DNA of 64,000 bases from a virus (lineage: Duplodnaviria > Caudoviricetes): positions 96,001 through 160,000 of the IMG/VR virus record IMGVR_UViG_3300013947_000022; one strand, given 5' to 3'. The notes under the pieces are model-generated. The model was not told the origin of the DNA. It did not search any database and saw only the letters and a program-made list of their open reading frames with translations. This document shows, piece after piece, positions 1 to 64,000 of this stretch (position 1 is its first letter; the number at the start of each line of letters is the position of its first letter). The position numbers were made by a program, and so were the translations under genes.

Positions 1-1
1 T

Positions 2-937
2 TTAAATAAATTACAACAAAACTTTCTGCCTTTTATAAAAAGGAAAAACGGACGATTTGTTTTTGTTGGAGATTTTTTCCAAGCCATTTATAAATTTGCT
101 GCTGCGGATGCAAATTCTTTTAAAAGAATTTCTTCTTTGTTTTCTCCTATAGCGGAATTTAATTTGCCTATTTGTTATCGCTGTCCCACTTCTCATTTAA
201 CCAAAGTCAATAAAGAATTTGGAATTTCTATTCTCCCCAGAGAAAATGCGCCGACAGGAGAAATTCAAAAAATTGAAAAGGATAAAATTAGCAAGTACGT
301 TAAAGGGGGAGACCTTATAATTTCTCGTTTAAATAAGTGGTTGGCTCCTGTAATTCTCGACCTTGCTACTCATGGTATTCCTGTTTGTATTCCTGATAAA
401 GAGCTTGTAGAAAACTTGAAAAAAGTTGTAACTAAACGAGCAAAGAAATGTCCTACTACTCGTGCTTTAAGAGAATGGTTTGATAAGGATATTCGTAAAT
501 ATCAAGACAGGGTTTCTAAGATTGTTAATTCTAAAATTCTTAACGAAGAACACAAAGAAAACTTGTCTTTAAAAGAACAAGTTGAAACTGTAGCAGACAG
601 TAATTCTAAAATTGACAACATTAATTTTGTTCTTGAAATTCTTAAATATTATCAAAACAAAAATGGAAATACTTCTACCACAGATTTTCAAAAGTATTTA
701 GATAAGCTTTTAAATACTTCTCCATCTTCTAATTGTGTTACATTGAGTTCTGTGCATAAAGCAAAAGGACTTGAAGCAGATAATGTTTTTGTTTTAAATG
801 AGGGAAAAGTTTGTTTTGACCCAAGAAACAGTCCTGAACTTCAACAGCAAGAACGAAATTTAAGCTATATTTCTTTGACTCGCGCCAAGAATAAAATGTA
901 TCTTGTAAAAGAGCCAACAGCTCAAAATAAAAAGTAA
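2..937 (+). CDS. UvrD/Rep-family SF1 helicase, C-terminal part (5' end outside window)
   Basis: Frame open from base 2; motifs VGDFFQAIYKF, TLSSVHKAKGLEADNVF, ERNLSYISLTRAK. Confidence 0.9.
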   Translation, partial: LNKLQQNFLPFIKRKNGRFVFVGDFFQAIYKFAAADANSFKRISSLFSPIAEFNLPICYRCPTSHLTKVNKEFGISILPRENAPTGEIQKIEKDKISKYVKGGDLIISRLNKWLAPVILDLATHGIPVCIPDKELVENLKKVVTKRAKKCPTTRALREWFDKDIRKYQDRVSKIVNSKILNEEHKENLSLKEQVETVADSNSKIDNINFVLEILKYYQNKNGNTSTTDFQKYLDKLLNTSPSSNCVTLSSVHKAKGLEADNVFVLNEGKVCFDPRNSPELQQQERNLSYISLTRAKNKMYLVKEPTAQNKK

Positions 938-949
938 AGTGAGGATTTT

Positions 950-1258
950 ATGGTAAGAGCTATTAGAAATTTTAAGCGGAAATCTAAGCCTGAAAATAAT
1001 ACCCCTGCTAAAGAAAGTAAAAAAGAAACATCTGTTTCAGTTCTTGGCTGTGACCCACATTGTCCTTATTTCCCCAAAAGTGTAAGTCGGGTAGTTGAGT
1101 GGACATACGATGAGAAAATTCCTTGGATTAAGCGAAGGGTAAAGCCGAAGAAATTTGTATGTCAATATGATGGCTCAGTAATTCGCAGTTGGGATAAACA
1201 GCCTTGCGCTAAAAAATTAGACGAGTTAGCCACAGATAAAATAAATTCAAATAATTAA
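950..1258 (+). CDS. hypothetical protein
   Basis: 102-aa ORF with GAGGA SD. Confidence 0.7.
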   Translation: MVRAIRNFKRKSKPENNTPAKESKKETSVSVLGCDPHCPYFPKSVSRVVEWTYDEKIPWIKRRVKPKKFVCQYDGSVIRSWDKQPCAKKLDELATDKINSNN

Positions 1259-1271
1259 AGGAGATAATATA

Positions 1272-2069
1272 ATGAGCAAGAAGTATTTTTATAATCCAAC
1301 CTTTAACAATCATGACACTAATGGGGACGGATTTTATTCCTCGACTAAAAGCAAGATTGATGATTATTATAAAAAGTATCTGGCACTAAAGGAAAAGCTC
1401 AAGAACAACGACATTGATGTAGAAGATGATGAGGATGATGAGTATTCGGATGAACTTGCTGGTTGTTGGGGCGATTGTAAGGAATGCACCAATCAGCACA
1501 AGTGTCCTGCTGGGTTTCTTGATGATGATTGTAGGGATAGCGAATGGGACGTTGAATACGATGAGGAAGAATACTCTCCCATGTATGATAGCTATGAAGA
1601 GCGTCAAGTCGATTTGTTAAGTCTTCCAGTTTATTATCACATTGCATTTGCTATTCCTGCTGACTTTAGCTTTGGTAGTGAAACTGCCCGTCGTATTGAA
1701 GCTATTTATAAGCTAAAGTCAAAGCTGGAAAAGGCGGCTGATGAATATGAAGATGAGTGTGAAGACCTTGAAACAGGTTGGGTTAAGGCTGGTGATGCTG
1801 TTAAGATTGAAAATGTCTATGTAATGTTTACGACTGACAAGAAGTATCAGCGTCCTACTCTTGACAACATTCGAGAGTGTGTGCGAGCACTTGCTCAAGA
1901 TTGCTATGAAAACAAGATTCAGTTCTTGGCTATGCCTCGTATTGGTTGTGGTCATGGGCATTTGGATTGGGATGTGGTTCGTGAGCTTATCCTTGATGAG
2001 TTTGACAACTATTTTTATGATGTGGGCGAAATTGATTGGCGTCCCTATATCACGTTCTGCTATCAGTAA
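1272..2069 (+). CDS. macrodomain protein (TARG1/DarG-like) with acidic N-terminus
   Basis: C-terminal HIAFAIPADFSFG...LAMPRIGCGHGHLDWDVV; AAGGAG SD. Confidence 0.75.
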   Translation: MSKKYFYNPTFNNHDTNGDGFYSSTKSKIDDYYKKYLALKEKLKNNDIDVEDDEDDEYSDELAGCWGDCKECTNQHKCPAGFLDDDCRDSEWDVEYDEEEYSPMYDSYEERQVDLLSLPVYYHIAFAIPADFSFGSETARRIEAIYKLKSKLEKAADEYEDECEDLETGWVKAGDAVKIENVYVMFTTDKKYQRPTLDNIRECVRALAQDCYENKIQFLAMPRIGCGHGHLDWDVVRELILDEFDNYFYDVGEIDWRPYITFCYQ

Positions 2070-2175
2070 ATAAACTAACAAGTAAAAAATAAAAACCTAT
2101 TGACAAAACAAGTGAGGTATGGTATTATTCTATCATACCTCATTTGAGTTTTTATTGAGAGGAGATTTTTTCTTT

Positions 2176-3441
2176 ATGGAAAAGACACCTGTTTATTTGA
2201 TTATGACTACAGCAGAAAACAATAATAAATATTATAATTGTTTCCCAAATTCTGATGGAACTTTTACTGTCAAATATGGTCGAGTTGGTGGACATGAAAG
2301 CACCACTACTTATCCCATGTCCAAGTGGGATTCTCAAATTAACTCTAAGCTTAAAAAGGGTTATGTTTCTCAGACTCACCTTATGACAGATGTGATTGAA
2401 AATTCTAAAGAAGAAGAGTCCACAGAGGGGAAAGATAAGTTTTCAATTATTGAAAATAAGTCTGTACGAGACATTATTAAACGTCTGTATGACTTTGCAA
2501 ACAAGGTTGTCCAGTCTGCATATAAGGTAAAGTCTTCCGTTGTTACTCAAGCCATGATTGATGAAGCTCAGAGCTTAATTGATAATCTTGCTCTTAATTA
2601 TGAGAATATGGATTATAATCAGTTTAATAAAAAGCTTCTGGAAATTTTCATGGTTATTCCTCGTAAGATGAGCAACGTAAGTGATTATCTTATTTATAAA
2701 AACGATTTTGATTCTTTTAAGTCTATTATCGACCGTGAACAGAGCACTCTTGATGCTATGGCTGGTCAGGTTTATAAGCCTGTAAAGATTGAAAAGAAAG
2801 ATGCTGATAGTGATACCAGTGATAATGAAATTTCTATTCTTGATGAAATGGGTATTACTATGGAAGATGCTACTGCGGAAGATGTAGCTAAAATTAAGAA
2901 AGCAATGGGTGATTCAGCAGATAAGTTTTATCGAGCTTGGCGTGTAACAAATAAAGCCACAGAAGAAGCCTATCATAAATTTGTTGATGCAAATAATATT
3001 GGGAATCGTAAACTTTTGTGTCATGGTAGCCGAAATCAAAACTGGTTTGGTATTCTTAAGATGGGATTACGTTGGAAATTGTCTAACGTAATTACTAATG
3101 GCAGTATGTTCGGAAGCAAAGCCATATATTTTAGCAACCCAGATAAGTTCCACGGTGGGGTTCGTAAGTCTATTGGCTACACTTCTCTTGGTGGTTATTG
3201 GACTCGTGAACAGCAAAATTGTGGTTTTCTTGCTTTCTTTGAGGTTGCTTTGGGAGATAGCTATGATGCTTATCAATTTAGTAGCCAATATTATGATATG
3301 GATTTAAAGAAGCTTAAGTCTTTAAAACCTAATGCATGGCATCTTTGGGCGCATGGAAATACAAGTATGCTTAAAAATGATGAGCTTATTGTATATTCTA
3401 TGGAACAAATGACAATTCGTTATTTGGTGGAAATTCGATAA
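2176..3441 (+). CDS. WGR-domain PARP-like ADP-ribosyltransferase
   Basis: N-terminal NNNKYY...KYGRVG (WGR); catalytic LLCHGS, GSMFGSKAIYF, KSIGY, NDELIVY (H-Y-E triad). Confidence 0.88.
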   Translation: MEKTPVYLIMTTAENNNKYYNCFPNSDGTFTVKYGRVGGHESTTTYPMSKWDSQINSKLKKGYVSQTHLMTDVIENSKEEESTEGKDKFSIIENKSVRDIIKRLYDFANKVVQSAYKVKSSVVTQAMIDEAQSLIDNLALNYENMDYNQFNKKLLEIFMVIPRKMSNVSDYLIYKNDFDSFKSIIDREQSTLDAMAGQVYKPVKIEKKDADSDTSDNEISILDEMGITMEDATAEDVAKIKKAMGDSADKFYRAWRVTNKATEEAYHKFVDANNIGNRKLLCHGSRNQNWFGILKMGLRWKLSNVITNGSMFGSKAIYFSNPDKFHGGVRKSIGYTSLGGYWTREQQNCGFLAFFEVALGDSYDAYQFSSQYYDMDLKKLKSLKPNAWHLWAHGNTSMLKNDELIVYSMEQMTIRYLVEIR

Positions 3442-3479
3442 AGTAAATAAAAACAATCTTTTATAATGAGGTAAAATAT

Positions 3480-3914
3480 ATGCCTGTTAATCTTATCGCT
3501 CATAACGCAGAATTCTTTTCTCTCCCCTCTGATTTTCTTCCGATTTCTACTCAGATTGTTAATTCAATCAAGGGGAATTATGTAGACTATTGTTATTCTG
3601 AAACCATGCTTCGAGAAGTAATCAAGAAAGCAAAGGAACAGAAAGTTAGTCTGGTTTATGAAAAAGTCCTTGACAAATATGGAGATTTGGATTATATTAT
3701 TGTTAGTCGAGGGCATTTCTTTAATACTCAAACCAATGAAAAGGTCAGAGAACCAATGCAACTGGATAAAAACAATCTGCCTTTTGGGATTGTAATTCGA
3801 CATAATGCTCCAAAGGCTTATAATGATGGAGTAAAGAAAGAGCCTAAGAGAAAAATTAAGAGAGAAGCGACTAAGAATTTCTTTGAGGGGAGAACAGGTG
3901 TTTTTCAAATCTAA
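3480..3914 (+). CDS. hypothetical protein
   Basis: ORF with GAGGT SD. Confidence 0.7.
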   Translation: MPVNLIAHNAEFFSLPSDFLPISTQIVNSIKGNYVDYCYSETMLREVIKKAKEQKVSLVYEKVLDKYGDLDYIIVSRGHFFNTQTNEKVREPMQLDKNNLPFGIVIRHNAPKAYNDGVKKEPKRKIKREATKNFFEGRTGVFQI

Positions 3915-3962
3915 ATTTTAAAAATCAATCCTGTAAACAATTTTAGAAAGGACTCCAACAAA

Positions 3963-4826
3963 ATGAACAAGATTACTAAGAAACTGATTGCCAAGTACAA
4001 TATGTACGCAACGAAAAGTGGCTGGGTAAAATATCAGTTTGGTAAAGTCCATATCATTTTCGCAATTATCACAGCACTTGCTTTCGGTTTTTGTTTTGGT
4101 ATGGATGTTGAACGTCAAACCATTCCAGAACTTCTACAAGCAGAATATGATAAGGCAGTAAATGAAACTGCCCTCTACTATTCTGATGCTATTGAAGAAT
4201 ATACTGAAATTCTTCATCATTATTCTGGCTATATTTCTTCTGCAAACTCGGTTGAAAAGAAGTACCTGCGTTACATGACTAAGAGTGCTCTTTATGCAGA
4301 AATTGACCGAGTAGATAGTTTCATGCAAAGTTTCGAAGAATTTGGAGCTGCTGAGAATCCTCTTTATGGAGAACTTGAAAATTATAAAGAAGAAATTCAG
4401 AAGACTATTGATTCTGGGCGTTATCTTTATCCTTATACCGATTGGGATTATGAAATGCTTGCATTTTGCATTTGGCATGAAGCGGGTTCATCTTTCATTT
4501 CTATGGAAGAAAAAATGGATGTGGGATGTGTCGTTCTAAATCGTCAAATGCAAGGCGGTATTGGCAAGCAAATGATTGACCCCTCTATTGAAGATATTAT
4601 TAACGAAGGAAAAAATGGAGGGATTATTCAATACCCTTATTCTACCACCGAGTATTATTCCGTAACCATTCCTGATGAGTGCTATGAAGCGGCAAGACGT
4701 GTTCTTGAACGAGAAGTGGTCGCTCCTCGCAATGTATTATATCAGGCAACATTCCCACAAGGCGAAATTTATCACTCTTATTATCATCCTGAGCTTGGCA
4801 ACACCACTTATATTTGCTATGAATGA
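3963..4826 (+). CDS. membrane-anchored SleB-like cell wall hydrolase
   Basis: N-terminal TM segment; LAFCIWHEAG...VGCVVLNR Hydrolase_2-type motif. Confidence 0.72.
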   Translation: MNKITKKLIAKYNMYATKSGWVKYQFGKVHIIFAIITALAFGFCFGMDVERQTIPELLQAEYDKAVNETALYYSDAIEEYTEILHHYSGYISSANSVEKKYLRYMTKSALYAEIDRVDSFMQSFEEFGAAENPLYGELENYKEEIQKTIDSGRYLYPYTDWDYEMLAFCIWHEAGSSFISMEEKMDVGCVVLNRQMQGGIGKQMIDPSIEDIINEGKNGGIIQYPYSTTEYYSVTIPDECYEAARRVLEREVVAPRNVLYQATFPQGEIYHSYYHPELGNTTYICYE

Positions 4827-5580
4827 GGTAAATTAAAATGAATTTGATTAAAGATTATTATATTGTTACAGTAGAAATCAAAGACCCTGACCGTCCTACT
4901 CATTGGGATAGAACTATTCTTGATGGCAAGCTTTGTGTATTTCTTCATGAAATTATGACGGGAGAACATTTCTTTTTCTGCGCAAATTATGGTGCGGAAG
5001 ATTATCCTGATTGGCACACTATTGCCACAACTCGTGTAGAATCTTTTAACGTTGATGGGAATGGGGAAGAAGTAAATTCTGTAACAGTAGAAACCAAAAA
5101 TACTATTTATCATTTTACAAGATTGGAGATTTAATATGCTTAATTTTAATAACAAAGATGTATGTCCTTGCCTAACTTGTGAGCATAACAATGTTTGTAT
5201 GTATAGAGAAAAGTTCACTCTATATTATGACAAGGTAAATAGCGAAAACAGAGATAACAATATTCCCGAATGTGCAACGCTTTCGGTTTCTTGTAAGTAT
5301 GCTCGTTATAGCACTATTACAGCCAATTGTCGTGGTTCTAATGTGATTCAGGCTATTACTGATACTGTTCCTTGTAAGGCAGAAAGAAATCTTGACGGAA
5401 TAGCTTTTAATCGTAAAGATGTAATTTCATCTCCTACCACAACAGGAACTCCCTATACTATTGACACAAGCTCACAGTGCAAGATTTCTTAAATTAAAAA
5501 GTAAAAAATAAAAAACAAAAATGGCAAAAAAGGCTTGACAATCTCAAGTCTTTTTGCTATAATAACACTATAAAATCCAA

Positions 5581-6231
5581 ATGAAATGTAGGTTTTATTT
5601 TGTGACTGAAAATGAACTGATTTCTACGTCAATTAATCTCTATGAATGGGGTTCGAGAGTTTATCAAACCTCTACTGATTCTTCTGATTGGGATTATATT
5701 GCAATTGTTCCAGATGATTTCCCTAAAGAGCCAGACCAATATGAGTTTGAAAACCATACATATAATATTGAACATGAATCAGAATGGCTTGCAAAACTTC
5801 AAAGAAATTCAGTGGAAGCCTTAGAATGTATTTCTCTTCCTTCTCAGTTCATTATTAAGAAAAGGAAATCATATCCTTTCATTTTTATCCCAGATTGTGC
5901 TCATGCTGCAATTTCTGAACGAGCGTCTATTGCTTGGGTTAAAGGAAAGAAAAAACTTACTATTGAAAAAGATTTTGATTGGCGTGGCGGAAAGAAATCT
6001 ATTTGGCATTCTCTAAGACTTTATCTCTTTGGAATCCAATGCGCTCAATATGGTTTAATTGTTGATTTTACTGAGGCAAATAAATATTACACAGATATTG
6101 TCGTAAAGAAACATGGAGACACAGGTAGAGATGAATGGGAATATCTAAAGAAAACCTACCATCCGCTCAATAATTATTTACACTCTAAAATGAAAACTGA
6201 ATTTGGAACGCATAAATGTATTGTGAGGTAA
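5581..6231 (+). CDS. pol-beta superfamily nucleotidyltransferase (start may be GTG 5602)
   Basis: YEWGSRVY...SDWDYIAIV (GS...DxD). Confidence 0.75.
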   Translation: MKCRFYFVTENELISTSINLYEWGSRVYQTSTDSSDWDYIAIVPDDFPKEPDQYEFENHTYNIEHESEWLAKLQRNSVEALECISLPSQFIIKKRKSYPFIFIPDCAHAAISERASIAWVKGKKKLTIEKDFDWRGGKKSIWHSLRLYLFGIQCAQYGLIVDFTEANKYYTDIVVKKHGDTGRDEWEYLKKTYHPLNNYLHSKMKTEFGTHKCIVR

Positions 6232-6392
6232 ATTAATATGACTAATGAACGTGCTGCTCAAGTGCTTATCGCCGCATATTCTTTTATAGTTAATCAATGT
6301 GATAATCAATTCACAAACAGTTATGAAATTGCTTGCTCTAAAGCTGTAGGACTGCTTATGAATGCTCCTGATATTATTGGGGAAATAGAACA

Positions 6393-6977
6393 ATGAACTT
6401 TTTTCAGAAATTTTTTGGGCATTTAAAGACAGTAACAAAACATCGTTGGTGGGTTTGTTATTATTGTTTTAAAGCTGGTATTCCGTGGCAAGGGCTTGTT
6501 CACGATTTAAGTAAATTTTCTCCCGTGGAATTTTGGGAATCTGTTAAGTATTATCAAGGTTTTCGTAGTCCCATTGATTATTGTAAAGAAGTTAATGGGT
6601 GGTCTAAGGCTTGGATGCATCACAAAGGCAGAAATAAACATCATTATGAATTTTGGCAGGATAATTTTGACTTTGGTTGCAAGCCTATTCAAATGCCCTA
6701 TAAATATGCTCTTGAATTAATTTGTGATTTTCTTGGGGCTGGCAGGGCTTATAATGGTAAGGATTTTTCTCCCGAAAATGAATATAAATGGTGGCTTAAA
6801 AAGAAAGACCGCGGCCTTAAAATGCATCCTCAAACACTTGAGTTTGTTAATTTGATGATGGAAGATTTTCTTAATTCTGGATTTATTAATACACTTGTTC
6901 GAGCAGAGGAGTATTATAATTTTGCGGCTGTCCGCACACATTCTAAAGATTCGAAATGGAGAGAAACAAATGAGTGA
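6393..6977 (+). CDS. DUF5662-like HD-related protein
   Basis: HDLSKFSPVEF, WMHHKGRNKHHYEFW, MPYKYALELICD. Confidence 0.75.
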   Translation: MNFFQKFFGHLKTVTKHRWWVCYYCFKAGIPWQGLVHDLSKFSPVEFWESVKYYQGFRSPIDYCKEVNGWSKAWMHHKGRNKHHYEFWQDNFDFGCKPIQMPYKYALELICDFLGAGRAYNGKDFSPENEYKWWLKKKDRGLKMHPQTLEFVNLMMEDFLNSGFINTLVRAEEYYNFAAVRTHSKDSKWRETNE

Positions 6978-7461
6978 TAAGGTTTATGAATTTAATTCTT
7001 CTAATGCCGTAGGGTAGCTACGGGAAATTGCCATAACTAAATGGCTTGAAAGTAGAGAAGATGTATTAAATGTAGAAGATGTATCTGGGGACAAGTTTTT
7101 CCAAAATTTAGACATTGACCTCATTGTAAATAAAACTAATGGGACATCTTATACTGTCGAAATAAAAACAGATACTTATGTTACTGGTAATCTATTTTTC
7201 GAGGTTATCAGTAATGAACAGCGTCAAACTGAACGGTGTCTTATGAAGTCTGATGCTCAATTTTTGTTCTATTACTTCTTAAAGACTAAGACTTTGTATA
7301 TTCTTAACATGAAAAAATTCAGGCAGTTTGTTTTAGACCGAACGGATACATTAAAAGAGAAAAGGGTGAAGAATAAGCTTTTTACAAGCCGAGGATTTCT
7401 TGTACCTTTGTCTCTTATTGAAGCTGAAATGAAGCCTCTGAAAAAAATCCAATTAAATTGA
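6970..7461 (+). CDS. PD-(D/E)XK nuclease-like protein; needs TAG(7015) read as sense
   Basis: ATG overlaps upstream stop; single in-frame TAG; DIDL...VEIKTD motif lies after the TAG. Confidence 0.72.
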
Positions 7462-7531
7462 TAAAAACCTCTTGACAAGTAGAAAAGGCTACGCTATAAT
7501 AGGTACATAAAGTTAAGAGAGGAAAACAAAA

Positions 7532-7969
7532 ATGAACTTTGATTTCATGATTAGTATTATTGCAGTATTGGCATTAATTGTAACCATGCTTAGTTTTGTC
7601 CCTGCTTTTTGCTCGCGTATGGATGAGAGTGGTTACACAAGTAAAAACATAATTAAAATGTTTATTAGTTGTTTTGCTTTTGCTGTTATCGGTGCCATTG
7701 CTATTTCTTATCCTTTAATCAATGCCACTAACAACACTATTCAGTCTCCCACAAAGTATGTTGGAGCAGAAATTGTAGCTCGTGGAACTGATGGAGCATA
7801 TATTTTTCAGGAAATGGAATATGACACAGGCGAAACTTATAGATATATTTCAAATTCTTATCTGGTTTATGATGCAGTTTATCTTCTAACTGTTGACAAG
7901 AAAACCAATGAAGTTCTTGTAGTTTGGAAGACCGTAGATAATGGACCGCGAATTGAAGCGGTAGGATAA
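7532..7969 (+). CDS. membrane protein
   Basis: Two hydrophobic segments; own TTGACA/TATAAT promoter. Confidence 0.7.
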   Translation: MNFDFMISIIAVLALIVTMLSFVPAFCSRMDESGYTSKNIIKMFISCFAFAVIGAIAISYPLINATNNTIQSPTKYVGAEIVARGTDGAYIFQEMEYDTGETYRYISNSYLVYDAVYLLTVDKKTNEVLVVWKTVDNGPRIEAVG

Positions 7970-8098
7970 AAATATACTTTTATTTGGCTTACAACAACTC
8001 CTTTTTGTTGTGATGTGGTGGAGCTTTGCTCGGTTAGCGCGTGACTTCTCTATGGAGACACCACGGGATAGCATCATGCGTGGTGCTATCCCAAATAT

Positions 8099-8174
8099 GC
8101 AGGATTAGTGTTAGTGGTTAGCACGGGACTCTTCCAAAGTTCAAGCGCCAGTTCGAATCTGGTATCTTGCTCCA
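8099..8174 (+). tRNA. tRNA-Gly(TCC)
   Basis: GCAGGAT/ATCTTGC acceptor, loop CTTCCAA, TTCGAAT T-loop, encoded CCA. Confidence 0.95.
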
Positions 8175-8207
8175 TTTAATTTTAAAATTTAAGGAGATAT
8201 TATAAAT

Positions 8208-8654
8208 ATGGATGTTACTCAGATTGTAACAATGGTAATTGGTCTATGCGTGGCTCTTTGTACCGTCTTTATCATTCCAAATCTTCGTAAGAAGTATGGT
8301 CAGGATAAGATTAACGAAGCACTTGCTACAATGGAAACCTATATGTCTATTGCTAAGATTGCTGTCAACGCTGCCGAACAGATGGGTCTTACTATGGGCT
8401 GGGACGGTCAGAAGAAGCTACAGGAAGCTATGGATTACGCTGAGAAGAAGCTTGCAGAAATGGGTATTACTTATGACGAAGCTACTCTACGCAAGGAGAT
8501 TGAAGCTGCTGTCTATGAGATTAGTGGCGCTCTAAAGGGTGATACTAAGAAGAATACTACGGAGTATGTAACTTCTGGTTATATTCAGGCTGTTATGGAT
8601 AGCAATACAGATGCTCCTACGGCAACTGTAACTACTACTGCTACAAGTAAGTAA
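8208..8654 (+). CDS. phage holin, LL-H family
   Basis: N-terminal TM; IAKIAVNAAEQ...GQKKLQEA...IEAAV pattern. Confidence 0.8.
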   Translation: MDVTQIVTMVIGLCVALCTVFIIPNLRKKYGQDKINEALATMETYMSIAKIAVNAAEQMGLTMGWDGQKKLQEAMDYAEKKLAEMGITYDEATLRKEIEAAVYEISGALKGDTKKNTTEYVTSGYIQAVMDSNTDAPTATVTTTATSK

Positions 8655-8777
8655 TTTATAATTATATTTTTAAATGGTTTATATCTATAAAATAATTAAT
8701 GACATAAATGATAAAATTTATGTAGGTAAAACTGAATTTTCTATTGAAAAGCGTTTCAAGTAGCGAGGTTGATAAAA

Positions 8778-9050
8778 ATGACTGATGTAAAATTTTTTGA
8801 ATTTAGCAAGAACGCTGTCCGTGATTATGTAATTAATCATCTGGATAAGTCTGATACTACACCTGATTTTGATGTGTATATTGTATGGTATTGTAAGACT
8901 TTGCAGAATTGGAAGGCTCTTCTTTCTACCACTCTATTTGATGGAATGTACTACGAATTTACTCTCAATGGAGATAAGGACGAGGCATATCTTGATGCTT
9001 ATAAGAAGTGGGACAATAATTGCATCAAGATTCCAGAGGTATACCTATAA
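8778..9050 (+). CDS. DUF6275-like phage protein
   Basis: VYIVWYCKTLQNWKALLST...GMYYEFTLNGDKDEAYLDAYKK. Confidence 0.8.
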   Translation: MTDVKFFEFSKNAVRDYVINHLDKSDTTPDFDVYIVWYCKTLQNWKALLSTTLFDGMYYEFTLNGDKDEAYLDAYKKWDNNCIKIPEVYL

Positions 9051-9231
9051 TGAATGTCATTATTCCTTTTGTTCTTGGAATGTGGGTTATGTTTGTCATT
9101 GACTATATCCACAGCATGAATAAAAAGTAATCCAAAGTTTTTTCAAAAAAGCTTTAAAAAAGTCTTGACAAACAGAAATGTTTGTAGTAATATAAAGACG
9201 AGCTCGAAAGAGCGCAACATGAGTTATCTCT

Positions 9232-9360
9232 TCGACTCTAACAGCAATTTTTCATAATATTCTAACAAAAGAAGCAAACTATGGTTCGATTCCACAATCC
9301 TTTCCCTGAGAGGATTAGTCAAGTGGATAAGACGGCTTCATGAATTATTAATGAGTCGAG
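9232..9360 (+). ncRNA. Y-RNA-like ncRNA 1 with circularly permuted tRNA domain
   Basis: TCGACTC/GAGTCGA stem + ACAGCAA; inside GAAGC, T arm TGG-TTCGATT-CCA, closed acceptor ATCCTTTC/GAGAGGAT, D arm GTC-AAGTGGATAA-GAC, GCTTC. Confidence 0.8.
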
Positions 9361-9614
9361 AACAAAAACAAAAAAAGTTAAAAGCCTCTTGACAAATGAA
9401 AATCAAGATGGTATAATGAGCACATAAAGAAATAAAAAACTTGTTTTATTTAGCAAGAGTGATTCTTTTAGTTCCCTAAAACGTGGTATGCCAATCACAT
9501 TCAATCTTGCTATCTAAATAGGTAGAAGAACCTACTGCGTTTCTTGTTAGTACGCTCCTATTCTGAGCTGGAACACTTGAAAACCAGTAGAGTTCCTAAA
9601 CCGAAATTCCATTT

Positions 9615-9736
9615 GCGCCTGTAACTCAGTGGTAGAGTAGCGGCCTTGGATAATAGCGTTTAGGCTTTAGCAAGTGCGAGACTTGCATTATCCCTTAAGC
9701 CGTCTGTCATGGGTTCGAATCCCATCAGGCGCACCA
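9615..9736 (+). tRNA. tRNA-Lys(TTT, or CTT in an alternative register) interrupted in the anticodon loop by a mini-tRNA (9648-9694)
   Basis: GCGCCTG/CAGGCGC acceptor, GCGGC/GCCGT anticodon stem, TTCGAAT, ACCA; removing the insert gives loop CT-TTT-AA. Confidence 0.85.
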
Positions 9737-9762
9737 ATAGTAGTTTTGTAATTTTGGTCTAT

Positions 9763-9825
9763 TCGACACTCACAGTAATTTTTAACACATATAATTGGAT
9801 TTGTATTTGTAAAAATAGTGTCGAG
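9763..9825 (+). ncRNA. Y-RNA-like ncRNA 2 (short)
   Basis: TCGACAC/GTGTCGA stem, ACAGTAA variant. Confidence 0.65.
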
Positions 9826-9853
9826 TATAATTAACAAAGAAAGGACAACAACT

Positions 9854-10504
9854 ATGTTAAAGCCAGAAGAAAAAATCATTCTTGACCTTTGTGGCGGTAC
9901 TGGTTCATGGTCTCGTCCTTGGCAGTTAAATGGGTATGATGTTCGTATCATTACTCTTCCTGAATATGATGTAAGGACTTTTAATCCTCCTGAGAATGTT
10001 TGGGGCATTCTTGCTGCTCCACCTTGCACAGAATTTAGCAATCTAAACTGTATCGCTGAGAATCGTCATCGTGACTTTGATGCTGGTATGGAAATTGTTA
10101 ATGCGTGTTTGCGTATTATCAAAGAGTGTAATCCTGTTTGGTGGGCTTTGGAAAACCCTCGTGGACATTTGCGTGATTTCCTCGGAACTCCTACTATGAC
10201 TTTCCAGCCTTGGGAATATGGAGACCCTTGGACTAAGGCTACGGATATTTGGGGTACTTTTAATATTCCTCCAAAAAAGTATTCTCGTTGGGAAGATGTG
10301 CCTAATAAGATTCCTCTGTATACTCGCAAGGGTAGAAACAAGCCCAATTTTGCTTTTCTTCATAAGTCTGCTTGGAAGAATATTCCTCAACTTAGTTGGC
10401 ATCATCAACCTGAAACAGATGCGGAATTTAGAGCAATGACTCCTCCTGCATTTGCATGGGCATTCTATGAAGCTAATAAACTGAAAGTTTATGAGGGTAA
10501 TTAA
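9854..10504 (+). CDS. short C5-cytosine DNA methyltransferase-like protein
   Basis: LDLCGGTG, AAPPCTEFS, WALENP motifs. Confidence 0.8.
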   Translation: MLKPEEKIILDLCGGTGSWSRPWQLNGYDVRIITLPEYDVRTFNPPENVWGILAAPPCTEFSNLNCIAENRHRDFDAGMEIVNACLRIIKECNPVWWALENPRGHLRDFLGTPTMTFQPWEYGDPWTKATDIWGTFNIPPKKYSRWEDVPNKIPLYTRKGRNKPNFAFLHKSAWKNIPQLSWHHQPETDAEFRAMTPPAFAWAFYEANKLKVYEGN

Positions 10505-17963: not shown

Positions 17964-18542
17964 ATGGAAAAGAAAAATTTAAAAAAGAACGAGCGGAAGA
18001 ATAAAATTGGCTCAAATAATTTTACAATAATCAACTGTGACGAAATTAACGAGCAAGAAAAAATTCGAGCGCGTACCATTGATGATATTCCTCACAAATG
18101 CAAATTTTGTGGTAAAGAAATGCGTCTATTTAAACCTGACGTATTAGCACAAATGCAAGAAGATGTTAAAGCAGAATTAGGAAGTTATACTTGCGATTGT
18201 GAAGGGTATCATAAATACTTTATTACAGTTGTTCAAGAAAGAAAAGCTCAACTTGAATACCAGAAAACAATGTATTTAATCAATAAAGCTCGACAAGAAA
18301 TCTTCTTAGAATCTGCTTTTTACAAAGATGCTGTAAAGCTTTCTCAAATTAGAGCTAAAGCACAAGAAAAAGTAGACCAACTTGGAGAAACCAAATCTAA
18401 GAAAGAAAGATACAACCAATTAGAAAATTATTTCAGTTCTGTAAGTGAATTTAATGAGGGCAGAGGAAATATTCTTGATTATTATTTCTGGCCCGTGTTT
18501 AGTACGGGAGGTCAAAATAATGAAAGCAAGCAAGCTACTTAA
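17964..18542 (+). CDS. hypothetical protein with CxxC...CxC
   Basis: CKFCG...CDC. Confidence 0.65.
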   Translation: MEKKNLKKNERKNKIGSNNFTIINCDEINEQEKIRARTIDDIPHKCKFCGKEMRLFKPDVLAQMQEDVKAELGSYTCDCEGYHKYFITVVQERKAQLEYQKTMYLINKARQEIFLESAFYKDAVKLSQIRAKAQEKVDQLGETKSKKERYNQLENYFSSVSEFNEGRGNILDYYFWPVFSTGGQNNESKQAT

Positions 18543-18856
18543 GATAGCTAAAGACATTTTTCTCAAGTGTATCACTGTGGTAACAGGATGTACAACTGGT
18601 ATTTTGGCAGGTATTTTAACAACCGCTATCGTAGTTGGGATTATTGTTCTTTGTTTTGGCTTAATTCTTTTTGGACTCGGGCTTGAATATTTTGTCTTGG
18701 CTATTCTTTCTAAAGGCGCGTGTTATCTATTAGGCATACCTTGGATGGGATGGATTAAAACACTTCTATTTTATATAGGAATGGTCATTGTACGCGATAT
18801 TTATTTTGAATTACAACCAGACAACTAACTGATTTAAAAAGGAGAATTAGTTTTAA

Positions 18857-19831
18857 ATGAATTTAACAAAAGTAAACGGTGTTAATATTATTTCAGGGTC
18901 AATAGAGGAATTTGCTATCAAAATGGTAAATTGCGCGAAGAAGAGCGTAAAAAATCATTCTACTTATGTAAACGCAAATTTTTTTGCTGGTTTTAAAGAA
19001 AACGGAGAGTATTTTACTCTTCCAGTAAATCACCTTATCTGTGATGTCGAAGCCACTTCTGTTCCGCTTGCAAAATACAATGAATTGCGAGGAAAGTTTG
19101 TGGGTGAAAAATATTTTTACAATTCCTATGTAGCTCAAGGGGGTGTACCCCAATTTTGTGGTCATGCTCTCACTACTTTCTATATTGAAAATGGTAAGTC
19201 ACATATAGAAGACTTAACTGAGCTTCGAGATACAATGACATATGCCATTGCAGGTATTCCTCTAATTAAGAATAGTAAGGATGTTATGTGGAAAGACTAT
19301 GTTAAGCCGCAAGGTTGGAGTGGTAGCGAACTTTATGCAACCTATCATACTCTTCTTGGGCTCAAGCCAAATGATAATAACATCTATATCATGAATTGGA
19401 AGTCTACTCGCAGCAATATGATTTCCCCTTATGCGGAAGCTTATTATAAGTTTAAGCCTATGGGCTTTGAAAATCTTATTAAGCTTGATGGTGGCGGTTC
19501 AGAGATTATGAAGTATGAGGGTAAGACAGTTCATGCTCTATCTGAGAATCGCATTATCAACGCAATTATCACTTTTGACCGCAAGGGACAGCAAAACGAA
19601 TACGAGGTAAACACTCACAAGTTCCCCACTCGTGTACTTGTTCGTATGTGCAAGGGTGATGATGTAAAGTGGATGCAACAGCAACTTTGCAAAGCTGGTT
19701 TCACTTGTGATATTGATGGTAGCTTTGGTTCAGCAACTTACAATACTCTAAAGGCTTATCAGAAGTCTCGTGGACTTGAAGTTGATGGCAAGTGTGGACC
19801 CGCAACTCGACAGAAACTTTCTCAGGAGTAA
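18857..19831 (+). CDS. phosphodiester glycosidase (NAGPA-like) with C-terminal peptidoglycan-binding domain
   Basis: NANFF, LDGGGS; GDDVKWMQ..DGSFG..T..YQKSRGLEVDG.CGP.T. Confidence 0.82.
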   Translation: MNLTKVNGVNIISGSIEEFAIKMVNCAKKSVKNHSTYVNANFFAGFKENGEYFTLPVNHLICDVEATSVPLAKYNELRGKFVGEKYFYNSYVAQGGVPQFCGHALTTFYIENGKSHIEDLTELRDTMTYAIAGIPLIKNSKDVMWKDYVKPQGWSGSELYATYHTLLGLKPNDNNIYIMNWKSTRSNMISPYAEAYYKFKPMGFENLIKLDGGGSEIMKYEGKTVHALSENRIINAIITFDRKGQQNEYEVNTHKFPTRVLVRMCKGDDVKWMQQQLCKAGFTCDIDGSFGSATYNTLKAYQKSRGLEVDGKCGPATRQKLSQE

Positions 19832-21242
19832 ATTATGGCAGAGAAAACTTTTACCGTTTCTTGTACAATGGAAGATAGATGGATTAATCATTTTCTATCT
19901 CTTTTAAGTTACATGGAATTTTGTGGTAAAATTGGTCATTCTTCTTTAGTTGGTTTTTATTCAGATGGAGACGGCGATTTCCGTCCAGAATTTAAAACGA
20001 ATATACAATGGGAAAAGCAATACAGCCACACCACAGAAAAAGCACCAGAATTATATTTTGACGCTGGTTAAAAATAAATTTAGGGTTTGTCAGGATTTTT
20101 TAAAAAGGTCTTGACAAACCTTTTTTTATCTGTTACAATAGGCGTATAAAAAATAAACGACCCTCTGGGAAAGGATAATTAAGATGGTTTATGAATATTC
20201 AACTGTAGTTGATTTTCCGCTTACTGAAAATTCTAATGGGTGGTATGTCACAGAAGATGCTCTAAAAAAGATGGTGCATTATTACAATACGCATTATGGT
20301 TGTAAAGCTCCTGTTATCATTGAAAGAGAAACAAAGCAAAATAATATTGTAGGAACAGTTAATTCCAATGAAAAGCTAACTATTAAACATCACAGCAAAA
20401 ACAAATGCAGTATTAAGCTTCCTGTTCTTTTGCGTACTGATTTCAATCCCAACCAGTTTTATCAGGCTGTAGACCTTTGTAATGTAAAAACCAATCCCAA
20501 TAATCCTAATGAACTTATTTCTTTTAGGATTAAAAATGTAGTTGCTATTTCCAAGGAGGAATAAAAATGAGTTATGATATTAGTTTTCGTGTAAAAGTTG
20601 AAGGCTTAGATAATGTATATGTTGAGCCTTATGGAGAAAATACTGATGCCAATATTACTTGGAACCTTCGAGAAATGATTATTAAGTCTACAGGACTTGA
20701 AAATTGGTGTGCTGAGGGGTGTCTTGGACTTTGTAAAGATATTATCCCAAATATTGCTAACGGTTTAGCCGAACTTGAGAAGTATCCTGAGAAATACAAG
20801 CAGTATGAGTCTCCAAATGGTTGGGGAACTGTCAAGGGATGTAAACATTTCTTTGGTTGGATTATAAGTGACTGGACTACTTATTGTGAAGACTATTCAA
20901 CAGAAAGTCTTGCAGATGTAACGTATTTTTATATTTGTTAAAGGAGAAATAAAATGAAATATAATTTCTTTGAAGAAAAAATTAATAATGCTTATGAATG
21001 GTTTGCTTTTTGGGGTATTTGGACTTTAATTACTTTAATCAAATCCATCTTCGCACCCCATAATGTAATTATTAATGGATATTGTTTTCACAATCTTCTA
21101 TGGTATGTCGCAAGCATTATTTATTTCATTGTTGCTTGCCATTATCATTGGCATTATTTTGAAGCTTATTATCATCTACATGATATTAATGACATGAACA
21201 ATTATACAGCTTCTTTGAGCCGTTGGATTGCGGAGAGAAATC

Positions 21243-21626
21243 GTGACCTTTCCTAAGAAAATTCGAGAACAAGTTTATAATAAATATGATGGCCATTGTG
21301 CATATTGTGGTCGTAAAATTGAATATAAAGATATGCAGATTGACCATTTCATTCCTCAGAGACGGTGGAACACAGAACGGAGCAATGATATTAACAATCT
21401 AATGCCAAGTTGTAGGTCTTGTAATCATTATAAGCGTGCTCATTCTCTTGAAACATTCCGCAGATATATTTTTGAAATTCCAAAAAAGCTCAAAGAAAAT
21501 TATATTTATAAAATTGGATTAATTTATGGGAATGTTATTGAAAACGAGCACCCAATCAAATTTTATTATGAGGAATGCGAGAAGAAGAAACATCATGACT
21601 TTAGCCGAGTTAAAAAAGATTGTTGA
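21243..21626 (+). CDS. HNH endonuclease
   Basis: CAYCG...IDHFIP...NNLMPSCRSCNHYK. Confidence 0.88.
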   Translation: MTFPKKIREQVYNKYDGHCAYCGRKIEYKDMQIDHFIPQRRWNTERSNDINNLMPSCRSCNHYKRAHSLETFRRYIFEIPKKLKENYIYKIGLIYGNVIENEHPIKFYYEECEKKKHHDFSRVKKDC

Positions 21627-21960
21627 TAGTTACTGTGAAAATAAATATACAAATCCAGAAGAAGTTAATTTAATTATTACTCTTGATGAAATGTCAATAG
21701 GCCCTCGTGCTGGAACAGGTGTGGAAAATGCTTTTATGGGGTTCGATTGGGAACATAATCAATTCCGCATTCAACCCAAAGATAAACTTGTCCGATATAA
21801 TAAGTAGAGAGATATTCCAAAAAGAATTATTTATTATAAAGCTCAAGGTACTTATTGTTGTACTACTTGTCAACATCCTATGAAGAAAACAGAAGCCAAA
21901 AATAATAATTATTGCCCTTATTGTGGGCAGAAACTTTCGGGTGAAATTTTGCTCATTTGA
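21595..21960 (+). CDS. protein with C-terminal zinc ribbon; needs TAG(21805) read as sense
   Basis: Readthrough adds CTTC...YCPYCGQKL and fills the gap to the next gene. Confidence 0.72.
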
Positions 21961-22958
21961 CAAAAGGAGTATAAACATGAAAATTAATCGCTATAAGCTC
22001 ACTCCCGATTTTATTAATTTAACTCAGGAAAAACAGATTGAGTTTCTTCTTACAAATGATTTCAAAGAGGGATTTTGGGGTGCTCAAGAAGATGGTAGAG
22101 AGCATCTTTGGTACAGCTCTCAAAACTTCGTTATACATGGTTCTATTGATTGTAATGTAACTGTTGACCTTTTACATCTTGATGAGTGGAACGATTATGA
22201 CTACATTGCCATTGACGATGATGATTTTGGTCAGTATTATCAACCGTTTTATGACTGTATGATTGGCAAAAAGCAAATTGGAAAATGGGAATTTATGTCA
22301 AAATGCGCTCAAAAATACAACGAAAAAATGGCAAAATTTTGTGATATTCAACTTCTTATGCTGGGAGAATATCCACAAGGAGAGTAAAATGAACAATACT
22401 TTTGAATATGTGTTAAATACTATTGACTCTAATGATTTTCGTAATGCGTATTATGATGCGAATGAAGAGGAAAAGAAACTGTTTTTTGAGCTACTTATTA
22501 AAAAGTTATATGACGCAGTTTACTAAATACTAACATTTCATTTGTTAGTATGAAATAAAAATGTTACTAAAGGAGATAAAGATGGAAACTTTGTATGATT
22601 CTATTTGCAATCTAACAAAAATCGGTTTTATTGGATTTTGTAATGAATTTGAATCTTCTGAATATTATCAACCAATTATGGAACTGATAAGAGAAGCAGC
22701 AAACAAAGGCAAAGATGAAGTTAGTATCTGTATTTTAACTAAAGATTACGAAAAATTTTATCCTGAAAATTGCCCCGAAAAGTATGTAATCGCAAAAGAT
22801 AGATTGCATTTAGATTGTCTTTTTGAAGATGCCCAACTGTATTTTTATGGCAATGGATTCAAAGCATGGGTATCGAACAAGAGCAGTACAAAGGGGACTC
22901 TTTGTATTAAATGGATTAATCTAATTCGAAAAAATTGCATTGACGGAGACGAAAACTA

Positions 22959-23366
22959 ATGCCGTCTGAAAAAACTATTCAATCTTATTTTGCTAAAGCC
23001 AAAAAAGCGTCCAAACAGGCGACTTATCCGAAGCAGAAAATTGGTTCTGTGATGGTTTATTCTGGGAAAGTTATAGCCATCGGATATAATACTTTTAAGA
23101 CCAATCCTCTACAAAAGTATTACAATAAATATCGTTTCGCTTCTGACTCTCGTAACAATGGTTTGGTTCATGCTGAAACGATGTTGCTTTTGAAAACCAG
23201 ATTCCTTGATTTAGATTGGAGTAGGGTTTCTATTTATACTTACAGGGAATATAAAGACGGAACTTTAGCTTTGGCAAGACCTTGTATTGCGTGTCAGACA
23301 GCATTGGAAGAAAGAGGTATTACAAATATTTATTACACTACTCCGAAAGGATGGAAAAAACTATGA
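22959..23366 (+). CDS. cytidine/dCMP deaminase-family protein
   Basis: HAE...RPCIAC zinc motif. Confidence 0.88.
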   Translation: MPSEKTIQSYFAKAKKASKQATYPKQKIGSVMVYSGKVIAIGYNTFKTNPLQKYYNKYRFASDSRNNGLVHAETMLLLKTRFLDLDWSRVSIYTYREYKDGTLALARPCIACQTALEERGITNIYYTTPKGWKKL

Positions 23367-23994
23367 CACTTGAGGTAATTAAAATTGCGATTTTATCTGT
23401 CCTGTTTTGGCAGTTAATCAGTTGTATTGCCGTTTTGATAAACGAAGATAAGGGAATCTATTTCGCAATTTGTATTCCTGCGCTTCTTCTTGAGTGCTTT
23501 GGTTGGGTATATCGTAAGATTTCCCTAAAATATGTACAAAAACATTACTGCCGTGTTGGAGTTCGTTCTGAAAAATATACTGGACCTATCCCTATTTTCA
23601 CTTTTTATTGTACTCATAAACAGTATGAAAAGTTTTATCACAAAGGAGAAAACGAGCATTATATTGACTTTCTAAAAGATGGCTCAACATTTAAATCTAC
23701 TCCTTTTAAAAACGAATACTACCGAGGACAGGAAAGTTTTGCTGGTTATAAAGACTTCAAAGAAAAATTTATAAATCCTAATAAGTAACACTTGACAACC
23801 TTTTATTAGTATGCTATAATCAAAGCAAACTAATAGGAGGTTGTTTTTATGACAAACGGTGATATTTATTTCAATCCTTTCTTTGGTGACTTATGGATTG
23901 TCGTTAATGACACTCAAATTAGAAAAATTAATGATTCCTATACTGAGGATTTTGATAATGTAATTGGTTTCAAGAAAGTAGGTCATGTTGATTT

Positions 23995-24945
23995 ATGAGA
24001 GTGTTATCGCTTTTTGATGGAATTTGTTGCGGACATTTAGCTCTTGAAAGAGCAGAAATTAAGATTGATTCTTACGATGCTTATGAAATTGAACCTAATG
24101 CAATTAAAGCTACTCAGGCTAATTTCCCTGATGTTGTTCATCATGGAGACGTAACAAAAGAGGATTTTACAAAATATAAAGGTAAGGTTGATATTATTAT
24201 TGGAGGTTTTCCTTGCATGGACGTTTCTATGGCGGGCAAGGGAGCTGGCTTAAAAGGGGCGCGAAGTGGACTATTTTATGAATTTCTTCGTGCTATGGAA
24301 GAATGTCAGCCGAAATATTTTCTTGTTGAAAACGTTGTAATGAAAAAAGAGTGGGAAGACATTATTACTTCTTGTCTTGGTGTAGAGCCCATTGAAATCA
24401 ATTCTTCTCTTGTTTCAGCACAAAATCGTCGCAGACTTTATTGGACTAATATCCCCAATGTAACTCAACCAGAAGACCGTGGAATTAAGCTTGAGTATAT
24501 CCTTGATGATGTTGAATTCAAGAATTATAAAAATCCTGCTGCTATTCGAGGTCGTAGACTAAATAAAGCTACTATTGTCGGTCGTAGACTTGATGAAAAT
24601 GGACATAGACAAGATTACGATAAGTCTATTCCTATTTCTCAATGTCTTGAAGTTCGCGCTTCAAATACGGATAAGTCAAATTGTCTCACTACTGTGGACA
24701 AAGATAATGTTCTTACGCCACTTCCAGTAGGCAGATACCCAGATGCTTTTAAGAACAACCTACCTTTCAGATATTATACAACTAAAGAAATGTGCCGTTT
24801 ACAGACTTTGCCTGACTCTTTTCTTAATATGATTCCTGATAGTGCTGCTCGAAAAGCTCTTGGCAATGGTTGGACAGTTAATGTTATCGCTCATATTTTC
24901 AGTTTTCTGCCTGATGAATACAAGCTTCCAGAGGAATTTGTATGA
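23995..24945 (+). CDS. dcm: C5-cytosine DNA methyltransferase
   Basis: LSLFDG, GGFPC, VENV, AQNRRR, LGNGW. Confidence 0.9.
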   Translation: MRVLSLFDGICCGHLALERAEIKIDSYDAYEIEPNAIKATQANFPDVVHHGDVTKEDFTKYKGKVDIIIGGFPCMDVSMAGKGAGLKGARSGLFYEFLRAMEECQPKYFLVENVVMKKEWEDIITSCLGVEPIEINSSLVSAQNRRRLYWTNIPNVTQPEDRGIKLEYILDDVEFKNYKNPAAIRGRRLNKATIVGRRLDENGHRQDYDKSIPISQCLEVRASNTDKSNCLTTVDKDNVLTPLPVGRYPDAFKNNLPFRYYTTKEMCRLQTLPDSFLNMIPDSAARKALGNGWTVNVIAHIFSFLPDEYKLPEEFV

Positions 24946-25521
24946 AAATTATTGTAGATAGTTTGCCCTCTTATTGCGGAGATTGTGTTTTTTGTTCTGA
25001 TTTTTATTATGATGTGTGCGACATTAGTAAAAGGGATTGCCCATTATCAAGATTGGAAGAATGTCCTTATCTTATGACTATTGATAGTTATCTATCTGAG
25101 GTAAATCATGGAGAATAATGAAATCAAATTATTGTATGCTAAAGATGCAATTTTTAAGCTAATTGGTCAATATTGTCGTTGCTTCAAGGGAGATGATGAC
25201 AAATATTATATGAGTGATTATTATGAAAGTGCATTAGAAAGAAGCTTTGAAGTGCTTGGTTTTGATAAAGATGAAGTCCCTCTAATGGAATTCTGTCAAG
25301 CATGGGAGGATAACAATAGGCAAATTTGGAATGTTAATCTTTCTGATATGGAATATGGGGGATTAAAAGCTAAAGATTATTACGATTTTTTTGTTGAAGA
25401 TTATAGTAAATTTACAGTAGCCTATGACACTTTTATAAAGAAAGCGAAAGGAAAATAAATGGTTTAACAGATAATTGGCACAACCAAATAAAAACTAACT
25501 TTTATTTTGAGGTAATTTTAA

Positions 25522-25893
25522 ATGACACATGAACAGTTTAACCGTCTTGTTGACGAACTTGAAAATACTCGCGTAAAGACACTCAAGGAAAAGAATGCTC
25601 GCTATTCTCAGCCCGACGATGCACTTCACAATTTTGATGAAGGTGCTAAGATTATGTCCTGCACCTCCGCTCAGTGCGCTTGGAATTATGCAACAAAGCA
25701 CATTATTGCTCTTCGTGATATGGTTCTAAATAATAATTTTTCCAATCGAGATGATGTGCTTGAAAAGATTCAGGATATTCAGAACTATCTTACTTTTATT
25801 TGGTGCATTTCTGAGGAAGAGCGTGAGAAGCTAACAAGATACGAAGTCTCAGCAAATAGTGAGAATACTTCTGCAAAGACAAAGAAAAAGTAA
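25522..25893 (+). CDS. hypothetical protein (possible helical nucleotide pyrophosphatase-like)
   Basis: KNARY...ALHNF...KH...D..NY pattern. Confidence 0.55.
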   Translation: MTHEQFNRLVDELENTRVKTLKEKNARYSQPDDALHNFDEGAKIMSCTSAQCAWNYATKHIIALRDMVLNNNFSNRDDVLEKIQDIQNYLTFIWCISEEEREKLTRYEVSANSENTSAKTKKK

Positions 25894-25954
25894 AAATATT
25901 TTTCAAATACCACTTGACAAACCCTTTGTTGAGTGGTATACTCTTAACATAAAG

Positions 25955-25988
25955 CGACCGACTCAGCAAAAATTTTAATGCGGTCGAG
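25955..25988 (+). promoter_or_regulatory. 5'-UTR copy of the Y-like RNA module (candidate autoregulatory site)
   Basis: CGACCG-ACTCAGCAA...CGGTCGAG between promoter (25914/25937) and the GGAG SD. Confidence 0.75.
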
Positions 25989-26001
25989 AATGGAGAATAA
26001 T

Positions 26002-27690
26002 ATGTATAAGAACAATATTTCTAAGACTAACAAGGCTTGGGCTCCTAAGCCTGAGAAGCCTATGCGTCAGAAGTCTGGCAAAGAGAAGTTTTTTGACAAG
26101 ATGGAAAAGACCAACAAGGGCTTCTATGCTCGTGCCGTTGTTCCCAAGTCTCTTCCTGATAATATGACCTACACTACCAATGGAGCTGTGGCATATTCTA
26201 CCACTTCTTCTGCACTTTTGGATATGTTCACTAAGCTGGTAAGCTATCGTTCGCTGGACGAGAAGCAGATTGTCACTGATTGGCGTAAGGCTTTCAATGA
26301 GAATCCTCGTCTTGCTATGCGTTTCCTTGGCTATGCAATGGACGTGAGAAAGGGCGCGGGAGAGCGTCGTTTCACCCAGATTGTCATTCGTGACATGGTG
26401 AAGAACGGTGGTGCAAGCATTGCTGCGAAGCTCGTTCCTCTGATTGGTGAATATTCTCGTTATGATATGCTTTACCAGTTCCGTGGTAACTACACCTCTG
26501 AAAAGGCAGTTCGTGACTTCATCACTAAGCAGTTTGCGGAAGATATGGAAAACATGAAGCAGAACAAGTCTATTTCGCTTCTTAGCAAGTGGCTGGATAA
26601 GGCCAACTCCCATTCTAAGCAGACTCGTAATAATGGTCTGTGGACTGCAAAACAGTTGAATATGACTGAACGTAACTATCGCAAGGCTCTGTCTGCTCTT
26701 CGTAAATACCTTGATGTTGTTGAACGCAAGATGTCTTCGGATAATTGGGCCGCTATCGACTATGAAACTGTTCCCTCTAAGGCAAATCTTAACTATAACA
26801 AGGCATTCCTGCGCCATGACACTGAACGTCGTCAGGCATTCCTTAACGCACTCAAGACTGGCGAAGCTAAGATTAACGCTTCTGTTGCAAATCCTTGTGA
26901 TATTGTCAACAAGTATATGAATCAGAATAGTCGTTGGTACGGTCTTCCCAGTCATACTGATGATACTCTTGAGGGTATGTGGAAGGCTCTGCCTGACATG
27001 ATTCCTAATGATAAGGGTATGTTGGTTGTTTGTGACTGTTCTGGTTCTATGCAGAGTGACATTGGCGGTAACACGAATATGCGTTGCATTGATGTCGCTA
27101 CCTCTCTTGCCATTTACTGTGCTGACCACCTCAAGGGAGCTTTTGCAAACAAGTATATCACCTTTAGCGCTGACCCGCATATTGTGCGCTTCAAGGATGA
27201 TGATACTCTTTGCAATAAGCTTAAGAAGACTTATGAATGTCAGGATTGTTCCAATACCAATCTTGAGAAGGTCTTTAACCTGATTCTTAAGACTGCCATT
27301 GACAATCACTCTCCTCAGTCTGACCTGCCTGAGCGTATTCTCATTGTTTCTGATGGTGAGTTTGACTCTATGTGCGATGCTCAGAATACTGTCAACCATT
27401 ATGGTTGGAGCAATTCTCGCACTCCTGTTGATAAAACGTTTATGCAGAACATTGCACAGCGTTTCAAGAATGCTGGGTATAAGGTACCTACGATTTGTTT
27501 CTGGCGCGTAAATACCAGAAATTCCACTGCTCTGCCTTTCAAGGTTGATGAGCGAGGCATTATGGTGAGTGGCTACAGTGCAAATCTCCTTAAAATGGTT
27601 TTGTCTGATAAGACCAATCCTATGGAAGCTCTTCTGGAACAGCTTAATGTTTCTCGTTACGATTGCTTCGAGGCGGCATATGGCGCATAA
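26002..27690 (+). CDS. DUF2828-family protein (TROVE/Ro60-like helical domain + vWA)
   Basis: TTNGAVAY, DVRKGAGERR, SKW, YRK.LS.LR..LDVVE.KMS..W..IDY..VPS.A, MIDAS DCSGSM, TN, SDGEFD, FW.V. Confidence 0.85.
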   Translation: MYKNNISKTNKAWAPKPEKPMRQKSGKEKFFDKMEKTNKGFYARAVVPKSLPDNMTYTTNGAVAYSTTSSALLDMFTKLVSYRSLDEKQIVTDWRKAFNENPRLAMRFLGYAMDVRKGAGERRFTQIVIRDMVKNGGASIAAKLVPLIGEYSRYDMLYQFRGNYTSEKAVRDFITKQFAEDMENMKQNKSISLLSKWLDKANSHSKQTRNNGLWTAKQLNMTERNYRKALSALRKYLDVVERKMSSDNWAAIDYETVPSKANLNYNKAFLRHDTERRQAFLNALKTGEAKINASVANPCDIVNKYMNQNSRWYGLPSHTDDTLEGMWKALPDMIPNDKGMLVVCDCSGSMQSDIGGNTNMRCIDVATSLAIYCADHLKGAFANKYITFSADPHIVRFKDDDTLCNKLKKTYECQDCSNTNLEKVFNLILKTAIDNHSPQSDLPERILIVSDGEFDSMCDAQNTVNHYGWSNSRTPVDKTFMQNIAQRFKNAGYKVPTICFWRVNTRNSTALPFKVDERGIMVSGYSANLLKMVLSDKTNPMEALLEQLNVSRYDCFEAAYGA

Positions 27691-27694
27691 CTCA

Positions 27695-27722
27695 AAAGGG
27701 TAGGTTTTCCTACCCTTTTGTT
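27695..27722 (+). terminator. intrinsic terminator
   Basis: AAAAGGGTAGG-TTTT-CCTACCCTTTT. Confidence 0.75.
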
Positions 27723-29036
27723 CTAAAAGGAGTACACTAATGTTTGATAAAACCTATCTTTTATCTCCTCAAGGTCAGGCCGATTACAAGGCATGGATTA
27801 AAAAACTAACAGATATTGCCGCTAAAGAAGTTGGCGTTTCTGCAACCGTAGATGATGATGGTGAACCTGTCCTTATGCTTATGCGAGGTAAAAATGCTGT
27901 TCCAGAATCTATGCGAGATGAAAACGCCAATCTTTATGTAATTAAAGTTACCATTGAAATTAAAGATATTCTAATGCGAGAACTTGAAGAAGTAGAACTA
28001 ACAATTAGAAATTATAATTTCCCCAAAGAAGCTTTACCCGAAGTCTACGAAGGGGTAGAAGAATCTATTATCTCTTTTTTAAAGACTCGTTTCACAGAGC
28101 GCGAAGAAATTCTTCGTAAGGCAGAACAAGAAAATAAATTTAAAATTTACGATTTCTTTGATTCCGACAAAAAGGAGAAACCCAATGAAGATTCAACAGG
28201 TAGTAAACAATCCTGACCTCATTGTAATTGATGGTCGTTGGCGAATTTCTCTCTCCACTGGTGAGATAACTAATTTTGATGGGACCAAAGCATACGACCC
28301 TCCCGAATATGTTTTTAAATTTCGTGATGAAGCATTAGCTGGAAAGTGAGTATATTATGGAATATATTTCAAAAAATGATTTGTTTGAAAAACTTGAGGA
28401 CGCTATTTGTGACGTTTTTAATTATGCTGACGATTATCCTGAATATACAAGAAGTGGTTTTTCAAGAGAACTTGTGAGCGAAATTATCGACTCTCTTCCA
28501 ACCATTACTCTTCCTGACGATTAAAAATATTTTAAAAAACTCTTGACAAATGCCTTTTGGTATGTTACTATTAAAGCATACCAAAAGGTTATTTCTTTTT
28601 AAGGAGTTTATATATGTTTTCGATTGAAACTGCTATTGTTGATGAGATTGTAAGATATAATAAAGTAGATTGTCCCTTTACTCTTTCAAGTGATACTAAA
28701 GAAGCTCTTAAAGTGACAGTTGATAGAAGTTTTAAAGATGATTATAATCTTCCGATTCTTTGGAGGTTACATAAAACAGCTTTTTCTACAACAGACTTTC
28801 CCGCTTATCAATTTCAAATTTTTAGTTTTAAAAGGTTAAGTTGGGAAAACTGTTGCCGAAGATTAGTTGATATTAGTGAATGGCAAGAATATATGAAGAA
28901 TAATCTCACCCTTGGATTTAATCGTGGAGCAATTCAATATGACACTCTCATTAGTAATGCGAAAGAGTTTCTTAAGAGAGAAGAGGGTTGCGTAATCTAT
29001 GACGCAACAACCACACCAGAATGGAGGACAAAAGAA

Positions 29037-29620
29037 TGATTCAAATTCGTGATAATGTGTTTGAGACAAATTCTTCTTCAACACATTCACTTTGTATTTC
29101 CAAAGAAAAATTCGACCCTAAAAACATTCCCGATTATCTTAATATTACTGCCGACGAAGATTTCGGTTGGAGTAGAGATACCTATAGCACAGCAGAAGAA
29201 AAAGCGAATTATATTTTTGAGGTTATGTGCAAATGTGGCCTAATGGCTGAAATTAAAGACTTCAAAAACAAAATTAAAAAGCTTGGAATTAAAGCCAGCT
29301 ATCCACGTCTTATTAAGGACAAATGGGGAGATATTGCTATTAGTGGTGATGTAGACCACGCAGGAGAAGTTATTCCTTTTATTCACGAACTTCTAAAGGA
29401 CGAGGATAAACTTTGTCGTTTTCTTTTTGACTACAAGAGCGTTATTTACACTGGTAGTGACTGCGTAGATGATTCTGATGCGGCTTGTTATGTTGCGGAA
29501 GTGGCAGAAAATAATGGATATACTTGGGGACAAGATGAAAACGGCGAGTGGAATGAAACTCATCATATCCATCCCATGTATGACCCTGACCACTATGAAT
29601 ATTTCTTTAAGGGGAACTAA
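29037..29620 (+). CDS. FETNSSS-motif protein 1
   Basis: MIQIRDNVFETNSSSTHSL. Confidence 0.75.
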
Positions 29621-29887
29621 AAAATGTATAATAAAATTGACCGTCTTGGCACTCGCATTTACGCCGTAACTTTTCTTGAGTATACCAACCCTTTAAAAGA
29701 TTGTGTAGCTTTTAATCCGACAGACGAAATTGGAAAAGCAGAATATATTCATACCGAGCCACGCACAGGAACAATTCTTGTGAGTGAGGCTCATATTGAC
29801 AGCATTAAAAAGTTTGGTATTAAAGATTTGAACTTTGTAGGCTATCTCCCTGATAATCTTTTCTATCTTTAATTGAGGTAAATTAAA

Positions 29888-30490
29888 ATGATTCAAATTC
29901 GAGACAACACTTTTGAAACTAATTCCAGTTCCAGTCATTCTCTAATTATTACTGATTTTGAGGGTAAATACACACCAGAAGAAATGACGAGTGGTATTTA
30001 TCTTTGGAATGATAAAAAGGCAAGAATGTACGATAGCAAACTTGAGTTTTATCGCTCTCCTTTTTCTCTACTTGCAACTTTTGAGTCTAAATCTCGTTAT
30101 GCTATTGCTTCTTCAAACGGACGATTGGCTGACAAGGTTGAAGAGCTTTGGTATAAATATATTCCTAATTTTAATGGCTTTGAATTTGATACCAGAGACG
30201 AAGAATACGACTATGATAAACAGGAATGGGTAGACTTTGAAGAGCCGAAGCCTGTTTATGGTGGTACTGATGATTATCAAATTGAGGGTTGGCTTAAACA
30301 TTATAATGTAAGTCTTGAAGATTTTCTCACTATGCGTCGCTATATGGTTGTTTGTGATGGTGATGAAACACGAGAATGGTATCATATTCTTGATAGTGGA
30401 CTTGTAGATAAGTCTCATATTATTCATGACAGCGAAAAAGAAGCTGCGGAAGCTTGGGAAAAGAAATACCGAGAGGGGAATAACGCATGA
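29888..30490 (+). CDS. FETNSSS-motif protein 2
   Basis: MIQIRDNTFETNSSSSHSL. Confidence 0.75.
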   Translation: MIQIRDNTFETNSSSSHSLIITDFEGKYTPEEMTSGIYLWNDKKARMYDSKLEFYRSPFSLLATFESKSRYAIASSNGRLADKVEELWYKYIPNFNGFEFDTRDEEYDYDKQEWVDFEEPKPVYGGTDDYQIEGWLKHYNVSLEDFLTMRRYMVVCDGDETREWYHILDSGLVDKSHIIHDSEKEAAEAWEKKYREGNNA

Positions 30491-30987
30491 CTTCACTCAC
30501 TATTAAACATTTTACAGGTAGTGTCCTTGATTCTGATGCCCCAATTATTGCACATCAAGTTAATTGTATAGGCGTAATGGGAGCAGGAGTGGCAAAGTGT
30601 ATTCGTAAAAAGTATCCTGATATTATGACCACTTATTCCAGATGGTGTAAGACTTATGGTTCTAATCTTCTTGGAATGGTTTTAGATTATCCTACAGACA
30701 ACAACCAGATTATTGCAAATTGTTTTGCTCAAGACAAGACTGGTTCTGACCGTCAAACTAATTATGAAGCTTTCTATAACTGTCTTGTCAATCTTAAAAA
30801 AGCAGTTGATTACTATGGCGTTGAACATCGAATTGCTTTTCCATATAAGATTGGTTGCGGTCTTGGGGGAGGAGATTGGAGCATTATTCTTGCTATGATT
30901 AAGTCTGTTTTTGATAAAGGCGAAGATTATACTGTTGAATTCTGGTCTCTTGACGGATTTGACGTAACTCCAATGGGGCTAATGTAA
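30487..30987 (+). CDS. macrodomain ADP-ribose hydrolase
   Basis: IAHQVNCIGVMGAGVA...FPYKIGCGLGGGDW. Confidence 0.9.
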   Translation: MTSLTIKHFTGSVLDSDAPIIAHQVNCIGVMGAGVAKCIRKKYPDIMTTYSRWCKTYGSNLLGMVLDYPTDNNQIIANCFAQDKTGSDRQTNYEAFYNCLVNLKKAVDYYGVEHRIAFPYKIGCGLGGGDWSIILAMIKSVFDKGEDYTVEFWSLDGFDVTPMGLM

Positions 30988-31086
30988 TCCAAGTAATATG
31001 TTAAGTAGTTCCTAAATAGGATAAAAGAGATTTTTTATTAGAATTTATTTTATCCTGTTTTTATCTCGACAAAAGAGGTGACTCCT

Positions 31087-31383
31087 ATGTCTGATACTTT
31101 ACATTTTGCTGACCGAATAGAAAGATAGAATTTTATCAAATCTATAGGCCGGTATGGAACGGTTATAGCCGAAGTTTATACTGATAGGGGACACCCCAAT
31201 GGTCCCGAAATTCACAAAATTACAGACAATGCCATTATTATGGTCTATAACGAACGAACTGGAAACCATGTAACTGACTTAATTGCCCGACCACGGCAAT
31301 TATTGCGATACAATATTCCAATTCCGACTAATATATTAGAGTTAGCCTATCAGCATCAAAAACTTGGCTATAACAATCGCTAA
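31087..31383 (+). CDS. hypothetical protein; needs TAG(31126) read as sense
   Basis: GAGGTGA SD; one in-frame TAG then 84 open codons. Confidence 0.68.
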
Positions 31384-31651
31384 GAGGTTTGGAGATTTTT
31401 TCTCTAAACCTCTTGACAACTATATAGAGATATGCTATTATAAGTATACAACTTGAGGAGGTTAAAACCATGACAGAAGATAATCGTATTTATTGTGCTT
31501 ATGACACTCTAAACCCCACCATCAATCCTGATGGTTCTGAGAAGCATTGGTGCTCTCATTATGGAAGCTATGTCTGCAAGGGGTGTGACCATCGGTTTGA
31601 TGGAGACCGTATTAAAAAGTATATGGAAGACCATCCAAAGGAGCATTGATT

Positions 31652-33745
31652 ATGAAAGATAATTGGGTTTCTTATAAGAACGGGAACTATACTGTTGCTC
31701 TCGATACCGCACATGGAACGAAGATTCGATACAACGACCTTGATTTTTTCAGAGCTGACCGTCCAGAAAATATGGATATTAAGATTACAAATCGTTGCAC
31801 TAATCCTTGTGGAACAAAAGAATGCCCTAAGAACTGTGAGTTTTGTCACGAAAATTCTGGCCCTAATGGTAAGCATTCCGATGCTCTTCACTCTAAGTTT
31901 CTTGAAACTCTTCCTGAGTGGACAGAATGTGCTTGCTTATCAGGAAATACTATTGCTCATGGAGAATTTGGATGCGTTGAGCTTAAAGACCTGAAAATTG
32001 GAGATAAAATTTACGATTCTGACTATCAACTGCGTACTATTTCTAATATTTCTATTTCTCATAAGCCTTGTTATAGAGTTAAAGGTGATTATGGTTTAAA
32101 TATTATTTGTTCCGCAGACCACCCTTTTATGGTAAATGGAAAGCAAGTATTAGCAAAAGACTTAATTGGAAAATGTTTAGACCAACTTGAAATGGTTGAA
32201 GATAACAATCAAGAACATAGTATCAATCTTCGACCGTTTATCACCCGCCGCAATGAAAATCTTGTTTCATCACGAGGCGGTAAAGATTTTAATGATGGTA
32301 CAATTCGTCTAAGAAATTCTACTCCTCGTGTACCTGCTGATATTAAACTCACTCCTGAATTAATGTGGGCTTATGGTCTTTTTGTAGCGGAGGGTAGTAA
32401 AAAAGGATATTCTTTAAATTATAAAGAAATAGAATTTGCTTCTCGTATTATCGCTATTTGGCACGAAACTACAGGAAATTATTGCCGAATTTATCCGCAC
32501 AAAGAAAAAAACAATGTAATTGTGGAAACTCGTCCCGCCTCAATGAACGAAGACCTTTTTGTTAAAGCTATGGGTTGCGGAAAAGGAGCTCACAATAAAA
32601 ATCTAAGTTTCCTTTATTCTATCAATAACAAAGAATTAATTCGCTGGGCTCTTATTGGTCTTATTGATGGAGATGGTTGTTTTAGAACCCGCTTTCATGG
32701 GAACCGTCCCTGTTATAGTTTCTCTCTTAAAACAGTAAGTAAATCTTTAGCTTATGACTTTTCTTTTCTTCTTTTAAAATGGTTTGGCATTAAATGCACT
32801 GTTTATCATGGATGGTCTCCTGCTCGAAAAATTGAGGATAGAATCTTAGCGCCAAGTGACTATTATAAAGTTGATGCTTGTGGTTATGATTCTTGTGTAA
32901 AACTTTTTGGAAATTATTATGGAGAATTACAGCGCCCCTTAAAATTAATGACTAAAAAATATAGTGTTGTAAGAAGTGTAACAAAAGTTGAAGACGAACC
33001 TCTTTATGACATTACACTTGATTCAGGCAGTCATATTTTCCCTGTTAATGGTGGCTGGCTAACTCATAATTGTGGAGGCGGAAATGTATTAGAATATCCC
33101 GACCTTGTTCCTCTTCTGCAAAAAATGAAGAATCTTCATCTGATTTCCAATATTACCGTAAATCAGAAGCATTTCATGGAAAATCTTTCTTTCCTGCGTG
33201 AACTTGTTAATCAAAAGCTTATTTATGGACTTGGTATTTCTCTTACCAATCCTTATGAAGAGGGCTTTATCGCAGCAGTTAAAACCTTTCCTAATGCTGT
33301 GATTCATGTTATCAATGGCGTTGTAACTCTCGCACAGCTTTCTGCTCTTGGGTGTAAAGACCTTAAGATTCTGATTCTTGGATATAAAGAAGTTCGTCGT
33401 GGCGTAGCATATAAAGCCGATGTAGACCATTTAGTTGAACTGCGTAAAAATAGGCTTTACGCAAGTCTGCCTTTTATTGCTGAACATAAGTGGTTTAAGA
33501 CAATTTCTTTTGACAATCTTGCTATTGAACAGCTTGAACCCAAGCGTTTTCTGAGTGATGAGTTCTATCAGACGCACAACCTCGGAGACGATGGATTAAT
33601 GGGAGAGCAGACCTCCGCTTCCTATTATGTTGACCTTGTAGAAAATGTGTTTGCTCGTAATTCCTGTGATGTAAATCACCGCTATCCGCTCGAAAATCAT
33701 ACTGCTACAGAGTGTTATCAGCTTCTTCGTGACAATAAAATTTAA
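31652..33745 (+). CDS. radical SAM protein containing an intein
   Basis: DIKITNRC...CPKNCEFC; spliced junction ECA|CGGGN. Confidence 0.88.
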   Translation: MKDNWVSYKNGNYTVALDTAHGTKIRYNDLDFFRADRPENMDIKITNRCTNPCGTKECPKNCEFCHENSGPNGKHSDALHSKFLETLPEWTECACLSGNTIAHGEFGCVELKDLKIGDKIYDSDYQLRTISNISISHKPCYRVKGDYGLNIICSADHPFMVNGKQVLAKDLIGKCLDQLEMVEDNNQEHSINLRPFITRRNENLVSSRGGKDFNDGTIRLRNSTPRVPADIKLTPELMWAYGLFVAEGSKKGYSLNYKEIEFASRIIAIWHETTGNYCRIYPHKEKNNVIVETRPASMNEDLFVKAMGCGKGAHNKNLSFLYSINNKELIRWALIGLIDGDGCFRTRFHGNRPCYSFSLKTVSKSLAYDFSFLLLKWFGIKCTVYHGWSPARKIEDRILAPSDYYKVDACGYDSCVKLFGNYYGELQRPLKLMTKKYSVVRSVTKVEDEPLYDITLDSGSHIFPVNGGWLTHNCGGGNVLEYPDLVPLLQKMKNLHLISNITVNQKHFMENLSFLRELVNQKLIYGLGISLTNPYEEGFIAAVKTFPNAVIHVINGVVTLAQLSALGCKDLKILILGYKEVRRGVAYKADVDHLVELRKNRLYASLPFIAEHKWFKTISFDNLAIEQLEPKRFLSDEFYQTHNLGDDGLMGEQTSASYYVDLVENVFARNSCDVNHRYPLENHTATECYQLLRDNKI
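31934..33070 (+). mobile_element. intein with LAGLIDADG homing endonuclease (379 aa)
   Basis: CLSGNT start, SADHPF block B, GLFVAEG and GLIDGDG, LYDITL..THN|C end. Confidence 0.92.
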
Positions 33746-34724
33746 GAAGGGGGAGAAAGTTATAAAATGAGCTTACTTGGTTTTGGTTCTCCTTTCGCAG
33801 ATATTTTCATGGCTATGTCAATAGATGGACGCTTTGAGCCTAAAGATAATTTCGGCATTCACTCTACTCCCGATATTGATGATGAAGACGAATTAGACAA
33901 TGATTATTTTTCAGATTTTACAGATTGTGAGGACGATTATTAATGTATATCATTTATGATGCTAATACTAACGACTATGTTTGTCGCGCGTCTCAGGGAC
34001 AGTATAACATTTGTAGACAGTTACCTTATGCTGCTCTTTTTACTACTGAAAGGGGAGCTCAGAATATCCTAAATAATGGTGGACTTCCAAAGTTGATTCA
34101 GAGCAAGCATACTTTCACTATTGCTCATGTGTCCACAAAGGCTGGAAAGGCAAACAAGATTCTTATTGCGGCCAAGGAAGCTCCGCCAAAGACTTTTGAT
34201 TTTTCCGCTCCTGCTGAAATTCGCAAAGCGGCTGACTATCTCGGTAGAGTTATGGAAAACGCAGAAGATTTAAGCGTTCAGCTTTCTAATATGGATAGAG
34301 AAATTAGTGATATTCAGCATTATATTGAAACTGCTTCCCTCAATGCAGCACAGCGTAGCCATGTATTTAAGGTATATCGTGAAAAGCTTACGGAACGTCG
34401 CCTTTATAAGAATCTTATGGATATTACTGCTACGATGGCTCAGGCTGGACTTTCTAAAAAGAATTTCAATAACACCGTAGCTTCTCTTGATGGGCTGGAA
34501 ACTAAGGCGTATTCACCTCGTAGTGCCTTTGGCGAAACTCTGTTTGGAACTAAGAAAGTGGAGGACTAATCAATTATGATTCTTGTAACAAATGACCAAG
34601 CTAAAGCTATTCTAAGCGCAATGCTTAACGGTTTTCTCGAAGATGCTGAACTTACTCGAAAAGATATGCGTGATATTCTTGAAGACCTTGCAGATGAATT
34701 TCGTTATTGAGAAAGGAGTATACT

Positions 34725-35489
34725 ATGGGATATTGGGACCCGCCCGAGTATTTTGACCAAGCAAAGTATCCTGAAATTGATGCTGAAACTGATGCTCTTA
34801 TTGAGCATTTGGTTGGAGCAATCAAAGAAGAATATAAAGATGTAATCGCTAAAGAATCTGACGCTTATCAAGACCTTAAGGCAAGTTATGAAAGCTTGCG
34901 TAGAGAACTGACAAAAAACCGTGATGTGCTTTTAGCTAAAGACAATCTAATTGAAACTCTTCAACAGGAATTGACTAAAAAGACAACCGAACATCCTTCC
35001 TTTAAATTTAATGTTGGAGATATTGTCTATTATTCAGCAATTTCTTATAATTCAGAAAAGAAAGTTTTTTGCCCCCGTTGCGGAGGCAAGGGGTATGTTA
35101 CACTTGACACCGAAACAAACAATCTCCCAGCAGATATTGCCGACCCTGTAACCTATATTTGTCCTAATTGCAGAAATTCTACGGGGAGCTATCTTTATAA
35201 TAAAGCAAAAAATTTCAGAGAGTGTAGCTATTATACTTATTACATTGAAAAAGGAAAAATCATGGAAATCAAATATACCATTGGTGAAGAAAAGAATGAA
35301 ACAACATATTTTGTCAAGTCTTTAACACAAACCTCATCTTCATCTTTCCGTGAACAAGACCTTTACGAAACTGCTGAACAGGCTAAAAAGGCAGTCATTT
35401 GCGACACAGAGTTATCTTATATCAATGCCTGTCATAATGTAGGTGTTATTCCTGATTCAACTGACAAAGAGGACTCTTCTGATGTTTGA
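34725..35489 (+). CDS. coiled-coil protein with DnaJ-like zinc motif
   Basis: CPRCGGKG...CPNC; AAGGAG SD. Confidence 0.65.
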   Translation: MGYWDPPEYFDQAKYPEIDAETDALIEHLVGAIKEEYKDVIAKESDAYQDLKASYESLRRELTKNRDVLLAKDNLIETLQQELTKKTTEHPSFKFNVGDIVYYSAISYNSEKKVFCPRCGGKGYVTLDTETNNLPADIADPVTYICPNCRNSTGSYLYNKAKNFRECSYYTYYIEKGKIMEIKYTIGEEKNETTYFVKSLTQTSSSSFREQDLYETAEQAKKAVICDTELSYINACHNVGVIPDSTDKEDSSDV

Positions 35490-35850
35490 ATTAAAACCTT
35501 GCAGATATTGCGGAAAAGTTCCAAAAGTGTCCCCATTGGTGACACGAACAATTTTAAAACAGATTCCAAATAATTCAACGTCAAATATTTTCAAAATACA
35601 AACCGAAAGAATTGAAGTTCCTGTTTTTTATACGATTCGTTGCCAAAATGGAAAATGCAAGAATCACTTGCACAAATATCCCTATAAAATGATTTCGGAA
35701 AACTCTGTAAATGGAGCTATTTTAAAATGGAATCAACAAAACTAAGGAAACTTTCATATAAAAATTAACAAATAATTTTTCAATCTGTCTTAACAGGCGC
35801 GTAAAACCGTGGTATACTAACGGTAGTAAATCATCAAGGGAGGTTATTTT

Positions 35851-36417
35851 ATAAACATTCTTTTTCTTGATTATGATGGTGTAGTAAACACACCGATGTG
35901 GCATCAACATAAAGCTGACCCATCTCGAATGATTTGCACTTTTAATTTCCCTTTCGATAACAAAGTAAATGACTTTCAATGCGTTCAATGGATTTCAGAA
36001 TTCTGCCAAAAATATGATTATTCTATTGTAGTCACTTCTTCGTGGAGATGGGAAGATAATTACAAGGAATGTCTCATTAACGGTGGACTTCGCCAAGGCA
36101 TTAAAATTCTTGGAAAGACTCCTGACTATGTAAAATATTTCGGGGCTACCAGAGGAGATGAAATCCAAGCTTGGCTTGACTTGCATCACGAGGAAGAAAT
36201 TAACTTTCTCATTGTAGATGATACCTATAAAGAAGATTTGGAAGTTCATAAGATTGACTATGAAAACAAAAAAGTTCTTGGGCTGAATAAACTCCAAACT
36301 TTCAAACTTCAAGACAGATTTATTCAAACTAATACAATGATTGGATTTAGAGAACCTGATTTTCATCGAGCAGAGCAACTACATCAAAATCTCAGTTTAA
36401 AACAATTCTCAAATTAA
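35851..36417 (+). CDS. HAD phosphatase (Swiss-Army-Knife RNA-repair type), probable ATA start
   Basis: GGAGGT SD then ATA; ILFLDYDGV, VVTSSWR, RGDEIQAWL, FLIVDD. Confidence 0.8.
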   Translation: MNILFLDYDGVVNTPMWHQHKADPSRMICTFNFPFDNKVNDFQCVQWISEFCQKYDYSIVVTSSWRWEDNYKECLINGGLRQGIKILGKTPDYVKYFGATRGDEIQAWLDLHHEEEINFLIVDDTYKEDLEVHKIDYENKKVLGLNKLQTFKLQDRFIQTNTMIGFREPDFHRAEQLHQNLSLKQFSN

Positions 36418-37895
36418 TTTAAATTAAAAATAAAAGGCGGTTTTTATTATGCTCCCTGTTAATGTCGATGGCCTAATTTGGCTAAATACAATCTTTATAG
36501 AATACAAAGCTTCGCTCGGTATTGCGACGATTAAACTTAAGGAGAATTAAAAAATGACAAGTTATCTATATGAAAACATTCGAAAAGTTCCTGCAAATCT
36601 AACCTGTGGTGATTTGATGGATATGAGAAAATATTTGAATGACATGGTAAATTGTTACAAAAATATTTCACATGAAGACAAACAGGCTATTGGCGGAGTA
36701 ATCTTTGCTAATTTCGAATATAAAATTTTGAGGGCTGTTAATAATCACCTTAACAATGTTGCTTTAAAAGTAACTGAGGAAGATAATTGCGATAAGCATC
36801 TGACAGACACAACAAACAATCTGTGGTCAAGTTCTCCACAAATCCCCACTATTACCCATGATGTAAATGAATTTGGACATACGCCCAAGCGTAATTCTAC
36901 TCCTAAGCTAAAGCATCTTCTTACTAATGAAGCAGAAAAAGATATTAAGTCACTGGCAAATCTTTCTCGAATGTTCTGTAACTGGATAAAAAACGCAAGT
37001 CTGGATAGAGCCCCTACCAACTTTACACTTGAGTATTACGGCGCAAAGATGGAAGTTTCTTTTGCTGTAAATGACGCCGCGATTTATCTGCGTTTTGAGG
37101 GTCTTAATACAGTTAATAAGCTCTATTCATTCCGTTGTAGTCCAAGTGTAAAGCATAAGTCTTTCTCTCGTGAATTTTGGCATCTATATCGTAGACGCAT
37201 GACCAAGACTATTGCAAGGGTTATGCGAGATGTTGATAATAATCCAAGTAATTGGTATTGTATGGAAGTTAAAAGAGGAGAGTTGGATTAATGAACGATT
37301 TTGTTATTCAAGGTGTAACAATTCTCGGCACAGAAATATCTAATCACAAATTTGCTATGTTTCCTTTTGTTCTTTGTGTGCTTCTTTCTTTGGGTTTTTT
37401 TGTTTTTGTGTGTATAAGTATTTGTGATAAGGAATTTCCTTCTGTTGTTGTTTGTTCTTTGTTATTTATGCTGGCAATAGTGGCGACATCTTTAACTTAT
37501 AAAGAATGGAAAGCCCCACCAGAAACAGTTTATACAATTTCCATTGATAACACGGCAAGTTATAACGAAATAAAAAACAACTTTTATTACATTCGTAAAC
37601 TTCCCAATGGGCTATACGAAGTCAAACTAAATACTCAAGAAACTAATTAAAAAACACTTGACAAACCTTTATTCTTATGGTAAGATAATATCAAACCAAA
37701 GAATAGAGGTTTTGTTTATGACTGCTCCAAACAACATCTGTATCTATGCCGACCCTTTTCCTGATGGGGAACTTCATTGTTTAGCATATTCAGAGGCAAA
37801 ATATCCTGATGGAAAAATGAATCTACACTTTCCTGTTTGTTCTAATAAAAATTGCCCTTTGAAGAACTCTAAACTTTTGAATGGAGGGAAATTAA

Positions 37896-38231
37896 ATGTC
37901 CGATAAGAAAAAATTATCTGGTTGGCTTGCTCCTAATGGAGATTTTACTTCCGTCTTTTGGGGAGAACACGATGGAATGAGTGAACAAATTTGTTCTATG
38001 TTAGGATTAGAAGAATTTTTCTTGCCTGATGAAGAGCTTATAAAAAGAGGTTGGCTTAGAATTGGGTATACCTATCTTAATGGCGGACCAATCATTAATA
38101 TTGGCATGAAGCCTGAAACCCATTTTACAGAAAGCCAAAAGAATTTTCTTCGTCCTTATTTTGAGGATAAAGAACACTATGAATTTTTTGCTTACCTTTA
38201 TTCTATTTGGGAGGAAGAAAATGAGCGCTAA
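37896..38231 (+). CDS. GWLxPxG-motif protein 1
   Basis: GWLAPNG..H..L.RGWLRI..TESQ; paralog of 38648. Confidence 0.7.
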   Translation: MSDKKKLSGWLAPNGDFTSVFWGEHDGMSEQICSMLGLEEFFLPDEELIKRGWLRIGYTYLNGGPIINIGMKPETHFTESQKNFLRPYFEDKEHYEFFAYLYSIWEEENER

Positions 38232-38647
38232 AAAGTATAATGCCGAACTACAGAAAAAGGTTTTAGATTTTTTAACTCTATCAGAAGGTTGGGGAGGAGA
38301 AAATACACTACCTTTTAATTTTGATTTTGTTAATCTTTGCGCGGAAATTGCTGTTCATTTAGGAAACAAATATCCGTGGGAAGCCTATCCCACCATGCGC
38401 AATTCTATTCAATTTGAAACAAGCTTATATAACAAGACAGACAAAAATGTGCGCGAGTTTTATTTCGAATTTGAAATTTATTCTGAAGATTATTTCAGAG
38501 AAAGTGCGGGAATTGAAAAAGTTTCTTATCTTTTCGTAAAAGAGCAGGAATATCAAAATGCTTTAGCAGGAGATTTAGACTTATCTTTGTATTCTACTCC
38601 CAAAGAAATCGCAAATTGCTTCAACACAATGGTGAAGGATTATATTT

Positions 38648-38992
38648 ATGAACAGGCACATTGAATTTAAATTAGGTTGGCTTTCTCCTGACGGTGAACT
38701 GGTAGGGTGTAATAGCTTTGACCACATCTCTTCTGCTTGTGAAATTTGCGATAAACTTAATTATTCTTATACTAATGCAAAAGGGAATGCTCCTGATGAT
38801 GTTTTACTTGCTCATGGGTGGTTACATCTAACATACTCCATGCTTGACCATGAATACAGGATTTATTACGCTTATTTTAATCATGTCAGGCTAACAGAAG
38901 CGCAAAAAAATTATATTCGTCCATTTAAAGAAATGGGTTATACCTTTGGAGATTTGTTTGAAACGACGTGGGAGGAAAATGATTTTGACTAA
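38648..38992 (+). CDS. GWLxPxG-motif protein 2
   Basis: GWLSPDG..H..L.HGWLHL..TEAQ. Confidence 0.7.
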   Translation: MNRHIEFKLGWLSPDGELVGCNSFDHISSACEICDKLNYSYTNAKGNAPDDVLLAHGWLHLTYSMLDHEYRIYYAYFNHVRLTEAQKNYIRPFKEMGYTFGDLFETTWEENDFD

Positions 38993-39347
38993 TTTAATCA
39001 AAAAGATTGCTTTAGTTCTTGTCATTGTTTTCTTCCTAACAGCACTTTTTTATATCTATATGAATTAGAGGGGCAAAGGCATGGACAATATTATTCATAT
39101 TCCATTTAGTTATGATATTTGGAAGCCCTCAGACATGAAATATTATATCGACAAAGAAACAAGACGTTGTTTTAAGTCTGACAATCCAGAACAGGTATTA
39201 AATCGTTCTTATTTTTCTATGTATGTAGAATGGTGGCTACACAATATCGGTTACTATCTCACCTATCCCTTTTGTGATGATTTTGACTATTTTTTCGATT
39301 TAAATAATAGGTTCAGAGACGTAGATTTAGAAGAATGGAGGACATAA
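38979..39347 (+). CDS. membrane-anchored protein; needs TAG(39066) read as sense
   Basis: GGAGG SD at 38971; TM segment in frame with ORF 39081. Confidence 0.55.
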
Positions 39348-39631
39348 ACCTTTTTACTTATTTCTAAACATTTTCATAAAACTCTATTGACAACCTCCTT
39401 AGTCTGTGATATTATTATCATAGAAAATCTAAGGAGGTTATCTTTATGAAGCTTGATATGAGATTTGGTTGGTTAATGCTCCGCATTTTTGCCCTGCTCG
39501 TTACAATTTTCTATGCTGCTCAGAATGGAATTAATCTTTCTTTCCTTGGTTATTGTGTAGCTTGTGTTTTCACTTGGGCTATTGCTCTTAGATATGAAAA
39601 GAAGATTGCTATAAAGGAAAACTAAAAGGCT

Positions 39632-39943
39632 ATGAAACTTTGGATTGATGATATTAGACCTGCCCCAGAGGGTTGGTGCCAAGCCTATTCAGCTAATGCA
39701 GCTAAAGAAATGATTCTCGCTAACTGGGAGAATATTGAAATACTTTCAATAGACTATGACAGCGGAGATTATAATAAATTTGGAGGAGATTACATCAATA
39801 TTCTTAAATGGTTAGAGGAAGAAGAGCACAAAGCAAACAAAAAAATTGTAACTTTTCCTATCCAAATTCATAGTATGAATCCCGTAGGAGTACAAAATAT
39901 GCGAAATATTATTCAATATAATAATTGGAAAGAGGTAAAATAA
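39632..39943 (+). CDS. cyclic-phosphate-processing receiver-domain protein
   Basis: LWIDDIRPAPEGW...SIDYD.G...IHSMNPVG..NM. Confidence 0.8.
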   Translation: MKLWIDDIRPAPEGWCQAYSANAAKEMILANWENIEILSIDYDSGDYNKFGGDYINILKWLEEEEHKANKKIVTFPIQIHSMNPVGVQNMRNIIQYNNWKEVK

Positions 39944-40894
39944 ATGAGTCATTTAATTGATTTAACTGATTAGATTTTTAACGATATTAGAGTTATTAAA
40001 AGAAATACAGAATTAGATTCTGATAGAGGTGCAATATGGGATTGTTTATGCCCTTGCGGAAATATTTTTTAGGCTAACGGAAGCGCTTTAAGAAGAGGAA
40101 GAATTAAATCTTGTCGGCATTGTAAAGAAAAAGAAGAAATTACTCCTATACAGAAAAAACATTTGCAACAAAAATATTCAATTGGAGAAAAATTTGGACA
40201 CGCCACAATAATAGATTATTGCGACTACACTAAAACTCATCATACATATCTTAAATGCAAATGTGAATGTGGAAATATCTTTGATGCAAGAACCGATAGT
40301 CTTACCCAAAATTTAAATTGTGGTTGTTTAAAAAAAGAAAAAACCTCTAAACAATGGGCATCTAATTTATTGGGAAAAAGATTTGGTAAATTAACTGTCG
40401 TTGCAAAAGAAAAAATTCCCAATCAATATAGGAGTCTTTGGAAATGCGTATGTGACTGTGGAGAAATATGTTTTCTTCCCTCTCGTTACTTATTATCAAA
40501 TCAAGTTAAAAGTTGTGGTTGTGAAACTAAAAGTAAACGGGAACTTGAAATCCGAGGGATATTAAATCAAAAAAATATTAATTTTCAAACAGAATATACT
40601 TTTGACGATTGCGTTTCTACTCAATCTTATAAATTGCGCTTTGATTTTGCATTATTTAACAATTTAAATCAAGTTGTTGGCTTAATTGAATTTAATGGAA
40701 TACAACATTATAAACCTATTCCATATTGGGGCGGAGAAGAAAGATTTAATAGACAAAAAGAAAGTGACAATATAAAAAAAGATTATTGTTTTAATAAAAA
40801 GATTCCTTTGTTAATTATAAAATATACTGAATTGGGGAAAATAAACTTAGATGATTTTTTAAAACAGATTAATTTAACAACACAGGAGGACTAA
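39944..40894 (+). CDS. homing endonuclease-like protein (three Cys repeats + PD-(D/E)XK/DUF559-like domain); two TAG codons
   Basis: IDLTD(TAG)IF...WDCLCPCG, then C.CECG and CVCDCG repeats, RFDF..IEFNG.QHY. Confidence 0.8.
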
Positions 40895-43566
40895 AATGAA
40901 TAAGCAGACAAATGATTTTATTATTAGCCTTAAAAATCACGCAGAGACCGAAGACCGCTTTGGAGATTACTATCTCAATGCAACAGCAGAATATCTTTCT
41001 AATATGAATGAGACTCCTATTGAGTATTACAATAAGGGCATTCTTTATAGCTATATTCAATCTGCTTTTAAAGATTTCATGTCTACTGCGGATTCTCCTC
41101 AGCTTGCCATGTACGATTTCTTCGATTCTTTTAATCGCAATGTTAAAAAGTCTTCTGACCCAGACCTTGTTCTTGCTCATGCCTGTTGTGTAGCTATGGA
41201 TTTAAGCAAAGTGCGTGAAAAGAAAAATGGCGTATGGGTGACAGTAAACGGTTTTCATGTCCCTGCCGACCCTAAAGACGATGAATTTTTAAACAAAAAG
41301 GAGAGTTAATTATGAATTATATTGACGCTTCCATTGAGATGAAAATTATGGATGATGATAGTCCCAAGTTTGAAATTATTTATCCTCAAATTGTTAAATG
41401 GGCTTGTTATACAGATAAATCTGGCGTAGTTACTATTTATAAAAATGGTCAGTATTGGGACGAGATTTACGATTTTTGGGAATTTAGGGATATTGCGCGT
41501 GATAGCGGCTCGGTTTCTCCTTTTAACACTCCTTATATTCGAGGTGTAAAAAAACATGATGCCAATCATGTTTTTGATGAGGATAAGAGCGTTAAATGGA
41601 ATCGTAATGCCGTAATTGAGTATAATAAGGCAGTAGATTCAATTCAGGCTAAAAACAAAAAGCTTCAAAAAGAAACAAGCGATGTTTTTAATGTGTGCGC
41701 TTCTGCTTGTATTAGAAATAATTTTAGTCAAGTCCATTTTGAAATTAGCCAAGATGAAATTGATTATATCATTGCTAATGCTAAAGAACATGACTACGAT
41801 TACACTTATGAATTAGTTGACCGAATTGAAGCGTATTGTCAATTTTATCTTGAGTTAATTAAAACGAGAGAAAACGATGCCTGAGATTTACGCAAAATCT
41901 TTTACCTTTCAGCATTTTCGAAGAAGAATACGGGGATAAATACGAAAATAATTAAAAACCTCTTGACAACTCCTTTCGCCTATGGTATACTAACCATAGT
42001 AAATGAAAGGGGTTGTTTTTAATGGAAATCATTCAGACTTTGGTTCTTGGAGCAATCGTTTTCTGTGCCAGTTCTAATCTTGGACGCGAGGTTGCTAACC
42101 ATATCATGTCTAATAAGGAGGAGAAAAACGATGGTTAAGAGAGACAATTATGAGGCGCTTTGGAACGACCTTCACAACTTGATTGCAAACACTGTCGCAA
42201 ATAAGGAAGAAGTATCTCTATATACTATTCTTACTTATATGGATGGAGCAGAAGCCGAGCTTAAAAAGCGTCTGGCAAAGAAGAACTACGATGCTTATGG
42301 TCTTTCTTATGCTCTGGGACAGATTCGCTATGCTTCTTCTATGGATAGCATTTCTCCTTTCACCTTTAGTGATTGGGTAAGCCTGTATGAAACCATCAAG
42401 AAAGCCAAGGATGAGTTTGAAGCAACTCAGATTAAGTGGTCTGACGAGCGTAATAAGTGGATTTTCCGCAAGACTTCTGCAAAGCGTAACGATATTCATA
42501 CGGTTCTTCACAACCCATATCTCACTCCTAAGATGCAGAATATGCTCTGCTACATGGCTGACCATGACCTATTTTAAGGTTAATTGCACAAAAAGAGCAA
42601 TTACAAGAAAATTGCTCTTTTAAAGCAATTCAAATGAACAAAAACAAACCAAAAAATAATTCAAATAAAAGGATGATTTTATTTATGGATAACACAACCA
42701 ATTTTAAGGATTGCTACAAGTATTCTGATGTTTGTGCTCGTATCATTGGCGGTGGAGACCTTGATACCATTGATGAAATGGCTATTGCAGAAACTATCTA
42801 TCGTTCTAATTTCACTATTCGTAAGGTTTACGATTTTGGAGAAATTGGAACTTGGATTGCTAATAGCTACAGTTCCGATGATTCTTCCCACTATTGCTTT
42901 AGCAAGGAAGCTCAAGAATGGCTTACTGCTAATGAGGATTGGTGGACTGGAAAGATGGAACGAGAAACAGAAAAGAAAGCCCCTTTTGATTCTCATAAAA
43001 CAGCCCATACTAATTATTCTATCGACCATGTTATCAAATGCCTGAAAAATTCTCCCCTTTATACGACTGAAACAGTTGAATATCTTTATCGACTTAAAGA
43101 TAAGGGATATTCTCTTGTTTGTTGGAGTACAATTAATAGTTGGGTGGCTATTAATTATGATGTCGCAGAAGATAACACTCATGCTGACATTAAGCGTTTT
43201 AGTTACTATCATGCCTCTATTCTTGAAGAGAACTACGATAAGGGATATTTCGATGAATAAAAAGCATACAGAGTGTGGTATTCCTCATGCTCAAGACCTT
43301 ATCAAAAAGAAAGCTAATTTAATTCCAGATAACCTAAAAAAGAAAATGGAATCGTTTTCTTTTTGGCTTGACGTGTGGTATAAAAACGACTCTATTGAAT
43401 ACTTTAGCCATGATGAAAAAGGGTATATTCTTCATGGCTTAAGTAGACCAATTCGCGGACGTAAAATGGGCTGTGATAGAGAAATGCCCGAAGATTGTCA
43501 TGAAGCTGCGGATTGGGTTTTGGATAATTTTGAGTATTTTATATCTGTTTAAGCGAGGTAAAATAA

Positions 43567-43980
43567 ATGTATCAAATTAGAAATGGAGTTTTTGAGACAA
43601 ACTCTTCCAGTACACATTCTCTTTGTATTTGCACAGAAGATGAATTCGCAGATTTTAAGTGTAACAAAGCTGTATGGAACACAAATGACAATAAAATTAC
43701 TCCTACTAACAAAATCACCCGTAATTATCTTAAACGTGCTGAGGAGTATTATAAGAAACAGCAAACTCCTTTTATGAAAGATTGGGATAGTCTATCCGCA
43801 GAGTCTCAGCTTGAGTTTATTGTTTCACAGTTCGACCAGTCCTATGCGGGAGATTGGCTTTTTGAAGGTACAACCTTTTATAAGAATTGGGGAACTGAGC
43901 TTGAAAAATTTGAAAAACATTTTACAACACCTTCTGGTGATAAAATGGTGGCTTTTGGTGAATTTGGATACGACGGCTAA
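43567..43980 (+). CDS. FETNSSS-motif protein 3
   Basis: MYQIRNGVFETNSSSTHSL. Confidence 0.75.
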   Translation: MYQIRNGVFETNSSSTHSLCICTEDEFADFKCNKAVWNTNDNKITPTNKITRNYLKRAEEYYKKQQTPFMKDWDSLSAESQLEFIVSQFDQSYAGDWLFEGTTFYKNWGTELEKFEKHFTTPSGDKMVAFGEFGYDG

Positions 43981-45034
43981 AATTAAATTGAGGTAATTTA
44001 AAATGAAGGATATTGTTTATTCTATTCCTATTGAGGATTTTATTGACCGTGTAAACAAGGCTGATACAGAGCTTGTAAAGGACAGAAGTGACGAATATCT
44101 TCTTAATAGCAATCTCTGGACTGATAGTGAGCATATTCTTGCTAATGCTTGTCTCAACCTTGAAGATGCTCGTAATATGGGTATGGACACAGTTATTTGC
44201 TCTATCACAAATGGGATAAGCAAATGGTATGCTATGAAAAAAGGTGCAAATGGGTATCGCGGAGAAGATACTAAGCTATTTTTTGCTCCTGCTATGTATG
44301 CTCGTTTCTTTACACTGGTAAGGATTGAGGATGAATTTAAACCTTAATCGCACAACAAAATTTTAAAAGTCTCTTGACAACCCTCTTATAATCTGCTATA
44401 CTATATCATAGTAAGAAATAGGAGGGCTGTTTTTTATGTATAAAATCATTTCAAACAAAGCAACAACTTACAGTTGTACTTGTCCTGTGTGTAATAGTTA
44501 TTTCCTTTTTACTCAAGGGGAACTTCAATATCAGGACGCTTTTTCAGACCTTGCTTATTTTGATTGTCCATGTTGTGGCGCTGTCCTTACTAATGACAAA
44601 GCGGAAAAAGCACATAGACAAAGCCATTTCAATGAAGTTGTATTTTGAATAAAATATCCTTTTTATTCGTTTTTGGATTTCTTAAAATGTTTTCAGAAAA
44701 AATTATTCGGTGTAAATATACATTAAATAATACATAAAATGAATTAATATACAAGGAGAATACAATTATGAATCCTAATGTTTGCGCTGATACAACCACT
44801 TTTGCTCAGTATATGGAGAACAATCTGCATCTTTTCTGTCTTTGCGATTGCTATATCAATCTCTTCCCTCACTTTCCTAAGTCTGATGGTAAAGCATTTG
44901 ATGAACCCGTGCGAATGTCAATCAAAAACGCTCTCCAACTCTTTGGGGATAAAAACCTTATTCAAATTAAAATCTATGATGGCTGCTTTTATTTTCAACT
45001 CGAAATGAAAGATTGACAAAGGAGAATTATTAAA

Positions 45035-45334
45035 ATGCTTTATACTTATAATTTAACACTTGCTGATACGATTCTTTATATGAACAGTTCTGATTACAAA
45101 GAACGTTTTATTGGAGAATATTGGCAGACAAGAATCCGTTATGATAAGCTTCATGATATGACCGTAAGATACGAAGCAGGAAAGTTGAATTTTACTCCTA
45201 CTTGTTCTTTAGATTTGCTCAAGGAACAGAAGAAGTATATGGGACTGTATCTCAACAAGCTTGAAATTCGTGCGTTTCTTGAAGATATTAACCTTGCAAA
45301 GCCATTTATGATTAATAACAATATGGAGGGCTAA
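45035..45334 (+). CDS. crAss001_48-like phage protein
   Basis: MNSSDYKERF..EY.Q..RY.KL...PTC..DLL..Q...M..YL..LE.RA. Confidence 0.7.
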   Translation: MLYTYNLTLADTILYMNSSDYKERFIGEYWQTRIRYDKLHDMTVRYEAGKLNFTPTCSLDLLKEQKKYMGLYLNKLEIRAFLEDINLAKPFMINNNMEG

Positions 45335-46636
45335 CAAATGCTTACTATAAGCAAGATTTATCGCATCGTCGATGATAAGAACAACACTCGTATTACAGTT
45401 GAAAAAGATGGCGGCATCTATCGCTGGGAAGTAAAGAATGCTGATGGCGATGAGCTTGGTTTCACTCTTACTGACCTCAATATGTCTCATGTTTTTCAGG
45501 CTATTAAGGATATGGGCAATTTTGTTTGAGGTAAAACAATGATTATTGAAAAGAAACTTGATGAGCAGGGAATGCTTCGAGAAGATATTCTTAGAAACAA
45601 TCCATTTAAAGATTGTACTGCTCGTGAACTTCACTCTTATTGGCTTGCTCTTAAGAGGCTCTACAAAGAAGAGTGGGATTTTGTGAGCCAAAAAGATAAC
45701 CCCTTAACATCCATTCTTGCAGAAAAATATAGTTATTCTGAAAATTTTGTCCCTGATTTTATGGTCTTGCAAATGGAACAGGATTTGCTTCGAGCAATTG
45801 CTTGTGAAGCTTTTGGTTAAAAAATAAAAATTAAAATCCTATTGACAACCTCTTTAGAGTGTGGTATTATAATGATACTGAATCTAAGGAGGTTGTTTTT
45901 TATGAAGATGGAGCTTGGCACAAAGATTGATTATTTTGGTAATGTTTATGAGTATATTGGAAACGAAAGCGATTCTGATAACAGAATGATTTTCCAATCT
46001 GTTAGTAACGATTCTTATATTATCTTAACAGAAAAAGATTTTATTGAGGATGATATTCAGATTTTTTAAGGAGGCAAATATTATGCTTCACAGTATCAAA
46101 GACCTTGAAAATTGGCTCAAAAAGCATGGTAAGATTCTTGATAGCAAGGTAGAAATTTTAGAACCTCATAAGCCCAGATATTTTATCTCCTATGATTTTT
46201 ATTGGAATGGAGAACTGGCCGCAGGTTTTGCTTGCGGACAAAAGACCTACCGAAAGTGTTTGCAGACTATTTACAATGACTGTATTGAAATGATTTGCAA
46301 TTATATTACAAAAGGAGTGTATTGGGAATGAAGCGCGATAACCAGACTCACAATAAACTGGACAATTATATTCGAGAAGAGTTTCGTCGTGGCATGGAAA
46401 ATGATTCTACTTTCAAGATTAACTATCCCTCCGCAGATAGATTCCTTGAAATTGTCCAAATGATGAAAAAAGAATCTGACCTTATTGGAAAGAAGTCTAT
46501 GACTTTCTATGAAAGCGATTTCTATCGTGAAAGGCTCGAAGCTATTTCTAATCGAATTAATTTAGACATTGAAAAAGCTATTGAGAACGATAAGTCTCTT
46601 AAGCCTATTCCAAATAAGGCTGCTAAAACAAAGGGC

Positions 46637-46692
46637 TCTGTTTATGAAACTGTTATCTATGACGTCTGTTTATGAAACTTTTATCTATGACG
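46637..46692. repeat. 28-bp tandem duplication
   Basis: TCTGTTTATGAAACT(G/T)TTATCTATGACG twice. Confidence 0.85.
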
Positions 46693-48267
46693 GAGGAAGT
46701 TAATGGGAAAACATGAGTTTAAAAATGAGATTCTTTCTATCGAAGATGTTTCTAAGATAATTGAATTTATCGTATTTGGCATTTCTAACAATTTCATTTC
46801 TCGTCGGACTCCTCCTCATTGGGAAAAAGCAGTTGACGAATTTCATCGTTGTAAAAGCTGTGGAATTACCTATTTTAAACGAAGCAAAAAGATAACCGCC
46901 TATTATCCAGATAAGATTATCGTATCCCAAAACGGAGAGGATGTTATATGGCAAGGATTCTCTCCTGATGAATTGACCCCGCCCACAACTGGGCGAGATG
47001 TTTGTTGGAATCTAAATGACGACCTTGCTTCTTTTCTTGAAGCTATCTATGAATTTAAATTAAACCACCTCTAAAAATCTAAAAAAGAGAAATGAATATT
47101 TATGTCAAAACTCGGTAATGTATACGAGCTGGATTTTAATACAAGAATGAAGAATAAATATCCAGTTGTGTACATCAATGACGAATATATTGTTTGTAAA
47201 CGCAATGGAACTAAATATCCAAAAGTAGTTAAGCGCAACGATGGCAGTATTTATGTTTATGGAGAAGTGCTTGACTATGCTATTTTTAAAGCGATGAGCA
47301 ATCCTCTTAAGGATAGAAGTTCTTATACCCTCTATGTTCCCCACGGTACTAACGAAACTTTTTCTGAGTTTTATGCTCAGTCAGAAGCAGAAAAAGAACT
47401 TGAAAAGGCTAAGAGACAACTTAATACTGCCACTTGGAATTTAAACAAACTCGTAAAAGAACTTGATGAAATTAAAAATAAAATTAATCAAGTTCAAAAA
47501 ACTGTCGCAGATAGACAAGCTGTAATAGACAAGTATGAGGAAATTGTAGCAAAGGAGAAAAAGAAAGCTGATGTTAAGTACGGCTATTAAAAATAGCATT
47601 TGACAAGATAAAATCTTATAAAACTATTGACAACTCCTTTTCAGTCTGGTACAATAATAGTATCAAAGAAAAGGAGTTGTTTTTTATGCGAGTTGATTTA
47701 ATGATTCAATCTTTTCAAAAAAAGACAGATGAATTTAAAGATATTATGGACGAAGCATTGTCTAAAAACGACTCTATAATTTATGAAATGTTTAAGGAAT
47801 ATTATGATGAATCTTTTACTTTTCTTAATCAGTTGAAGATGTTATTGGATAATGGATATAAGCATTGTTATATGATACCTGTTTTTCATCGAAACGGAGA
47901 AGATTACGACTTACGCTTTACTTTTACCAAAATAAGAATTAAATATGAATGGCAATTACAAGACATAAATCATATCGTCTTTGGTAGTGATGATAGCTAT
48001 AGAATCATATACTCCAATATTTTTAATTGGGAGATTAACGGAGAAGCTTATTATATCTACGGAGATTTTGGCTTTAGTTATGGCTCCCAAATGCAAAAAG
48101 ATGGAGTTCCTTGGCGTAATATTCCTGAGTACAAGCGGATTGACGATTGGCGCGGGAATCATCTTGATGATGATTTATATGAAGATGAAAAGGAAAATGA
48201 AGAAGAAATTGAAAAAACGAGTTTAAAAAATGAAGATTCCGCTCACCTTTCTACGCTCCATGCTCCT

Positions 48268-48350
48268 ACTTAAAATTTTTAAGTCAAATATACATCGCAC
48301 TTAAAAAAATTAAGTCAAACCCACCCCAAACTTAAAAAAATTAAGCAAAA
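48268..48350. repeat. three phased palindromic repeats (31-bp period)
   Basis: ACTTAAAA(A/T)..TTAAG at 48268, 48299, 48330. Confidence 0.75.
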
Positions 48351-49498
48351 TGGTAAATAAAATGGAAGTTTTATTTGCCACCTTTTCTACTCTCGTTCAC
48401 ATTCTGTTCATAAATTGTTTCGACCAGTTATTAGGAGGTATACCATGAAAATTGAAAAAGCTATCGCTACTATTATTCGTACTATCAAAGATTATAAGTC
48501 TCAACCTTTTGTTACCTGCACTCCCCTCTTTGAGCTTATGTGTGAACAACTTATTAGTCTTCTTGATTCAAAACAGAAACAGGGCTATGAATACTTCTTT
48601 TATGTTCATGATGGTAGAAAAGATGAACGTGGTTTCTATTTGAATAATTATATTTTGACTTTTACCGACGTTAAACACGTTTCTGATATTGAATCTCAAA
48701 ATTATTTCCAGATTGATGATGAATTTTCCGATTTGATTGATTTTATTGATTTCGATTTCTGGTATGCTTATTGTCTGGACGATTATAAAATTCTTGCTGT
48801 TGTAGAGTGAAATAAGAGGATTAGAGTAAACTGAAAAATAATATTGAAAATTCTATAAAAACCTATTGACAAATCCTCCTTTGTCTGGTATACTTGTTAT
48901 ATCAAATGAAGGAGGATTTCTTTTATGAATAAGAATAAGTACAACGCTCAAATTTTTCCTAATGGTCATGTGATTATCTTTGAACAGAGTATTCTTGATG
49001 AGGCAATTGAAAAGGGAAAAGAGATTCTTCTTGTTTGTGTCAACGCAGATGGTGGTTATGCTTACGCAATTGGAGCGGAACCTTATGAAGACGGATTGTG
49101 TTTGTACACAAATACTATCGACAATTCTATTTTTACCCCAGAAGATTACAATAAATTTTATCGTATTATCATTGATTGGGGTGAAGATATTATTATGGCA
49201 AGTGGATACCCTGCTACCTCTTATCGTTTTGGCTATTTTATTGATGATAAAAGTGAGATTGTTGATTATAATAAGGCACTTTTTCGTAAATTTGTTGATG
49301 CGGAACGAACGGTAAAAAATCTTACGGTAAAACATATTGGCGGAGACAATGAAAACGAAAGAGATATTGAAGATTGGAAAGAACGTGTCTGGGCTTTGAT
49401 TCGCTATCACATTGTTTCGGAAGATGCTTTAAAGTATTGCGTAGAAGAAGATGAAGAAGAAAACGAAGAAGAAAATTAAGAGATAAGGGGGGCTTATT

Positions 49499-50089
49499 AT
49501 GTACAGTACACCTGTTAGAATTGATTCTACTATCGTTGCAAGCCGTCTTAAGATGGCTCGTGAAAATAAAAAGCTTTCTAAGGCTAATGTGGCTAAGGCT
49601 CTTAATATCGCTACAAGCTCTATGACTTACTATGAACAGGGACAAACTCTTCCCTCTATTGATAAACTCTATGCTCTTGCTGATTATTATGGCGTGACTA
49701 TGGATTGGCTCTGTGGGCGTGTTAATAAGAATGATGCTGTCCTTAAAACTGAATTTGATGTGGCTGAGATTCTGCTCGCTGCTTTGCAGTTTGAGGGTAT
49801 CGAGCTTACTACTGAAATTAAGTCCGATTCTTTTAATAAAATTGAATTCGCTAAATTTGCTTTAAATTCTCAGTTTCTCAATCAATTTTTTGTTAATCGT
49901 TTTTATCTAAATCGAATTAAAGAAAATTGTACCACAGAAGAAACTAAGCAAACTATGCTTGAGGTTATTAAGGCTCGTCAGGAAATTGAATCTATGTACA
50001 CTAAGATGCTTGAAGAAACTGATTTGAAGCTTAAAGATGGTCAGGATAATATGAGCGTTCGCAGAGATAGAAGTATTTATAGTAAGTAA
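49499..50089 (+). CDS. XRE-family HTH regulator
   Basis: RLKMARE..LSKANVAKAL..YYEQG..LPSID.L..LADYYGVTMDWLCGR. Confidence 0.9.
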   Translation: MYSTPVRIDSTIVASRLKMARENKKLSKANVAKALNIATSSMTYYEQGQTLPSIDKLYALADYYGVTMDWLCGRVNKNDAVLKTEFDVAEILLAALQFEGIELTTEIKSDSFNKIEFAKFALNSQFLNQFFVNRFYLNRIKENCTTEETKQTMLEVIKARQEIESMYTKMLEETDLKLKDGQDNMSVRRDRSIYSK

Positions 50090-50231
50090 ACTTGTTTATC
50101 TTATATGCTATAAATAAGTTTGCAACAAGTTTAAAATATTTCTTGACAATTTATATCTTGTGTGTTATAATGTAGACAGAGATTGATATAGTCTCTGTCT
50201 ACTTTTTGTGTCTTAAGGAGACTTAATATAA

Positions 50232-51653
50232 ATGTATGATTATGAAACTATAAGAAAAAATTTTGAAAAAATTAAGTCTAAAGAAATATTAACATATAAA
50301 CAAATGTGCGAAAAAATAGGCGATATTCCATCTACAAATGGCGCTCGAAGAAAACATCAGTTTGAAGAATGGAAAAGATATGTCGATTGGAAGTCTGTCG
50401 GTCGAGGTAATTTTACTAAAATTAAATTGTTTTCAGAAGAAGAAGTTATAGAAAATATTTTTGAAAAATGTATGACTGATAGCCTTAGTTATACTTTAAG
50501 CGCCTTTCTTGTTTTATACGCTTCTTATAGCGATGGAAAAACAAGACTATATACTTCTTATTCTGAATTGGCTAAATCTTTTGGTATGTTTAACGAAGAT
50601 TTTAATACAGCTCGTTTTAATTTACCTGAAACAGAATTTGATTGTGAAACAGAATTGCTTGGTTTAAGAAACGACCGTTATGATGGGCTTGAAGAAATGA
50701 AATTGGCTATCCGTCAAGCAAGAAAAGATAATCCTAAAGGTCTTTCTACTAAAAATCATAAATCAGTTCAAGATTTTTTCTTGCGTTATTCCAGAAATGC
50801 TAACGGTAAAATTGAATCAATTTTAAATAAGTTTAAAAAAGATAAAGTTTTAAATTATTCTGAAACTTATTGCGGTGCTTTTTTTGATGGAAATAATGAA
50901 GATATTCAGGCTCATTTAAAAGATATTTACTTAAGCCCTAAAGATAAATCATATTATTATGATGTTATTTCCAAAAATGAAAAGGACGAAGAAATTAAAA
51001 CAAGAATACTTGTTCCTTACAAAGATAGAGTTTTTGTTGGGGATGAAGAAGCTATTTATTTAACTATTCAAAATAAATATGCTCACGATTTGGGCTACCG
51101 TAACTATGGTGAAGCTTTAAGTTTTGGTAAAGGAAAAGAAATTGATAAGCTTTCTCAAATAGAACTGCGAGAAAAACTTCATTGTTTTTATGTTCGTCCA
51201 GCTTTAAATATCTTATTCTCTCCTAATGGCTTAAGTTATAATAAGGAATACTATCAAAAGAATTTGGAAGAAATGTTTAGTATTCCTATTGTCTTATCTT
51301 CTATTCAAGAAACTAATAAGCAAAATAAATCTACTTTTTTAGATAATATAAAGGAAAGACAAGAAACTGAAACTCCATCTAATAGAAGGAAATTCGGTGA
51401 AGAATGGAGTTCTTTAGCTTGGAAAGAACTACAGCGTGAACAAAATATGTTCTACCTTGTGCAAGATAGACTATCTAAAAGATACCTTGATATTAAAAAT
51501 ACTAAATATTTACCAGAAACAGAAAATTCTTCTCTTCAATCTGTAGTCGATTATGAGGGACAATATAAAGATAGTATCTGGTTGAGCGTATTTGAAAATA
51601 GTATCCGTAAAACAGAAAATTTAACCTCTTGTCATTCTCTTGACATTTTGTGA
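50232..51653 (+). CDS. hypothetical 473-aa protein (possible replication initiator)
   Basis: Own promoter and TAAGGAG SD; followed by a long structured non-coding region. Confidence 0.7.
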   Translation: MYDYETIRKNFEKIKSKEILTYKQMCEKIGDIPSTNGARRKHQFEEWKRYVDWKSVGRGNFTKIKLFSEEEVIENIFEKCMTDSLSYTLSAFLVLYASYSDGKTRLYTSYSELAKSFGMFNEDFNTARFNLPETEFDCETELLGLRNDRYDGLEEMKLAIRQARKDNPKGLSTKNHKSVQDFFLRYSRNANGKIESILNKFKKDKVLNYSETYCGAFFDGNNEDIQAHLKDIYLSPKDKSYYYDVISKNEKDEEIKTRILVPYKDRVFVGDEEAIYLTIQNKYAHDLGYRNYGEALSFGKGKEIDKLSQIELREKLHCFYVRPALNILFSPNGLSYNKEYYQKNLEEMFSIPIVLSSIQETNKQNKSTFLDNIKERQETETPSNRRKFGEEWSSLAWKELQREQNMFYLVQDRLSKRYLDIKNTKYLPETENSSLQSVVDYEGQYKDSIWLSVFENSIRKTENLTSCHSLDIL

Positions 51654-54600
51654 AAAAATAGCTTAAAAATTGAAGTCGATTTTTCCCTTATAATTCAAGC
51701 TAAAAATGCTGTTTTTGAGACCTTTATATAGAAGGTACAACCTAATTGAATATATAATATAATTTATTTAGTATGCCTGTACCTTCTATATAAGACCTTA
51801 AAAAAGTCCTCTAAAGCCTTATAAAATAAGGGAAAAATGCGATTCGAAAAATGAAGCGTTTTTGGCAGGTTTGTCAAATAATACCAAATTGGTTCTTGAC
51901 AGATATTTTTATCCTCCTTCGCTTGCGTGATTATTCGTTTCGAAAAAAATGTCACTTCGCTGCGCTTCGCTCCATTTTGTTTCTTAACGAAAATCCCGTC
52001 TGCGCTTGCTCTTTGTGACTAATTGCTCGTTATTCCTGATGCTTTGCCACTGGAAAATATCCTTCGCTGCGCTCGGACTTGTCCACTCCTGCTTTGCGCA
52101 AGCGCAAAGTTAGTCGTGTACTGCGCTCTTACGAGTATTTCCCAGTCATGCTTCGGAACACAGTTCCTCGCATGGTTCTTTGAAAAAAGAGAGAAATTTT
52201 TATGAATCTTTTTATTAATTTACTTGACAATGTAATTTTTTTGTGTTATTATTTGTATAGTAAATAATATGATATGACTAATGATATGGTTATGGAAACG
52301 CTGAGTGAAAGTGAAATGGTATAGTGAACTTAGAGTTTTAGGAGCGTTAGCGACGCTAAACTCTTTAGTTCACTCCTATTTCACGACTTTATATATTTGT
52401 ATTTGTATATTTGAGGTTTGTGTATGGGTGCTATTAGAGATAAGTTGAATTCTATTGCTAAAAATGAAAGATTGTTTTCCTTAAATGAATTATACGATAA
52501 AGAAGGCTCTATGTCTTGGAACGAGTTCTTTTCTGAATTAACTCAAAAAGTTTCTGCTATGTCTGACGAAGAATTTGCTCTTTATATTTTTCAAGGCGAT
52601 ATAAAATCTGCTGAAAAACTTTTAAAGGAAATTGAAAGTTTTCATAAAATTCGTAAGGGTATTACTTCTGATTATGAGAAACTGAGCCATAGTAATATCG
52701 AGGAGAATTAAATGATTGAAAAAAATGATTGAAAAGAATAAAGTTTATGAAATAAACTATGTTAAAGGCGTTTACCTATTAAAAGATTTTTGTGACACCT
52801 TGAAGAAAAATAGAAAGGTTTAATAAGGTTTAATTATGATTGTTGATGACATTGTTAATGGTAAGGTCGTTCCTTATGATGTAACTTCTGTTACGCTTAA
52901 TGTAAATGAAATCCCTGTTCCTGTTTTTATGTCTATTACAAATTCTATTAATTTATCAGATGATGAAAATTATTCTTATTTCGTCTATAGAAATCTTAGG
53001 GCTTATGATAAATGGGATTTAATTGATGAAAATGGTCAGAGACAGGAAGTTGATAATGATTTGGGTTGTTGGCTGAATGGTCTTATTAAGACTTATTTGA
53101 TGCTTTTCTTTAATTGGAATGTAACATATAAAATTCATGGTCAGGAAATTGCTGTCCTTGTTCATGGAGATAATCAGAATAGAGAATTTGATAATTATAA
53201 CTTTGATATTGAAAAGCTTGGCTTGAAGCCTTGTTATGATGAACATGGAAAGCTGTGTTCTATTATGGTTGAGTTTAATCTGTGCTTGGACAATACTATT
53301 GTTGAAAGTATGGAGAAGTACCAATGAAGCAGAGCTTTAAAATTGATGAAGTTCTTGAGATTATCAAAAAGAATTTAAAAAACCTAAATAAACCAGAAGA
53401 TTCTCTTGATATGATGCAGGATATTCTCGATTTGCAAAGTATGAAAATGCTTATGAAAAATAATGAAAATATTTATTTTTCGGGTAATCTTTGGTGTATT
53501 GAGGTTGAATCTTTTGGCGAGATTAATAAATGGACTTTACCTAAGTGGATTGGAGATTTGTTGAATGATGAAGCGTAGATTTAAAATTGATGAAGTCATT
53601 AATATGACTGACAATATCTATTATGTTACTGCTGATGATGTGAGAGATTTATGGGATTTGAAAGAAATTGGCTTTGAGAATGTCAGGTGGGTTAAGGATT
53701 TGTTTACAGAATTTGGTGGCTGCTGGATTGCTGAGAAAGATGATTATGAAATGTATGAAGCTGACTGTGACGATAGTAAGCATGGTGGAATGGTCGTTTG
53801 TCTGAGTGTGAGAGTTGGTAGAATGCTTAGTGAGTATTGCGAGAAAGAAAACAAGGTTGAAAATGCCAGAACTAAAAATAAGGTTGAAATTTTGATGTAT
53901 GATTTGCATGATAGTCTTAACAAGTGGAATGGAGATAATCAAAAAGGCGTGGAAAGAATTATTCTTGTGTTGGAAGATTTAGTTGATGTGTTTAGACAAA
54001 TTAGGGATAAGCAGATTGATGATGTTGAATTATATTGATAATCCAATCTATTTTAAGATTGATAATGTATCTTTTTGGTGTGAAGATGTTGTAAACTCTT
54101 TTAAAGAAGTTGCTCTTGATAATGATAAAGATAGAGAGTTTGTTGAGTGTTGTAAGGACCTATTGGAAGAATGTATTTATCTAAATGAAAGTGTTTTTCT
54201 GAAAGATAAAACTATTAGAATTCGTAAAGTTAAATTCGATGATAATAATGGTAGTGAAGTTTGGATTGGTGAATGGGAAGAAATGTTGGATAGAATGCGT
54301 GATGGTATGGTTGGATATTATAGGTTCGGTGAGAGTGGGCAGAGAGTGTTGGAGGAAATGAGTTGTAAAGTAACTCCCTTTGCTTGTAAAGTAAAAATGG
54401 AAAAGGAAGAGAGGAGATAAATAAGATGATTTCTTTTTTTGAAATTTTAGACCCTATAAGTACCGCTTGTAATGATTTTGGCAATTTTCTCGAAATGAAG
54501 CGTGATTTAGAAGATTTGAGAAAGTTTGCTTGTATGGGATATGAGTGGGTAAGACTCGTTTATAATAGTGGAAATGAAAAAATGTGGGTGCTTGAAAAGC

Positions 54601-54765
54601 ATAAAAATGTGGATGGCATTGTAGATTTTGATAGTGAAAATTATATTGTAGTTGGGTATAGCTTAGGGAAATTGATTGACATTGTTGTGAAGGGTAAAGA
54701 TATGGGAGAATAAAAAGATATGAGGGGGGGATAAAAAGTAATAAAGAGCAAAGATTAAAAATCTG

Positions 54766-54824
54766 GAATGTTTTAGAATGTTTTAGAATGTTTTAGAATG
54801 TTTTAGAATGTTTTAGAATGTTTT
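54766..54824. repeat. 10-bp tandem repeat (GAATGTTTTA) about 6 times
   Basis: Seen directly. Confidence 0.95.
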
Positions 54825-55230
54825 GATACCTTTTGGAGAAATCTCAAGTCACTAAGGCTTTGGCTGTGTGAGGGTTAAGTGGGGAATTTTCCCTGTAATC
54901 TGGTCTTTTTTAAGGGAGGAGTGGAGCGCAATCCCACAAAAAGTTACTAAAAAAATTTTCCTTCTTTTCCATTTTTATCTTAATTCCCCACTTACCTCTT
55001 AAAAATCCCTCATTTTAAATTCACCATTCCCCACTACACGCAAAATTTCGCCCAATTTTCATCTTTTATCCCCCACTAAGGCATTCCCCACCAAAAATCG
55101 TAAACAAATTCATAAGTATCTCTTGACAACCTCTCTCCTATATATTATAATATGTATATCCTAAGAAGCAGGTTTATAAATCATTTTAAGTTTCCACCTA
55201 TGCTCACTTCGTTCGCGTAGGGGGATGGGA

Positions 55231-55278
55231 ATAGTCTGCACATAGTCTGCACATAGTCTGCACATAGTCTACACATAG
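55231..55278. repeat. 11-bp tandem repeat (ATAGTCTGCAC) about 4 times
   Basis: Seen directly. Confidence 0.92.
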
Positions 55279-57170
55279 GATATACATTATAATATTATAA
55301 TATATGGAGGTGCAAAACAAAATGCCAGTAAATCCGATTCGTATATCTTCACACGCAAAGATGAGATTTGATGGACGTTTATCAATAACACGCAAAGCAG
55401 ATTTTTTAACCTTAACGAAGTCAGCGAGATTCAAGGGGCTACCTATCCATACTCTAACTCTATCCAATTACAACACCCGTTATAAATCTAAGTTTAATCT
55501 AACCTATCCAGAGTTTTTAGCATTAAAGAACAGGGTATATTTCAAATCCAATGCAACGAAAGCATATTATTATAAAGGACACATTTTTATTTTTGAGGGA
55601 AAAAGTTCGAAGACCTTGACGACAGTATATCCTATTAATGTAAGTGGGTATGAGGGTTTAGAACAGCCTGAATTCTAAACTGGATTAAAAAATTCTGAAT
55701 AAACTGGTTACGAAAGCGCAAACTCATACTTCAAGTACCAGAAGTTATATCAGAAGTTATACAAGGAAGTTATCTGAAAACTTATCTGAAAAGAGGGTTA
55801 TAAAAATGGCACCTTTAGACATTGACCGTTATCAGTTGACAATGGATGGAGAGACTTTATTCAAAGGTGAGTTTTACAAAAATCTTTTCATAAACATTTA
55901 TAATCGTACTGGAAATGACCAGAATGTAAAGTTCATTGAGACAAGGAGATATTATATTCCTAAGAATCAATGGTTATTATTTTTGCATTTCATTGAAGAG
56001 TGTCCGCAGGGGATTGCTGTAGACAGCATAGAGAGTCTATTGAAATTACCTGATGGAACAAGGATTAAAGGATTTGAGATAAAAGCGATTTCATATTAAA
56101 TCCATATTAAATAAAGTTAAATAAAAATGGGATTAAATAAAGTTAAATTAAATTAAGAGGGAGTACATATATAATATATGCCGAACATATATAAGCAGAG
56201 GAACAAGCTAAATCAGCTTGCATTAAAGAAGCAGAAGGAATTTCCTATTCTAACCTGTATTAAGCCTATCAATGGTTATATTGAAGTAGGAGAGAGGGCT
56301 AACATTTATAATCTCTTTAGGGATAAAGGTTCAGAGGATATTTATACTACAGGTGGAGAAATTAAAGAGACTCTGTATCAAGTAATCAAAGAGAATCACA
56401 AAGCAGGAGATTCACAACCTTTTTTGACTGCGAGTGAAGTTAAGGAGCATTTTGATATTGCACCTATTATTGAAAAGGGAATGAGTATAGAAGATGCTCA
56501 GATAGTATTTCGAGTAGCTGACAATAGTAAGAATAATAGACCTATATTAACTAAGGAAGAATTTGTAAAAGCGCTTGACAATACAAATTAAATATGATAT
56601 AACAGGTTCATGCTGAAAGGTATGAGCCTATTTGTATTGCAAGAAAGGCTAAAATATTTTTAATATTTTTTATATTTTTTAAAAATAACACTTGACAAAA
56701 AGAAAATAATATGATATAATACCTATAGTGGGAGTAGAATAACTTCTGCTATAGGTTTTAAATTTAACCCCTTATTCACTCAAAAAAGGAGTAAGATTTT
56801 ATTTGGCAGGTCTTTTTTATCCTATAAATATATAGAGTTTTATTTTTCAAATAAAATTTCCATCTTTTTCTATGTTCTATAAAAAAAAAGAATATTTATA
56901 CATTCTTTATGTATGTTTATTCGTACCCTTCTGATAAACAGAATACCAAAAAGGGGTAAAATAAAAATAAAGTCCTTATTTTATAAGGGTTTAAAAGAGG
57001 TAGCCGTAAAGATAAGGGTAGAAAAAAGGGTTAAAATAAAAAGTGAATAAATATATGAATATAAAATAAATTAAAAAAAGAAGATTTAATATTATTATAT
57101 AGATAGTTATAGATACAGATGTAGTTTATACAGGTAGAGCCGATTTGGACAAAAAGTAGGAGAGGTGAAT

Positions 57171-58688
57171 ATGGAATATAAAACAAAAGAATTAAAAACA
57201 GTTAATTTTAAGCATAGGAAGAAAGAAGGAGAAAATCCGCCTGTATTAGTTTGTGATTCTATTTGTGGTTCAGGAAAAACTCAAGCCGCTATAGAATATA
57301 TTAATAATAGTCCTCCTTGGAATAAATTTTTATATGTTACTCCTTATTTAACAGAAATTGAAAGAATTAAAAAATCTTGTCCCAATGCTAATTTTTGTTC
57401 GCCTGATTTTAAATTAGGAAAAGGGTCTAAGATGACTGATATTCAAAGACTGTTTGATGAAGGAAGGAATATTGCGTGTACTCATGTATTATTTCAAATG
57501 TTTACACCAGAGAACTTTAAGATAGCAGAAGCATACGGATATATTCTTATAATGGACGAAGTTGCAGATGTGGTGGATAAATATAATTGCAATAAAAACG
57601 ACTTATATAATTTGCTAAATCCAGCGTTTGAATATGTTCAGATAGATAAAAATAATCAAATTGTTGCGAATAAAGAGTCTCCTTTATTTAAAGATGGTGT
57701 AAGCGCTGAAACCGCAAATAAATATAAAATACAGCCTAAAAAGCCAAGTAAAGAGATTAGTAAGGAAAGCGACAGAGAAAATCAATGGCTTGATATGTTA
57801 TATCGAACGTATTGTGGTTGTCTTTATTTAAGTGGAACTACGGCTGAAAAATTAAAAGAATTTTATGATAATGGCGGAAGACCAGATGAAATTAATGTAA
57901 ATATTATTATGTGGACTTTCCCTGTATCTATTTTTAAAGCTTTTGAAAAAGTGTTCATTTTAACTTATATGTTTGATGGACAGTATCAGGCTAACTATTA
58001 CAAATACTTTGATGTTAAATATTATTTTTTACGAACAGAGAAATTAAGCGAAAGAGATTTAGAAACTGGTGCGCCAAGATACCAATTTAAAGATGAAATT
58101 TTTGTAACTCCTGATTTAAGTTTTCCATCCGAGTTGAAAGAATTAATTCAAATAGAACAAGATGAAAAATTAAATCAAATAGGAAGTTTTTATCGCAGCA
58201 ATGAATCGAAAAAATATCTTGAATCTGCTCTTTGTTCAACATGGTATGATACTTTTGTATTAAATTCAAATAGTGATGCCGTGAAAAAATTAAGTAACAA
58301 TACTTATAATTTCTTCCACAATAAATGCAAATGCAGTTCATCGTCTGATATAATTTGGACCACCTTTAAAGTTTATAAAAATATGATTAAACAAAAGCCC
58401 TTTTCAAAAGAATCTTGTTTTGTGGCTTGTACAGCAAGAGCTACAAATGAGTATAGGGATAGACATAAATGTGCATATTTAATTAATATCTATATGGACC
58501 CATTTATAAGAAACTTTTTTACAAATAGGGGAATTAATCCTGACCAAGACTTGTTTGCTCTATCAGAATTGATTCAATGGTTATTCCGTTCGGCAATACG
58601 CCAAGGGGAGCCAATTAAGTTGTATATTCCATCACAGAGAATGAGAGAACTTCTTGAAGATTGGCTTGATGGAAACTACAAATATTAA
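57171..58688 (+). CDS. SF2 (DEAD/DEAH-like) helicase / origin-binding-like protein
   Basis: DSICGSGKT, YVTPYLTE, LIMDEV, LIQWLFRSAIR.G. Confidence 0.78.
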   Translation: MEYKTKELKTVNFKHRKKEGENPPVLVCDSICGSGKTQAAIEYINNSPPWNKFLYVTPYLTEIERIKKSCPNANFCSPDFKLGKGSKMTDIQRLFDEGRNIACTHVLFQMFTPENFKIAEAYGYILIMDEVADVVDKYNCNKNDLYNLLNPAFEYVQIDKNNQIVANKESPLFKDGVSAETANKYKIQPKKPSKEISKESDRENQWLDMLYRTYCGCLYLSGTTAEKLKEFYDNGGRPDEINVNIIMWTFPVSIFKAFEKVFILTYMFDGQYQANYYKYFDVKYYFLRTEKLSERDLETGAPRYQFKDEIFVTPDLSFPSELKELIQIEQDEKLNQIGSFYRSNESKKYLESALCSTWYDTFVLNSNSDAVKKLSNNTYNFFHNKCKCSSSSDIIWTTFKVYKNMIKQKPFSKESCFVACTARATNEYRDRHKCAYLINIYMDPFIRNFFTNRGINPDQDLFALSELIQWLFRSAIRQGEPIKLYIPSQRMRELLEDWLDGNYKY

Positions 58689-59435
58689 AAATTAAAATGA
58701 GGTAGACTAAAATGCCAAGAGGAAGACCAAGGAAGAAAGTAACAGAACCGTTTAAATTAGTCGATGAGCCAAAGGTTCAAAATGAGACTTTAGAAAATGC
58801 TAATGACACTTTGGATGACACTTTGGAGGATAAGCCTGAAAATAAAATGAGCTCAAATAATATTGAGCCTACAGAACAGACAGAGAAAGGCAGAAAGCCC
58901 AGTTCAAAGAAATATCCAATCTGTACTCGATGTGGCAAAGATATTGTAAGCACAAATCCATTTAGAGTTAATTTAGCTTATCTTACTTCTGTAGCTTCAT
59001 ATCATAGAGAGGTTGAGAATGATGTACCTACTCTATGTAATGAATGTGCTAAAGGATTAAGTGATGTTGTAGACAAATATTTGATTAATGGTGGAGCTAA
59101 ATGTAAGTTCAATAAAGAATGAATGAAAATGTCATTCTGTATCACTATGTATCATTCTGTGTGTTCCACTGACACAATAGTTCAAATCTTCAAAAAAGTC
59201 CATCAGAACCTTTATCTATATCATTATAAAATCGCTCAAAATAACGTCCTAATGGCTTGGGAGTATAAACATACTGCTGAGATTTGGAAGCGAAATTTGA
59301 GCGTTTAAATAAGTAATAATACTATGCTTCTGAGTATAATTTTAAATGTGAAATAAATACGAAGAAAATACGAAATAAATCTAAATAAATAGAAACAACC
59401 TAAAATAAATTAAAATAAATTGAGGAGAAAATATT

Positions 59436-59738
59436 ATGGCTTCTTTCTTTGAATCCGCTGTGAACATGGTACGAGATGACAAACGTGCTTATTGGTATTC
59501 TAACTATCCTCCCGAAGTTCGTAAGATGGAAAGATTCTTGAAAGACTATCCTGATGATGTTAAGATTGAAAATGATTATCGTCATGAAACAGGTGAAGCT
59601 TATGGCCTTACTGTGAGTGTGCCTATGAAGTGGTACAAGACTCCAAGTGCGCCCAAGAAGAGAAACTTAACCGATGAACAGAGAGCAGCTATTTCTCAGA
59701 GAATGAGGAATAGTAGAAACAATAAAAATAAAAAGTAA
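59436..59738 (+). CDS. hypothetical protein
   Basis: GAGGAG SD; last + strand gene of the block. Confidence 0.7.
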   Translation: MASFFESAVNMVRDDKRAYWYSNYPPEVRKMERFLKDYPDDVKIENDYRHETGEAYGLTVSVPMKWYKTPSAPKKRNLTDEQRAAISQRMRNSRNNKNKK

Positions 59739-60304
59739 AATAATGTAAAGGTGTGGAGCTTTACAATTTATTTAAAATGTGAGCCTGTTTTAATCTTTAG
59801 GCTCAGACATAAAAGTACCTCTTGAAGATACCAGACGGGTCTTCTTGGGGTACTTTTTATTTATGTTAAATGAGTTTTGAAAAGATTATGATGGGTATAG
59901 AAATGAATTTGGGATAAAATGAATTTAAGATAAATGAAAAGTATGTAAATTTGGGCAAGGTAGGGTTAAAAGAATGAAAGTATACAGGGGACGTGGATTT
60001 AAAAAATTGGGGCGTTATTAAAAGAAATAAAAAGTGGGCCGCGAGATTTAAAAAAGAGGGCTTTAAGGGGTGAAAAAAAGGGCGGGTCCGTTAGAATAAA
60101 AAAATCTCCCCGCAAGAAGGAATTAAAAAGGGGGGCGCAAATCAGAATCTCCCCTCGGTAAGCCGCCTACTAATAGAACCCCGTTAGAGGAAAGAAGCGC
60201 AAGTTTTCGGCTTCTTTTAGTTTGTAGCTGTAATACGCCCACCCACTACCAACCCATTGTATTACAACTTAAGGGAAAGGAAATGTGCTAAAGCTAAGTC
60301 AGAT

Positions 60305-60601
60305 TCAAGGGATTCTGCAAAGTTGATAGCAAAGTTGATGATGCTCTTTAGAATTAAACCAATCCTCAACACTCTCATATTCCTGAGAAATGATTGGAGG
60401 AAGATTAGCTCTCTCTTGAGCCCACTTTTGCTTACGCTGTTTCTTTTCACGTTTGATTTCTTTCTCACAATGGATGATAAAAGCAATCATAAACGCGAGA
60501 ATGGACAAACTGACGGGGTTCAGAAAACCATCAACAAAACCAGCCTGAATGGCTCCTGTCCACCAGAAAACCCAAACCAACGAGAATGCAAACATTGCCA
60601 T
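60305..60601 (-). CDS. membrane protein
   Basis: AAGGAG SD on -; two hydrophobic segments. Confidence 0.7.
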   Translation of the reverse strand: MAMFAFSLVWVFWWTGAIQAGFVDGFLNPVSLSILAFMIAFIIHCEKEIKREKKQRKQKWAQERANLPPIISQEYESVEDWFNSKEHHQLCYQLCRIP

Positions 60602-60905
60602 AGGTTATTTCTCCTTTTTTTAGAATCAGTCTTCCCTATTCAGGAAGTAGTACAGCATTAAATATGCAGTACCCAAAACGATAATAACGCCTTCTACTGT
60701 GATAAAATCACCTCCTTTCGATGAAAATATGGGTTTTAGTGAAGTTTGCTATAGATAAGACTTTGAGTATCAAGAATGATACCCTCGTCCATATCACGAA
60801 TTTCAACGATGGAATCACGAGAATCTTCAATCTCTAAGATTTCATCAAGCTCAAAATCAGAGACGACCTTAGAACTTCCATCGAAAAATGTAACCCAATA
60901 CATAA

Positions 60906-61250
60906 TTAAACCTCCTCTGTATTTTCGTTAATGGTTTTAATTTGGGGATTCTTTTTATTTCTGGTAGCACGATGAATTACCTTGTAATCCATAGTATAGC
61001 AGAAAGGAGTAACGCCGTCAACATCATATTCAATTTTCACCTTAACCCATTCAGGGTGTAAAAGCTTAGATAGAACAGCATCAACCTCCGATTTCTTAAA
61101 GAAATAGCGTTCATCGTCTACGCGACGACAGCTTCGCTTTTGGTTAAAATGCTCAACAGCTTCTGCCAAAATAGAATTTAAGGCTTCAGTAATGATGGCA
61201 TTATTTTGCTCTGTGAGTGAAGGTGTAGTAAAGTCGATAGTGGTGTTCAT
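60906..61250 (-). CDS. hypothetical protein
   Basis: AAGGAGG SD on -. Confidence 0.72.
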   Translation of the reverse strand: MNTTIDFTTPSLTEQNNAIITEALNSILAEAVEHFNQKRSCRRVDDERYFFKKSEVDAVLSKLLHPEWVKVKIEYDVDGVTPFCYTMDYKVIHRATRNKKNPQIKTINENTEEV

Positions 61251-61252
61251 GG

Positions 61253-61519
61253 TTAAACCTCCTTGTTGTTTGTATTGTATACATTGTATTTACTGTTCTC
61301 AAACCATCTCTTAGCATCATTAAAAGTAATATTGCTTAAGAAATGTTCAAGGAAATCCCAGCGAGAAATTCCACGTTCTTCATTGTGTTCGATTTTCTTG
61401 AGCAAAACCCAATGAGGAAGAGGATATTTTTCTTTAGCGAGAGCATATTCATCAGTAGGGTGATAATACACAGGGTATTTCTCCGCACTGAATTTGTTTG
61501 AGCGAATCCATTTAGTCAT
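61253..61519 (-). CDS. hypothetical protein
   Basis: AAGGAGGT SD on -. Confidence 0.72.
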   Translation of the reverse strand: MTKWIRSNKFSAEKYPVYYHPTDEYALAKEKYPLPHWVLLKKIEHNEERGISRWDFLEHFLSNITFNDAKRWFENSKYNVYNTNNKEV

Positions 61520-61538
61520 TTTGTTTTACCTCCTTTCT

Positions 61539-61820
61539 TTAATTGAAACAAGTACGGATAGCATCGCAAAGCTTGTAACGCTGTCCACGGATTTTGATAT
61601 AAGCTTCACCATTCATATTAGAATAAATACGAAGCTTGTGCTGACATTTAGGATTGTTTTTCTTACCAATCCAAGCACCTTCGGCACAGAAAAGGGAATC
61701 GTTGATGTCGTATTCGATTTTGTAGATTTCAAGACCACCAAGAGCGGAAATATAGGCGATAGGATTAAGATTGGACATATTCTGAGTGAAAAATTCCTTC
61801 TTAGACATGATGATAGACAT
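61539..61820 (-). CDS. hypothetical protein
   Basis: AAGGAG SD on -. Confidence 0.72.
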   Translation of the reverse strand: MSIIMSKKEFFTQNMSNLNPIAYISALGGLEIYKIEYDINDSLFCAEGAWIGKKNNPKCQHKLRIYSNMNGEAYIKIRGQRYKLCDAIRTCFN

Positions 61821-62352
61821 ATTAATTTTCTCCTTTCATAAGACCGCGAAGCAGATTATACATAAGTTCATTAGCTTCCTTATCAGTTTGAAGCATCACA
61901 GTAGCTTCTTCAAAGGTGTCTTCGTTGGTGATTTTGAGTGTAGCGCGACATTTGTTTTGGATGATGGTAATCATGACAAACTCCATTCTCCCCGTATAGC
62001 CGTTAGGACAGCTTTTGTTGTTTTAGTTGATGGAATGAATAAGGAACAAGAACAAAGTAAATTCCAAGACGAGAGTCCAACCTGTGAGAGTAATGTGTAA
62101 TCACCTCCTTTTGTTTTGTTTTCGTTTCTTGTTTCCATTCTTTGTTTTCTTGGGAATCGTAGCAACAAATCCATAAATAAACCCTATGATAGCATTAATG
62201 ATTAGAAAAGCGTCTAAGAAATTAATGCCATAGACATTATTAGGAATATTGCCACAGATTGCATACAAGAAAACAATGATGATAATAGCTACAATCAGAT
62301 AAAACCACCTCCTTTCACATTATAACATCAATGCTGACGGAATACAACCATT

Positions 62353-63093
62353 TTAATCTTCTTGCCCCAACATTTCTTCTTGATAGGCATATTCACCGAA
62401 ATATTTTTTCTCTCCCTCTTTTCGTGCGGTGACAGCTTCTCCTTTAGAATTATATAATCCTAAATTATGTACCACTCCTTTAAAAGTAATTTGTGCTTTC
62501 CATTTTCCATTTTTCTTTGGATAAACACCACGAATTTTTTCTCCCTCATAGGGTAAACGATTATAATTATTTTGAGCAAGAGTTACAATTCGCATCTTAG
62601 ACTTTCTGTTGTCTTTTACATCATGAAAAATATGGTCCACCTGCATTTCATCTGGGCAATTCATGATAATTCGATGTAATAAAACAATTTTAGTTTCGTG
62701 TGGTTGTGTTATATCCCTTGCTACAATATAACCATTTTTACTATTATCTTCTCTCCAACAAAATTGTTTTATTTTATCAAAATCTTCCAAATCAAAAAGA
62801 AAAGGGACATTAGTATTTGTTGTATATCCAATTCCATATTCTCCTGTAAGGTCATATACATTTGTTTTTGAATTTGCTTCTATTGTGGTTTGAATGTTAT
62901 AGCAACCACAAGAAGTAGTATGTCCACTTCTTAAATGAGTTCCTGTAACATTTATTAAATTAGGATTGCCACAAGAACATTCACACCACCAAGTAGGTTT
63001 GTGTTGTCCTTTAGGGGTGATATAATCATCACCCCTATATAAAACTTTAAGTCTACCAAAAGTTTTCCCAGTTAAATCAATAAGTTTACCCAT
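62353..63093 (-). CDS. HNH + AP2-domain homing endonuclease
   Basis: IDLTGKTFGRL..WWCECSCG, LHR.I..VDHI...DNRK..N..N, GV...KWKAQI...LG.Y...A..AR. Confidence 0.88.
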   Translation of the reverse strand: MGKLIDLTGKTFGRLKVLYRGDDYITPKGQHKPTWWCECSCGNPNLINVTGTHLRSGHTTSCGCYNIQTTIEANSKTNVYDLTGEYGIGYTTNTNVPFLFDLEDFDKIKQFCWREDNSKNGYIVARDITQPHETKIVLLHRIIMNCPDEMQVDHIFHDVKDNRKSKMRIVTLAQNNYNRLPYEGEKIRGVYPKKNGKWKAQITFKGVVHNLGLYNSKGEAVTARKEGEKKYFGEYAYQEEMLGQED

Positions 63094-63103
63094 GTTGTCT
63101 CCT

Positions 63104-63709
63104 TTAATGTTTCTTAAAATATACGCTTTGTCCTTTTTTCAACTGCCAACAAGAAGAACAAGAAGAGCACTTTCCTCCACACGGGATAGCGTCTTCAGGA
63201 ATACATTTATTCATCTCAGGCTGTTTAGGAAAGAATACAAAAGTCGTTGGAAAATTGTGCGGATTCGTAGGCATAAAATCTTTCCATGCACTGAAAACAA
63301 TAGTAAGATTTTTAGGGATAAGATGCTTTGCTTCAATATAAGCATTAATAAGCTCATATTTCTTTGTGAAACAAAGATACATAGTATGAGGATTTTTGCG
63401 AGCAACCCAACACATACCCTTAAGATAATTTTCATCAACAATATCTCCAGAACTATGCCAACGACACCGACGATAATCCCCCGTCTGCTCTGCAATCATA
63501 GAAAAGAAAAGTTTAGGATTTTCTTTGTAAGCAAGCAAATTATTTGCTAAACTATTTTGAACTGTCTTATATAAGAAATTGCCGTGACGAGCATAACATT
63601 CTTTAAAACAAGGCGCATCAGGACGACAAGTTACAATAGCGGGAAGGTTGATAGAGGGGATAGCAGCCCCAAGTTTAGAGTTAGTGGTAGAAACATGAAC
63701 AGTAGCCAT
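63104..63709 (-). CDS. GP88-like phage protein
   Basis: NSKLG..NLPA..TC.PDAPC..ECYA, RWHSSGD, FTK. Confidence 0.7.
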   Translation of the reverse strand: MATVHVSTTNSKLGAAIPSINLPAIVTCRPDAPCFKECYARHGNFLYKTVQNSLANNLLAYKENPKLFFSMIAEQTGDYRRCRWHSSGDIVDENYLKGMCWVARKNPHTMYLCFTKKYELINAYIEAKHLIPKNLTIVFSAWKDFMPTNPHNFPTTFVFFPKQPEMNKCIPEDAIPCGGKCSSCSSCWQLKKGQSVYFKKH

Positions 63710-63948
63710 AATGTTTACAACTCCTTAAAAATATTTTTGTTTAGAATTTTTTAAGATTTTGCTTGACAAATGGATTAAGATATACTATAATATCATCATG
63801 GAGAGAGGAATTGGTCTCCTCTCTCCTTTGTAACTCATTTTGTTAGTTACGGTGTTTGATGATGAACACTTGGATTACACTCGTAGTATAATCAACAGAT
63901 ATAACTTGCTACATTGAATCACCTCCTTTCACAATGAGTTTGAGGATA

Positions 63949-63978
63949 AAGACAGAGTTCAAAGCTCTGTCTTTTTTC
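63949..63978 (+). terminator. intrinsic terminator
   Basis: AAGACAGAG-TTCAAAG-CTCTGTCTT followed by a T tract. Confidence 0.75.
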
Positions 63979-64000
63979 TTATATTATGCATCACTTAAGA

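Follow-up and report, generated by a model that had tools for sequence, protein, structure and literature searches.

A 47-nucleotide tRNA-shaped intron in the anticodon loop of a phage tRNA-Lys gene and a possible route for its removal

The window analysed here, 64,000 nucleotides long, comprises bases 96001-160000 of a 215,374-bp IMG/VR virus record (phage G000) with a G+C content of 34%. Reading through TAG raises the coding capacity of this phage, counted in frames of at least 150 codons, from 153 kb to 191 kb and opens frames of 2707, 1665 and 1032 codons, which fits TAG recoding. A split tRNA-Lys gene of 122 nt lies at positions 9615-9736, its anticodon loop being enlarged by 47 bases (9648-9694): the two strands of the anticodon stem, GCGGC (9640-9644) and GCCGT (9699-9703), are separated by 54 bases, 47 more than the loop needs (Table 1). 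The Rfam tRNA model (RF00005) matches 9615-9733 with 60.4 bits against a threshold of 29, covers model positions 1-71 and spans the insert as a local gap in the anticodon loop. In its default mode ARAGORN misses three of six tRNAs here; the tRNA-Lys gene is one of them and is found only when introns are allowed. A predicted sigma-70-type promoter, with a 12/12 match to the consensus and an extended -10 element, is located about 200 nt upstream. Just downstream lies a methyltransferase gene (9854-10504), which served to fetch the related phages compared here; their methyltransferase proteins are 97% (G001), 95% (G002) and 94% (G003) identical to that of G000. The same region holds a group-I-like element (15775-15975, 34.8 bits), 6 kb from the tRNA-Lys insert.

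Table 1. Elements of the split tRNA-Lys gene and the other tRNA introns of the phage clade.
Feature	Position	Strand	Phage	Remarks
Sigma-70-type promoter, predicted	9389-9417	+	G000	TTGACA, 17 nt, TATAAT; TG before -10
5' exon of tRNA-Lys(UUU)	9615-9647	+	G000	Acceptor 5' strand, D arm, anticodon stem 5' strand, C32 U33 U34
tRNA-shaped intron, top-half mimic	9648-9694	+	G000	47 nt, between anticodon positions 34 and 35
Acceptor-like stem, 5' strand GGATAAT	9648-9654	+	G000	Seven Watson-Crick pairs with 9687-9693
D-like mini hairpin AGC-GTTTAG-GCT	9655-9666	+	G000	3-bp stem, 6-nt loop; in MFE and centroid
T-arm-like hairpin GCAAG-TGCGAGA-CTTGC	9670-9686	+	G000	Abuts acceptor-like 3' strand, no spacer
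Acceptor-like stem, 3' strand ATTATCC	9687-9693	+	G000	Pairs with GGATAAT
Unpaired C, discriminator position	9694	+	G000	Last intron base; no CCA, next base U9695
3' exon of tRNA-Lys(UUU)	9695-9736	+	G000	U35 U36 A37 A38, anticodon stem 3' strand, variable loop, T arm, acceptor 3' strand
End of 3' exon	A9733; 9734-9736	+	G000	Discriminator A; encoded CCA (from sequence)
Leu(CAA) intron	11886-11950		G000	65 nt, ends N-CCA
Gln(UUG) intron	14814-14935 in window		G000, G002, G003	120-122 nt, ends N-CCA
Glu(UUC) intron			G003	58 nt, ends N-CCA
Ile(UAU) intron			G001, G003	57 nt, ends N-CCA; without anticodon arm
Leu intron, CCA-less			G002	71 nt

The junctions follow from a comparison with the related phages. 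Upstream of the same methyltransferase gene, two of them carry intron-less tRNA-Lys(UUU) genes (G002, L128:1998-2074; G003, L129:2255-2331), in which the anticodon loop is CUUUUAA, acceptor pairs 1-5 are GCGCC, the discriminator is A and CCA is present. The third, G001, has at this place the same tRNA-Lys with the same 47 bases. All eight ways of excising 47 bases were enumerated: CUUUUAA is restored by one register only, the removal of 9648-9694, and the same register alone yields seven consecutive pairs from the first intron base together with a 1-nt tail. Because no other register combines the orthologous loop with a flush 7-bp stem, the anticodon is UUU and the intron sits at 34/35. The first-pass annotation had set the ends of the insert at 9648 and 9694, and these coincide with the only excision that restores the 7-nt Lys(UUU) loop; it had also called the register ambiguous between UUU and CUU, an ambiguity that the scan and the intron-less orthologues now settle in favor of UUU. 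The Lys(CUU) reading was rejected, as it leaves only three terminal pairs and the orthologues carry UUU. A tRNA-Pro(UGG), which ARAGORN returns from a forced intron position, was likewise discarded: it leaves five terminal pairs, and the spliced body aligns with tRNA-Lys(UUU). When spliced in silico, the product has UUU in a 7-nt loop, U33, A37, A73 and an encoded CCA, the identity of a tRNA-Lys(UUU).

The exons on both sides of the insert have diverged while keeping their pairing. Between G000 and G001 they differ at 6 of about 75 sites, of which five are substitutions and one is an indel; D-stem pair 10-25 is A-U in one and G-C in the other, a compensatory change, and acceptor pair 2-71 is C-G vs U-G. 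Across the four phages, with the genes spliced in silico, 20 of the 21 cloverleaf pairs hold, many of them through double changes, and the sole broken one, a D-stem pair in G003 beside an indel, looks like a misalignment. Judged from this alignment, the exons are under tRNA constraint. The split gene is also the only tRNA-Lys gene detected in the phage (ARAGORN), where AAA is the commoner lysine codon (2702 vs 1672 AAG). Given the compensatory changes, the lack of a second tRNA-Lys gene and the preference for AAA, the locus behaves as a functional tRNA gene that must lose its insert.

The insert itself is shaped like the top half of a tRNA. By chance, a run of seven Watson-Crick pairs that begins at its very first base would be expected at a frequency of about (1/4)^7, and the direct junction between the T-like hairpin and the acceptor strand corresponds to tRNA positions 65/66. 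Folded alone (RNAfold), the insert reaches -15.1 kcal/mol in a structure that is the same for the MFE and the centroid and makes up 68% of the ensemble; the z-score is -2.69, and 3 of 200 shuffled sequences reach a fold as stable. In the 122-nt precursor, the outer cloverleaf and the inner Y-shape coexist at -44.2 kcal/mol (z = -3.2, 0 of 200 shuffles). The T-loop has G at the usual U55 position and the anticodon arm is absent. Scanned alone against 4227 Rfam families, the insert (9646-9697) gives no match at E <= 10, tRNA included; "tRNA-shaped" is therefore an architectural statement, and the insert is tRNA-shaped, not a tRNA. The helices and loops that the first-pass annotation had listed are all present in the sequence where it placed them. 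Its description as a "minimal inner tRNA" stands as far as the top-half architecture without anticodon arm is concerned and fails in the noun: by no model is the insert a tRNA.

Other tRNA genes of the clade are interrupted in the same manner. In the Leu, Gln, Glu and Ile introns that end in N-CCA, the register ending there is the one with seven consecutive pairs from the first intron base, and it gives an anticodon suited to the tRNA body in all four types, so that the rule drawn from the Lys insert, an intron flush with its inner +1, extends to them. The Gln gene of G000 has a second register that also provides seven pairs, but in G002 and G003 the N-CCA register alone is seen again. Within the acceptor stem of the G002 Gln intron, Watson-Crick pairs replace two wobble pairs. 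Both junctions, at inner +1 and at the inner discriminator or CCA, occur here and in seven of the eight precursors examined, the exception being the 71-nt Leu intron of G002, where five of seven terminal positions pair, two in a row from the end, with a 1-nt tail. In all five tRNA species, the loop that remains after excision has 7 nt, with U33 and A37. The insertion points vary among 32/33, 34/35, 35/36 and 36/37, so that it is the inner structure, rather than a fixed position in the loop, that sets the junctions.

The Lys insert shares with these introns a first base that starts the 7-bp acceptor-like stem and a T arm that abuts the 3' strand of that stem, and with the Ile intron the lack of an anticodon arm. 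The stem GCAAG/CTTGC is common to the Lys insert, the T arm of the Gln intron (14908-14924) and that of the Ile intron of sister phages. In contrast to the four N-CCA types, which measure 57-122 nt, the Lys insert has 47 nt and no CCA; it also lacks the 2-nt spacer after the acceptor stem, its D-like hairpin has a stem of 3 bp and its variable linker measures 3 nt. No other intron of the clade set is as small, and among the well-formed members it alone fits a cut directly after the discriminator.

The Lys insert is rare. It is single-copy in the phage genome, and an exact-pattern scan of IMG/VR (2.9 million viral contigs) recovers it elsewhere only in the sister phage G001. A metagenome scan finds it again only in the same phage (ERZ808277), a pattern scan of IMG/VR with the 3' exon yields no relative beyond G001, and megablast and blastn against GenBank phages give no further copies. 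Between G000 and G001 the intron is identical at 47 of 47 positions, for which the chance is about 0.02 under the exon rate. Since all known copies are identical, the inner fold offers no covariation to score.

The published precedent for such elements is a passing note on the Lak megaphages only (PMC6784885), in which the tRNA introns are called enigmatic and one of them "may encode a tRNA", with no mechanism being proposed (Devoto et al., 2019, PMC6784885). Like the Lys insert, the Lak introns are short and ORF-less, occupy the anticodon loop and contain a 7-bp acceptor-like stem and a T arm; their 3' junction lies at or next to the inner discriminator, again without CCA, and their sequence is identical across phages in which the exons or the genome differ (PMC6784885). 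The Lak phages also recode TAG, as G000 appears to do. However, the Lak introns measure 79-114 nt and lie near 37/38 (PMC6784885), whereas the Lys insert has 47 nt, lies at 34/35 and is devoid of an anticodon arm. Moreover, a 5' hairpin and an A-rich leader of about 26-31 nt precede the inner tRNA in the Lak introns (PMC6784885, Table S6, read by eye), so that these are not flush at the 5' end and RNase P cannot set their 5' splice site; the Lys insert is flush at both ends. In full-text literature searches, no paper was found in which a mechanism for tRNA-shaped introns is put forward or tested, nor any published RNA data on their removal, and a 2026 review on jumbo phages is silent on such a mechanism. 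Among elements of this hardly described kind, the Lys insert is the minimal form: it has no CCA, and both of its ends are flush.

The phage encodes a candidate activity for joining the exons. An RNA ligase of the Rnl1 family is found at G000:78117-79502 (PF09511, 43.6-45.6 bits vs a cut-off of 28.3; phrog_562), with motifs I (KMDG, for KxDG), IV (EGWV, for EGxV) and V (KIK, for KxK) intact. Compared with PDB sequences it has no match at E <= 0.01, which leaves a tRNA-specific C-terminal domain putative; by its profile match and motifs it is a homologue of the T4 Rnl1 type. A polynucleotide-kinase-like gene, related to the kinase domain of Clostridium thermocellum Pnkp, adjoins the ligase gene. 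Together, ligase and kinase form the classical module for repairing the damage done by anticodon nucleases; a large phage would be expected to carry it whether or not its tRNAs have introns, so that its presence is permissive, not diagnostic. The ligase is present in four of four intron-bearing phages and absent in two phages without tRNA inserts, a co-occurrence that is a weak point because the four form one clade and the sample is small and not independent. The phage also encodes an RNase of the beta-CASP metallo-beta-lactamase type (G000:25201-26646; PF10996, 63 bits), similar to Thermus TTHA0252 and to CPSF73 (E about 1e-31). RtcB, a CCA-adding enzyme, Ro60/TROVE and EndA (PF01974) were looked for in the phage and not found.

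RNase P and RNase Z recognise the coaxial stack of acceptor and T stems and the elbow, and a 12-bp acceptor/T stack with a T-loop is the minimal unit for both enzymes. RNase P leaves a 3'-OH on the leader, and a 3'-OH/5'-phosphate nick in the anticodon loop is the preferred, natural substrate of T4 Rnl1. To RNase P, the insert presents a 7 + 5 bp stack without spacer, a T-loop, U9647 at -1 and the pair G9648:C9693 at +1, and in the precursor fold three unpaired bases (9645-9647) precede this +1. On CCA-less precursors, RNase Z cuts after N73, so that the trailer carries a 5'-phosphate, and the base that chiefly inhibits it is C74 (PMC3161902). In the insert, C9694 is followed by U9695 U A A: position 74 is U and not the anti-determinant, in keeping with the first-pass view of the insert as a CCA-less RNase Z substrate. 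What the sequences show are the anatomy, the exact junctions, the intact exons and the presence of the ligase; that RNase P and RNase Z would cleave the insert, and that it is spliced out at all, we infer.

The route that we propose, and that we regard as evenly poised between right and wrong, is that the tRNA-shaped intron is cut out by RNase P and RNase Z and the exons are sealed by the Rnl1-type ligase. The outer cloverleaf and the mini-tRNA within it would fold independently of each other in the precursor. The host RNase P would cut 5' of G9648 and leave exon 1 (...C32 U33 U34) with a 3'-OH, and an RNase Z-type enzyme would cut after C9694 and leave exon 2 (U35 U36 A37 A38...) with a 5'-phosphate. 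The tRNA halves would be held together by the stems of the outer tRNA, and the resulting 3'-OH/5'-phosphate nick in the anticodon loop could be sealed by the phage Rnl1 homologue, end-healing being unneeded. Two features bear on the choice of nucleases. First, the 5' leader is base-paired from position -4 onwards (anticodon stem), which may hinder RNase P. Second, Bacillus-type RNase Z does not cut after CCA (PMC3161902), and precedents for such a cut are the Thermotoga RNase Z and the action of RNase E on E. coli proline tRNAs (PMC3161902, PMC5291269). As most of the sister introns end in CCA, one enzyme pair does not obviously serve the whole family, which may use another 3' nuclease, possibly for the Lys intron too.

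If this mechanism is true, bacterial and phage tRNA introns need not be ribozymes, and the removal of an insert shaped like a tRNA top half would fall to enzymes present in every cell. Any phage with an Rnl1-type ligase could then tolerate or exploit such an insert, and the RNA-repair ligases of phages would have a second role. It would also explain why standard tRNA finders under-count tRNAs in large phages and account for the "enigmatic" Lak introns. For testing it, the CCA-less copy of 47 nt is the smallest and simplest substrate in the clade set. A broader reading, which we hold tentatively and would lean against rather than for, is that large phages have a third kind of tRNA splicing, different from group I self-splicing and from the EndA/Sen pathway, in which the intron is a minimal substrate of the universal enzymes RNase P and RNase Z and the anticodon-loop repair ligase of the phage joins the exons, the 47-nt CCA-less element being its minimal natural example; the maturation of tRNA-Lys could in that case depend on the phage's own ligase.

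Of the competing explanations, the one that survives best, although we consider it unlikely, retains a true intron and assigns the cuts to other nucleases: the phage beta-CASP RNase or an endonuclease that reads the mini-tRNA shape, with healing by Pnk if needed and sealing by Rnl1. The beta-CASP RNase is encoded by the phage and the kinase-like gene is adjacent to that of the ligase. In the CCA-ended sister introns, moreover, the cut has to fall after CCA, where standard RNase Z does not cut (PMC3161902), and in the Lak introns a leader separates the 5' end from the inner tRNA. However, nothing links the beta-CASP enzyme to tRNAs, its gene being about 80 kb from the tRNA cluster, and junctions exactly at +1 and at the discriminator or CCA are the known products of RNase P and of tRNA 3'-end nucleases.

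The insert might instead never be removed, the 122-nt RNA serving as a decoy for anticodon nucleases or tRNA-binding defence proteins or as a regulator, or the locus being a recently inactivated tRNA gene. This comes next in standing and is likewise improbable, even though the anticodon nuclease PrrC classically targets tRNA-Lys, the phage carries the matching repair module and the insert is more conserved than the exons between G000 and G001. Against it, the exons of these two phages keep every cloverleaf pair via compensatory changes, and the gene is the sole one for tRNA-Lys in a phage that favors AAA, while sister phages keep an intact tRNA-Lys(UUU) at the corresponding place. The 7-nt loop with U33 and A37, left by excision in five tRNA species, would be unnecessary if the insert stayed in the RNA.

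A palindromic insertion at the DNA level, MITE-like and with 7-bp terminal inverted repeats, would make the resemblance to a tRNA coincidental. The perfect inverted termini and the presence or absence of the insert among close relatives agree with such an origin, but there is no target-site duplication (CUU and UUAA flank the insert, and the orthologues have CUUUUAA as their loop), the sequence is found once in the genome and, G001 apart, once in 2.9 million viral contigs, and the T-arm hairpin is common to CCA-ended sister introns whose ends are not palindromic. We regard this origin as quite improbable.

A conventional tRNA intron (group I, a small self-cleaving ribozyme or a bulge-helix-bulge) is least probable by far: although group I introns are known in the anticodon loops of bacterial and phage tRNAs and a distance of 6 kb separates the group-I-like element from the insert, the latter has no match in Rfam at E <= 10, Intron_gpI included, is inserted at 34/35 and not at 37/38 in a phage in which EndA was not found, and its junctions fall in a 3 x 5 internal loop flanked by helices of 5 and 7 bp in the precursor fold, in place of the 3-nt bulge, 4-bp helix and 3-nt bulge of the archaeal/eukaryal motif. 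Group I introns such as that of the cyanobacterial tRNA-Leu(UAA) do resemble the insert in their varied positions within the anticodon loop and in a presence that is patchy even between close relatives. They are, however, ribozymes of typically at least 200 nt with a conserved catalytic core (P3-P9), whereas the insert has 47 nt and no ribozyme signature, and a group I assignment was rejected on this ground.

The route proposed here, with RNase P, RNase Z and an Rnl1-type ligase, has partial parallels in several known systems. Archaeal and eukaryal splicing by EndA/Sen is likewise protein-dependent, and consists of two cuts followed by ligation of tRNA halves held by the mature domain, as would be the case for the insert. 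The EndA/Sen introns are defined by the bulge-helix-bulge, lie at 37/38 and yield a cyclic phosphate and a 5'-OH; the Lys insert has neither motif nor position, and a 3'-OH and a 5'-phosphate would be expected. Yeast Trl1 resembles T4 Rnl1 plus Pnk, and its domains find homologues, in kind, in the ligase and kinase of the phage. The closest parallel for the sealing step is the repair of PrrC-nicked tRNA-Lys by T4 Pnkp and Rnl1, which involves the same tRNA, a break in the anticodon loop and a phage-encoded ligase of the same family. In T4, however, a host defence nuclease breaks the tRNA between 33 and 34 and end-healing is needed, whereas here the break would come from removal of the insert at 34/35 and would need none.

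Minihelix and top-half substrates contain the same unit as the insert in a free-standing or synthetic form, whereas the Lys insert is embedded in an anticodon loop and it is the flanks that would be useful, rather than the top-half unit once excised. With 47 nt, the insert is within the size range of the smallest natural tRNAs; armless mitochondrial tRNAs are a further parallel. A loose pattern scan for its T-arm hairpin returns mostly chance matches; among tRNAs called by ARAGORN in unrelated viral contigs, the same hairpin serves as the T arm.

The intron in tRNA-Lys(UUU) is accompanied by other tRNA-shaped introns, two of them in the window and two in sister phages retrieved by means of the methyltransferase gene (see table). 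Since the sister phages carry a 57-nt intron that the window tRNA-Ile (15518-15593) lacks, the comparison points to the gain and loss of tRNA-shaped introns among close relatives. The T-loop of the 47-nt Lys intron has G where U55 is normally found, an unusual variant common to this intron and to ordinary tRNAs of unrelated viral contigs, whose T arm reads GCAAG-TGCRAGN-CTTGC and likewise has G in place of U55 (L016, L037, L053, L055, L083, L088, L097, L111, and L115).

Coordinates of the features in the window, in the whole phage record (G000) and in separate sequence segments with their own numbering (L-numbers)
Feature	Location	Details
Motif TCGACNCNNACAGYAA	window 9232, 9763, 11345, 12043, 14993, 15449, 15622 (+)	7 copies
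tRNA-Leu(CAA) gene with 65-nt intron	window 11834-12006	intron tRNA-shaped, N-CCA end, flush with inner +1 base
tRNA-Gln(UUG) gene with 122-nt intron	window 14780-14977	intron tRNA-shaped, N-CCA end, flush with inner +1 base
tRNA-Glu(UUC) with 58-nt tRNA-shaped intron at 36/37	L160:1501-1630 (= L170:3961-4090)	one sister phage (G003)
tRNA-Ile(UAU) with 57-nt tRNA-shaped intron at 32/33	L170:13918-14048 / L168:4701-4831(-)	sister phages
Group-I-intron-like match	window 15775-15975	34.8 bits, below gathering score of 50
RAGATH-33	L127:3879-3991, L128:4064-4176, L129:3879-3991	137-138 bits, sister phages
RAGATH-18	L170:1303-1375	73 bits, one sister phage
YrlA (Y-RNA-like) weak match	window 12090-12161	28.1 bits
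Polynucleotide-kinase-like gene, Rnl1-type RNA ligase and dUTPase	G000:77155-79972 (L124:251-3070), outside window	adjoining, same strand
Beta-CASP metallo-beta-lactamase ribonuclease	G000:25201-26646 (L172:1402-2847), outside window	phage-encoded

The tRNA genes are flanked by copies of TCGACNCNNACAGYAA, which occurs seven times in the window against 0.08 expected by chance. In the five copies whose sequence was read, a complementary GTCGAG lies 60-140 nt 3′ of the motif, so that each would close a long hairpin; in the way they flank the tRNA genes, the copies resemble a repeated processing or regulatory module. Directly 3′ of the group-I-like match, near 16000-16045, lies a tRNA-like T-arm and acceptor sequence. 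RAGATH-33 is located directly 3′ of the methyltransferase gene in the sister phages; within the window, neither RAGATH-33 nor RAGATH-18 gave a match at gathering score. The YrlA model scores 33-36 bits in the sister phages, compared with the lower value in the window, where the element appears by eye to be a circularly permuted tRNA: the T arm and acceptor 3′ strand come first, followed by a short loop and then by the acceptor 5′ strand and D arm. No Ro60/TROVE gene was found in the phage.

The kinase-like, Rnl1-type ligase (the ligase proposed to seal the exons) and dUTPase genes overlap at their ends and are likely to form one operon. With E-values of about 1e-31, Thermus TTHA0252 and CPSF73 are relatives of the beta-CASP ribonuclease. 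Across the whole phage genome, mainly at about 1.5-90 kb, TAG read-through is required to open many long frames, for example of 2707 codons (7 TAG) and 1665 codons (10 TAG); these frames are consistent with a genome in which TAG is recoded over part of the length.
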